Assembly: GCA_950097015.1 (NCBI GenBank)
Contig: CATNEN010000002.1
Coordinates: 4,898,001-4,962,000, forward strand
DNA from: Macrostomum hystrix
Taxonomy: Eukaryota; Animalia; Platyhelminthes
DNA length: 64,000 nt
Reading direction: 5' to 3'
The translations under genes were made by a program, and so were the position numbers. Below are positions 1-64,000 of the stretch, piece by piece. Position 1 is the first letter of the stretch. Each line of letters starts with the position of its first letter. Below the pieces are notes generated by a model. The model searched no databases. It was given only the letters and a program-made list of their open reading frames with translations, and was not told where the DNA came from.

Positions 1-269
1 TGTTAAAATACGAGTAGTGCAGCTGTTCTTTTGTTGCTCAGTTGTCATACATTTAAAGGGTTTTATTGCGAGTTAATTTCTCCCTACGTGAATATCTTCT
101 CATTTTATTAATAAAAATTTTAACTCGAAAGAATTTAGTAGCGCTGCTACTCTATTGGTTGAAGATAAAGGCAGCGAAATAACTGGATCCTAAAAAGCAA
201 TGCTTCAAAGAAGCCACCATTTTTTTGTTTTCTATCACTCCAATGTGATTCTAAGCCTGCCCCTTGATC

Positions 270-1142
270 TAATGTACACTCGATTGAAGTTAACCCAAAA
301 GCCGGCCACCCGAATGTACACTCGATCAAAGCCAACCCCAGGGCCCACAACCCCAATGTAGACTTGATCAAAGCCAGCCCATAACCGGCCACCCCAATGT
401 AGACTCGATCAAAGCCAACCCCAGAACCCGCCACCCCAATGTAGATTCAATCAAAGCCAACCCCAGAACCCGCCACCCCAATGTAGATTAGATCAAAGCC
501 AACCCCAGAACCCGCCACCCCAATGTAGATTCAATCAAAGCCAACCCCAGAACCCGCCACCCCAATGTAGATTCGATCAAAGCCAACCCCAGAACCCGCC
601 ACCCCAATGTAGATTCGATCAAAGCCAACCCCAGAACCCGCCACCCCAAGTAGATTCGATCAAAGCCAACCCCAGAACCCGCCACCCCAATGTAGACTCG
701 ATCAAAGCCAACCCAAGAACCCGCCACCCCAATGTAGACTCGATCAAAGCCAACCCAAGAACCCGCCACCCTAATGTAGATTCGATCAAAGCCAACCGCA
801 GAACCCGCCACCCCAATTTAGAATTCGATCAAAGCCAACCGAAGAACCCGCCACCCCAATTTACAGAACCCGCCACCCCAATTTACACTCGATCAAAGCC
901 AACCCAAGAACCCGCCACCCCAATTTACACTCGATCAAAGCCAACCCAAGAACCCGCCACCCCAATTTACAGAACCCGCCACCCCAATTTACAGAACCCG
1001 CCACCCCAATTTACACTCGATCAAAGCCAACCCAAGAACCCGCCACCCCAATTTACACTCGATCAAAGCCAACCCAAGAACCCGCCACCCCAATTTACAC
1101 TCGATCAAAGCCAACCCAAGAACCCGCCACCCCAATTTACAC
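270..1142 (+). repeat. 42-bp minisatellite (GATCAAAGCCAACCCCAGAACCCGCCACCCCAATGTAGATTC), with truncated units toward the 3' end
   Basis: Direct periodicity, e.g. units starting at 491 and 533. Explains minus-strand ORFs 147-816. Confidence 0.95.
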
Positions 1143-1659
1143 TCGGTCTTAACTAACTAACTAAGCTGCCCAGTATTTATATGTATCGGTATCGGTATGT
1201 ATTGGTACTTGTTATCTCAAAGCTCTGAGAGTGAAATGGCCACTTTGTAAAAGTGGGTTTTTTCTATTATTTGAAATGCTCCTACCTTATTAAGCATTTA
1301 TTTTTGTAACAGAACTAATAAATAATAGTCTTCATTTAACTATATTTTTTTTATCTTAACAGGCAATTGCATTTGTCTAAAGTCTACCCAACAGATATGA
1401 GACGGTGCTTTTAAGTTTGCAGTGCGCAATCTGTTCAGTACGTTTACTATTAGTTTTCTTTGCAGTGTAGGCCCAGTTGTTTTATGTGACAGAAAGTTTC
1501 CTAATAAATTAAAATGTTACCAATGGTGAAAAATAATTTTAATATTTTTAGTCTTCATAATGTTTATTTCTGCTTTGCTCTGAAGACAAACAAAATGCAC
1601 AATTTACTAGCGGAAACAGATAAAGCCATGTTCCGACCGCTCTCCTTCTCCAAATAGCA

Positions 1660-1995
1660 ATGTACACAGTCCCGCAAACCCCTAACCGCGATGTACACAC
1701 TCTCCACCAACCCCTAACTCTAAATGTACACTCCCCACCAACCCCTAACTACAATGTACACACTCCCCACCAACCCCTAACCCTAATGTACACATGCTTG
1801 ATACCAAATCCTTACCCTAATGTACACAAACCCTACCAAGCCCTAACCCGAATGTACATACAACCTTCGTACCCCTAACCCGAATGTACACCCTCAACAA
1901 AAACCTAGCTACAATGTACACACTCCCCACCAACTCCTTACCCGTATGTACACCCTTTCAACAAATAACTAACTACAATTTACAACCACTAACTC
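1660..1995 (+). repeat. Degenerate C/A-rich tandem repeat built on AATGTACAC...CCCTAAC
   Basis: Recurrent aatgtacac and ccctaac words at roughly 35-40 bp spacing, directly upstream of the kinase acceptor. Confidence 0.8.
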
Positions 1996-2041
1996 AATGT
2001 GCCACCATTTCACTGCATCCATGCTGATTTTTAACTTGCAG

Positions 2042-5000
2042 ATGCATCACCAGCAGTCATCGGATCATCATGCGGTGGCTGCGTCGGCCTTCAACGCCGC
2101 AGCAGCCGCTGTCGGTGATGCGTGGCCTCGCGGCAAAGCCAGCTACAGCATGGACAAGCTGCTTGGCACTGGCGCCACCTCCAAGGTGTACAGGGCCACT
2201 TGTCCGTCGCGCAACAATGCCGAGATTGCTATCAAAGTTGTCAACTTGGACAGTAGCTCTGTGTCCATGGACGAGTTGCATCGGGAGACTCAGGGCATGA
2301 AGAAGCTGCGGCATGAGAACATTGTGGCCTACTATGGCAGCTTCATTGAGGACCAGTTCCTGTTCATCCTCATGGACCTGTGCGAGCGATCACTTCTGGA
2401 TGTCATCAACCGGACAAAGACTAGCAGGGATATTCTACACGGGGTATTCGATGAAAACACCATTGCAACCATTGTCAGAGAGGTGCTGAAGGGCCTGCAG
2501 TATATTCACGAGAATGGCCTGGTGCACAGGTTAGTTTTGTTTGACTGTCCGTTTGAGTCTGTTTCTGCTGTCATTTTGAGTCAGTTTTGACTGTCAGTTT
2601 GAGTCATACTCATAATTAGACTCAAACAAAACCAAGCATACTTAACGCCCTCCAGAGACATCAAGTGCGGCAACATTCTGTTGAAGAAGGACGGTTCAGT
2701 TCAGATCGCTGACTTTGGTGTGACAGCATTCATCAATACTAATCCGCTGACTGGTCTGTCTGTTAATCCCGTGTCCAGGCACACCTTTGTTGGCACTCCC
2801 TGTTGGATGGCTCCAGAGGTGAGCGGCTGTGACTTTAGGGAATAAGCAATAGGTGTATGTGTATGGAAAGATTTGTTTCTTAAGAATGATCCCGCAAGAC
2901 GAATGAGAAGTACATTTGAAGGCCAGAACCGTACCTGTTCCGTCTATAATCCGAAATCCTCAAGGTCATGGAGCAGCGACAGTACGGCTACACAACCAAG
3001 GCGGACATCTGGAGCCTGGGCATCACAGCCCTGGAGCTGGTGACTGGCAGCGCGCCCTACGCCAAGTTCGCGCCGCTGAAAGTCATCATCCTGACGCTGA
3101 ACAATGACCCGCCGAGTCTGGCCACGGTGGAAGAGAAACCCGGCCAGTACTCCGCCTACGGGCAGAAGTTTAGAAAGTTTGTAGCCGCCTGTCTGGTGCG
3201 GAATGACGCCGAGAGACCCGGCGCTAAGCAACTGCTGCTGCACCCGTTTATCAAGGTGAGCAGCCCCGTGCCTAAGCATGTTCTAAAGTACACTCGCTTC
3301 AAACTCCCCTAGACTAGAACCCGCCAGCACAACTAATGTACACTCGCTTCAAACTCCCCTAGACTAGAACCCGCCAGCCCAACTAATGTACACTCGCTTC
3401 AATTTCCCCTAGACTAGAACCCGCCAGCCCAACTAATGTACACTCGCTTCAATTTCCCCTAGACTAGAACCCGCCAGCCCAACTAATGTACACTCGCTTC
3501 AAACTCCCCTAGACTAGAACCCGCCAGCTCAACTAATGTACACTCGCTTCAAACTCCCCTAGACTAGAACCCGCCAGCCCAACTAATGTACACTCGCTTC
3601 AAACTCCCCTAGACTAGAACCCGCCAGCACAACTAATGTACACTCGCTTCAAACTCCCCTAGACTAGAACCCGCCAGCCCAACTAATGTACACTCGCTTC
3701 AATTTCCCCTAGACTAGAACCCGCCAGCCCAAATAAAGTACACTCGCTTCAAACTCCCCTAGACTAGAACCCGCCAGCCCAACTAATGTACACTCGCTTC
3801 AATTTCCCCTAGACTAGAACCCGCCAGCCCAACTAATGTACACTCGCTTCAAACTCCCCTAGACTAGAACCCGCCAGCTCAACTAATGTACACTCGCTTC
3901 AAACTCCCCTAGACTAGAACCCGCCAGCCCAACTAATGTACACTCGCTTCAAACTCCCCTAGACTAGAACCCGCCAGCCCAACTAATGTACACTCGCTTC
4001 AAACTCCCCTAGACTAGAACCCGCCAGCCCAACTAATGTACACTCGCTTCAAACTCCCCTAGACTAGAACCCGCCAGCCCAACTAATGTACACTCGCTTC
4101 AAACTCCCATAGACTAGAACCCGCCAGCCCAACTAATGTACACTCGCTTCAAACTCCCATAGACTAGAACCCGCCAGCCCAACTAATGTACACTCGCTTC
4201 AAACTCCCCTAGACTAGAATCCGCCAGCCCAATGTAAACTCGCTTCAAACTGTTCAACACTACAGGCCAAAGCCAAAGAGAAAGAGTACATCGTTCGATT
4301 TCTGCTCAGCGGTGACTCGCAGCTGCTGCAGCAGCACCAGAACCTGCTGTCCGGCAAGCGCCGGTCTCAGGACGATGTCTTAAGTGGCGGCGACGGCGGA
4401 GAAAACGCCGGCGAAGATGAAGAAGACGAGGAGGAGGAGGACGAGTGGCAGTTTCCCGATGGGGGCTCCGCGGCTGCGGCCTCCACTACTGCCACCTCCG
4501 CAGCTGCCACTGCCAGCGACGCTAAAATACCCACAATAAAACTGCCAGCCACCGCGACCTCATCCTCAGCCGCGCCTACGGACGACGACTCCGTGATGGT
4601 GATCGATCAGGACAACCCCGACAGTCGGTTGCCATGGCTACGCGCCGCCCTAGCGACGCGCTCTAATTGTCGCAGCGTCAGTTTAAAATTCCGGCTTCGA
4701 AAGCGCAAAGACGAAGCGTCGGTCTCTCCGGACATCTCTGCCTCCTTCACGCCTTCAGCAGCTTCAATGTCAACTGGCGCGTTGACTAATTTTGCTGACG
4801 ATTCGTCGATGCAAGCTTCGTCGGCCACCTCACCGTTATCTGCGGCCGCGGACGGAACGTCTGTCTCAACGGGATCCGCCTTGGCCGAGCTGCAGGACAT
4901 CACATTCGACTTTGCTGTTGGCAAAGACAAAGCCAACGGCATCACCATGGAGCTAGTGGAGTCCGGTCTAGTCAGCATGCACGACATGGTGGTAATCTCC

Positions 5001-5195
5001 CGAGCCCTGCAGACCCTCATCGATGCGCCCTGGGCTCGCGAGCGGGTCTTCCCGCTGAACACCCCGCTGCCACCGGGTGTCTTCGCCGACCAGGTCGAGT
5101 TTGTCGGCTACGCCGGACTGTCTGTCGTGTCCGTGACCGCCCAATTCGAGGACGGCAGTGAGGAGTCGCTGCAGCTTGAAGAGGCCGCTGCCTAG
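2042..5195 (+). CDS. OXSR1: STE20-family Ser/Thr kinase, OSR1/SPAK (fray) type; join(2042..2529,2656..2818,2965..3255,4266..5195), 623 aa
   Basis: Kinase motifs [14 protein letters not shown]|[23 protein letters not shown] and [11 protein letters not shown]-terminal CCT/PF2-like segment (SLKFRLRK...[27 protein letters not shown]...FVGYAGLSV). All three introns are GT-AG with matching phases. ATG directly follows ttgcag. OXSR1 versus STK39 orthology cannot be resolved. Confidence 0.92.
3285..4250 (+). repeat. 50-bp minisatellite (~19 copies) filling kinase intron 3
   Basis: Unit AATGTACACTCGCTTCAAACTCCCCTAGACTAGAACCCGCCAGCCCAACT, near-perfect copies. Confidence 0.97.
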
Positions 5196-5859
5196 GTTGG
5201 CGGATTGCGAGACTCGGCTATCGTCACGTGACTTTGATTTTCGACCGAGTTAAGTTTTTGTGGGAAAGTTTGATATACATCTTGCTAACAGCAATCGGTA
5301 CATTGACCCATCAACCCATGCATTGATCCACTGACCCATACGTTGACCGACTGACCCATGCATTGACCCTTTGTCTTTGGCCCACTGACTCATTAATTAA
5401 ACTAATCTATTGACCCAGTGTAGAAGAATTGTGTTAATATTTTATACTTTTAATTGGAACTAACATATTATTCCAAGTTTTTTACTTGCTGACTGAACCA
5501 CCTTTATTCAGATTAGATTCAACACGCAAATGGTTTTCTATAGTTGTATGTAATTTTATAATTCATTAGATTTGTTATACTTTGATTCTTCAATCACTCC
5601 ACTAGTAAAAATATGTTTTGGTCAGTTTTCTTGCTTAGTTGCTTGTGACATTATTAGCTTTTATTTCCTGTCGTGATTATTGCGTAGGAAATTTAATTTT
5701 ATCAGTCAATTTTTCCCATGGCTGAGTTCTAGTTGTAATCGAGTTTTGATTAAGAATTTCTCACAAATTTTACTATTTACTTTACTCGACATAACTGCCA
5801 GTTGAAAAGTCATTATTTAAATTAATTACTGCCGCCTCTAGCTATCTAGTCTCAGAATT

Positions 5860-6400
5860 CTTCAACCCGAATGTACATTCTCTCCAGGTCATCCCTAGTA
5901 TTACTACTTCAATGTACATTATCTCCAGGCCAGCGTCAAGATTCCTCAACCCCAATGTACATTCTGTCCAGGCCAGCCCCGAGATTCCTCAACCCCAATG
6001 TACATTCTCTCCAGGTCAGCGCTAGTATTACTACTTCAATGTACATTATCTCCAGGCCAGCGTCAAGATTCCTCAACCCCAATGTACATTCTGTCCAGGC
6101 CAGCCCCGAGATTCCTCAACCCCAATGTACATTCTGTCCAGGCCAGCCCCGAGATTCCTCAACCCCAATGTACATTCTCTCCAGGTCAGCGCTAGTATTA
6201 CTACTTCAATGTACATTATCTCCAGGCCAGCGTCAAGATTCCTCAACCCCAATGTACATTCTGTCCAGGCCAGCCCTGAGATTCCTCAACCCCAATGTAC
6301 ATTCTCTCCAGGTCAGCGCTAGTATTACTACTTCAATGTACATTATCTCCAGGCCAGCGTCAAGATTCCTCAACCCCAATGTACATTCTCTCCAGGCCAA
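5860..6400 (+). repeat. Higher-order minisatellite: ~42-bp AATGTACATT..CCAGG subunits combined into a ~127-bp period
   Basis: Three alternating subunit types. ORFs at 5871, 5998 and 6125 are offset by 127 bp. Confidence 0.9.
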
Positions 6401-7424
6401 CCTCAGAATCTCCACCACCCCTATTTCCTCCGCTTTCCAGACCAAGCAAATGTACATATAACCCAGAAAAAACTCAGAGGCCGCCCCATTGTGCATAGCT
6501 GTAGATTGTCATCATAGCTGTCAATCATTATTTGTGCACAATTTCCCATCGTCCCCTGCACTATTAGTCTGTACATATTTAGACGTACAATCTAGCCATT
6601 TGATATTTTGTGACATTTTCTCCAATATCTCGCTCTGTTTGATAGCAGTGAATCAATAATGCTACTAACCAGTGTCTTTTAGTATTAAGTTTGTAAATAA
6701 CATATTTTCGAAAGCCTTTTTATTAATTTTCTAATTCATGTCACTTTTTTCTGCTTGCGTGTTGCTTTGTTATAATAACATAGACTGAGGTTTATAAAAC
6801 CTCACATTCTTGCTTGCACATTCTAATCGATTATTTTAACAGTGTTCACTTTTGACCTGTTATGCTGCAGGTAACTGCAGGTATTAACAGCGAGCTGGTC
6901 AATGTGACTCTTACATTTGCATATTTAAACTACTTACTGCCTTATTCAGTAAGTAGTATCATTTTTTTTGTTTTGCTAATTATGTTAAAAAGATATGATT
7001 CTACAAAAAGGTTTTTTGTATTAAAAATGTTTTATTTTACTATTGTGGAATAAATTAACATATGTTCAAAAAAAGTTTCCTGTAGCAAAAAGTTTTTAAG
7101 ATTAAAGTATTAGAGCAAGGTGGATATAAAGTTTTGTAGGTCATTTTTGGAACAGATTCTACTACTAAAATAGATTTCTTTTTCTTTTGGTTTAGATTAA
7201 TTAATTATTACAGATAATTAATTCAGCTAGTCGATACCGGTTTTGTTCCTTTTTATTTTGAAATAAAATAAGTCTCATTGCTTAGACATTGCTTAGAGCT
7301 TGTAAACCTTGTAATTTAGTGTTTTGCCCTATATTTGGGTTCGCGACTCGAACTCCCGACCCTCGGTCAGAAGTCCGCAGCTCTAGTCAGCTTTTTATCT
7401 TGATCCAAAAAATGATAATGATAA

Positions 7425-7680
7425 TAATAGTTACAGGACGGCTGCGGGCAATGGCACATCATTTGGTGACACCGCAGCCAGCGAGGAGGCAATTCTGTCA
7501 ATTTCGCTGATTCTTAAGCACACACGCACACAGATACTGTACGCAGGCACACGCTAACACAGGTGTGTACATCTGCCTGACTTTCTCATCGTCAGGCAGT
7601 GTACACTCTCACTGTGCTTAGCAGATTGGCCTTCAAGGGCGTAAATTGCACGACAAGCCCCCTTAAGCCTTGTGACCCAT
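7425..7680 (-). mobile_element. SINE family A (tRNA-derived), partial copy
   Basis: Same body as copies at 14.8, 18.2, 26.9 and 33.7 kb (gcagccagcgaggaggc...gtgtacac...caagggcgtaaattgcacgacaagcccc). Confidence 0.8.
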
Positions 7681-7761
7681 TTTTCCTAGGTTCATAAAGT
7701 TCTACTATCAGTAGTGCTCCCAGCATCTGCGTGTGAAGCTTGGCCAATCCTGCTCTTACAG

Positions 7762-8182
7762 GACCTAATCTTCCTGGGCACGGCGAGCTCGTTTCCTTCG
7801 CCGCATCGCTGCGCCTCCGGTTTGATTGTTCGTTTCCATAGCAACGGCGAGTGCTGGCTATTCGACTGCGGCGAGTCCACCCAGGTCCAGCTGATGCGCT
7901 CTCCGGTGCGCATGGGCAGAATCTCGCGCATCTTCATCACTCACCTGCACGGAGATCACAGTTTCGGCCTGCCCGGCCTCATCAGCACCCTTGGCGGCGG
8001 CCGCTGCGAGGACGGCTCGACCGTGACTGTCTACGGACCGCCCGGCACCCGGCAGTTTCTCAGGCAGAGCCTAGCCTATGCCAGGAGCGACCTGGTTGGG
8101 GTGAGTGAGCTGTGCTCCGCTGCCACTGCCTGTTTCTGACTGCCTGCCTGACTGCCTGCCTGCCTGCCTGCCTGCCTGCTTG

Positions 8183-8220
<38 letters not shown>

Positions 8221-8315
8221 TGCCTGCCTGCCTGTCTGTCTGTCTGCCTGACTGTCTGCCTGACTGTCTGCCTGTCTGCCTGCCTGCCTGACTGCCTGCC
8301 TGCCTGCCTGCCTGA

Positions 8316-8346
<31 letters not shown>

Positions 8347-8348
8347 CT

Positions 8349-8380
<32 letters not shown>

Positions 8381-8606
8381 TGTCTGTCTGCCTGACTGCC
8401 TGCCTGACTGCCTGCCTGACTGCCTGCCTGCCTGCCTGCCTGCCTGTCTGTCTGTCTGTCTGCCTGACTGTCTGCCTGTCTGCCTGCCTGCCTGCCTGCC
8501 TGCCTGTCTGTCTGTCTGTCTGTCTGCCTGACTGTCTGCCTGTCTGCCTGCCTGCCTGCCTGCCTGCCTGTCTGTCTGTCTGTCTGTCTGCCTGACTGTC
8601 TGCTTG

Positions 8607-8662
<56 letters not shown>

Positions 8663-8666
8663 CTTG

Positions 8667-8724
<58 letters not shown>

Positions 8725-8890
8725 TGTCTGTCTGCCTGACTGTCTGCCTGACTGTCTGCCTGTCTGCCTGCCTGCCTGCCTGCCTGCCTGTCTGTCTGTC
8801 TGTCTGTCTGCCTGACTGTCTGCCTGTCTGCCTGCCTGCCTGCCTGCCTGCCTGTCTGTCTGTCTGTCTGTCTGCCTGACTGTCTGCTTG

Positions 8891-8946
<56 letters not shown>

Positions 8947-8950
8947 CTTG

Positions 8951-9004
<54 letters not shown>

Positions 9005-9386
9005 TGTCTGTCTGCCTGACTGTCTGCCTGACTGTCTGCCTGTCTGCCTGCCTGCCTGCCTGCCTGCCTGTCTGTCTGTCTGTCTGTCTGCCTGACTGTC
9101 TGCCTGTCTGCCTGCCTGCCTGCCTGCCTGCCTGTCTGTCTGTCTGTCTGTCTGCCTGACTGTCTGACTGCCTGCCTGCCTGCCTGTCTGTCTGTCTGTC
9201 TGTCTGCCTGACTGTCTGACTGCCTGACTGTCTGCCTGACTGCCTGCCTGTCTGTCTGCCTGACTGTCTGCCTGACTGCCTGCCTGCCTGTCTGTCTGTC
9301 TGCCTGCCTGCCTGCCTGTCTGTTCTGGTTGTCTGTATGTCTGTCTGTCTGTCTGTTCTGGTTGTCTCTCTGTCTGTCCTGGGTGG

Positions 9387-9450
<64 letters not shown>

Positions 9451-9530
9451 TCTGGTTGTCTGTATGTCTGTCTGTCTGTCTGTTCTGGTTGTCTCTCTGT
9501 CTGTCCTGGGTGTCTCTCTGTCTGATCGGG

Positions 9531-9562
<32 letters not shown>

Positions 9563-11227
9563 ATTAATTATATTAAGAAGTTAGTGAAGCTGTTGTCAGC
9601 ACAGACGTGCACTTCTGTGCGGACAATACACAGGTAATCAGATAGATAATAAGCACGGTTGTACATCTGCTTCAGTTTTTCATTGCAAGGCACAGACCTT
9701 GGTGCGATAGTCGAATGAGTGAATTGCTGTCTCTCTGTTTTATTTTCACTGAATCTGTCTATTTTGTATCTGCATTCATCCTCCGATTCTTGTCCCCTTA
9801 GATGCGCTTAGCGATTCGCGAGCTTCAAGACGTTCCACTGCTGATGCCGGCGCCCGAAAATGCTAAAATGGAGGCCATCCTTGCCAGGGCGGTCAGCTCG
9901 AGTGCCGGCCTGTTGCCGTCACTGCCCTACGAGACTGTCATCTCGGACTCCGTCCGTGAGCCGGACGGCACCTGGACTGTTGTATCGGCAGGGGAATCCG
10001 ACAGCAGCTGCGGAGTCACCGTGCGGGCCGCCGCATTAAGCCACCGGGTGCCCTGCGTTGGCTACCGACTCGAGACTCGAGCACCCGCCATTGGCCACCT
10101 GCTGCCTGAGCTGGCCTATGAGCTGGGATTGGCCAGGACTGGCGAGACCGCCCTGCTGGGCGAGCTCAAACGCGGCCGGACGGTCACAACTGCCTCCGGA
10201 GCTGTCATTCGACCTGACCAGGTGAGACTCAGATTGAGTAGGCGTGAGAACGGGATTTGGTAGAGTTGCGTAGAATATAATGTGAGATGGGGTAGAAATA
10301 GAATGGGGGTGAGATCGGGTATATTAGGGTATAATAGGTTGAGATGGGGTAGGATAGGAGGGTGAGATGGGGTAGAATAGGAGGATGAGATGGGGTAGGA
10401 TAGGAGAATGAGATGGGATAGAATAGGAGAATGAGATGGGATAGAATAGGAGGCTGAGATGGGGTAGACTAGGAGGCTGAGATAGGGTAGGATAGGAGGC
10501 TGAGATGGGGTAGGATAGGAGGTTGAGATAGGGTAGAATGAGAGGGTGAGATGGGGTAGAATGAGAGGGTGAGATGGGGTAGAATGAGAGGGTGAGATAG
10601 GGTAGAATGAGAGGGTGAGATGGGGTAGAATGAGAGGGTGAGATAGGGTAGAATGAGAGGGTGAGATGGGGTAGAATGAGATGGTGAGATAGGGTAGAAT
10701 GAGAGGGTGAGATAGGGTAGAAAGGTTCTTATAGCAAGGCTTTTTATATTTGCTAGCAAACAGGCTCGAAAAATTGCATAAATCCTTTCAATTTCCATTT
10801 AAAACTGCTCGGGCCGCAGGTGACCTCACCACCGCCTCCGCCACTGCGTCTGGCCGTCTTCGGCGACACCTGTAAATCGGACCTGGCCGCCAACTTGTGC
10901 CGCAATGTCGACTGCCTGGTGCATGAGGCTACGGGCGACGACTCGCTGACTGACATCTGTCACGAGAAGGGGCACTCCACCCCTGCCATGGCCGCTGAGT
11001 ATGCCCGTCAAATTGGTGCAAAATCCCTGCTGCTGACTCACTTCAGCCAGCGCTACACCGAACAGTCGGGACCCTCAGCCAGCGACGCCTCCGTGGAGCT
11101 GTTGCGTCGGCAGGCCGCAGCCAGACTGGAGGGCTGCGGGATCTCCTTGAACATGGCGGCTGACCTGAGGCAGTTCTCTCTGACTCACGATGGACTCAAG
11201 TTTGTTAAGGACCACAACTGCGATTAG
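7762..11227 (+). CDS. ELAC1: Ribonuclease Z, short form; join(7762..8100,9802..10221,10820..11227); initiator Met not encoded locally
   Basis: DLIFLGTASSFPSPHR, WLFDCGE, motif II HLHGDH, SHRVPCVGY, GDT, HEAT, HST and THFSQRY. Phase-0 GT-AG introns. First exon opens at ttacag|GAC with no in-frame ATG back to the TAG at 7687. AATAAA near 11392. Confidence 0.92.
8135..9562 (+). repeat. Compound (CTGC)n/(CTGT)n tetranucleotide microsatellite, ~1.4 kb, ELAC1 intron 1
   Basis: Directly visible. Source of the spurious 497-aa QAGR/QTDR ORF. Confidence 0.98.
10280..10722 (+). repeat. Purine-rich ~23-bp tandem repeat (GAGATGGGGTAGAATGAGAGGGT), ELAC1 intron 2
   Basis: Directly visible periodicity. Confidence 0.9.
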
Positions 11228-11559
11228 GGAACCTGCTCAGGGACCTGAAGTTTTTGAGTACACACCTACTGAATGGCCCGATGATAATAAATGGAAGCAA
11301 ATATACTAGCTATATGGATAACGGCTCGCACATGTTTATTGTTTTCTTTCATGAATATTATTTGCATGCAAGCTTAAGCCAAAGCCTATCTAATAAACGT
11401 TGAAGCATTTCACTTTGCGTATCAACATGAATATTTGATCAAATTGAACCATTTAATCTTTTCTTTTGTGTAAATGATTTAAAACAAGTTTTAAAAAATA
11501 CATGCATTAGCTCACGAGATGTTTTTTCAGCTGAGTTTTGCTTTCATTTGCCAACTTTA

Positions 11560-12797
11560 ATGTACACACGCTTTCACTCACCAATCTCACCTACTCCAGT
11601 GTACACTCGCTCTCCACCAATCACACCTACTCCAGTTTACACTCGCTCCCTAACCAATCACACCTACTCCAGTGTACACTCGCTCTCCACCAATCACACC
11701 TACTCCAGTTTACACTCGCTCCCTAACCAATCACACCTACTCCAGTGTACACTCGCTCTCCACCAATCACACCTACTCCAGTTTACACTCGCTCCCTAAC
11801 CAATCACACCTACTCCAGTTTACACTTGCTCTCCACCAATCACACCTACTCCAGTTTACACTTGCTCTCCACCAATCACACCTACTCCAGTTTACACTCG
11901 CTCCCTAACCAATCACACCTACTCCAGTGTACACTCGCTCTCCACCAATCACACCTACTCCAGTTTACACTCGCTCCCTAACCAATCACACCTACTCCAG
12001 TTTACACTTGCTCTCCACCAATCACACCTACTCCAGTGTACACTCGCTCCCTAACCAATCACACCTACTCCAGTGTACACTCGCTCCCTAGCCAATCACA
12101 CCTACTCCAGTATACACTCGCTCCCTAACCAATCACACCTACTCCAGTATACACTCGCTCCCTAACCAATCACACCTACTCCAGTGTACACTCGCTCTCC
12201 ACCAATCACACCTACTCCAGTATACACTCGCTCCCTAACCAATCACACCTACTCCAGTTTACACTTGCTCTCCACCAATCACACCTACTCCAGTGTACAC
12301 TCGCTCCCTAACCAATCACACCTACTCCAGTGTACACTCGCTCCCTAGCCAATCACACCTACTCCAGTATACACTCGCTCCCTAACCAATCACACCTACT
12401 CCAGTATACACTCGCTCCCTAACCAATCACACCTACTCCAGTATACACTCGCTCCCTAACCAATCACACCTACTCCAGTATACACTCGCTCCCTAACCAA
12501 TCACACCTACTCCAGTGTACACTCGCTCCCTAACCAATCACACCTACCCCAGTGTACACTCGCTCCCTAACCAATCACACCTACTCCAGTATACACTCGC
12601 TCCCTAACCAATCACACCTACTCCAGTGTACACTCGCTCCCTAACCAATCACACCTACCCCAGTGTACACTCGCTCCCTAACCAATCACACCTACTCCAG
12701 TGTACACTCGCTCCCTAACCAATCACACCTACTCCAGTGTACACTCGCTCCCTAACCAATCACACCTATTCCAGTGTACACTCGCTCCCTAACCAAT
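11560..12797 (+). repeat. 36/37-bp minisatellite (CAGTGTACACTCGCTCCCTAACCAATCACACCTACTC), ~33 copies
   Basis: Directly visible. Lies between ELAC1 and YPEL5. Confidence 0.97.
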
Positions 12798-12924
12798 CTC
12801 GAGTTCTCTCATGCACAACATACTCCGGGCCAATCATCATGCAGTTCTGATATGCGCAATGTTTCAGCATCTGGGCCTGTAGAGCGTGCAGCCAGGTTCG
12901 CACTCGAGAATCGCTAATTGCGCA

Positions 12925-13281
12925 ATGGGCCGACTGCACATTGTACACATGGGCGGCGAGCGGGTGTTCTCCTGCGCCAACTGCGACTGCCCACTGACCA
13001 ATCGGCAGCAGCTAGTCAGCACCCGCTTCACCGGAGCCACCGGGCGGGCCTTCCTATTTAACCGGGTGGTAAACCTGGACATGAGCGAGCTGCAAGACCG
13101 GGTTATGCTCACCGGTAGGCACATGGTTCGCGACGTGAGCTGCCGCAAGTGCAAGACTAAACTGGGCTGGGTGTACGAGTTTGCCACAGAGGAGAGCCAG
13201 CAGTACAAGGAAGGAAAAATCATTCTGGAGCGGGCTCTGATTAACGAGAGCGAAGGGTTTACCGATCCGGTCAAAGACTGA
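12925..13281 (+). CDS. YPEL5: Yippee-like protein, YPEL5 type, 118 aa, single coding exon
   Basis: [20 protein letters not shown]...[19 protein letters not shown]...[29 protein letters not shown]...[12 protein letters not shown], with two CxxC zinc pairs. True ATG is at 12925, not the ORF-track start. Confidence 0.95.
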
Positions 13282-14012
13282 GCCGTAATTATCTTTTCGT
13301 ACTATGCTAGGCTGTAGTTCAGAGAATAATAATGTACACTGAACCGCCCATAGAAATAGAATAGAAATTCAAGATTCGAACTCCCGACCTCTCCCAGTCC
13401 AAAAGTCCCACTGAGTCACTGCCTGTACTTCTTGACGAATTGGGTTAGGTCTAGTTTGTAAATATTTGTGTTCGTCTATGGTAAAACTCATTTGGCTCTA
13501 TTATCAGTGTGGACTGAAGTGTTGCAACGGCTCGTAACTGCAAACTAGACAAAGCCGATTATTTTATCGCACAGCTATCGTTCAAAGTCCATTGACTCAT
13601 CATCTGGCATTTCCTATGCAATTATTTTTATTCTAACATTTTATTTTCGTTAGGTTTCTAGTTTGACTGCATCGTGATTGTTTTTCGCTATGATTTTGAC
13701 TACGCACACATTTCGTGATTCTTGCACGTACCATTAGGTTGCAGATCATTTTTTACTTCATACCAATCTGCCTTATTACATTTCTCTTTATAAGCTGACC
13801 CTGTTGCTCGTGGTTAATCTGTCTAAAAGAAGTATTTTTTCAATCATCCACATTATGAGCAGCATTGATCCATTAGTTTGAGTCGCTTGGCTTTGTCCTT
13901 GGTCGGCCATTTTTGTACTTTTGCTTGAGCATATTTAACAATACGCAATTATCTAGCATTGTCTGCTATCTGACATTTAACCTCCCATTGCTGATTTATT
14001 ATCCTAGCAAAG

Positions 14013-14425
14013 GTGTACACTCCTACCTGACCAATCACTATGCCCATTGTACACTCCTTCCTGACCAATCACTATGCCCATTGTACACTCCTTCCTGACC
14101 AATCACTATGCCCATTGTACACTCCTTCCTGACCAATCACTATGCCCATTGTACACTCCTTCCTGACCAATCACTATGCCCATTGTACACTCCTTCCTGA
14201 CCAATCACTATGCCCATTGTACACTCCTTCCTGACCAATCACTATGCCCATTGTACACTCCTTCCTGACCAATCACTATGCCCATTGTACACTCCTTCCT
14301 GACCAATCACTATGCCCATTGTACACTCCTTCCTGACCAATCACTATGCCCATTGTACACTCCTTCCTGACCAATCACTATGCCCATTGTACACTCCTTC
14401 CTGACCAATCACTATCTCCATTGTG
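14013..14425 (+). repeat. 34-bp minisatellite (TTGTACACTCCTTCCTGACCAATCACTATGCCCA), ~12 near-perfect copies
   Basis: Directly visible. Confidence 0.97.
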
Positions 14426-14829
14426 CACTCGTCGACCAATCACCAGGTGAAGTATACATACTGCTTCTGCTCATTTTGCGTCGTTCAGGGTAATTCGGAA
14501 CTTAATTTTCTTGAGATCGTTTTGTCTTATATTTTTCGCACTTTTTCCTATTTCGTAGCTTCCAGTATCTGTCACTTAATTTCGCTACACATTTTCATTA
14601 TCAGGTGCAGAAAGTCTATGATATTTCAAATTTAAAAAAGTCTAATGAGCCTGTCTCGCCAATTCAATTCAATCACAAGAAGACCGGTTTGTTGACGTTG
14701 TTGACTTTAGCTTGTCATGTCACTCTCATGTCATGCTGTGTCTGAGAATAACTAATAAATTAAAACGGTTTTTGTCCAGTGAGAGTTTGATCGTTCGTTA
14801 ATTTTTGTTTTGATCAAGGTTTTAACTTT

Positions 14830-15000
14830 TAGTGTACACTTCACTGTGCCTAGGAGGTTGGCCCTCAAGGGCGTAAATTGTACGACAAGCCCCCAAGCCT
14901 TCTCCACGCGGCCGCGCCCCAAATAAATGTGGCCTCGCCGTGGAATCGAACTTAGGGAGCGTGGTGCGAGAGGCAAACGCGTTAAACGCTCTGCCACCGA
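14830..15000 (-). mobile_element. SINE family A, 5' part with tRNA-like head
   Basis: Minus strand reads GGTGGCAGAGCG (A-box-like)...GTTCGATTCC (B-box), followed by the family A body. Confidence 0.85.
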
Positions 15001-15100
15001 CCCCCCGAGAAGCGCTGCTAGTTTCTATTATATTTCTATTCTACTGTAAAATTCTATTTATTCCTGAACTCGCTGCAGCTTCCACCAACACTATCACACA

Positions 15101-18100
15101 ATGGAGCAGGCTGTGAATGAATCTGCTGTCAAAAGCTCCGAGCAGTTTGAGCAGTGCTCATTCTTTGTAGCCAGGAAGCAGCGCAGGTGCCGCTTGCGCG
15201 CGATGCCCGGCCAGACATTGTGCGTTGAACACTGCCCATCCGGCCTGGCTGCTCCTGACGACAGTCGGGGCGACCGCATCCGATGTCCACTAGATCCAAA
15301 GCACACTGTGTACGCCAAGCAATTAGAGAAACACCTGACCAGGTGCAACTCCAGGCCTAGGCTAACTGGTCAGCTGTTTTATCAGCCGGGTGTGAATTCA
15401 TGCGATTCTGCCGAGGACAAGAGTCACGATAAGCGATGGAGCCTGTTGGATCCGCCTGAGCACATGCGCTCCAGAATCAGTGAGATTATCGCTCTGGTGG
15501 AGTCTCTTGTTCCTGACTCTGAACTGTCCACGGCTGAGGATTGTTCTGATGGCATCCTTAGCAACAGCGATTGGCCAACAATGGCTGCCGAATTGGAGGC
15601 TGTTGCCAAGCGAGCAGCCGCTTCTTTAGAGAAGAAGTCGCCAGGAAAGCGTGGCCGCAGAGACTCAGCGGGTTCCTACTCTTCGTCATCGTCTGACGAA
15701 GACGCTGATGGCGACCCCAGGGCGGTGACCAACCTTCGTCAGCAGGCGAACCTGCTGGCCCTGGCCGAGCGGTCCAGCCTGCTGCGCAGTCCGTGCGCCT
15801 ACGTGGAATTCGGCGCCGGGAAGGGTCACTTGTGCCACTGGGTGGCCCGCTATTGGCTAGAGAAGGCCTCAGCAATGCCAGGCAGTCTGAATGCCAGCGA
15901 GTTCGTTGATCCGAACGCCTACCTGCTGATTGATCGCGGCTCGGTGCGCAACAAATTCGATTGCGCTCACAAATACTCCGGCCAGCGATTCGCTCGCATT
16001 CGCATCGACATTGCCGACCTTGTGCTGCGTCGACTGCTGCTTCAGGCATCACCGCTGACGAATCTGCCGTTGAAGAAGGCCAAGCCGAAGCCAGTTCTTC
16101 CAGGCAATGTGGCTGCGAAGTATAAAACTGTTTCTAAAGCTGGCGATAATGCATCCTTAGCAACCGGTGAAGGTCATTCCGTTAACCTAAAAGCAGTAGT
16201 CTCTGACAAAACATCCATCGTTGTAGCAACACCTGCTTCAGATAACATCTCGGCATCCATGGCAACAGAAGCCTCTGGAACTAACTTGAACTCCATGGCA
16301 ACAGAAGCCTCTGGAACTAACTTGAACTCCATAGCAACAGAAGCCTCTGGAACTAACTCAAACTCCATGGCAACAGAAGCCTCTGGAACTAACTTGAACT
16401 CCATAGCAACAGAAGCCTCTGGAACTAACTCAAACTCCATGGCAACAGAAGCCTCTGGAACTAACTCAAACTCCATGGCAACAGAAGCCTCTGGAACTAA
16501 CTCAAACTCCATGGCAACAGAAGCCTCTGAAACTAACTCGAACTCCATGGCAACAGAAGCCTCTGGAACTAACTCGAACTCCATGGCAACAGAAGCCTCT
16601 GGAACTAACTCAAACTCCATGGCAACAGAAGCTTTAGAAAATAAATCGGCTCCCTTGCCAACGGTTACAAATGCATCCGTGAACGTACAAGAAGCCAGCA
16701 GGTGTGGTGTTACTGCGCTGGGCAAACACCTGTGCGGCGCTGCCACCGATCTGGCTTTGCGTTGCCTGGCCGGGTTAGACGATTCGCCTAAAGACGAGAA
16801 AATTTCTAAGCAGAAGGGAGAAAATGAAAAGCATTTAGGACACACGGACGCCAGTGACAGGTTGGTCCTGTTACTGCTTTCCATTGTTTCTTTCAGATTT
16901 CTGTTCATGCAAAATGATAAGTTGTGTGTTGGCAATCAGTTCATATGATTTTACATACTCCAGCCCGACTGCCCGTAGCGACGGCTGTAGCAGCAACAAA
17001 CGGCCCCGCGTCGCCATGCCTGACTCCGTACGCCAGCGAAGGTCATCCAGCATCGGCCCAGTCGGCGGAGTGATCGCCCTGTGCTGTCACCATCGCTGCC
17101 TCTGGTCCGCCTACGTCGGCAAGCGGCACCTGGCCAGCGTTGGCATTGGGCCGGATGAATTTCACGCCATCTGCCGCATGGCCGGCTGGGCCACCTGCGC
17201 TGGCAAAGCGGAACGGAAGAGGCGCCTGATGAATGATGACAGGTGATGAAAATTTCTCTATGGATAATAATAATTGTAGCAGACCTCTCAGCTCTCTCTC
17301 TCTCTCTATTTGTTGGATTTGGGATTGGTGAGCTGAGTATTTGGGGGGAATGGTAGCGTAAGTTATGAGGGTGAGAATAGGTATTTTTCACGCTGTTCGT
17401 GTTATACCTAAGGTAGCGCTAATGCCCGAGCGACAAGACACTAGTTAGCTACTAACAATGGGAGCGGAATTTACTGCTGCTGGCACGAGAGCTAAGGTCA
17501 CTGATCTGGGCACACAGTCCGTGGGGCGTATCAGGATGGATCGAAGTTGCCTGGTGAACGTCCTTCGCAATCTCACTTACTTTCCTCTATGGGGTCCGGA
17601 ATTAGTACAGTTTCATTAGGGGGATAAAGGCGAGTTTTGGGACTTCAGGGGGGTATTTAGGGAACTTCAGGTGGACTTTTAGATGGGATTTTACGACTTT
17701 ATATTTGGGATTTCAAAGGGATCATATAATAGGGTGACTTCGGGTAAAGAAGGCCGACAAGATATCTTTGGGAGAGGATTGGGAAGGCAAAGGTATCTAA
17801 TTGTTTTCTCCTATTAGGAAAACACTAAAGAACTCGATTTATTTTAATATCGAAACAGGGAAAGAGGTATGAAGTGGAATTGCTTATATTTCGTAGAGCA
17901 AAACGTTAAGAACGTATAAAACGTAAAGCAGGTCCAACATGGGTAACAAGGTTAACCACAGTGTTATCGGGTGGTTGGGATCGAGGTGAAGATCGCATTT
18001 TATTTTTCTCTGTATATATATACCAAAATTGGGGTGGGTGCATGTTCCGCTTGAGTGCGCATACAACGAACAAAAAGCACCGCGTGAGGTTACGACAAAT

Positions 18101-18777
18101 AGCTAGCGCGCGAGAAAAAGTGGCGGGAATTCAAAATGAAAAAGTTTCCTAATTATTCGCTGCCTCATAATGCTAATAATAATTGTTGGAGGGCTGCAGG
18201 CAATGGCACATCATTTAGTGACACTAGACCCGCAGCCAGCGAGGAGGCAATTCTATCCATTTCGCTGACTCCTAAGCACACACGCTCACACGGGTGTGTA
18301 CATCCGCCCTGACTTTCTCATTGTCAGGCCGTGTACACTTTCACTGTGCTTTGGAGGTTGGCCCTCAAGGGCGCGAATTGCACGACAAGCCCCCAAGCCT
18401 TCTCTCCGCAGCTGCGGCCCAAATCAATGTGGCCTCACCTCGGAATCGAGCTCAGGGACCTTAGTGCGGAAGGCTAACGCGTTGACCTCCCTTGGTCTAT
18501 GGATTCTTGTCATGAATATTCTGGCCTTAACTGTAGATACTGTACTTCTTGACCTAGCCATCAGTTAAGCAGCTTTTGTCAATTATCTCTCTCTCATGTA
18601 ATGTCGCCCCGCTTTGTCAGGCGCGAATTGATCGGCCTAAAGTGCAAACGGCTCATCGACGCCGGCCGGGTGGCCTACCTCACGGAGCAGCTGGGCTATT
18701 CGGCCAGATTAGTTCGCTACGCCAGTCAGGCGGACACTCTGGAGAACGCCGCTCTCGTCTTCTCTCGGAGTATTTGA
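15101..18777 (+). CDS. TRMT13: tRNA:m4X methyltransferase TRM13; join(15101..16860,16964..17242,18621..18777), 731 aa if the repeat insert is coding
   Basis: N-terminal zinc fingers (C.FFVARKQRRC...C.EH; RIRCPLDPKHTV..KQLEKHLTRC), EFGAGKGHL, LIDR, RIRIDIADL, GKHLCGAATDLALRCL, IALCCHHRC, and last exon CKRLIDAGRVAYL...LEN. Both introns are phase-2 GT-AG. Confidence 0.9.
16258..16630 (+). repeat. 36-bp tandem repeat (~10 copies) in frame within TRMT13, encoding MATEASGTNSNS
   Basis: ATGGCAACAGAAGCCTCTGGAACTAACTCAAACTCC repeated; the frame stays open. Confidence 0.95.
18175..18490 (-). mobile_element. SINE family A, near full-length, TRMT13 intron 2
   Basis: B-box-like GCTCGATTCC on the minus strand, shared body, (ATT)-type tail at ~18175. 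Confidence 0.85.
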
Positions 18778-19084
18778 CCCGGTCATAAAGCATGACTTTC
18801 TAAGAATTAAAGGGTCGAGCATGTTTCAATTTTTTCCACCGTCTTGCTCACAATTTACTGAATCTATAGTGGTAGAATTGATAGAAAATATAATTGGCTT
18901 TGGTTATTGAACTCTTTCAAACGGTCAAGCAGCTTTCAAAGAAATTGGCTTTGCTGTTGTTTGCTTATTTTTTTACTGATTGATCTGTTAGTCCTGCATT
19001 AGTTTCGCTGGATGGCTTGAGTAGAGTGAGCCGTATTTTTGTTGGTTTCTCGTACGCGAGTAATAAAGTTAACCAGTTGGCCTT

Positions 19085-19570
19085 TTAAAAGTTGTGTACA
19101 GTAATCAGTCCGTGGACTGGATGGGTTGCCACGCTGTCCAACAAAATTTCTACCCAAATAGAAATGACGCTGGTACCCATTTAACAGCTGGACTAAGAAC
19201 TGAGTAGCTTGCTCTTAAAGACACAAGTTGTCTCCCTTTAGCTCAGATACGAACCCCCGACCTCTTTGTCAGAAGTCAAAACTCCCGATGTTAGCGTATT
19301 GATTACACCTGCCCCAATTGGGCCAGATGTGCAGCCGACAGAACAGTCGCAGCTGTTGCCCGGCGCATCTAAGGGCTGCGTACAGCTGTTCAGTCCATGG
19401 ACTGGTGGGACAACACACCGACCCTAAATTACCCCAGCTGATGCTGGTACCCATTTAACAGCTGCGTGAACTGAAGCAATGCAAAGTTAATTGTCTTGCT
19501 AAAGTTCACAAATTGTTCCAGTGGAGTTGGGAAAGAAACCCCGACGCTTTTACCACTAGGCTACATCCTT
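19085..19570 (-). mobile_element. Two adjacent copies of SINE family B (tRNA head plus CORE-like domain)
   Basis: Minus strand TAGCCTAGTGGTAAAAGCG head and CAGCTGTTAAATGGGTACCAGC core. Matches plus-strand copies at 25.55 and 51.98 kb. Confidence 0.8.
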
Positions 19571-19629
19571 TTACTGATGCATTTCTGATGATTACTTATT
19601 CATTGTATTTAACAATTCTTAAACTTCAG

Positions 19630-22600
19630 GACGGCTTCGACTTTGACTACGACTCTGGCTCGGGCGGTGATGAAGCGGCAAGGAGTTTGGAACTGGCTCA
19701 GGCTAGAGATAACTACCGGCCCAGAGTGCTGGCTGAGGGCGTAAGTTCGAATGTGCTGACTGCACTGTTAAATTATTAGCAAGCCATCCGCCTATATGTT
19801 GCGCTACGTAGATTAGCAACTATGATTAAACAATTGTCTTTTGTAATTACGTGCCATGAAAATTATCTTAAGGCAAGATGTACAGCCAGTAGCTGCGTTC
19901 AGTCCGTGGACTGGGGTGGGACCGCCATGCCTAGTCGAATGCTCAAACCACTAACTGGCCTTCCCCCCCAGAGCTTGAATCCTCGCTTCATTAACGTTGT
20001 TAACTCCTTTAACTTCTTCTAGTGGTTCTTAGAGGCCGATCAACAACAGCCCGTCAGCTCCGGTGGCAGCTGCTCTGATCAGCCGCAGGACAGCGAGCAG
20101 CTCTCTGTGCTCAAGCTGCGCGCCGATCTGCAGTACTTCGAGTCTCGCTACGATGCTGCCCTGGCTGACTACACGACCGCTCTTGGTGCGCACTTTCGAT
20201 CGTGGGATTAGCTGTAGAATTAGCTGTAGGATTAACAGTAGGATTAGCTGTGGATTAACTGTAGGATTAGCTGTAGATTAGCTGTAGGATTAGCTGTGGC
20301 TTAGCTGTAGGATTAGCTGTAGAATTAGCTGTAGATTAGCTGTGGATTAACTGTAGGATTAGCTGTAGAATTAGCTGTAGGATTAGCTGTGGATTAGCTG
20401 TAGATTAGCTGTGGATTAACTGTAGGATTAGCTGTGGATTAGCTGTGGATTAACTGTAGGATTAGCTGTAGGATTAGCTATGGATTAGCTGTGGATTAAC
20501 TGTAGGATTAGCTGTAGATTAGCTGTAGGATTAGCTGTGGCTTAGCTGTAGATTAGCTGTGGATTAACTGTAGGATTAGCTGTAGAATTAGCTGTAGGAT
20601 TAGCTATGGATTAGCTGTGGATTAGCTGTGGATTAGCTGTAGGATGAGCTATGTATTAACTGTGGATTAACTGTGGATTAGCTGTAGGATTAGCTGCAGG
20701 ATTAGCAGTGGATTAGCTGTCGGATCATTTTTCAACACGTTTTTGATAAATACATTTTTTTTTAAGTTAATTTCTGAACGGTTAAAAAACGGTTAAAAAG
20801 GTGAATAACTCAGATTGTATTTCCACGCCTTTGTCCAGAGATGGTCCCAGTCACCAACGCCATTGTTCGACGAGACATTCTCGAAGCTGTCGCTCGCTGC
20901 CAGTCCATCCTGGGTCGAACTTCCGACGCTCTTGAGATCGCTCGCAAACAGGTGAGAAAGGCTAGGATTCGCAAGCTCACACAAGCTATTTATTTTCCTA
21001 TCTAGCGTAATTCAATTGACACTTGACCCGCCGACACAGCTAGGTGAATGCAGCACCGATGACCAGACCATGGCAGCCTACAACCTGTTGCTGGACATCT
21101 ACTCCAAATCAGCCGCTAGTTTGGCCTCTCTAAGCTCGGACAGCTTCAGATTCGCGCTGCAGAACTGCCTGCTGTTGAATCCGCTGTGCGACCGTCTCTG
21201 GCGCCAGCTCGCTGAGGTGTACACCGGCTCGGGCGACACTGCCAGACGGGATGTCTGTTTACATGCGGCTCAGTGAGTTTGCATTTGAGGATCGGTGACA
21301 ATCGGTGACGTTGGTGACAAAAACGATGTCCGAATTCGATACCGAATTAATTCGGTACTAATTACACGGCCTACCTAGATATTTCAACTCTCGATGGAAT
21401 AGGTTACGCTCCTTAGCTTTAATAATGCTGTAATAAGCCGTTGGAAAACGTCCTATATGTGCCAGATGATCGACAAATGTCTTTGAATAGGTGAAAATAT
21501 CATCGATATTGCACTTCGCAAATTTATGTTAAATTCCTAATAGAACTAAATTCATCAAATGTTGAAACGTTCATCAGATTCAGGATAGAGGATTTGAGGA
21601 TTCCATGTATAACATGTTACTGTTCCGATGACTAACATGTTACAGTCTAATATGTTACAGTCTAGCATGTTACAGTCTAGCATGTTACAGTCTAGCATGT
21701 TACAGTCTAACATGTTACAGTCTAACATGTTACAGTCTAACATGTTACAGTCCCATGACTAACATATTATAAGTATCGGACTATAAGTAAAGATTATCGG
21801 ACTATAAGTAAAGATTATCGGACTATAAGTAAAGATTATCGGACTATAAGTACAGATTATTTAAGTATCGGATTATAAGTACAGATTATTTAAGTATCGG
21901 ACTTTAAGTACAGATTATTTAAGTATCGGATTATAAGTACAGATTATTTAAGTAGCGGATTATAAGTACAGATTATTTAAGTATCGGATTATAATTACAG
22001 ATTATTTAAGTATCGGACTTTAAGTACAGATTATTTAAGTATCGGACTATAAGTACAGATTATTTAAGTAGCGGATTATAAGTACAGATTATTTAAGTAG
22101 CGGATTATAAGTACAGATTATTTAAGTATCGGACTATAAGTACAGATTATTTAAGTAGCGGATTATAAGTACAGATTATTTAAGTATCGGATTATAAGTA
22201 CAGATTATTTAAGTATCGGACTATAAGTACAGATTATTTAAGTAGCGGATTATAAGTACAGATTATTTAAGTAGCGGATTATAAGTACAGATTATTTAAG
22301 TAGCGGATTATAAGTACAGATTATTTAAGTAGCGGATTATAAGTACAGATTATTTAAGTAGCGGATTATAAGTACAGATTATTTAAGTATCGGACTATAA
22401 GTACAGATTATTTAAGTATCGGACTTTAAGTACAGATTATTTAAGTATCGGATTATAAGTACAGATTATTTAAGTATCGGATTATAAGTACAGATTATTT
22501 AAGTAGCGGATTATAAGTACAGATTATTTAAGTATCGGACTATAAGTACAGATTATTTAAGTATCGGACTATAAGTACAGATTATTTAAGTAGCGGATTA

Positions 22601-25076
22601 TAAGTACAGATTATTTAAGTAGCGGATTATAAGTACAGATTATTTAAGTATCGGATTATAAGTACAGATTATTTAAGTAGCGGATTATAAGTACAGATTA
22701 TTTAAGTATCGGACTATAAGTACAGATTATTTAAGTATCGGACTATAAGTACAGATTATTTAAGTAGCGGATTATAAGTACAGATTATTTAAGTATCGGA
22801 TTATAAGTACAGACTATTTAAGTATCGGATTATAAGTACAGATTATTTAAGTATCGGACTTTAAGTACAGATTATTTAAGTATCGGATTATAAGTACAGA
22901 TTATTTAAGTAGCGGATTATAAGTACAGATTATTTATGTATCAGACTATATGTACAGATTATTTAAGTATTGGACTATAAGTACAGATTATATAAGTATC
23001 GGATTATAAGTACAGATTATTTAAGTATCGGACTATAAGTACAGATTATATAAGTATCGGATTATAAGTACAGATTATTTAAGTAGCGGATTATAAGTAC
23101 AGATTATTTAAGTATCGGATTATAAGTACAGACTATTTAAGTATCGGATTATAAGTACAGATTATTTAAGTATCGGATTATAAGTACAGATTATTTAAGT
23201 AGCGGATTATAAGTACAGATTATTTAAGTATCGGATTATAAGTACAGACTATTTAAGTATCGGATTATAAGTACAGATTATTTAAGTATCGGATTATAAG
23301 TACAGATTATTTAAGTATCGGACTATAAGTACAGATTATTTAAGTATCGGACTATAAGTACAGATTATTTAAGTATCGGACTATAAGTACAGATTATTTA
23401 AGTAGCGGATTATAAGTACAGATTATTTAAGTATCGGACTTTAAGTACAGATTATTTAAGTATCGGATTATAAGTACAGATTATTTAAGTATCGGACTTT
23501 AAGTACAGATTATTTAAGTATCGGATTATAAGTACAGATTATTTAAGTATTGGACTATAAGTACAGATTATATAAGTATCGGATTATAAGTACAGATTAT
23601 TTAAGTATCGGACTATAAGTACAGATTATATAAGTATCGGATTATAAGTACAGATTATTTAAGTATCGGATTATAAGTACAGATTATTTAAGTAGCGGAT
23701 TATAAGTACAGATTATTTAAGTAGCGGATTATAAGTAAAGATTATTTAAGTATCGGACTATAAGTACAGATTATTTAAGTATCGGATTATAAGTACAGAT
23801 TATTTAAGTATCGGACTATAAGTACAGATTATTTAAGTAGCGGATTATAAGTACAGATTATTTAAGTATCGGACTATAAGTACAGATTATTTAAGTATCG
23901 GACTATAAGTACAGATTATTTAAGTATCGGATTATAAGTACAGATTATTTAAGTATCGGATTATAAGTACAGATTATTTAAGTATCGGACTTTAAGTACA
24001 GATTATTTAAGTATCGGATTATAAGTACAGATTATTTATGTATCAGACTATATGTACAGATTATTTAAGTATTGGACTATAAGTACAGATTATTTAAGTA
24101 TTGGACTATAAGTAAAGATTATTTAAGTATCGGACTATAAGTACAGATTATTTAAGTATTGGACTATAAGTACAGATTATTTAAGTATCGGATTATAAGT
24201 ACAGATTATTTAAGTATCGGATTATAAGTACAGATTATTTAAGTATCGGATTATAAGTACAGATTATTGAAGTATCGGATTATAAGTACAGATTATTTAA
24301 GTATCGGACTTTAAGTACAGATTATTTAAGTATCGGATTATAAGTACAGATTATTTATGTATCAGACTATATGTACAGATTATTTAAGTATTGGACTATA
24401 AGTACAGATTATATAAGTATCGGATTATAAGTACAGATTATTTAAGTAGCGGATTATAAGTACAGATTATTTAAGTATTGGACTATAAGCACAGATTATT
24501 TAAGTATCGGACTATAAGTACAGATTATTTAAGTATCGGACTATAAGTACAGATTATTTAAGTAGCGGATTATAAGTACAGATTATTTAAGTAGCGGATT
24601 ATAAGTACAGATTATTTAAGTAGCGGATTATAAGTACAGATTATTTAAGTAGCGGATTATAAGTACAGATTATTTAAGTATCGGATCATAAATATCCGAA
24701 CATAAAAAATCGCCGAATGTTTTTATTGTCGATGCGCAACACTGCCTGCGTGTCAACAAAGCATTTGACTGTCTTCCCCTTTATCTAAAACCGCCAACGC
24801 AGCCACATCACCACAGTGCTGGCTGTTCAAGAGAGCAACCTGCGACTAGTGCAGCAGCCGGGCCAGTCGGAGGACATTAGAAGGGCTCCAATCGCTTGCA
24901 AGGCGATGGCTCTGATCAGTTTTCATGCCAACTACCGGAATCTGCCTTATTCTGGTCGGCTCTGGGAGCGGCTCAACTTTAAAGAGGCCAACGCCGGGTT
25001 TGATAGAAAGCGAATTGACTCAGGCGGCAACGAGGCTTTGTTCGACTCCATCTATTTCTCGGAACTGTCTAAATAG
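19630..25076 (+). CDS. TPR-like protein resembling C8orf76; join(19630..19740,20023..20185,20839..20951,21040..21272,24803..25076)
   Basis: YRPRVLAEG|WFLE...VLKLRADLQY..RYDAALADY, RRDILEAVARCQSILGR..DALEIA and LQNCLLLNPLCDRLWRQLAEVY recall C8orf76 (recognised from memory, not searched). Four GT-AG introns with consistent phases 0,1,0,2. First exon opens at ttcag|GAC. Confidence 0.75.
20205..20720 (+). repeat. ~10-12-bp minisatellite (GATTAGCTGTAG/GATTAGCTGTG), intron 2
   Basis: Directly visible. Confidence 0.95.
21610..21762 (+). repeat. 15-bp tandem repeat (AACATGTTACAGTCT), intron 4
   Basis: Directly visible. Source of the (MLDCN)n ORF. Confidence 0.9.
21770..24690 (+). repeat. 29-bp AT-rich satellite (AAGTACAGATTATTTAAGTATCGGATTAT), ~100 copies, intron 4
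   Basis: Directly visible. Variants tatcgg/tagcgg and attat/actat/acttt. Confidence 0.98.
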
Positions 25077-25549
25077 GAATCTGGATGTGGACTGGCTTGT
25101 TTTGTGTTAGTTCTTAATTGAAAATTATGCGCTGTAAATTTCTTGATATAATTCTGCCGATATAGTTCGTACTATAACTTCAACTTGTTTCTAAAAATAG
25201 CATCGTGTGCGTGACTCATGTTGCTGTGTCTATAAATAGCGGCACGTGTAGTAGTATATATGTCGTCGACTTATTTTACCATCAAAATATTAGTAGAAGT
25301 TCCAAAACTTTCTATTTTGCATTTTCTGTCTCTAAAAGGTACAGTTTATTGCAAGGAAGTCAATGCATCTTATAAATTGCGTTGCTGCATCTTTTATTTA
25401 GAAAACGGAATTAAAATGAAATGTTATTCGCTTTTTGTTATTTCTCGTGAGGAAAAAATCTCTGTTCCTGATTCGCAAAATTGTTAATCATCTTAAATGT
25501 CTCACGTAAAAAGCTAATTATGTACGAGTACATCAATTATCTGTAGGGA

Positions 25550-25822
25550 TTTTAGCCTAGTGGTTAGAGCGTCGGACTAAAGACTTAAAGGTCGGGGGTT
25601 CGATTTCCAACTCCACCGGAACAATTTTATGAACTTTAGCTAGACACTTAATTCTGCATTGCTTCAGTTCACCCAGCTGTGAAATGGACACCAGCATCAG
25701 CTGGGGTAATTGAGGGAGGGTGTGGCGTCCTCCCAGTCCATGGACTGAAAGGCTGTACGCAGCTCTTAGATGCCGCGCAATAGCTTCGGCTGTGCTGTCG
25801 GCTGCACATCTGGCCCAAGTTG
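25550..25822 (+). mobile_element. SINE family B, full length
   Basis: TAGCCTAGTGGTTAGAGCG (A box), GGTTCGATTTCC (B box), then GACACTTAATTCTGCATTGCTTCAGTTCACCCAGCTGTGAAATGG (CORE-like). Confidence 0.85.
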
Positions 25823-26117
25823 ACAGGAGAATGCTATCTATAAACTCTGCAACTCAGCAACCCAGTCTCGTTGCCCTCGGCTCATTGTTAAGTAGTCATG
25901 CTCTCATTCTCTCACAAAAAAACTCCAGCTACACGAGTACACGCTGTGCACTCGCTGTACGCTTAGTGTACTTTAGCTGGTTGGCTGCGACTGCATCAAT
26001 GCCAACATTCTCTTCCCTTCTCTCTATTATAATAACCTGGAGTTGGCTCTGTCCTGCCTTGAACTCATCAAAGTGCTTTCTCTCCACACCTAGCAAAGAT
26101 TACTAGAAAATTTCATC

Positions 26118-27687
26118 ATGTCCGCTGCAGCTTCGCTAGCACGCGCGCACGAACAGACGATAAAGGAGGTGCTAAGCAAGCTGTTGAAGAACCCGCAACA
26201 CGAGGCATTGGCCTGGGACTGGTTCCAACAGAGAAATGTGAGCTCGATTTTCACATTGTAGCTTGGTTAACTACGAGTAGAATGGGTGGATTATATGTCA
26301 GCATCAACATTTAATACAACTAGCCAATCACCTAAAACGCTCATTATATACAATTTATGTACCAACACATGTACAATCGTTAAGCCAAGACTATTTAAAT
26401 GACATTTGGCTAAATGAATCTGAGATACTACTTACTTCTTACTACTGGCGCGGGCAAGGAACGCCACACGAACAGGCCGCGAGGTCCCTGTCGCAACCCC
26501 AAGGTAAAAATAGAGGGCTCAGCCTTAGAGATGCGTCCACCACGCGCCAGGCAGGTTCGCTGGGTCGGTGCGGTTGGCGATCTTCACACGGCCGGTCTGC
26601 CGAATAAAGGCATGGAACTCTCGGATCCTCTCCGGTGTGGTCAACTTGTCGATCTCTTCGGGGGTGAACGAGATTTTTTCTGAGTTCTCTCTCAGGGAAC
26701 GGGCAGATGGTGATGTGGTGTGCCGCAGTTTCCTCACCTAGGCCGCAGAAGGGCCAGATAGGGAAGCACCCGGTTTGGAGTTAAATATGTGTCTCAGGAA
26801 TAAGCCGTGACCATGAGTAATGGCCATGCACATCTCCTTGAGGTCTGCTAAGAGAGTTATCAGGTAATGAGAATCAATAACTAATAATTGCACTACGGCT
26901 GTTGGCAATGGTACAACATTTAGTGACACCAGACCCGCAGCCAGCGAGAAGCTAGTTCTGTCCATTTCGCTGATTCTTGAGCACACCCGCACACTGATAC
27001 TGTACGCAGGCACACTCACACAGGTGTTTACATCTGCCCTGACCTCATCGTCAGGCAGTATGCACTCTCACAGTGCCTTGAAGGTCCTCAATGGCCCTCA
27101 ATGGCGTAAATTGCGCGACAAGCCCCAAGCCTTCTTTCCCCAGCTGCACCCCAAATGAATTTGGCCTCGCCGCGGAATTGAGCTAATAGGGACCTTGGCG
27201 CGAGTAACTAAAAAGGAAGTAGAATTTAGAATAATTTTAGTAGAATTTAGAAACTAAATTTGTACATCAATTTTTTTATTTATCTACCCAATCTCTGCTA
27301 CTTCTTTTTTTCTGCCAAGAAGCACGACTATTTTACCGGGCCTTCCACTATAAAGAATGTTGCTCAGAACATGCCGCCGATACCTCATCGCAGGCTGTAC
27401 ACATTCGCGAATGCCAGCTGGTCGACGATCGCTACGAACAGATGGGCATGGAATACCGCGAGGAGCAAACCAAGTATGACATTCAGGCCTCCTTTGAACG
27501 ACTCGTCACCCTCGCTGCAGATCCCGAGCGTCGACAGATCGTGGCCGAGCTGTGCGAGTGGCTGCGCTACCAGAGCATGCCGCCGAGGGTTCTCCACGAG
27601 TACCCGAGCGAGCTGAAAGGCGCCTGTCAGGCCGCCCATTTCGACAACATTGTCGAACTGGCCGACGCTATCAATGCCTTCTTTTAG
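26118..27687 (+). CDS. Uncharacterised 137-aa helical protein; join(26118..26237,27394..27687)
   Basis: ATG in tcatcATG context, donor AAT|gtgagc, acceptor catcgcag|GCT, phase 0, GC-rich codon usage like its neighbours, AATAAA at ~27717. No family recognised. Confidence 0.7.
26450..26860 (-). mobile_element. Degenerate 3' end of a non-LTR retrotransposon ORF2 (I/R1/Loa-like) in an intron
   Basis: Across frameshifts: ITHGHGLFLRH...(W)PFCGLGEETAAHHITICP (CCHC knuckle)...EEIDKL...FIRQTGR. Confidence 0.6.
26880..27200 (-). mobile_element. SINE family A
   Basis: Shared family A body. Confidence 0.85.
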
Positions 27688-28222
27688 CAACCTGGAGTCT
27701 GATCGCGGCCAAAGATAATAAAATATTGGACGTTTAATTTAATAGAAAAATGCCTCCCTCTAACTTGCCGCCTTTTTACTAAACGACTATAGAGTAGCCA
27801 TTGCGACGCAGAAACACATCGCAGAGCCTTGATATTAATAATTTAAACGGAAAATTACTGAAAAAGATTTTTATTATGTATGGCGTGACTTTTAAAATTG
27901 CAGATTTTAACTAATTCAGACAAAATATTATTGATAGCATGGATGCATGATAAGTACTCGTAATTGATTTAACAGTAATTCACGTTTTTTACTTCGACGT
28001 TTTTTCTTCTGTCAGATGCGGCAACAAAGCCGAGACATTTTTTTATTTGAAAAATAACAGGTGCAAAAGACGTTAAACAAATTTTGACTTGAAAGATGAT
28101 TGACTGACACATTCTGACACCCGATGCATTATATCTGCTTCCGTATTTATCTTGCAAACTTACTCACCTGCAAAAAGCATTCTACGAGCTGACTTGGAGA
28201 AATCTCTAGTAAGCAAGGAAAG

Positions 28223-29214
28223 ATGCAGAGTCTAATTATATTTATTGCTGCGCTCGCTTGCCAGCTGTTCTTGAAGGCTGGGAGCTCTGAAATCAGCAAT
28301 GGGATCAGTTTCAAAATGGGAAGAAACTCGAGCTTAAGCGCTCCGCCATCCTTCAGCCAGGAAGAACTTAATCGTGACATCGGGTCTCACATTCAGTGTG
28401 CCAACCTGTGCGGCTCGAGTGCCGACTGCCTTGGATTCTTCTGCTTGTTCCGTCAGTGCAACTTGCTCAGTGTTAAGGCATTCTACGCGAGCAATTGGAC
28501 CAGCACAGCTGCTTACTGTACAATATACATCCGAGTACCAGGAGGTTTGTAATTTGTCATTTCAGAAAATTCGTTTTAAATCTTTAGCCAGTTCCTAACC
28601 TTTTTGAAAACTACAACTAGATTCATTGGTTCGTTCGTTCGTTCGTTCGGTTGTTCGTTCGTTCGGTCATTCGTTCGGTAGTTCGTTTGTTCGTTCGTTC
28701 GTTCGTTCGTTCGTTCGTTCGTTCGTTCGTTCGTTCGTTCGTTCGTTTGCTCGTTTATTCTTTCGTTCGATTTCATCCTGGTAATCTCATTCCATCGCCC
28801 CATCGTTTATCACGCAGTACTTGAATGACTTCCATTCAGCTCTTGCAATCAGAGCTCTTTATATAACAACCTTGGTTGCACAAAAGCGATGGACAGGAAC
28901 AAGGATCAGGATTTAACCATGCAGAGGCTCTTCCTGCTGCCACACAAACTCTGGTACGAACGAATGGTGGCAGGGTCACATCTTCGGCCGCACTTATTTC
29001 ATTTCTAACGATCTACAATAGGCAGGACTGTTGCCTGGAAAGACTAGGTAAATTTGACATTTTACTGGACGGATTACAGTGCAGTCAGTATAATAACACC
29101 AAAACAATGTTCCTAGTCACCAACTTGACATGCTCTGGCTACGGGAGTGAGATCAGAATTGTAAATCGGCTACTCGATATTCAAAAGGGATTCGTATTTC
29201 CATCAGTTTTCTGA
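28223..29214 (+). pseudogene. PAN-like + F-type lectin gene, disrupted (exon 1 28223..28544 intact; exon 2 from ~28820)
   Basis: Signal peptide, QCANLCGSSADCLGFF..CNL...SNWTS. Exon 2 has an in-frame TGA before LPFSSCNQSS, frameshifts around HTNSGTNEWWQG and RQDCCLERL, and a truncated C-terminus. Sequencing indels cannot be excluded. Confidence 0.75.
28625..28770 (+). repeat. (TTCG)n microsatellite in intron
   Basis: Directly visible. Confidence 0.95.
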
Positions 29215-31089
29215 GCCCCACTCTAGCCAGTAATGAACAGAATTTACGAGCTTAAATACTGCTAAACATTATTTGACTTAGTCGGTTGAAATCTTCGTCG
29301 AAATAGAGAGGCTATTCGACAATTCCCGCCAAAGCCTGGTGGAATTTCATAGCGGCGGAAATACCACAGAACCAGGCAAAGCTCTCTTGTTTCGCTTTCT
29401 TTGAGGTTGAGACACTGGCTTAGGACTCAGTTGGGATCTGGCGCGTTGTTCGCCCGTCTCACCTTAACTGTCACCTGCCTCGTACGCGTGCCAGAGACAT
29501 TCGGGAACTATATTGAACAGTGTGGTACGCGAGACCCTATGCACGGTGTCTATTACAGTTGACCCTCTTCCGTTAATCCTGCTCACAGTTGCAAGTCTCA
29601 TTGTTTGGTAAAAATACAATAATCTATAGTGGGACAATTAATTAACAGTAGCTCGTATAGTACTACTAAGCCATTTTGCCGCCCGTTTTTATACCAAGGG
29701 ACAACTCCCCCCGACTATTATTTTTGCTCCACCCGAACGGAGCAAGGCAAGCACATACGTTTTCCCACTTTAAAATGTCTTTAAAATTTCCAATCGAATT
29801 AAAATAAAAATGCGCCAATTCAATGAGATCTGGACGTCTGGATAGGCGAACACTTATTACAACCGCTGTTACTGCTAGCCCGCATTTTGCCACCTTTCCC
29901 ACCTGCGCTGATTAATTTCTATAAAACCATTAGATTACCCGTAAACTTTTGCAGTAGAACTACCCCGGGGGGGGGTTTCCCCAAGGGGGACTTGCTGCGC
30001 ACAGATTTCTATGGTAAGCAGCGCATACCAAGCAGGCAGCAAGTGAGACTGCTTTACTGGCTAAAGGCAGTAGTGCTGCTCATTTCCTTCCCGTCTAGTG
30101 CATCAGTTTAAGCCATGCTTGATTAGTAAGCCTAGCCGGCAGGACTGGGAGTGACATGCTATGCCAGAAAATATCTATGGTAAGCACTGCTTACCAAGCA
30201 GTCGGAAACAGACAAATGATGGATTCTGGTTAGGCAGGAAGAGGTTAATATTACTATGTTTGTTTCATTGCGCAAAACATTATTTAATATTCAGTATTTA
30301 TTATAAACATGAATCTGAAAACCACAAAAAATGGACGAGAATTCCGAAGGGAGTAACGTTACTGTACGAACGTAGTATTAACCGCTAACTTAGAAGTTGG
30401 CTTATAATCAACCCCACTACGGCGTGAGAGTTTAACATATCCCCACAGGGAGAATAAATACAGTAATTAGATATTACAGTGTCCAATAATCCTCAGACGA
30501 TTAATAACAAATAGGATAAGAAAAGTCACAACAACTTTGGCTTTGGTGGCACTAAAATCATAATCACACGAAAGGAGAGAAACTAGAACCGCAACAACTT
30601 TGGTGACAATAGTGAGATAAAATACTTTACTGAGAAGCAAAGGAGAAGACCCACAACAATAATCATGTTTGTTAATCATAATAATAAAATTGTTAGCCTT
30701 GTAACCAGCTGTTTGCAATCCAATGTCCGGAGCGTTTCCCTCGCATCCAGTGATATCACATAGAGCTTTCCTGTTGTTTTGCTGCCATCCAGATCTTGAG
30801 ATGGGATCCGAATTGTCAGCCAGATTAGCCTGTGGAAACAGGTTGTGCGGCTTCGATTTTATGTGCGAGCCGCGCAAGTCACCGAAGTACGTACACCGGA
30901 TGCCACGTGTACGTTATACCACGGATGGTGTCCGTGGAATTGGCCGTGGCTGTGGCTGCCCACATAGACTAGGCGATGGTGTCCTGTGGATAAGCTGCGC
31001 CTAATACTTTGGCTTGAGCAGTAAAGTTAGAGAAATTCGCCTCCGGGTATCTATATATAGTGGCCTATTTCATTCCACCTGTTGTAGCC

Positions 31090-31260
31090 CTTGAAGGTCC
31101 AGCAAATCCGTCTAGATAGAGGTAGGTGACCACCAAAGATGGAGATGATGCAGACACATTCGGGTGACATGCTGATAAATTTTGAAGGCCTGGGAAGGCC
31201 ACACTGAGGCGTAGTGCTAATTTGTGTATAGGGGTGTATGAAATACACTAGCACCGTTCT
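31090..31260 (+). repeat. Dispersed repeat, second copy at ~48600-48740
   Basis: Shared ccgtctaga...ggagatgatgcag.cacattcgggtgac.tgctgataaa.ttt...gaaatacactagc. Confidence 0.7.
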
Positions 31261-31413
31261 GGTGCAGCACAAATAACTCCCCTATACAGTAGGACAAGCT
31301 TTCTTACAATAATATTCTGACCATCTTGTTTGTTAGTATTTTCTCACTAAATTTCTCAGTATGAGCATACTCACTGAAAACCTGCAGTACATGGCTTCTC
31401 TGGGATCGAATAC

Positions 31414-31713
31414 ATGACCTCAGACAGTGAAGTGAGCCTCGACTCCTACTTAACAATAGACGAGGAGCCTGGTGAGGAGGTTGGTATCGAAGACGCACTG
31501 AATGGCAATCCTCCAATCATGGAAGAGCCTGAAGGTGAGGAAGGACAGGAGTTCGCAGATGGCGAAGCGGCTGAAGTTGAGAATGTTTGGCGACTTGTCG
31601 AGCCTGGGTCCGATGAAGGGACAGAAAGTTTTGAATTTACCGGAACTGCTGGCCTAAATCCTAACGTTTTAATTCCTGACAATGATATTGGCACGAATTT
31701 AAACTTAGCATGA
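31414..31713 (+). mobile_element. Possible piggyBac-like transposase N-terminal fragment
   Basis: Acidic N-terminus followed by W...FEFTGTAGLNP, resembling the F.G.PG motif. No catalytic core follows. Confidence 0.35.
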
Positions 31714-32488
31714 TAGTTAGTGATATTTCGCGGACTAAAACGACTTGCGCTCCATTTGAGTACAGCATAATTACTTTGTGATTTTTGATATATTTACATT
31801 AGCTTAAACAAAGCTAATGTAAATGGCCTGCCTTGTTATGTATTTCAATTAAAACAGGATATATGAATTCAGTTTATTTTATGCATATTCGCATTACATT
31901 GCACTATACATTTACATTCGCATTAGATTGCACGGAAATTTCTCCAGTAGAATTCCCTCCATCTTAGAATATTTTAATACCTCTACTAATGGAATCTGTC
32001 CTTTCCCGTCGCCGACCATGGCGTCTGCAGGACCAGCGCGTTGGGCTGCCGTTGGGGAAGGCACTCAGCCATGTTGCCAGGATGCTAGGTCCAGATGTTG
32101 TCAATGATGACACTAAATAATGCTTCTCCCGGCGAGTGCCCTGCTCCTTGGGCTTCTGCGAGATCTGCTCTAAGGCGCCGGTGGTGTCCTGGCAGGAACT
32201 TTAGGGTCGAGAGGGATTGCCGATCATTAATGTATAACTAATAACTCGTAGTCATGTAGAATGAGTATAGTTTGAATGAGGTTGGATGGGGATGTGGGAT
32301 CATCCGCGCCGAGTCCTACAGTCCACAGACAGCTAACAGCTGAGGTGCTTAATCTTCTTCTGGTTCAGCGCTGGTCAATTGCGGCACGACGTCGCCGAGA
32401 TAGACGGGGCCAACGCTCCATGCTCCAGAGGAGCGAGAGTGCCCGGCCTGGCTCGGTGAGCCGTGCTCGACGTCTGCGCTGACCACGC

Positions 32489-33644
32489 GCAAGTGTCACT
32501 TGCTTCGTCTTCTTCCGGCTGCTCAACCAGTGCCACCTGTTCAGCGTTCATGCGAACTTCTGGAGCAACTGGACCAGCACAGAAACTCAGTGCACTGTGT
32601 ACATTCGAAGCCTTGCAGGTGTGAAATACTACATGTATGATTTCAACTTCGTCAATTATTATTTCTTGTACGTCCTGTTCAACATACGGTAACACAAAAT
32701 GCATCCAACAATCAGCATTGATCGACATCCAACAGTCCCTCAGAGACTTTTAATCGGCAGTTGCAATAACACGGGGTACTTTAAATACCCGTTGCCCGCT
32801 GCCTACTTCCTAATAGCTCCCGAACCGATTGACCGATTTTCGTCAAAGTCCACAATGTGGATCGTTGAAAATCTCGACGACGCCGATACTGTGATTCAGA
32901 TTTTTTCATCGAATAGAGCGATAAAAACCGACCCGTTTTCTTGATTGCTATATGGCGGTTGGTTAAATATTTTAGGAGATACAGAAAAAAAGAAACATGT
33001 GGATATGATATTCTACCCTCCCGTCTTTCTACTGTTAATGCTGTGATTCGTGATTTCAGGCAAACGACAAGCAGACGCTAACAGTTCCAAGAGACGTCTT
33101 TCAGCACGTCTCTTTAAAAAATGAAAAAGTTAACTAAACTTTCAAGAGGTTTATTGATGGCTAACATACTCAAAGTCTGCTCAGAATTGTTTACTTTGAA
33201 GTATGCGTCAAACGGCTCTTGACCCATCGCTAATTTATTTTTGCAGTTCCTCACAGACTCTCTATCGCCAGCTGCAAGCAGAGCTCGACGTTTTCTGATC
33301 ATGTTTGCGCGAGAGCAATCGACGGACACCGAAACCAAGAATTCAGTAAAGGCTCCTGCAGCCACACGGACAGCCAGGCCAACCCGTGGTGGGAGGGCAA
33401 ACTGTCCGCGGCCGCAGTCATCTCCTACGTCACCATCTACAACAGGCAAGACTGCTGCCAGGAGAGACTGGGAAACTTCAGCATGCAGCTGGACGGAGCT
33501 CAGTGCAACCAACACAACACCGGCGAATTCAGCGTGATCAACCTGACTTGCCACGGCTACGGAAGCAGGCTGCGGGTTTTTCTTCGACTCGTTGACTCGC
33601 TTCAGATCTGCGAGTTTGAGGTCTATAGCTTCAGCTTTCCTTAG
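32489..33644 (+). pseudogene. 5'-truncated PAN-like + F-type lectin gene: half PAN exon 32489..32618, aborted lectin exon ~32737-32770, intact lectin exon 33247..33644
   Basis: VTCFVFFRLLNQCHLFSV..FWSNWTSTETQCTVYIR with phase-1 donor. The last exon is fully open (VPHRLSIASCKQSS...CSHTDSQANPWWEG...RQDCCQERL...ICEFEVY..FP*) with a canonical H-X26-R-X-D-X4-R motif. No in-frame start found (TGA at 32480). Confidence 0.75.
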
Positions 33645-33682
33645 ACCATTGTTTCGATTGCGAACGATGAGTCACATTCATA

Positions 33683-33927
33683 TGGCGCGTAGCCGCGGAG
33701 ACAAGGCTTGGGGGCTTGTCTTGCAATTCATATACTGGAGGGCCAATCTCCAAGGCACTGTGAGACTGTACACTGCATGATGATGAGAAAGTTAGGGCAG
33801 ATGTACACACTTATGGGACTGTGTGCTCAAGTGTCAGCGAAATGGGCAGAATAGCCTCCTCGCTGGCTGCGGTTCTAGTGTCACCAAATAATGTGCCATT
33901 GCCCGCAGCCCTCCTGCAACTATTATT
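33683..33927 (+). mobile_element. SINE family A, plus orientation
   Basis: Reverse complement of the 18.2 kb copy, ending ...gcagccctcc..tattatt. Confidence 0.8.
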
Positions 33928-34584
33928 CTTTTTAAAATAGCTATTCTAAATCAGAGTGTTAACCTGATCAACACACAGTGCAGAACAATTAGCGTTTGAC
34001 AGGGTTCAACCGATGCAGGCTTCAAGTGAAGTTTCTGCAGATCAATTTTTCTCTGGTAAATGAGGAAAATGTGCGAAACACAGCCATTTATTCAGCATAC
34101 CAGTGCAAACATTTGTGCACTTTTGTCGGTCTGAAACAATTGTGAGCAGCAGTGCAAGCCGAATCGCCTTTAGACCGAGGCGATGATAGCATAGTTGACG
34201 TTTAATATAAAGCTTCGGTCCAAGTGACAAGCTCTAATAGATCTCTTGCCGTTACGAAATTATCTCATGCAGCTACACACCAAGAGGGAATTTTTCAATT
34301 AAGCTCATTGCCATAATAGATGCACCTCCATGAGGAGAGGAAGAGCCTGAATTATTTCATAGTTATCCTTCACTTCCAATTAAAACCGCAAAATGCGCCC
34401 AGTTGTAAGGAAAATAACGTTTTTGACATAGTCGCCAACACTGCCCACTAGGTCTACATAGAATGAGTTTTTTAGGCCTGTCATTGTCTGCTTCCTACTA
34501 CCCATCTCAATATATCTGCTCAACTTGGACTCAAATTATTGCCCTCCTAAGCGGGACAACTTTATTGCTCAGAGATTTGCTACA

Positions 34585-35401
34585 ATGTTGCCGCTACTCT
34601 TCTCGCAAGTTGTAACGGTTCTGAGTGTCCTCAGAGGTGCCGCCTCAATCAACAATGGCTTCATCATCGGCCGGAACGCCAGCTTCCAAGCTCCATTGGT
34701 GACTCAGGAATCGATGGGCGCCAGCTCTGAGCGGCTCTGTGCTTATCTGTGCGGCTTCAACTCGACCTGCTACGGATTCTTCTGGCTGCTGAGCCACTGC
34801 CACCTGATCAGTGCTCAGGCCTACTACTCAAGCAACTGGACCAGCAGGACTGCGATGTGCACCATCTTCATCCGACCACCTAATGGTGAATGAATTGAAT
34901 TGTTAATTTAGATCACAACGTAGAAATTGATGTGAGTTTTCAAATCGAACTTATGACGCACTCATGTCACGTCACTCTCCCACAGAGAATCAGAAGCTTC
35001 CATTTGCCAGCTGTGCCCAGAGTTCCACCTTCTATGGAAGCGACCTTTGCGAAAAAGCGATGGACGGAAACAGAGACCAAATTTTCAGTCATGGTTCCTG
35101 CAGCCACACTAGCGAAACCCCCCTAAACAACGAATGGTGGGAGGGCCAGCTGTCTGCCGCTGCGGTCATCTCCTACGTCACCCTCTACAACAGACAAGAC
35201 TGCTGCCCTTGGAGACTTGGTGACTTCGTTCTGCTGCTGGACGAATTACGATGCAATGAGTACAACAACACCGTTTCTACATACCTTGTCGGAAACTTCA
35301 CCTGCACTGGCTTTGGGAGCAGGATTAAAGTCTTCAGCCGACTGCCCACCACTTCAATTGTATTGTGCGAGATGGAGGCTTACGGATATTCATTTCCTTG
35401 A
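34585..35401 (+). CDS. Secreted PAN-like + F-type lectin (FTP/F5-8C fold), copy C; join(34585..34885,34986..35401)
   Basis: Hydrophobic leader MLPLLFSQVVTVLSVLRGAAS, CAYLCGFNSTCYGFF..CHL PAN-like Cys pattern, phase-1 intron, QSS...AMDGN...CSHT...WWEG...RQDCC.WR...LCEMEAY. Confidence 0.88.
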
Positions 35402-36068
35402 TTGCGGCTCGAGCTTCAACAGGGAAGTCGTCGTGAAAGTGAAGTTTTTTGTGTCAAATTTCGGAGCACTTTCTTCTTTTACAGTCAAATTTACAGTTCC
35501 ACTAACTATTGTTAACGAAGTGATGATTTCTGCACAGTTTTTCTCTAACCAATTTAAACGTACTTTAATTTACTATACATTTTGTGTTTTTATCCCGCAG
35601 CAAAACTAAAAATCGGTTGTTGTTTGTTTTTTCTAGAGCTAACTTTATGAATTTTTATAAAATAAGAAAAATACAGTGACACTGTTTTCGGAAGGAAAAC
35701 ATAAAGCCGGCTTCAACAGTCGAACTACCTAAAGGGGAAATCCCCTGTAACAAATATTTTTTTTGCGCACTCTAAAAATTTGCTGATTTTTTGCAAATAT
35801 GACAATAGTAGCAATTGAAAGGTTAAAAATAAACTTTGAATGGATCGAAGTGAAACATCTTGGTAATGCATAATCGGTAGGAAAATGGTATGCGAAAGAA
35901 AGGAGCTCGGTGCGCATATTTTTGCCATACTGTGATATTATTAGGCATATAAAAACACGTTTCTTTACTCTTTCTAGAGCTGCAGTCTCGGAATCTCTGT
36001 TAAGTTTTCTGCTGTGAGACTTGAAAGGAAAATAACGTTATTGCCACAGCCCACTAGTTCTGCATAGA

Positions 36069-37063
36069 ATGAATTTTTTGGAGGCCTGTCATATTGTCTG
36101 CTTCCAACTGCCCATCTCAATATATCAGCTCAGCTTCATTCCATTGGAGTCAAATTATTTCCTTTCTAAGCGGGACAACTTTTTTGCTCAGATATATTCA
36201 ACAGAATATATCTCTTCTCGCTCTTCTCGCAGGTTAGCGCGGGTGTGGCGCAGTGGGGCGGGGAGGACGCAGCACGCGCACAAAGGGGGCAGAGGGACGA
36301 GACGCGGGGGTGGCGCAGTGGGGCGGGGAGGACGCAGCACGCGCACAAAGGGGGCAGAGGGACGAGACGCGGGGGTGGCGCAGAGTGGCGGAGAGACGGA
36401 AGCCGTCGTGAAAGTTATAATGACATCAAACTGAAGTCTTTTGTATTAAATTTCGGAACACTTTCTCCTTTTACAGTAAACTTTACAGTTTGCACTGACT
36501 ACTTCGTATTGCTGACGAAGTGATGATAATGTAGGCAGTTATTCTCTAACCACTGTACACATACTTTAATTTACTACTAGTCTAGTGTCTTTATCCTGCA
36601 GCTAAACTAAAAGTCGGTAATCATTTGTTTCTAAGCAAACTTTCTATTATTTTTAACTAAAGTCCCGTTCAATCCTGTTGTAATGGTTCACTGTCAGTGG
36701 AAGTGTTGCATTTAGAAGGACTCAAAAATGATTAGTCCACATACGGTAACACAAAATGCATCAAAACGATCAGCATTGAGCCTCACGGACAGCCAGGCCA
36801 ACACGTGGTGGGAGGGCCAACTGTCCGCGGACGCAGTCATCTCCTACGTCACCATCTACAACAGGCAAGACAGCCGCCCGGAGAGACTGGGAAACTTCAT
36901 CCTGCAGCTGAATGGACTTCAGTGCAACAAATACAACACCCGCAAATTCAGCGTGATCAACCTGACCTTCGCTGGCCACGGAAGCAGGCTGCGGGTTTTT
37001 AGTCGACTCGTTGACTCGCTTCAGATCTGCGAGTTTGAGGTCTATGGCTTCAGCTTTCCTTAG
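36069..37063 (+). pseudogene. Two decayed lectin paralogs: promoter/leader fused to a GC-rich repeat and a 3' UTR, then a 5'-deleted lectin exon (36780-37063)
   Basis: Promoter block matches 34435-34580. 36740-36780 matches intron 32683-32722 and is joined to sequence matching 33360 onward. RQDSRPER replaces RQDCC.ER. Confidence 0.75.
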
Positions 37064-37139
37064 AGCATTGTTTTGGATGCGAACGATGAGTCGCTCCTCA
37101 TTTGGCTTGAGTTGTTTAGGCCGTTAAGTCGTTCATTTC

Positions 37140-38690
37140 TATTGACTAAGAAATATTAGTGCCCCGAAAGCACGAACGAAGAATCACGAGAGAGGCAAAA
37201 ACTTGGCGAAAGCAGCAGCGAAACCCCCGATTATATTGATTTGTAATATTAACCTCAACAACAAGGATAAAAGGAAATTGAAGAACAACCTGAAAACGAG
37301 GCCTGCATAATAGAACGACTGGAATAAACTACCCCGCGCCGGCGGAGGGGTGGGTGCACACACCTAAGCGAGACAGGTGAGCGGACGCACGCAGCGGGGG
37401 GCGCACAGAGCAAGCGTGCTTGGGCGGGCCCAGAGCAAACCGCAGGATTAGTGCCCCGAAAGCACGAACAAAGAAGCGTGAGACAGGCACAAACTTTGCG
37501 AAAGCAGCAGCGAAACCTCCAAAGCCAAAGCAACGAAGAGGAAGCGACAAATACAACAAAGAAAGGGAGGGTAAGCGACAAAGAGTCACAACGAGACAGA
37601 ATGTGGAACTAAAACTAGAGTCCCTACACCATCTGCAAACACGAGGGATGCCGCCATGCCCTGCTGAAACTGCGGGAAGTACCGCTGCACCGCATCGCTC
37701 TTCCAGTCACCGATCCGAATGATGTCGGGCACGGGCACGCCTAACACTGAGGCCCAGGTTGCACCGCCTCGGCGAAGGCTGTGTGCTGAGTAGAGCTCAC
37801 GCTTGCGGCTGAGAATTGCCGCCACGTCTAACTTGTCAGATAGAAATCGATCGAGCAGCCTGCCGGTCAGCAGCCGCTGATTGCCACCAGCATCGCCGTA
37901 GGTGAAGAGGATTGCCTCGGCTGATTTCAGGTGTTGAATCTAGCGTGCTTCTCGATTGCCGACACTGGACACATGGCGGCCGCCTCGCTAGCCTCTGTAG
38001 AAGAACCTGGCGCACACGCTCTTTAACCTGGAGAGTTTTCGCTTGCTCCAGGCGCAAGATCAGGCCTCGCGGATGTCGAACAATGTCGGCGCAGCGCACA
38101 CGTGCCGGACCTTTTCCCGTGGCTGGCAGTAAGCTAGATTTGCGGAGCATGCCCCACAAACAGCAGACGGTGACTGCCCAACACGCGAAAGGGGACAGAG
38201 GGACGAGACGCCGGGGTGGCGCAGAGTGGCGGGGGAGGAAGCAGCGCATGCACAAAGGGGGCAGAGGGACGAGACGTGGGGTTGGCGCAGAGTGGCGGGG
38301 GAGGAAGCAGCGCATGCACAAAGGGGGCAGAGGGACGAGACGTGGGGTTGGCGCAGAGTGGCGGGGGAGGAAGCAGCGCATGCACAAAGGGGGCAGAGGG
38401 ACGAGACGTGGGGTTGGCGCAGAGTGACGGGGGAGGAAGCAGCGCATACACAAAGGGGGCAGAGGGACGAGACGTGGGGTTGGCGCAGAGTGGCGGGGGA
38501 GGAAGCAGCGCATGCACAAAGGGGGCAGAGGGACGAGACGTGGGGTTGGCGAGAGTGGTGGGGGAGGAAGCAGCGCATGCACAAAGGGGGCAGAGGGACG
38601 AGACGTGGGGGTGTTGCGAACCGGTCATTAACCCTTTCACAAAAAAGTGAGTATCTTGTCGGAGCTCGCTTTCTTGCTCTTAGCCCATAG
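37140..38690 (-). mobile_element. Tyrosine-recombinase retrotransposon remnant (DIRS/Ngaro-like), frameshifted
   Basis: WGMLRKSSLL (catalytic R), LRLEQAKTLQVKER (K) and YSAHSLRRGGAT...IGDWKSDAVQRY (H-x-x-R, Y). Direct repeat ttagtgccccgaaagcacgaac at ~37157 and ~37449. Confidence 0.8.
38205..38612 (+). repeat. 66-bp GC-rich tandem repeat (~6 copies; ~4 in the duplicate at 43965-44240)
   Basis: GCAGAGTGGCGGGGGAGGAAGCAGCGCATGCACAAAGGGGGCAGAGGGACGAGACGTGGGGTTGGC. Confidence 0.95.
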
Positions 38691-38849
38691 AAAAGATCAT
38701 AACAGGAACCAATAAAATAATGCTGAAAACGAGTTAGGCGCACATATTATGGCAACATTGTGATACTGTTTGGGATATTAAAAATATTTACTTACTATTT
38801 CTGCAGTTGCAGTCTCGCAATCTTTGCTTTGTACTTTGCTAGCTTTTCT

Positions 38850-39420
38850 GATAGCACCATTAAAATAAGGCTTTTGTCTTCAGCTGTGCAAGACTAAGAA
38901 AGTTCTTCACTATCGATGAAATGTCTCCAACGAAAATTTCCCTGACTACCTTTCAAGGATCCCAGATGCATAGGAAAAGAAAATGTACTTCATTTTCTAC
39001 CCCGTCTTTGCACTCAAGGCAAATTATGTCTTCATAGGGGATTTTCGGGCGAACAGATCGCATCGTTTCGCAGGCCAGTTTGTGATTTCCTAAACGAAAA
39101 TTTGACAGTACGCGCCTGTGTTCCGGGTTTAGAAACATTCGCTGGATAGATATTTTTCACGGCAGGAATCTCTCTTAAAACTGTAGTACAAATGGTTGAG
39201 CTTTACAGAATTTTGCACCCTCTGTCTCCTGCAGTGTCCTAAGAAACCACATTGAAAGTTTTCCCTGAGAAGTTTAACTGACTTTGTCTTTGAGTTCAGA
39301 GAACAGTTTCGCATAAGATCGCCACTCATTTTATTGCAATGCCTTCTTCGCTGTATTCCGGGTCCCGTATAAGCTTAAGATATAATGGAGTCTGGGCGAT
39401 GAGATAGGGATGACCAGAAC
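38850..39420 (-). mobile_element. LINE ORF2 3' remnant (CR1/L2/Crack-like)
   Basis: KLNHLYYSFK..CREKYL followed by RRVLSNFRLGNHKLACET...IPYEDIICLECKDGVENEVHFLFLC (CCHC). Confidence 0.75.
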
Positions 39421-40429
39421 TGGAAGCTTCTTTTCTGCACATCGTACAAAAGGGGCAGTCTACCAAGCCCTGATCGGGCCCCATTGCTGTCAGTATTTTT
39501 ATTGAGTTGCCTTGCAGTTCCTAAAATTAATTCTCTCTATTAAGCCTCAAACACAGGGTCCTAAGTTCCAGGAAACAAAGGCGCCCTAGGCCATTGTAAG
39601 CAGCATTAGCTGCTTAAATTTGACGGTTCGAAACCCTTTCAACTTCCTAAGAAACATTGTTGGGTAGAGCCACACCTTTTTGCTAACTTCAACGGCGTGG
39701 GTATCGACTTTCCCCTTCAAGTTTATGTGAAATCCCAGGTATTTCCACTATTGAACTGGTACCACCAGTAGACCTTGCAATATCAACTTATTCGCCCCTG
39801 TTCGTTGGGGAGTTACAGCGAAAAAGCTTTGTTTCTTGAATATTTATTTCAAGTTAATTTGTTAAGCAAAACTCTGCTACTTTGTCCAGACCCTTTGTAG
39901 TTCTGTTAGATCTTCGGCTATAATATTTTTTTGTTTTCAATACTCAGGGGGGTTCTGTTGTCTCGGCTACTCCAAATGGAACCTGAATTTTCCATAAAGC
40001 AGTTTTTAGCCGCCAAAGTCCTGAGCTGGAAATATTTGCCTCATGCATTGGGATTTACAAATTACTAGACGCAGACAGACTTAAAGAGATGATGAAGCAG
40101 CGACAGATATACAGACCAAATGAATGACGAGAGTAAAAATGCTTCATCGTTTTTTATTTTCTAAAAGCTAATTAGTTAAAAAAAATTGCTGGTCGGGTCC
40201 CAGTAAAAACTGCACATAAAGTCGTAAAAATTATATGAAAAATATCAATTTGTTTTTGTCATGGTCTCCAACACAGCCCACTAGGTCTTACTTAGAAAGA
40301 GTTTTTTGAAGGCCTGTCATTGTCAGCTGCCTACTGCCTATCGCAATATATTTGCTCAGCTTCATTATATCGGCCTCAAATTATTTCCCTCCTAAGCGGG
40401 AAAACTTTTTTGCTCAGAGATATGCTACA

Positions 40430-41243
40430 ATGTTGCCGCTACTCTTCTCGCAAGTTGTAACAGTTCTGAGTGTCCTCAGAGGTGCCGCCACAATCAACAA
40501 TGGCTTCATCATCGGCCGGAACGCCAGCTTCCAAGCTCCGTCGGTCACTCAGGAATCGATGGGCGCCAGCTCTGAGCGGCTCTGTGCTTATCTGTGCGGC
40601 TTCAACTCGACCTGCTACGGATTCTTCTGGCTGCTGAGCCACTGCCACCTGATCAGTGCTCAGGCCTTCTACTCAAGCAACTGGACCAGCAGGACTGCGA
40701 TGTGCACCATCTTCATCCGACCACCTAATGGTGAATGAATTGAATTGTTAAGTTAGATCTCAAGGTAGAAATTGATGTGAGTTTTCAAATCGAACTTATG
40801 ACGCACTCATGTCACGTCACTCTCCCACAGCGAATCAGAAGCTTCCGTTTGCCAGCTGTGCCCAGAGTTCCATCGCTCAAGGAAGCCCTTGCGAAAAAGC
40901 GATGGACGGAAACAGAGACCAATATTTCTTCAGCGGTTTCTGCAGCCACACTAGCGACACCACCCTAAACAACGAATGGTGGGAGGGCCAGCTGTCTGCC
41001 GCTGCGGTCATCTCCTACGTCACCCTCTACAACAGACAGGACTGCTGCCCTTGGAGACTTGGTGACTTCGTTCTGCTGCTTGACGAATTACGATGCAATG
41101 AGTACAACAACACCGTTTCTACATTTCTTGTCGGAAACTTCACCTGCACTGGCTTTGGGAGCAGGATTAAAGTCTTCAGCCGACTGCCCACCACTTCAAT
41201 TGTATTGTGCGAGATGGAGGCTTACGGATATTCATTTCCTTGA
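40430..41243 (+). CDS. Secreted PAN-like + F-type lectin, copy D; join(40430..40730,40831..41243)
   Basis: Same structure as copy C, with an open frame after splicing. Confidence 0.88.
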
Positions 41244-41896
41244 TTGCGGCTCGAGCTTCAACAGGGAAGTCGTCGTGAAAGTGAAGTTTTTTGTGTCAAA
41301 TTTCGGAGCACTTTCTTCTTTTACAGTCAAATTTACAGTTCCACTAACTATTGTTAACGAAGTGATGATTTCTGCAGTCTCTAACCAATGTACACGTACT
41401 TTAATTTACTATTGTGTTTTTATCCTGCAGCAAAACAAAAAATCGGTAATCTAATTATTTTTTCGAGCGAACCTTATGCAATTTTTTAAATAAATAAAAA
41501 TACAGTAACATTTTTTCGGAAGAAAAACATAAAGCCGGCTTCAACAGTCGAACTACCTAAAGGGGAAATCCCCTGTAACAAATATTTTTTTGCGCACGCA
41601 AAAAATTTGCTGATTTTTTGCAAATATGACAATAGTAGCAATTGAAAGGTTAAAAATAAACTTTGAATGGATCGAAGTGAAACATCTTGGTAATGCATAA
41701 TCGGTAGGAAAATGGTATGCGAAAGAAAGGAGCTCGGTGCGCATATTTTTGCCATACTGTGATATTATTAGGCATATAAAAACACGTTTCTTTACTCTTT
41801 CTAGGAGCTGCAGTCTCGGAATCTCTGTTAAGTTTTCTGCTGTGAGACTTGAAAGGAAAATAACGTTATTGCCACAGCCCACTAGTTCTGCATAGA

Positions 41897-42825
41897 ATGA
41901 ATTTTTTGGAGGCCTGTCATATTGTCTGCTTCCAACTGCCCATCTCAATATATCAGCTCAGCTTCATTCCATTGGACTCAAATTATTTCCTTTCTAAGCG
42001 GGACAACTGTTTTGCTCGGATATATTCAACAGAGATGTTGCCGCTGCTCTTCTCGCAGGTTAGCGCGGGTGTGGCGCAGTGGGGCGGGGGAGGACGCAGC
42101 GCGCGCACAAAAGGGGCAGAGGAACGAGACGCGGGGGTGGCGCAGAGTGGCGGAGAGACGGAAGCCGTCGTGAAAGTTATAATAACATCAAACTGAAGTC
42201 TTTTGTATCAAATTTCGGAACACTTTCTCCTTTTACAGTAAACTTTACAGTTTTCACTGACTACTTCGTATTGCTGACGAAGTGATGATAATGTAGGCAG
42301 TTATTCTCTAACCACTGTACACATACTTTAATTTACTACTAGTCTAGTATCTTTATCCTGCAGCTAAACTAAAAGTCGGTAATCATTTGTTTCTAAGCAA
42401 ACTTTCTATTATTTTTAACTAAAGTCCCGTTCAATCCTGTTGTAATGGTTCACTGTCAGTGGAAGTGTTGTATTTAGAAGGACTCAAAAATGATTAGTCC
42501 ACATACGGTAACACAAAATGCATCAAAACAATCAGCATTGAGCCTCACGGACAGCCAGGCCAACACGTGGTGGGAGGGCCAACTGTCCGCGGACGCAGTC
42601 ATCTTCTACGTCACCATCTACAACAGGCAAGACAGCCGCCCGGAGAGACTGGGAAACTTCATCCTGCAGCTGAATGGACTTCAGTACAACAAATACAACA
42701 CCGGAAAATTCAGCGTGATCAACATGACCTTCGCTGGCCACGGAAGCAGGCTGCGGGTTTTTAGTCGGCTCGTTGACTCGCTACAGATCTGCGAGTTTGA
42801 GGTCTATGGCTTCAGCTTTCCTTAG
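41897..42825 (+). pseudogene. Duplicate of the decayed lectin paralogs at 36069-37063
   Basis: Leader MLPLLFSQ (ATG 42035) runs into the GC-rich repeat. The 5'-deleted lectin exon ends at 42825. Confidence 0.75.
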
Positions 42826-42899
42826 ACCATTGTTTTGGATGCGAACGATGAGTCGCTCATCATTTGGCTTGAGTTGTTTAGGCCGTTAAGTCGTTCATT

Positions 42900-44325
42900 T
42901 CTATTGACTAAGAAATATTAGTGCCCCGAAAGCACGAACGAAGAATAACGAGAGAGGCAAAAACTTGGCGAAAGCAGCAGCGAAACCCCCGATTATATTG
43001 ATTTGTAATATTAACCGCAACAACAAGGATTAAAGGAAATTGAAAAACAACCTGAAAACGAGGCCTGCATAATAGAACGACTGGAATAAACTACCCCGCG
43101 CCGGCGGAGGGGTGGGTGCACACACCTAAGCGAGACAGGTGAGCGGACGCACGCGGTGGGGGGGCGCACAGAGCAAGCGTGCTTGGGCGGGCCCAGAGCA
43201 AACCGCAGGATTAGTGCCCCGAAAGCACGAACAAAGAAGCGTGAGACAGGCACAAACTTTGCGAAAGCAGCAGCGAAACCTCCAAAGCCAAAGCAGCGAA
43301 GAGGAAGCGACAAATACAACAAAAAGGGAGGGTAAGCGACAAAGAGTCACAACGAGACAGAATGTGGAACTAAAGCTAGAGTCCCTACACCATCTGCAAA
43401 CACGAGGGATGCCGCCATGCCCTGCTGAAACTGCGGGAAGTACCGCTGCACTGCATCGCTCTTCCAGTCACCGATCCGAATGATGTCGGGCACGGGCACG
43501 CCTAACACTGAGGCCCAGGTCGCACCGCCTCGGCGAAGGCTGTGTGCTGAGTAGTGCTCACGCTTGCGGCTGAGAAGCCGCCACGTCTAACTTGTCAGAT
43601 AGAAATCGATCGAGCAGCCTGCCGGTCAGCAGCCGCTGATTGCCACCAGCATCGCCGTAGGCAAATGGGATTGCCTCGGCTGATTTCAGGGTGTTGAATC
43701 TAGCGTGCTTCTCGATTGCCAATCACTGGACACATGGCGGCCGCCTCGCTAGCCTCTGTAGAAGCACCTGGCGCACACGCTCTTTAACCTGGAGAGTTTT
43801 CGCTTGCTCCAGGCGCAAGATCAGGCCTCGCGGATGTCGAACAATGTCGGCGCAGCGCACAAGTGCCGGACCTTTTCCCGTGGCTGGCAGTAAGCTAGAT
43901 TTGCGGAGCATGCCCCACAAACAGCAGACGGTGACTGTCCAACACGCGAAAGGGGACAGAGGGACGAGACGTGGGGGTGGCGCAGAGTGGCGGGGGAGGA
44001 AGCAGCGTATGCACAAAGGGGGCAGAGGAACGAGACGTGGGGTTGGCGCAGAGTGGCGGGGGAGGAAGCAGCGTATGCACAAAGGGGGCAGAGGGACGAG
44101 ACGTGGGGTTGGCGCAGAGTGGCGGGGGAGGAAGCAGCGCATGCACAAAGGGGGCAGAGGGACGAGACGTGGGGTTGGCGAGAGTGGTGGGGGAGGAAGC
44201 AGCGCATGCACAAAGGGGGCAGAGGGACGAGAAGTGGGGGTGTCGCGAACCGGTCATTAACCCTTTCACAAAAAAGTGAGTATCCTGTCGGAGCTCGCTT
44301 TCTTGCTCTTAGCCCATAGAAAAGT
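42900..44325 (-). mobile_element. Second copy of the tyrosine-recombinase retroelement remnant
   Basis: Near-identical to 37140-38690. Confidence 0.8.
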
Positions 44326-44995
44326 TTCGAAGCCTCGAATTTACCTACCGTCGCAAATATGGCTTCTAAAACTATTTTTACAATGCAGGAGTGCTATTGT
44401 TTGTCGGCTTTTTAACTGTGTGCGACTTTAGGCTTGCCCGCAAAACAAAACAGCCTTGACAACTTTGACAATTTCGACTTTGTTAAATTTCGGCTGTGTT
44501 AAACGCACCCTTTTTCTTTTCCAGGGTATTCTTAGCCAACTATTACTTATTTACATTGCTTTCGAGTACTAATATTGTATGGCAAACGAATGATTGCTTT
44601 GAATTTCACTGAAGCTGCTGAACAGCCTCCTAAAGTACAATTGCTACTGTTCCTTTTTGCGTGGGGATGGGTAGTGTTATTTACTATTGTACTTTTTATT
44701 AAATCGGCACGCTTTAAAGGTGATTATTTTTATATATAGAAAGTTTTAATACATAATGGTTATTTATGGTTACTTATTCGATTTAGTTAAATAGACGAAT
44801 AAAGGTTATTTATGGTTACTTATGCGATTTAGTTAAATAGACGAATAAAGGTTATTTATGGTTACTTAAATGCGATTTAGTTAAATAAGCGAATAACAGA
44901 AGAATATAACAAAAGTGACATTGTAAAAGAATTAAGCCAGATGGTTAGAGTTAATAGAAATGAATCATATTAATTGGTTTGTACATAAATGCTAA
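44325..44995. other. ~670-bp AT-rich segment present in duplication unit 2 but absent from unit 1, with a ~46-bp triple repeat
   Basis: Unit 1 reads cccatagaaaag|atcataacagg. Unit 2 has the extra segment between these flanks. Confidence 0.8.
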
Positions 44996-45149
44996 GATCA
45001 TAACAGGAACCAATAAAAGAATGCTGAAAACGAGTTAGGCGCACATATTATGGCAACATTGTGATACTGTTTGGGATATTAAAAATATTTACTTACTATT
45101 TCTGCAGTTGCAGTCTCGCAATCTTTGCTTTGTACTTTGCTAGCTTTTC

Positions 45150-45720
45150 TGATAGCACCGTTAAAATAAGGCTTTTGTCTTCAGCTGTGCAAGACTAAGA
45201 AAGTTCTTCAATATCGATGAAATGTCTCCAACGAAAATTTCCCTGACTACCTTTCAAGGATCCCAGATGCATAGGAAAAGAAAATGTACTTCATTTTCTA
45301 CCCCGTCTTTGCACTTAAGGCAAATTATGTCTTCATAGGGGATTTTCGGGCGAACAGAACGCATCGTTTCGCAGGCCAGTTTGTGATTTCCTAAACGAAA
45401 ATTTGACAGTATGCGCCTGTGTACCGGGTTTAGAAAAATTCGCTGGATAGATATTTTTCAAGGCAGGAATCTCTCTTAAAACTGTAGTACAAATGGTTGA
45501 GCTTTACAGAATTTTGCACCCTCTGTCTCCTGCAGTGTCCTAAGAAACCACATTGAAAGTTTTCCCTGAGAAGTTTAACTGACTTTGTCTTTGAGTTCAG
45601 AGAACAGTTTCGCATAAGAACGCCACTCATTTTATTGCAATGCCTTCTTCGCTGTATTCCGGGTCCCGTATAAGCTTAAGATATAATGGAGTCTGGGCGA
45701 TGAGATAGGGATGACCAGAA
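45150..45720 (-). mobile_element. Duplicate LINE ORF2 3' remnant
   Basis: Near-identical to 38850-39420. A more diverged fragment lies at ~48345-48475. Confidence 0.75.
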
Positions 45721-46730
45721 CTGCATGGAAGCTTCTTTTCTGCACATCGTACAAAAGAGGCAGTCTACCAAGCCCTGATCGGGCCCCATTGCTGTCAGTA
45801 TTTTGATTGAGTTGCCTTGCAGTTCCTAAAATTAATTCTCTCTGATTAAGCCTCCAACACAGGGTCCCAAGTTCCAGAAAACAAAGGCGCCCTAGGCCAT
45901 TGTAAGCAGCATTAGCTGCTTAAATTTGACGGTTCGGAACCCTTTCAACTTCCTAAGAAACATTGTTGGGTAGCCACACTTTTTGCTAACTTCAATGGCG
46001 TGGGTATCGACTTTCCCCTTCAAGTTTATGTGAAATCCCAGGTATTTCCACTATTGAACTGGTACCACCAGTAGACCTTGCAATATCAACTTATTCGCCC
46101 CTGTTCGTTGGGGAGTTACAGCGAAAAAGCTTTGTTTCTTGAATATTTATTTCAAGTTAATTTGTTAAGCAAAACTCTGCTACTTTGTCCACCCTTTTGT
46201 AGTTCTGTTAGATCTTCGCCTATCATATTTTTTGTTTTCAATACTCAGGGGGGTTCTGTTGTCTCGGCTACTCCAAATGGAACCTGAATTTTCCATAAAG
46301 CAGTTTTTAGCCGCCAAAGTCCTGAGCTGGAAATATTTGCCTCATGCATTGGGATTTACAAATTAATAGAAGCAGACAGACTTAAAGAGATGATGAAGCA
46401 GCGACAGATATACAGACCAAATGAATGACGAGAGTAAAAATGCTTCATCGTTTTTTATTTTCTAAAAGCTAATTAGTTAAAAAAAATTGCTGGTCGGGTC
46501 CCAGTAAAAACTGCACATAAAGTCGTAAAAATTATATGAAAAATATCAATTTGTTTTTGTCATGGTCTCCAACACAGCCCACTAGGTCTTACTTAGAAAG
46601 AGTTTTTTGAAGGCCTGTCATTGTCAGCTGCCTACTGCCTATCGCAATATATTTGCTCAGCTTCATTATATCGGCCTCAAATTATTTCCCTCCTAAGCGG
46701 GAAAACTTTTTTGCTCAGAGATATGCTACA

Positions 46731-47544
46731 ATGTTGCCGCTACTCTTCTCGCAAGTTGTAACAGTTCTGAGTGTCCTCAGAGGTGCCGCCACAATCAACA
46801 ATGGCTTCATCATCGGCCGGAACGCCAGCTTCCAAGCTCCGTCGGTCACTCAGGAATCGATGGGCGCCAGCTCTGAGCGGCTCTGTGCTTATCTGTGCGG
46901 CTTCAACTCGACCTGCTACGGATTCTTCTGGCTGCTGAGCCACTGCCACCTGATCAGTGCTCAGGCCTTCTACTCAAGCAACTGGACCAGCAGGACTGCG
47001 ATGTGCACCATCTTCATCCGACCACCTAATGGTGAATGAATTGAATTGTTAAGTTAGATCTCAAGGTAGAAATTGATGTGAGTTTTCAAATCGAACTTAT
47101 GACGCACTCATGTCACGTCACTCTCCCACAGCGAATCAGAAGCTTCCGTTTGCCAGCTGTGCCCAGAGTTCCATCGCTCAAGGAAGCCCTTGCGAAAAAG
47201 CGATGGACGGAAACAGAGACCAATATTTCTTCAGCGGTTTCTGCAGCCACACTAGCGACACCACCCTAAACAACGAATGGTGGGAGGGCCAGCTGTCTGC
47301 CGCTGCGGTCATCTCCTACGTCACCCTCTACAACAGACAGGACTGCTGCCCTTGGAGACTTGGTGACTTCGTTCTGCTGCTTGACGAATTACGATGCAAT
47401 GAGTACAACAACACCGTTTCTACATTTCTTGTCGGAAACTTCACCTGCACTGGCTTTGGGAGCAGGATTAAAGTCTTCAGCCGACTGACAACTAGTTCAT
47501 TTGTATTGTGTGAGGTGGAGGCTTACGGATATTCATTTCCTTGA
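46731..47544 (+). CDS. Secreted PAN-like + F-type lectin, copy E; join(46731..47031,47132..47544)
   Basis: Same protein as D except the last strand region (RLTTSSFVLCEVEAY). Confidence 0.88.
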
Positions 47545-49489
47545 TTGCGGCTCGAGCTTCAACAGGGAAGTCGTCGTGAAAGTGAAGTTTTTTGTGTCAA
47601 ATTTCGGAGCACTTTCTTCTTTTACAGTCAAATTTACAGTTCCACTAACTATTGTTAACGAAGTGATGATTTCTGCACAGTTTTTCTCTAACCAATTTAA
47701 ACGTACTTTAATTTACTATACATTTTGTGTTTTTATCCCGCAGCAAAACAAAAAATCGGTTGTTGTTTGTTTTTTCTAGAGCCAACTTTATGAATTTTTA
47801 TAAAATAAGAAAAATACAGTGACACTGTTTTCGGAAGGAAAACATAAAGCCGGCTTCAACAGTCGAACTACCTAAAGGGGAAATCCCCTGTAACAAATAT
47901 TTTTTTTGCGCACTCTAAAAATTTGCTGATTTTTTGCAAATATGACAATAGTAGCAATTGAAAGGTTAAAAATAAACTTTGGATGGATCGAAGTGAAACA
48001 TCTTGGTAATGCATAATCGGTAGGAAAAAGTTATGCGAAAGAAAGGAGCTCGGTGCGCATATTTTTGCCATACTGTGATATTATTAGGCATATAAAAACA
48101 CGTTTCTTTACTCTTTCTAGGAGCTGCAGTTTCGGAATCTCTGTTAAGTTTTCTATGCACGAGTAGTTTGCTAGCTTTCCTGTTACCTCTGTATTTTCCT
48201 GCACCATTAAAAAAGGCTTTTGTCCTCTGCTGTGAGACTTGAAAGGAAAATACCGTTTTTGTCACAGCCTCCAACACAGCCCACTAGTTCTACATAGAAT
48301 GAATTTTTCGGAGGCCTGTCATATTGTCAGCTTCCTACTGCCCAACGAAATTTTCCTGACCGCCTTATAAGAATCCCAGTTGCACCGGAATGGAAAATGT
48401 ACTTCGTTTCCGACCTGGACTTTGCACTTCGGGTAAATTCTGTTTTCATAAGGTGTTTTCAGGCTAACACAACTTAGGCCAGTCTTTTTGTGCTACACCC
48501 GAACGGAGCATGGCAAGCACACGAAACTCAACAACACGGGCCAACCTTTTGTGGCGCATCTTCTGAAACAAGAATCAAATCTGCAGCCCTCAATCAGTTC
48601 CGTCTAGAAAAACATCGGAGACCAACGAAGTCGGAGATGATGCAGGCACATTCGGGTGACGTGCTGATAAAGTTTGCTTGCCTGTGGCAAGGCCGCAATG
48701 ACGCGCACTGCAAATTCGCGTATCGAAATACACTAGCTCTTATGGGAAAAGTCAGACCTTCGGCAAGAACCGTTGAATATCTCGACGGTCTGAAGGGCTG
48801 GCGACTTGATTCTTGTTTCAGAAGATGCACAAGAAAGTGTTTCTACTGCATAAATAATTAAGGGGCTCTCCCATTCCCGACCAAGCTATTTAGCATGGTG
48901 TAGCACCACTACGTGTACACTTGGTACGAGGCAGATGGTTTAGTGCTTTTGTCACCACACTTTAAACATACGGAATCTATTGCCAAAACCAGCTACTGAC
49001 TGCTGCAGCAATCAGTCTCAGAATGTCTTTTGCAACCGATGTGCATACATGGGTATATGCGAGCGATGCTTTTGAGTTTATCGGTTAGTATTCATAGTAA
49101 TTTTGTAGTAAGACACGCACTACGCGCGTGATGAATTTGCCTACCATGGCTGTACTTAGACGCTTTACTGCAGCTACGAGCTAGTTTAGGCAACAGCCGT
49201 GCACAAGGCAGGAGCTCTTCCTCTCTTTCTGCCCCATGTTAAAGCTTTTTAACAAACATGATCAGTGCATAACTTTGAAAGCGCTAGACCCGAGGACAAA
49301 GCAATCTACTTAATAGTGCACGACAATAGAGAGGTATGAAAAACCTGCTCTATTTGTAGATGCTTCCATAATGAGCCATAAATGCCACGTGCTACTATGG
49401 AAGTAGTTCGCCTGTAATTTATATTATTGGATTTCTTTACTGTTACTTACATTTATTTATTTGATGAGCAGTACTGACGCCTGACTTCA

Positions 49490-49930
49490 AGACTTCAGCT
49501 GTGGAAAGGAACGGAGCTGGACGCGAGCAACGGTGGTTGGCATTGAAGGCAGCAACTTGGTACCAGTGCAACCTGCCGGACAACAGAACGGTTCGGCGCC
49601 ATGCAAACCAGATGCGGTGCGATACGAATCAGCGCAATGTGGACCAACAGCCTCGGGGGCTGGCCCGTCAGCCGCTGCAACTGCCGCCGCCCCTACCGCT
49701 GCCACCACCGCCGCCGTCGATGCCGACAACGCCGCCGCCGCCGACAACGCCACCGCCGCCACCGCCATCACCACATCAGCCACCGCCGACGCCGACGCCT
49801 CCAACACTGGCACCGCAGCAGCAGCAGCGGGATCAATCTCCGCAGCACGTGCCTCAAGCAAGATCGTCCAGGATCCGCAAGAGCCCAGATCGTCTGAACT
49901 ATGGTGGGAGAAGTGATTACACCGCGCTGG
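49490..49930 (+). mobile_element. Gypsy-type LTR retrotransposon integrase C-terminal tail remnant
   Basis: YQCNLPDNRTVRRHANQMR, a Pro-rich linker, then RSSRIRKSPDRLNYG. Confidence 0.65.
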
Positions 49931-50199
49931 CAGCTGTCTGTTTAACTGACTGACTATCATTTCATTGTACGGTGCAGCCATGTGCAGCCAGCGCGCGTAC
50001 GCTGAGTACACCGCGCTGGCAGCCGTCTGTTTAACTGGCTGACTATCAATTCATTGTACGCGCTATTTTATTACCTCTAATCCTTGCACCCAACGTGCCG
50101 TCGCCTAAAATATATATATCGGCTGTTCTCAGGACCATGGAGCTCTGACTGTTTTCGTTGCTCTCGTGCACTAAATATCACCAGTCTAGAGTTATTTCA

Positions 50200-50650
50200 G
50201 TAATCAGGCACTTTCCAGTTGATTCCAGGCGTCGTGAAACGGTTTTTGCTTGTAGTCGTCTCAGCCGCTCCAGAGGGTCTGGTGATGGCACCTGAGCCAC
50301 TTCTCAATGGTGCGAGTAAATCATTCACCTCGGCACCGGGAGCCGGATCACCCGATGGCCATGTCCAGGATTGTTACCATCCTTGGCGAGCTGATCCACG
50401 AGCTCGTTGCTAAGGATGTTGCTGTGCCCCGGGGTTCAGATCAGGTTCAGTCAAGGACCGCTAGGGTTTGCATGCTGTTGAAGCACTCTGCCACCGTCTT
50501 GGCGGTAGTTTTTTAATGTAACATGCAACAGGTAATGGCGGCTTGACGGTCGGTGTAAATGTAAGTAGACTGATTATCCATACCCCTTACTCTGAAAGGC
50601 ATTTTTACAGAGTTGCATTGCACACCGTCGTAATTGAAGGTTTTCACAGG
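50200..50650 (-). mobile_element. Degenerate RNase H domain of a non-LTR retrotransposon
   Basis: IYTDRQAAI and PGHSNILSNELVDQLAKDG across stops and frameshifts. Confidence 0.65.
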
Positions 50651-50755
50651 AGACATTGTGTGATACATAATCACAATTTCTAGCAATAAAATTCGGTAGC
50701 TTTCAGCATTGCGGTTGATAAAACCTTGCTTTACTTTGAGCGCACAGGATTCGGA

Positions 50756-50987
50756 ATGAACATGATCCTGAACGTGTGCGGCCTGGCTGTCGTTCAGGTG
50801 ATTGCTAGCTTAAGCAACGTCGCTGCTGATGTTCGCCTTCATCATCGGCAGGAGCTTTTGAGTGTCACCTGCTTCGGCTTATTCCGGCAGCTCAACCGGT
50901 GCCATCTGGTCTGCGTTAAAGTGTACTTCTGGAGCAACTGGACCAGCACAGAAGCTCAGTGCACTGTGTTTATTCGTGAGACTGGAG
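50756..50987 (+). pseudogene. Internally deleted PAN-like exon, orphan, convergent with the gene at 51417-52677
   Basis: VCGLAVVQVIAS...QELLSVTCFGLF..CHL...FWSNWTSTEAQCTVFIRE with donor GGAG|gtggg. Two deletions relative to the 52371-52677 paralog. Confidence 0.7.
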
Positions 50988-51416
50988 GTGGGCGGTGGCT
51001 GATGGACTGGAATTTATCTCCTGCCAAAATATTCTCGACTGACATGCTTGCTAACTAAAACGCTAAAAAGATAGCGTTGTAAAGATTCAAGCAAGCTATT
51101 TGCCTATTGAATATTATAAACCTATTTGGCGAGTCTTTGGGACCCCAGAAAATAATTTACGCAGAGACGTCCTGCAGCGAAGCTCGACACCTGGTGGATT
51201 TTGCACGAGTGGAAATAAATTGAGCGAAATTTCGGCGCTATCTTTTAATTTTCTCTGGTAAGAACATGTTTCTTTCGTAATTTTATTCTCAGCCACAATT
51301 CGGAAACTTCGCTGGGAATCGATTTAATGTCTAAATAGTCATCGTGCTAATACGAGACAGTGGTATCATCAGTCAACATCCGTCAACAAGATTCAATAAG
51401 AAAGCAGCAATGAGAT

Positions 51417-52677
51417 TCAGGGAAATCGGATTCCGAAGACCTCTAATTCGCAAATCGTCACAGGTGTGTTGGACTGTCGACTGAGAAGCTTAATCTTGCT
51501 TCCGTAGCCGAAGCAGGTCAGGTTGAGTATGCTGAATGTGGCGAATGTGTTGTTGTATTGGTTACACTGAGCTCCGTCAAGCAGCAGGACGAAGTTTCTC
51601 AGTCTCTCAGTGCAGCAGTCTTGCCTGTTGTAGATGGTGACGTAGGAGATGACTGCAGTGGCGGACAGCTGGCCCTCTACCATTCAAAGGTCACAGTGGC
51701 GGCTGTGCTGCTGCAGGAGCCACTGTTAAAGTGCTGGCTTCTGATTCCGTCAATCGATCGATCGCAGGACGATTTGTTGTTGTAGTTAGAGCTCTGGTTG
51801 CAACTGCCGATTGAAAGTCTCTGAGGGACTGTTCGAGGGAAGCAGGTATTGAGGTCGATCGATTGTGCTCGTTATGAAGTAGCTCGTAGTACTTTATGCA
51901 ATTTTTTTTCTAAGTTTAAGACTGTTTTCTGCGTGAGGTATGAGACATTTCTGAGTTCTCTTGAATGAGGAGGTTATACTCTAATGGTTAGAGCGCCAGA
52001 CCCACGAGGTCGGGGGTTCGATTCCTGACTCTACTGGAAAAACTTGTGAACTTTAACAAGACACTTAACTCTGCATTGCTTCAGTTCACCCAGCTGTAAA
52101 TGGGTACCAGCATTAGCTGGGGTAATTTTGGGTGGGTGTGGTGTCCCACCAGTCCATGGACTGAACAGCTGTACGCACGCAGCCTTCAGATGCGCTGAGC
52201 AAAATCTGCGGCTGTGCTGTTGGCTGCACATCTGGCCAAACATCTGGCAGGTGTATTAAATTATTACTAAATTATTAAACATTGAATGACAAGCAGTTGG
52301 CGATTAAACGCCCGAACATACGCGAAATATAATTTGTCTAAGGTAAAACTCCTATGGACATGGAAGTCACCTGCTATATCCCGAATATACACGGAGCGCT
52401 GAGTTTCTGTGCTGGTCCAGTTGCTCCAGAAGTACGCCTGAACGCTGAATAGGTGGCACCGGTATTGCAGCCGGAAGAAGCCGAAGCAGGTGACACTCAA
52501 GTCGCACAGGTGGGCGCATTGAATGTCAGACCCGTGTCCCAGCAGCTCCTGGCTGATTGATGCCGGAGCACTCGAGCTGGAGCTCATGCCGATGATGAAG
52601 CGAACATCAGCAGAGGCAGTGCTTGAACTAGCAATCACCTGGACAATGGCGATGCTGCACACGATCAGGAGATGCAT
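51417..52677 (-). pseudogene. PAN-like + F-type lectin gene with a 1-nt frameshift; complement(join(51417..51828,52371..52677))
   Basis: Signal peptide and PAN-like exon with phase-1 donor. Lectin exon VPQRLSIGSCNQSS...SIDG...CSST...EW then a shift (tgg ta gag ggc). The binding His is replaced by Ser and the last PAN Cys by Arg. Confidence 0.78.
51980..52245 (+). mobile_element. SINE family B in the lectin intron
   Basis: TGGTTAGAGCG, GGTTCGATTCC, CACCCAGCTGTAAATGGGTACC. Confidence 0.85.
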
Positions 52678-53204
52678 TGTATGATCACGGCAAATAACAG
52701 CTGAAACATTTTCAAGCGCTTTTTTGGAGTGCGAAGAGACGAAATTCTTAAATGCTGGATCCTGAATTTCAGAAATGTTATATTAACTTTCGCTAAATAA
52801 ACAATTCTGAAAGGAATGGTGCAGAGCGCGGTAGAACTGCCTCGAGTGTGACATGAGTGGCATTCGCTGACAAATCTATCGCGAGACAAGCAGGTGTTTC
52901 AGATGCTCTTGAAATTGTCAGTCCGTCACTTCTGACACCACATCAAATTTACTTTTTGTAATTGCCTTGTGAGCGCATGCGCTCGTTACAAGCTATTGAA
53001 AACTCGCGCATGACTGACTATCATGTTTTTTGCTTTATTCAGTCTCTCAAAGAAATATTTTACTGTCAAATCTATAAAAAGCTATTATCCAACAAGTATT
53101 TTGCTTTTTTGCACTCACCCTTCACTAAAAAACACAATACAACCGCAGGCAGCTGCCCAGAAGCATCTGGCGGCGCTGGGTGGCGCTCACGTCTAGGACG
53201 CTGG

Positions 53205-53425
53205 TGCGTGAGCAGGTGCATGAGAAGGTGCATAGACAGGTGCGTGAGCAGGTGCATGGACAGGTGCGTGAGCAGGTGCGTGAGCAGGTGCGTGAGCAGG
53301 TGCGTGAGCAGGTGCGTGAGCAGGTGCGTGAGCAGGTGCGTGAGCAGGTGCATGGACAGGTGCGTGAGCAGGTGCGTGAGCAGGTGCGTGAGCAGGTGCG
53401 TGAGCAGGTGCGTGAGCAGGTGCGC
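53205..53425 (+). repeat. 12-bp minisatellite (GTGCGTGAGCAG), ~18 copies
   Basis: Directly visible. Confidence 0.95.
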
Positions 53426-54049
53426 CACTCGCCAGGCTTGATTCGTCTTGCCGGAGACGATTGATTATCGACGATGGACTAAACATTGAAACTACGCAAT
53501 GGACACTTGTGGTGAAGTGTGTTTGTAATCTTTCAGCAATGCACTAATTTATTTGTGCTCATACAGTATATACCACTTCTTTGATTATAAAGTTTATTAT
53601 TATTTACGCACGCCAATTGTTAGTCTAAGTAGTCTAGAAGAGACACGAACATTTAAAAAAATTGTACTTTGAATTGCAGCAGCACTTTGAAGTTTGTTTA
53701 AACCAATAAAAAATCGACTAACTTCAGGTTTATCACGCAAAAGCAGCATCACACATGTCGCACATTGGTCCAACTATCTGGCCTAAAAATTTCTGGGATT
53801 GATAATTAGTACTAGTAAATAAAGTAGTCGAGCTATACTAAGCATTTACTTTTTCATCCTTTGATAATCAAGATTTAAGCTTTAAGCTTCATCTTTGCAT
53901 AAAGCATTATTTGCTTGGCTATCTCTAAAGAACCGATATTAACCAATTTTCCACGAAGTCAGCGAATCCAAGTGGCGACTTAAGCGGTCCTCTAAGAAAA
54001 TACGCGTAGAAACTCGTTTTTCTGGGCGAGCAGAGTATCGAAAAGACCT

Positions 54050-54752
54050 TATTGATTTCACGCTTCATAATTTGGAAATAACAATTTTACTTAAACTGGC
54101 CTAATCCGCGCCCTACTCTTCCCGAGAGGCTCCGGTTGTCTCTGCTTTCAGCGCTGCCCCGACAAATCCTATCGGTTGGCACTCCTTCTGCCTGACGGCG
54201 GAGTCTCCGAAGAGAGCACGTACTGACTTCGACAACAAGCGCCTATCTAGACCACCCTTGTCAGCGGCGCACTCTCAAGACGCGTAGCGCCGAAAGCTAC
54301 CTAACTGAACAAGCGGAGCGTGGTCGGCCGGGGAGAGACAAAACAAAGTAGACTGGTTTGCACGTGCTTCTCACAGTGTGAGGCGAATTGCGGAGAACGA
54401 TAAAAGTCACTGCAAAAACACGCTTCCTTTTATAGAGTCATGTTAACCCCAAATTAGGTCGATCGGCGAGGTGGATGCCTGGCTGTAGCTTGAGCCAAGG
54501 TGACAAATCACAGTAGACTTGCGACCGCCGTTCTGAGCCCCGGGGTAGCTTCTTGCCGAGGGTAGACAGGTAGTGAGGCCGGGTCACTCGCTGATTGGCC
54601 GGGACTGTAGCCCAGGGGTAGCGCTCGCGGGGTGGTGGGCGTCCGTTCCCCCGGCTGGTCCGGCCCGGCTTGGCGTGGGTGACCTTTAGCAAAAAAAATA
54701 AGTATTGAATAATAACACGGGGCGATAGAAGGGAAAACAAGCTGACACTACA
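54050..54752 (-). mobile_element. GC-rich LTR-like segment (tentative)
   Basis: Minus strand begins TGTAGT and carries GGCCAATCAG followed by CTATAAAAGG. No second end or TSD established. Confidence 0.3.
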
Positions 54753-54868
54753 GACGTACTTAGTATTATATAATTAAGGTGTTTCACGGGCTGTACCTGG
54801 CTGGAAACATTTTAGGCCGGAAATACTTCGCACCGCTTATTCTTGTTTTACACTCCCCATGCTCGAGT

Positions 54869-54887
54869 GCCGCGTGCTGCACGCGGC
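54869..54887. promoter_or_regulatory. 19-bp palindrome GCCGCGTGC-T-GCACGCGGC containing an MRE-like TGCACGCGGC
   Basis: Perfect 9-bp arms, ~360 bp upstream of ATG 55228. Paralogous copy at 56281. Confidence 0.5.
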
Positions 54888-55227
54888 TTGGAAATCTGCG
54901 AGGGAGATGGAGAGAAATTGCAGTCTAGCTCACTGAATGAGCAGTCTAGCTCAACAAATTGAAGAGTGAAAGAGTGAGCTAGCACAGAAAATACGTTTCA
55001 GGGGCTGCCATTGTCCTCGAAAATTCTAGAAAGATAAGTTTGGATAATATTCTGCGATGCTTCTATACTAGGAGAGTGGTGAGCTATTGTTGGTTAGGTT
55101 TCATGGTTTCACTTTAGGGCGGGCGGTCAAGGGCAAGGGGCTTAAATACTCACCAAAGAACTGGCGAGGGTATCAAACTCCTGCGTTTAAGACTGACACT
55201 GACAATTCTTATCGACAAAGTTCTGAC

Positions 55228-55614
55228 ATGAAGCTCCAGCTGGTCTTCGCTCTGGCGCTGGCGGCCTGCTTTGTCGCCGTGACCATCTCGGCCCCGAATG
55301 TGGAAGAGAACCTCGAGGAGCCAGCCAATGACTCCGCCCAGATGGACTCTGACCTGGAAGAGGTGCAGCCTGAGGCCAAGCTACGCATCGCTTCCGTACC
55401 GAGTCGGCGCCGTCTGAAGCGCTCGCTGAAGCGTTACCTGAAGCGTTCGATAAAGCGCAAACTGAAGCGCTTCGTGGTCAAGGTGGCAGCCTACAAACTG
55501 AAACGCAGTCTGAAGGGTCTACCCAAGTTTCTTAAGTACAGAGTGCACCACCACCACCACCACCACCACCACGTGGATACCAGCTACAGCAGCAACGCTA
55601 CGGCTGTCTACTAA
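55228..55614 (+). CDS. Secreted precursor, 128 aa: signal peptide, acidic pro-region, cationic (xLKR)n helix, His9 tail
   Basis: MKLQLVFALALAACFVAVTISA leader. 23 K/R and no D/E in the 53-aa block RIASV...LKYR. TATA-like CTTAAATA at ~55141. Paralog conserved at 56611. Confidence 0.85.
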   Translation: MKLQLVFALALAACFVAVTISAPNVEENLEEPANDSAQMDSDLEEVQPEAKLRIASVPSRRRLKRSLKRYLKRSIKRKLKRFVVKVAAYKLKRSLKGLPKFLKYRVHHHHHHHHHVDTSYSSNATAVY

Positions 55615-56280
55615 TTAGTCGTTATAAGGTCACCATAAGCTTGCGTTGGCTCAGAAAGCCAAATCTAAAATAGACAACACAACTAACCATTGATAATACG
55701 AGTAATTATGTCTCGTAAATCCCTTATTTTATACGAAGTATTCTGAAACAAAGAAATATTGGCAAATAAAAAAAATATGAAGAACTAAGTAATAATTTTT
55801 GTGCACTTCTACAATAAATATGACTTTCTTGCTTTCATAATTTTTAAAGGCTTTCATTGTCGTAGAAAAACTTTATGTTTAGAAATTCAACAGCTTCAAG
55901 ATGTGTTATCTAAATACGAGTCTAATATTGCAAAACTATTACTCAGCAACTTCTACTCTAATGAGGTATGTAAATGACCTATACCGCCCGTGATGACCTC
56001 TACCAGAGGTGGTTTGAGTTTCTGACTGTTGACCAAGAGCTCAGGATTGTGAATCCCAATCCCGATTGCTTAAATTCAGGCCAGTAGAAATAAGAGTGCC
56101 GATAGAGCCGTTTCCCAGTCCATGGACAGTACAGCTGTCCACTAGCTCATGGAAGTTGAAATCATGCTTGAGTTTAGTGCTGTAAAAGATAACTGGAAAT
56201 ATTTTGAGCCAACAAGCTCTTTCCAGTAGCTTTGTATATTTTTGTGTTTACCTCAATGTGTTTTCGCTAGAAAACAGCGA

Positions 56281-56299
56281 GCCGCGTGCAGCACGGGGC
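56281..56299. promoter_or_regulatory. Paralogous palindrome GCCGCGTGC-A-GCACGGGGC
   Basis: One mismatch from perfect symmetry, 330 bp upstream of ATG 56611. MRE-like TGCACGCGGC on the minus strand. Confidence 0.5.
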
Positions 56300-56610
56300 G
56301 ACTGAGTTACCGCTGGAGAGACAATTACTAGACTAATAAACCAGAAGCCCCCCTCCTCTGAAGCGAGTCACGCATCTTGCAGTAAGAGGTCCTTAGCTAT
56401 TGAGATGCCAATGCCATTGTCAAATAGTGCCCGAGAATGTCTGAAGTAGAAAACTAAGGTAAATAGGAGTGGCGCCTTTAAAATAGCCGAAGCCTGACAA
56501 TATTTGCGACCGAATTTCAGCAGTCGCACCTGACCTTACAATAATTTAATACTTTTTAAAATTCATTAAAACTCATCGCTACCCACCTTAAAGCATTAGC
56601 GAGTTCAAGT

Positions 56611-57075
56611 ATGAAGCTGCAACTTGTCGTCGCTCTGGCCTTCGTGGCCTGCTTCGCCGCTGCGACCATCGCCGCCACGAATGTCGAAGAAAACCTGGAC
56701 GATTCAGTCGCTAATTCTGACAAGCTGACTGACTCGGAGTCGGACATCGAGGATGTTCTTTCCGAGGCCAAAATGCGGATGATGCCTGCTCCCGGACGGC
56801 GTCGCTTCAGGCGTCACCTGAAGCGCAAACTGAAGCGCCACCTGAAGCGCAAATTCAAGCGCGTTGCGATCGCTGTTTTGACTTACAAGCTGAAGCACCA
56901 ACTGAGGAAATATGGCCGCAAGTTCAGAAGCTACCGTCCAGAAGACCCACATGACCACTACCCGCACCACCACCACCAGCACCATTATCATCGCCACACT
57001 GAGGGCGTCCTCCGCGACAACGCTACCGAAGCGGAAGCTCCGGGACATCCAGGGAGGCCAGGAATGCGCGGCTGA
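56611..57075 (+). CDS. Paralogous secreted cationic/His-rich precursor, 154 aa
   Basis: MKLQLVVALAFVACFAAATIAA leader, NVEENL..acidic linker..EAK, RRRFRRHLKRKLKRHLKRKFKR..., His-rich tail, N-A-T sequon, AATAAA at ~57091. Confidence 0.85.
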   Translation: MKLQLVVALAFVACFAAATIAATNVEENLDDSVANSDKLTDSESDIEDVLSEAKMRMMPAPGRRRFRRHLKRKLKRHLKRKFKRVAIAVLTYKLKHQLRKYGRKFRSYRPEDPHDHYPHHHHQHHYHRHTEGVLRDNATEAEAPGHPGRPGMRG

Positions 57076-57589
57076 ATTCCCGTCTGTCTGAAATAAACAA
57101 TAATTAAAAAAGAACGTAAAAAACGTAATGGTAGGATCTGAAAAACTACAACCAATAAACAGCAAGTGCACAAATCATTTAGTATTTTAAATCAACTGGC
57201 TACAAAACCTAGATTCAAACAAAAATCTACAACTTACACATTTTACTGGCATTGAGTAGTGTATTCAGTTAGTTATTTGCTCCGTTTTGCAGACGTTTTG
57301 CAAGTGGCTCTAAGGCGTGATACCTCTAAGGCGTGATACTTGATACCCAGAGACTTCCTATCGAGTCACCTGTCAATTGCTGATCAGTGCTTCACTGCTT
57401 CTAGATGTAGTACCGTAGATGCATTTCATTTTCAAGATGGATTTTTAACAGTAGAAAGACCACGCTATTAACCATCTCCCAGACAAAGACCACAGTAATA
57501 CCCACTGCCTATTTCACAATAGCTCCCAAAACTAATGACCAATTTTCGTGAAAGTCCCCCGATGAGAATCGAGGAGAATCTGAGTGATT

Positions 57590-57815
57590 CTGGTGATGGA
57601 AATGTGATTCTGGTGATGGAAATGTGATTCTGGTGATGGAAATGTGATTCTGGTGATGGAAATGTGATTCTATTGATGGAAATGTGATTCTGGTGATGGA
57701 AATGTGATTCTGGTGATGGAAATGTGATTCTGGTGATGGAAATGTGATTCTGGTGATGGAAATGTGATTCTGGTGATGGAAATGTGATTCTGGTGATGGA
57801 AATGTGATTCTGGAA
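57590..57815 (+). repeat. 20-bp minisatellite (GATTCTGGTGATGGAAATGT), ~11 copies
   Basis: Directly visible. Confidence 0.95.
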
Positions 57816-57859
57816 AGTCGTTTTATCGAATAGAGTAGAATTTTTTGCCCGTGTTGTGG

Positions 57860-58170
57860 GTTTTCATGGCTATTGGTCGAATATTTTAGGACATGCAGAA
57901 ACAGTTATAACGTGGGTATTTGGGTAACCCCGAGATCTTTCAACTGTCACCTGCTTCTAACGATCTGTCCTGTCTTCATTGACAACCAATTCACAATTTC
58001 CCATGGCTTCAATTTCTGGGACTCCTTTAGCTCCGAAATCTCCAGCCCACGTCCCAAGACAGTGGCGGCCTGTCGTGTCTTTTGGTTGCAGACAACATGA
58101 CCCAAGAAAATAATCCTTGTGAAAGGCATGAGCACATACTCGATATACAGACTCTCCAAAGAGTTGAGCA
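57860..58170 (-). mobile_element. Degenerate LINE reverse-transcriptase fragment (CR1/L2-like)
   Basis: W..VNWLSMKTGQIV...QLKDLGVT resembles late RT motifs, interrupted by stops. Confidence 0.45.
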
Positions 58171-58789
58171 GTCATCTGCTGACTCTCAATGACATTTTGG
58201 GAGTCAGAGACGGAGCATTAACTCTCGCGAAGGTCTACAAATCAAATTCATTTTGTGCTTGCTGGTGGCTTGCCGTACAATTTCAAAAATGACAGCCCCG
58301 CAAACAAATATAGTTTTTCTTCGTTTTTAACATTGTTAGTGACAATTGATGGAATGGTTAACGCTAGAATCTTCAAAACCCAATCAGAATCGAGCTAGGA
58401 ATGGGATAAAGGAATTTGAAAAAATGCAGCGAGCACTGACCATAGAATTTTCCTGGTTACATTCCTGTAACTGGTTTTCTGCTAAAATTGCGTGCCATTG
58501 CGTGCCCTAGTTTTTGGACACTGAAGACCTGCTGAATCTACTCACTTAAACTGTGAGTCTCTTATTTCATTTTGTAAACTTACAATGTTCATAGTACATA
58601 CTACATAGCGGTACTTAGCTCTTTTATTAGGCAGGCAGCTAGTAAATAGGATTAGTAGAGGTGCTTTCATAAATGAGGCGTAAAGGCGGTGGTTCTTTTG
58701 TTTTTTGATTGATCTTGTGATCAAGTCAGGCGTTAAAGATTTTCAGCAGTGGCCGTCGTTTATTTATTTACGGCTTTCTAGAAAGTTCT

Positions 58790-59035
58790 TTATAATTATA
58801 ACTAAAACAAATAATTATAATTAAAATTAATTAAAAACAAAATAATTTTTATAATTATAATTTTAATTATAATCATAATTAAAATTAAAAACAAAAATAA
58901 ATTATAATTAATATATAATTATAATTATAATAAAAAATTATAATAATTTATAATTAAAATTAAAATTAAAAACAAAATAATTACAATTAAAATTTTAATT
59001 AAAAACAAAAAACAAATATATTATAACTAATTTTG
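58790..59035. repeat. Nearly pure A/T low-complexity tract
   Basis: Directly visible. Confidence 0.9.
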
Positions 59036-60381
59036 TACAGCCTAGAGTTAATGCAAACAAAATAAATGCGTATTGCTTTTAAATAATTTATCCATTTATA
59101 TTAATACCATCATAAGAAAATGATTCCTGAAGAAAATCTAAGAAAATTATAGAAATTTCTACGGTAGAAAAACTATTTTTAGTAAGTACAGTACAATAAC
59201 AAATTACGGTTTGCTACAGATTAAATGATCAACAAAAACCATGGTTTGTTTAAATCTAAACTTGTTGCTTAATAGACTGCTTGGAAAAACTGCCATCGTT
59301 TCACAAAACACATCCTTATAAGCTATAAAATCGATCGTAGAAAGGAAAATTAATTCTGCAATTTGTGAGCACATCATCAGGCCCATTGCTGAATTTACTC
59401 GTAGATAAAAGATATGTTGCGATGAATGGCACCTTGTGTGTTTTGAATTCCCGTATTTCACGGCAGAGGCGGTGTAGGAAGCTGTTTGCGAAAGGCTCGC
59501 TGACTAGAACTGACTGGCTCATGTGCAAGTGTTTCCTCATAATAAAAAGAAGAAATATTACCGAAACGTATATAGTGACGAGTATATCGCCATTCATTTA
59601 AATTGCAACAGTGCTTATCTAAAGAAGACTTGTTAAGTGGACTACTTAGGGTAGATGCTTCAAATACTTAAGCATACACCTCAGTATGCAATTGAGTAGG
59701 CACTTCATTCCCGATAGTCCGTTCGCATGTTGTGCTTATAGCTTGACTGCATGGCGATGCAACAAATGTTTTCAAATTTAAACAAGTATTTACTAAATGT
59801 TTACTAAAGTCGACTGCAGCCATCAGCCCGACAGGTAAAACTTTTAATGAAATATTGTAGCATTGTAGCATTTAGTCTTTTAAGGTAAAGCACAGAAATC
59901 CTAACTTGTCAAACACTCTTTCATCGATTTTTCTTGGCAGATTTTTTCGTTTTAACAAAGCCTCCACGCACTAGCAGAATCAAACTGGCGTCAAAGTTAA
60001 TTAATCAATCTTTTTCAGCAGCGCCGCAAATCCCATTTGGACTCTTTTCAAATGTTTTAAACAATGCCCAACTGCAGCAGCAATTTCCTCAAGCGGCTAG
60101 CCAAGACAGTTTATTTCGTATTAGGGAAGCGGGTACTTTACCAAGCTGACTTGTCTGTCATTTCGCATGAAAACAAACTTGTTGTGATCATCATTTTTAG
60201 CATTTTGTCAGCTTTGTAGCTATGTGTGCACGATAGAAAAGTTACAACATCATGGTAAAACTTGGAGTAAGTCCTAAAGCATTTAAATATCTGATTTATA
60301 TGATAAATCATTCGTTGTGGCCAGAGATAGAAAATACATTAAGATTGTTTAAGAAGCATATTGATCTTTTTAGCAACCGGA

Positions 60382-61481
60382 ATGAAACTCGCAGACGCCA
60401 AGTTAACTGCTGCTGTTCTTTTACTCGCTGCGGTCCTGCAACCGGCCTCTGCAACAACTTCCATCGAGAAAAAATGGCGGTCAGGTGTTGAGAGCCTCTC
60501 TGACTACGCGGCTGTCCGGTCGCACACTGTCGACACTCGAATCCAGTGCACCGCAGCTGCGAGCCGCGACTCCGCGGTGCAGCTCGTGACCTTCAATGCC
60601 AGCTCCAGACTGTGCACTCACTTCAGGTGTCGCCTGGGCCTGAGTCACTGCAGGAAGTGCCGCAATACGAACCAGGGAGCTCAGCGAGTGTGGGTGAGTC
60701 TTACGTGCAGCTTGAATTAATCTTATCACTTCTCTCCTGTCACAGAGGGGGCGTTATTTAATTTTAGTTCATGCACTGTTTGTATCGATGGGTGCACCTT
60801 GCAGACAGTCAGCAGTGAGTGCTGGATCACCGTGCAGCACAGGGTGTCCGGCTCGGTGGACTTTTACCGCAACTGGACACAGTACCAGAGTGAGTTCGGC
60901 GAGGGACCCGGCGGAAACTACTGGATCGGTATGGCGCTGGATGTCTTTCGATAATTTAACTGCCTAGTGCCCCTTGTGGGTTTCAATTTTTCTGTTGCTT
61001 TGCTTTACTAGACTTTTTGTAGTGAAAGGGCAGAAAACGTACTTGACATCGTCATCCAGGACTGAAGTCGCTGCACACTCTGACGTCACTTCAAGCTCGG
61101 AAGCTGAGGGTACTATTGAAGTTGTGGAATGACACCGAGAGCTGGGCTGAGTACTCAAGCTTCTCCGTGGGTTCCGAGTCTACAAACTACACGCTCAGCA
61201 TTTCTGGATTTTCTGCTTTACCCGAGGTCGGAGACAGCCTGTCGAATGGCAATGGTATGCAGTTCTCCACAATGGACGCGGATCACGATGCCTTTCCTGG
61301 AAGCTGCGCCAGTACCTATTTTGGCGCCTGGTGGTTCAACTACTGTTTGAATGCTCATCCAAACGGGCAATACAAGGACTTTGCTAGTGCAATCGGTGGA
61401 GCTTATGCTCAGGGCATCGTGTGGTATGCCCCGTATGGGCTGTACTATTCGCTCAAAGAGATTGAGATGCTTATTATCTAA
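60382..61481 (+). CDS. Secreted PAN-like + fibrinogen C-terminal domain protein; join(60382..60693,60805..60928,61060..61481), ~285 aa
   Basis: Leader [24 protein letters not shown]; TRIQCTAA...[11 protein letters not shown]-like segment. FReD motifs [23 protein letters not shown]...YWI|[48 protein letters not shown] and YYSLKEIEM. The intron-1 boundaries have an alternative solution (60626/60768). Confidence 0.85.
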
Positions 61482-61734
61482 TTGTTCGCGGGAAATGATC
61501 GATCTGGATACAGCGGCTTGTCTTGAACCCACCGGGTTAAACAAAGTTTTTTAGATTCTTTAGCACTGAAACTACATTTCAGTGCCACTTTTATTTGTTG
61601 AAAAAACACACGGTACTTAATTATACTCGTACATTACTTTTTTTAGGTAATCTAACCACTTAACACTCAATACTTAGTTTCAGATTTAGCACCGGCGTTT
61701 TCATCGTGGTGTGACGATTGTTATAGGGAACTTG

Positions 61735-61915
61735 TAGCCTATTGTAGTTAAAGCTTCAGACTTCAGACCGAAAAGTCGAGCGTTCGAGTCTCAGACAAAC
61801 GGAGACAATTTGTGTCATTGTTCAATACACTGAATTCACTAGTCACATTTCTTTTTGAAGTGAGAATGAATGCTCAGTCAGTATGACGCCTTAGAGCCAC
61901 TTGCAAAAGCGGCAG
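61735..61915 (+). mobile_element. tRNA-headed SINE, diverged
   Basis: TAGCCTATTGTAGTTAAAGC and GTTCGAGTCTC. Its tail gacgccttagagccacttgcaaaa is also found inverted at ~57297. Confidence 0.6.
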
Positions 61916-62020
61916 TGATCTTCTGAAGTTAAAGAAGCCGGCTTAGCTAGACCAACAAGTCTGTGTGATGCACTCTGAATTGCATAATGGCTGCTGATTG
62001 ATACAAGTTTTCAAAGTTGG

Positions 62021-62313
62021 TGTTAGACTTCACTCTGTGTGAATCTGGGCTTGGCGGGCTTCACTGTACGTTGCGTTATGATTTGCTGGCTTATGTACGT
62101 GTTATCACTCAGTCCTGCTGTGCGCGTGCTATCGTTATATTGCTTATCTTATCTTGCATGTACATGGCTGGTTTTTGTCCTGGGGTTGGGGCTGCTCAAC
62201 TCCAGTGTGTTATTGAGCCACAATATATTGACTATCGCATCGCTTTCGCCTGGCTTTTCTTGATTGGTTTTCGTCACATCGCAAACTCTCGCCTTGGCTT
62301 GTCTCGACTAACA
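62021..62313. mobile_element. Solo LTR, 293 bp
   Basis: Begins TGTTAG and ends CTAACA (inverted termini), flanked by an exact 5-bp target-site duplication GTTGG (62016-62020 and 62314-62318). Confidence 0.85.
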
Positions 62314-64000
62314 GTTGGATTAAAAGAAAGCATTTTTACAAGTTCCACTTGTGACTATTCGCATTCACGCACCTTCGACTCGGCATCTCAGTAGCGCCTT
62401 TAATTGTTCCAGGAGGTCATGAAAGGGTTTCAGATCCCTACTTCAGGTTTCAGATCCCTACTTCGGGTTTTAGCTCCCTACTTCGGGTTTTAGCTCCCTA
62501 CTTCTGATTAATAATGTGCGGCGTGCTCGGAGAGTCAAGTGAGTGTTTTTTATTATCTTGACCACTGGGCCAATCGGATATGTGCTCGTAGTACTAGGGC
62601 TATAGCCCTAGGGCTAGGGCTAGACTAGGGCTCGTAGTTATTGCCACGTTACGAGTACGTACTCTTAATATTTGTCTGCGTTTGCGTGCCAAATCGATGG
62701 GTATGGCAAAAAATGTAAATAAAAAATTTGACAACTCAAATGCACGATTAGTCGATTGTAAGGCTTAAAAAGATATTTACTACAAATTTTTCGTTTTAGA
62801 TTTAAAAAGTTTTTCTTGTTTTAAAAAAAGCGGCGCTTGAAAATACGCATTGTGGTGTAAATACTCGTATTATAATCTGGCTGCCGGTGTCACCAGGACG
62901 ACTTTGTTGTTTGACGATGCAACCAATCTGAATAAATAAGAAGCCTATATTGAAAACAAAAAAACATAAAAATAATATAACATTATAACATAAAAAAATA
63001 TTTGCTGAGTTCTAGTAACTCAGCAAAAAAGTCTCCGAGTCAACGGTATAACATTTTAGCTACTGGATTGGGCACATCTAAGCTGTTAATCACTGCCTGA
63101 AATCGAGAAAATGTTTGAATGGCGATAAAAAATATGAAAAATATTGTTAAAACTGCAAAAACTACTGAATTCGTAGAAATGTCGACCGAAAAGTAACAGT
63201 TTCTTTGAAATTAGCACAAGAAAAGACACGCACGTTCCGGGTTTCTGATTATTGGAGGCAATCAGAAACGGCGAAATAATTTTATCAGTCATATAGTTTG
63301 CTGGAATACATAAAAGAGCCTAAAAAGCGAAGCCAAAGTTCTGAATATTGAATACTGAATATTGAAGTTCAATTAACCAACGATTAAGAGAAATAACTTG
63401 TGAACATTTCCTCATACCTTGCATATAGCTTCGTAATCAGTGATGGTTAAATGATCCATTGTGAGACAGTTGCAGACATCGCATTGCTCGTATTTAATAC
63501 ACGAGGATCATTCGATTGATTTGCATAGTCCATTTGTGAAAGTTTACCAGCCTCCAAATAGGAAAATTTACATTTTGAATTTAACGAATCAACATAAAAA
63601 ACCTGCTGCATAAAACACCGCAGCCGTCTCACCAATGACTAACTAAAGTAACGCATACTAACGTTCTAAAGCAACGTAAGTCTACTTACGCAGTCATTGT
63701 GTCTAACATGAATCACAATTTGATTACTTTGGTTCAAAACTACAAGCATTGAACCAACCATCGCCTAAGTACAATTCCCTTAAAACTAGCATTCAAGGAT
63801 ATCCGTCTTCAAAAGTCATTTCTGTCCGCAAAAAACAATAAATAATCTAAATCTGTCTTCTTATAACGAGTAACACTACAAAAAATAAGTGGGAAGGAAT
63901 GTCATGTCCGTCTAATCGTCTGTGCAAACAACTCTGGTCATTGCTTTAATGACAGTCCTTCCTCCTTGTGAAACAACTACCTGTCACATGTAATCGTAAA

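What the first reader, a model, noticed from the sequence alone, without database searches (positions are those of the whole stretch)
7687..7790. RNase Z gene has no start codon: initiator Met probably donated by the spliced leader's 3' AUG
Seen: the conserved N-terminal strand DLIFLGT begins exactly at ctcttacag|GAC (7762), and there is no in-frame ATG back to the TAG at 7687 (the ORF track had to use GTG). Known: ELAC1/RNase Z proteins begin roughly M-x-x-x-FLGT, and flatworm spliced leaders end in AUG, reported to act as initiator in Schistosoma. Inference: SL-AUG + GAC gives MDLIFLGT, so translation would depend on trans-splicing.
Basis: partly seen in the sequence, partly recalled or inferred. 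Interest (0 to 1): 0.75.

Follow-up and report, generated by a model that had tools for sequence, protein, structure and literature searches.

The report
RNase Z start codon from spliced leader
In the flatworm Macrostomum hystrix, an intact tRNA-trimming enzyme gene (RNase Z/ELAC1) has no start codon of its own and almost certainly takes it from the AUG at the end of the trans-spliced leader; this is a well-supported new example of a habit already known in flatworms.

Summary
The coding sequence of a short-form RNase Z (ELAC1) gene starts at 7762, directly after the acceptor ctcttacag. There is no in-frame ATG back to the TAG at 7687-7689. Homology to human ELAC1 begins at that Asp, which is residue 2 of ELAC1.

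The window comes from the published M. hystrix assembly. The spliced-leader genes of that genome end ...TTGCATG|GTAAG, so leader plus exon reads AUG-GAC, giving M-D-L-I-F-L-G-T.

I could not reach any M. hystrix RNA contig for this gene, so the junction is not shown directly. The indirect evidence is strong:
- Three RNA-seq-based M. lignano gene models of the ortholog, and one of an old paralog, are 5'-partial and begin at the equivalent AG| boundary.
- Between the two species, DNA similarity upstream of the gene starts at the acceptor.
- The 43 codons tested ahead of the first genomic in-frame ATG (codon 45) have dN/dS of 0.09.
- The M. hystrix paralog has the same ATG-less layout.
- Upstream cis-exon candidates occur at chance frequency.

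The mechanism is known (Cheng et al. 2006, Schistosoma). Earlier notes from this scan report the same thing for at least nine other genes of this genome. Verdict: a new member of a known kind, of low to moderate interest.

The parts
7687..7689 (+). In-frame TAG that closes the reading frame upstream of exon 1
   Evidence: The 24 in-frame codons between this stop and 7762 contain no ATG.
7408..7671 (+). Copy of a dispersed repeat of about 260 bp (SINE/MITE-like), lying in the presumed outron about 90 bp upstream of the acceptor
   Evidence: The first look gave more than 1400 candidates in the genome. The 40 that were scored match at 87-91% identity, on both strands.
7745..7761 (+). Pyrimidine-rich tract and 3' splice acceptor (ctcttacag), the proposed trans-splice acceptor
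   Evidence: TTACAG fits the published M. lignano trans-splice acceptor motif [T/C]TNCAG. The M. lignano ortholog has ctgcag at the same place.
7762..8100 (+). Coding exon 1 of RNase Z/ELAC1: 113 codons, starting with Asp = residue 2, ending in phase 0 before the donor GTGAGT. It contains motif I (LFDCGE) and the HLHGDH zinc motif.
   Evidence: It is 90% identical to residues 1-113 of M. lignano PAA73292.1. dN/dS is 0.094.
7894..7896 (+). First genomic in-frame ATG (codon 45 of exon 1). Starting translation here would delete the first strands and motif I.
   Evidence: with the alignment.
8101..9801 (+). Intron 1 (phase 0), mostly a (CTGC)n / 12-nt microsatellite
9802..10221 (+). Coding exon 2: 140 codons, acceptor cccttag, donor GTGAGA
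   Evidence: It is 77% identical to M. lignano residues 114-255. dN/dS is 0.118.
10222..10819 (+). Intron 2 (phase 0), containing a 23-nt tandem array at 10331-10722
10820..11227 (+). Coding exon 3: 135 codons plus the TAG stop at 11225-11227. It carries the VHEAT, GHSTP and THFSQRY motifs.
   Evidence: It aligns to ELAC1 residues 245-342 (E 5.8e-15). dN/dS is 0.18.
11286..11397 (+). Candidate poly(A) signals (AATAAA at 11286 and 11392) downstream of the stop
   Evidence: These are sequence matches only.
6862..6870 (+). Judged a chance match.
   Evidence: It is not conserved in M. lignano. There are 47 phase-0 ATG..|GT candidates in 5196-7761, against 34 +/- 10 in shuffles.

Best explanation
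This is an intact three-exon gene for a short-form RNase Z (ELAC1-type tRNA 3' endonuclease) of Macrostomum hystrix. Its genomic copy starts at codon 2.

Proposed mechanism:
1. The pre-mRNA is trans-spliced at the acceptor 7761|7762 to the 45-nt Macrostomum spliced leader.
2. The last three bases of that leader are AUG, and this is the only AUG in the leader.
3. The mature mRNA therefore reads ...UUGCAUG|GACCUAAUC. The leader's AUG lies about 42 nt from the cap and is the first AUG a scanning ribosome meets.
4. That AUG opens the frame M-D-L-I-F-L-G-T, the canonical RNase Z N-terminus.
5. Without trans-splicing the full-length enzyme cannot be made.

Shown here: the missing ATG, the acceptor, the leader's terminal ATG, the intact and selected coding sequence, and orthologous and paralogous M. 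lignano gene models that begin at the same boundary.

Inferred: that the leader is joined at this site in M. hystrix, and that translation starts at the leader's AUG.
For: - **Missing ATG.** There is no in-frame ATG between the TAG at 7687 and 7762, and the first genomic ATG is codon 45.
- **Homology boundary.** Homology to ELAC1 and RNase Z starts at the Asp at 7762, which is residue 2 of human ELAC1.
- **Species.** G000 has 220,453,370 bp in 42 contigs, matching the published M. hystrix assembly.
- **Leader sequence.** Nineteen exact copies of CTCAATTTATTGCATG|GTAAG occur in the genome. The SL exon at L002:1506-1550(-) has a single ATG, at its 3' end. The RNA-derived M. hystrix SL in the genome paper's supplement also ends in ATG.
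- **M. lignano ortholog models.** Proteins PAA73292.1, PAA79801.1 and PAA88114.1 come from the RNA-seq and SL-read-guided Mlig_3_7 annotation. All are 'partial' and begin DLIFLGT. The CDS of PAA73292.1 starts at L010:5001, right after ctgcag, although the frame stays open upstream and holds an in-frame ATG 24 codons up. The transcript model therefore starts at the acceptor.
- **Synteny.** The order OSR1-type kinase, RNase Z, Yippee is shared by both species.
- **Similarity boundary.** The only significant blastn block between the two species' upstream regions starts at window 7759, the cag before GAC.
- **Paralog.** In M. hystrix (L008 and L009) it has ctgcag|GAGCTGGTC with no in-frame ATG. 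Its M. lignano ortholog PAA-type model P0179 starts DLVFLGT at ttcaag|GAT, with an in-frame TGA two codons upstream.
- **Selection.** dN/dS against M. lignano is 0.092 for codons 1-43 (dS 0.81), the same as for the rest of exon 1.
- **Known mechanism.** The mechanism is published for flatworms: Cheng et al. 2006, as cited in PMC9851317 and PMC12582326.
Against: - No M. hystrix RNA contig or read for this gene could be reached. Three protein word searches, one collection scan and one exact look-up were blank. The leader-exon junction is therefore inferred for this species.
- The M. lignano evidence is an annotation, not reads that I inspected.
- The leader's AUG has a U at -3, a weak context that is only partly offset by G at +4.
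- A short, non-conserved cis exon ending in phase 0 cannot be excluded from sequence alone.
Confidence: 0.83

Rival explanations
1. An unrecognised upstream cis exon, ending in phase 0 and containing the ATG, is spliced to 7762. One candidate is 6862-6870 (ATGCTGCAG|GTAACT); another is 6862-6948, which ends before GTAAGT. Under this reading the start codon is genomic and trans-splicing is not needed.
For: The region 5196-7761 contains 47 phase-0 ATG...|GT candidates. One of them (6862-6948) has a consensus GT[AG]AG donor. No RNA data for this species were reachable to exclude it.
Against: The candidate counts equal chance: 34 +/- 10 overall, and 0.77 +/- 1.03 with a consensus donor. No upstream block is conserved with M. 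lignano. Four M. lignano gene models (three ortholog copies and the paralog) start at the acceptor with no 5' exon. In M. lignano a 25-nt tandem array reaches to within about 20 nt of the acceptor. In M. hystrix a dispersed repeat sits 90 bp upstream of the acceptor.
Confidence: 0.08
2. Translation does not use the leader's AUG. Instead it starts at the internal Met45 (7894), giving an N-truncated protein, or at a non-AUG codon (GTG 7714 or CTG 7750) on an unspliced transcript.
For: The leader's AUG has a pyrimidine at -3, so some leaky scanning is plausible. The next AUG in the mRNA is in frame.
Against: Codons 1-43 are as strongly constrained as the rest of the exon (dN/dS 0.092). They encode the first strands and motif I (LFDCGE), which align to solved RNase Z structures. 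The stretch 7690-7761 is not conserved with M. lignano at the DNA or the protein level.
Confidence: 0.05
3. The locus is a decaying or non-functional copy that lost its start codon.
For: The genomic ATG is missing. Both introns are filled with long simple repeats.
Against: All 388 codons are open, and the splice sites are canonical and all in phase 0. The catalytic motifs are intact. dN/dS is 0.09-0.18 with dS of about 0.7-1.4. The same ATG-less layout is kept in two species and two paralogs.
Confidence: 0.02

Closest known systems
Schistosoma mansoni mRNAs that use the spliced leader's 3'-terminal AUG as initiator (Cheng, Cohen, Ndegwa & Davis 2006, J Biol Chem 281:733; cited in PMC9851317 and PMC12582326)
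   Same: The leader ends in AUG. The acceptor lies in frame at the start of the conserved coding region. There is no genomic start codon, so translation of the full protein depends on trans-splicing.
   Different: The species is free-living and early-branching (Macrostomorpha), and the gene is different (RNase Z/ELAC1). Use of the AUG was shown experimentally in schistosomes. Here it is inferred from sequence, from comparison between species and from the M. lignano annotation.
slORFs: open reading frames created by spliced-leader addition (slORFfinder, PMC9851317)
   Same: The start codon is supplied by the leader, and annotation pipelines miss it or call the protein 'partial'.
   Different: Most slORFs in that study rest on non-AUG codons in nematode, ascidian or trypanosome leaders, and many are alternative frames. 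Here a true AUG restores the canonical N-terminus of a conserved enzyme.
Human ELAC1 (PDB 3zwf) and bacterial RNase Z (1y44, 2cbn)
   Same: The N-terminus matches (M-D/E-x-x-F-L-G-T). Motif I, the HxHxDH motif and the C-terminal HEAT/HST-type motifs are present. The length is similar, at about 389 residues.
   Different: The middle part (exon 2, the flexible-arm region) is too diverged to match on its own. In this gene the initiator Met is not encoded in the gene.
Other M. hystrix genes that this scan reported to borrow the SL AUG (SIRT6, NDUFA5, cardiolipin synthase, SFMBT, PPP2R3C, a RabGAP, an SSB-like gene, URB1, UBE4A)
   Same: Same genome, same leader and same AG|codon-2 layout.
   Different: Those notes report RNA assemblies that show the junction. 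For RNase Z no RNA contig could be reached, but here the layout is shown to be shared by two paralogs and two species.

Membership tests
RNase Z short form / ELAC1 (metallo-beta-lactamase-fold tRNA 3' endonuclease) | HxHxDH zinc-binding motif (motif II) | tested here: met
   Exon 1 encodes T-H-L-H-G-D-H-S, aligned to the same motif of ELAC1 and RNase Z. Pfam Lactamase_B scores E 1e-08 and Lactamase_B_2 scores E 4.9e-08.
RNase Z short form / ELAC1 (metallo-beta-lactamase-fold tRNA 3' endonuclease) | N-terminal strand F-L-G-T and motif I (F-D-C-G-E) directly after Met1 | tested here: met
   The phmmer alignment to 3zwf_A residues 2-113 has E 2.1e-33 and starts at the Asp at 7762.
RNase Z short form / ELAC1 (metallo-beta-lactamase-fold tRNA 3' endonuclease) | C-terminal catalytic motifs (HEAT-like, HST-like, final His motif) | tested here: met
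   Exon 3 encodes VHEAT, GHSTP and THFSQRY, and aligns to ELAC1 residues 245-342 at E 5.8e-15.
RNase Z short form / ELAC1 (metallo-beta-lactamase-fold tRNA 3' endonuclease) | Flexible arm (exosite) for tRNA binding in the middle of the protein | tested here: inconclusive
   Exon 2 alone has no Pfam or PDB match. However, the full-length M. lignano ortholog aligns over 94-97% of its length to animal ELAC1 proteins at 37-41% identity.
Flatworm mRNAs initiated at the spliced leader's terminal AUG | The species' spliced leader ends in AUG immediately before the GU donor | tested here: met
   There are 19 exact genomic copies of ...TTGCATG|GTAAG. The SL exon is at L002:1506-1550(-). The published RNA-derived M. 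hystrix SL ends in ATG.
Flatworm mRNAs initiated at the spliced leader's terminal AUG | The first coding exon begins at a 3' acceptor in phase with the SL AUG, with no in-frame genomic ATG upstream | tested here: met
   The acceptor TTACAG fits the published trans-splice motif.
Flatworm mRNAs initiated at the spliced leader's terminal AUG | The leader is physically joined to this acceptor in mature mRNA | tested here: inconclusive
   No M. hystrix RNA contig was reachable. Indirect support: four RNA-seq-based M. lignano models (three ortholog copies and the paralog) start at the equivalent AG| boundary.
Flatworm mRNAs initiated at the spliced leader's terminal AUG | Translation starts at the SL AUG | not testable with these tools
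   Indirect only. Codons 1-43 are under purifying selection (dN/dS 0.092), and the SL AUG would be the only AUG upstream of them in the mature mRNA.
Downstream gene of a Macrostomum operon (polycistron resolved by SL trans-splicing) | A same-strand upstream gene at a repeat-adjusted distance below about 1 kb (criterion of PMC8629364) | tested here: inconclusive
   The OSR1-type kinase gene on the same strand stops at 5195, which is 2566 bp upstream, or about 1.7 kb after subtracting the repeats found. The kinase's poly(A) site is unknown. AATAAA at 7049 and 7262 could bring the gap under 1 kb.

The most novel reading that the evidence does not exclude
Dependence on the leader's AUG may be old and stable for this enzyme family. 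Both Macrostomum ELAC1 paralogs are about 59% identical and sit in different, conserved neighbourhoods. Both place a splice acceptor exactly before codon 2, in M. hystrix and in M. lignano. The start codon was therefore probably already missing before the paralogs duplicated and before the species split. Together with the other cases noted in this genome, this would mean that a sizeable set of Macrostomum housekeeping genes is obligately dependent on trans-splicing for translation. That dependence could be a point of coordinated control.
Probability: 0.5. Interest if true: 0.4.

Novelty: new member of a known kind. Interest (0 to 1): 0.27.

Why it matters
It matters in three practical ways.
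- **Annotation.** Genes of this type are called 'partial', given false GTG/TTG or internal-Met starts, or dropped. Here the true protein is Met plus the 388 genomic codons. M. hystrix, M. cliftonense and M. lignano gene sets could be corrected systematically by adding the SL AUG at in-frame trans-splice sites.
- **Biology.** Synthesis of a tRNA 3'-processing enzyme is tied to trans-splicing, and the arrangement has been kept in two paralogs and two species.
- **Testability.** M. lignano has a transgenesis method, so the idea can be tested directly.

It does not reveal a new mechanism.

Tried and rejected
- **tRNA and Rfam scans of the window.** Nothing was found, so the GC-rich patch upstream of the acceptor is not an RNA gene. 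It is a dispersed repeat.
- **Search for RNA-derived proteins that would show the junction.** Word searches with exon 1 (113 aa), with its first 50 aa and with the full-length M. lignano protein found no M. hystrix or other Macrostomum transcript products. An exact scan of the metagenome collection for leader-plus-exon was blank. An exact look-up of the neighbouring Yippee protein was blank, and the look-up of P0026 was also blank.
- **Search for a retrocopy of the trans-spliced mRNA in the genome.** There were only two 3-mismatch matches in unrelated places, and I did not inspect them.
- **Reading the '.g2' suffix of the M. lignano gene name as 'second gene of an operon'.** Rejected. Near-identical copies on different contigs carry g4 and g7 of one prefix, and prefixes come from 95% clustering.
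- **The bacterial-type promoter and terminator scan.** It is not informative for a eukaryote.
- **Supplements of PMC8629364.** None are held.
- **The joined, spliced protein model.** I never built or searched one. All searches were made exon by exon by reference, or with database proteins. The dN/dS totals are sums of per-exon codon counts.

Full report
**What is there.**
The window is G000:C2:4898001-4962000 of an assembly with 220,453,370 bases in 42 contigs. These are exactly the figures published for Macrostomum hystrix (Table 1 of PMC10468722). At 7762-11227 on the + strand lies a three-exon gene for a short-form RNase Z (ELAC1).

| Exon | Coordinates | Codons | Boundaries |
|---|---|---|---|
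| 1 | 7762-8100 | 113 | donor GTGAGT |
| 2 | 9802-10221 | 140 | acceptor cccttag, donor GTGAGA |
| 3 | 10820-11227 | 135 plus TAG | acceptor gccgcag |

Both introns are in phase 0. Exon 1 matches Pfam Lactamase_B and Lactamase_B_2. It also matches human ELAC1 (3zwf, E 2.1e-33) and bacterial RNase Z structures. Exon 3 matches the C-terminal part of ELAC1 (E 5.8e-15). Exon 2 is too diverged to match on its own. The full-length M. lignano ortholog nevertheless aligns over 94-97% of its length to animal ELAC1 proteins. Motif I, HLHGDH, VHEAT, GHSTP and THFSQRY are all present.

**The observation.**
The sequence reads ...ctgctcttacag|GACCTAATCTTCCTGGGC. From the TAG at 7687-7689 to 7761 there are 24 in-frame codons and none is ATG. 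The mechanical ORF therefore begins at a GTG. The PDB alignments start at the Asp at 7762, which pairs with residue 2 of human ELAC1 and residue 2-3 of the bacterial enzymes. Close animal homologues begin M-(x-x)-D-[VI]-T-F-L-G-T. The first genomic ATGs in exon 1 are codons 45 and 51, and there is no out-of-frame ATG before them.

**The leader.**
The published M. lignano leader ends ...AATTTATTGCATG (PMC8629364). Its 3' end plus the donor occurs 19 times without mismatch in this genome. Eighteen of these copies lie in arrays spaced mostly about 11.6-11.7 kb apart on contigs C15, C17 and C42, and one lies on C1. One copy, read at L002:1506-1550(-), is a 45-nt leader followed by GTAAG. Its only ATG is the terminal one, and it has no in-frame stop. 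The M. hystrix genome paper assembled the same leader from RNA. [quoted passage not shown] Leader plus exon 1 gives AUG-GAC-CUA-AUC..., that is, M-D-L-I-F-L-G-T.

**Comparative evidence that the mRNA begins at this acceptor.**
An exhaustive HMMER search with exon 1 gave one close hit, P0023, at 91% identity. This is M. lignano PAA73292.1, labelled 'partial', 388 aa, and it begins DLIFLGT. Two further M. lignano copies (PAA79801.1 and PAA88114.1) begin in the same way.

These proteins come from the Mlig_3_7 annotation. In that annotation, transcript 5' ends were set from leader-containing RNA-seq reads and leader-trimmed transcripts, and ORFs were then called by TransDecoder (PMC5730564). In the M. 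lignano locus (L010) the CDS starts at 5001, directly after ccctgcag. The frame stays open for 33 codons upstream and even holds an in-frame ATG 24 codons up, inside a 25-nt tandem array. An ORF caller would have extended the protein if the transcript model reached further upstream, so the model starts at the acceptor.

The neighbouring Yippee gene behaves in the same way. Its 'partial' protein starts one base after tttcag, so that leader plus exon would read AUG-UAA. This shows that such 5'-partial models mark trans-splice sites. The gene order OSR1-type kinase, RNase Z, Yippee is the same in both species. A blastn comparison of the two upstream regions (window 5196-7800 against L010 1399-5040) gives a single significant block. 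It starts at window 7759, the cag in front of GAC.

**A second, older copy tells the same story.**
The genome holds a paralog, 59% identical in exon 1, on C24, with a near-identical copy on C6. It reads ...aacctgcag|GAGCTGGTCTTCCTTGGC, that is, E-L-V-F-L-G-S directly after an acceptor. It has no in-frame ATG, and a same-strand WD40 gene ends about 650 bp upstream. Its M. lignano ortholog (P0179, 'partial') starts DLVFLGT at ttcaag|GAT, with an in-frame TGA two codons upstream, again downstream of a WD40 gene. The AG|codon-2 layout is therefore shared by two paralogs in two species.

**Selection.**
Codon-by-codon comparison with M. lignano was made exon by exon (Nei-Gojobori method).

| Region | dN/dS | dS |
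|---|---|---|
| Exon 1 | 0.094 | 0.69 |
| Exon 2 | 0.118 | 1.40 |
| Exon 3 | 0.18 | 0.85 |
| Exon 1, codons 1-43 | 0.092 | 0.81 |

Codons 1-43 all lie before the first genomic ATG, and they are as constrained as the rest of the exon. They are therefore translated, and the gene is not a pseudogene. Starting at Met45 would remove the first strands and motif I.

**Rivals.**
- **Upstream cis exon.** Shuffled sequence gives 34 +/- 10. Only one candidate has a consensus GT[AG]AG donor, against 0.77 +/- 1.03 in shuffles. None is conserved.
- **What lies upstream.** The 260 bp at 7408-7671, ending 90 bp upstream of the acceptor, are a copy of a dispersed repeat with more than 1400 first-look candidates in the genome. 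The array at 5857-6399 is a tandem repeat.
- **Operon.** Whether the gene is the downstream member of an operon with the kinase is open. The distance from the kinase stop is 2566 bp, or about 1.7 kb without repeats. The published criterion is below 1 kb between transcripts, and the kinase's poly(A) site is unknown.

**What is missing.**
I could not reach any M. hystrix RNA contig for this gene. Three word-based protein searches, one scan of the metagenome collection and exact look-ups were blank, and no retrocopy of the trans-spliced mRNA exists in the genome. All searches were made exon by exon or with database proteins.

**Comparison with what is known.**
Use of the flatworm leader's terminal AUG as initiator was shown for Schistosoma mansoni. 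There the AUG is in frame in 28% of trans-spliced transcripts, and more than 40 cDNAs need it (Cheng et al. 2006, as summarised in PMC9851317, and noted in PMC12582326). The scan's own earlier notes list at least nine other M. hystrix genes with the same layout and report RNA assemblies showing the junction. I did not re-test those notes. In short, the scan has found this phenomenon before on other DNA of this genome.

**Verdict.**
It is a new member of a known kind. The modest extra point is that the ATG-less state is shared by two old paralogs and two species, so it is stable rather than accidental.

Noticed in passing
window 12860-12927; L010 9280-9325: The downstream Yippee gene has its own ATG (12925). 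In M. lignano its annotated transcript starts one base after tttcag, so leader plus exon would read AUG-UAA, a one-codon upstream ORF. In M. hystrix the likely acceptor tgtttcag (12860-12867) would give AUG-CAU-CUG-GGC-CUG-UAG. This would be a case where the leader's AUG must be bypassed or followed by re-initiation.
   Followed up: partly
window 7408-7671: A copy of a dispersed repeat of about 260 bp. The first look gave more than 1400 candidates in the genome, matching at 87-91% identity on both strands. It looks SINE/MITE-like. ARAGORN and Rfam find no RNA gene in it.
   Followed up: partly
window 8135-9562: Intron 1 of the RNase Z gene is almost entirely a (CTGC)n / TCTGCCTGCCTG microsatellite of about 1.4 kb. 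It creates long spurious ORFs on both strands, for example a 497-aa ORF on the minus strand.
   Followed up: no
window 5857-6399, 10331-10722, 11580-12798: Three further tandem arrays (units of 43/127 nt, 23 nt and 37 nt) fill the intergenic spaces and intron 2. The M. lignano locus has unrelated arrays at the corresponding places (25-nt units up to the acceptor, L010 4200-4985).
   Followed up: partly
L008 (G000:C24:6975378-6978707) and L009 (G000:C6:38388-41717): A second ELAC1-type gene, 59% identical in exon 1 and lacking the first intron, lies downstream of a WD40 gene. It is present twice in near-identical form on two contigs, which could be a recent duplication or an uncollapsed haplotype.
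   Followed up: partly
window 1997-5195: Upstream on the same strand is an OSR1/SPAK-type STE20 kinase gene (kinase domain plus an OSR1_C-type C-terminus). The same neighbour is found in M. lignano.
   Followed up: partly
G000 contigs C15, C17, C42: Spliced-leader RNA genes recur mostly about 11.6-11.7 kb apart in tandem arrays. This fits earlier notes of this scan that place them in rDNA spacers. One further exact copy lies on C1 (16047932).
   Followed up: no
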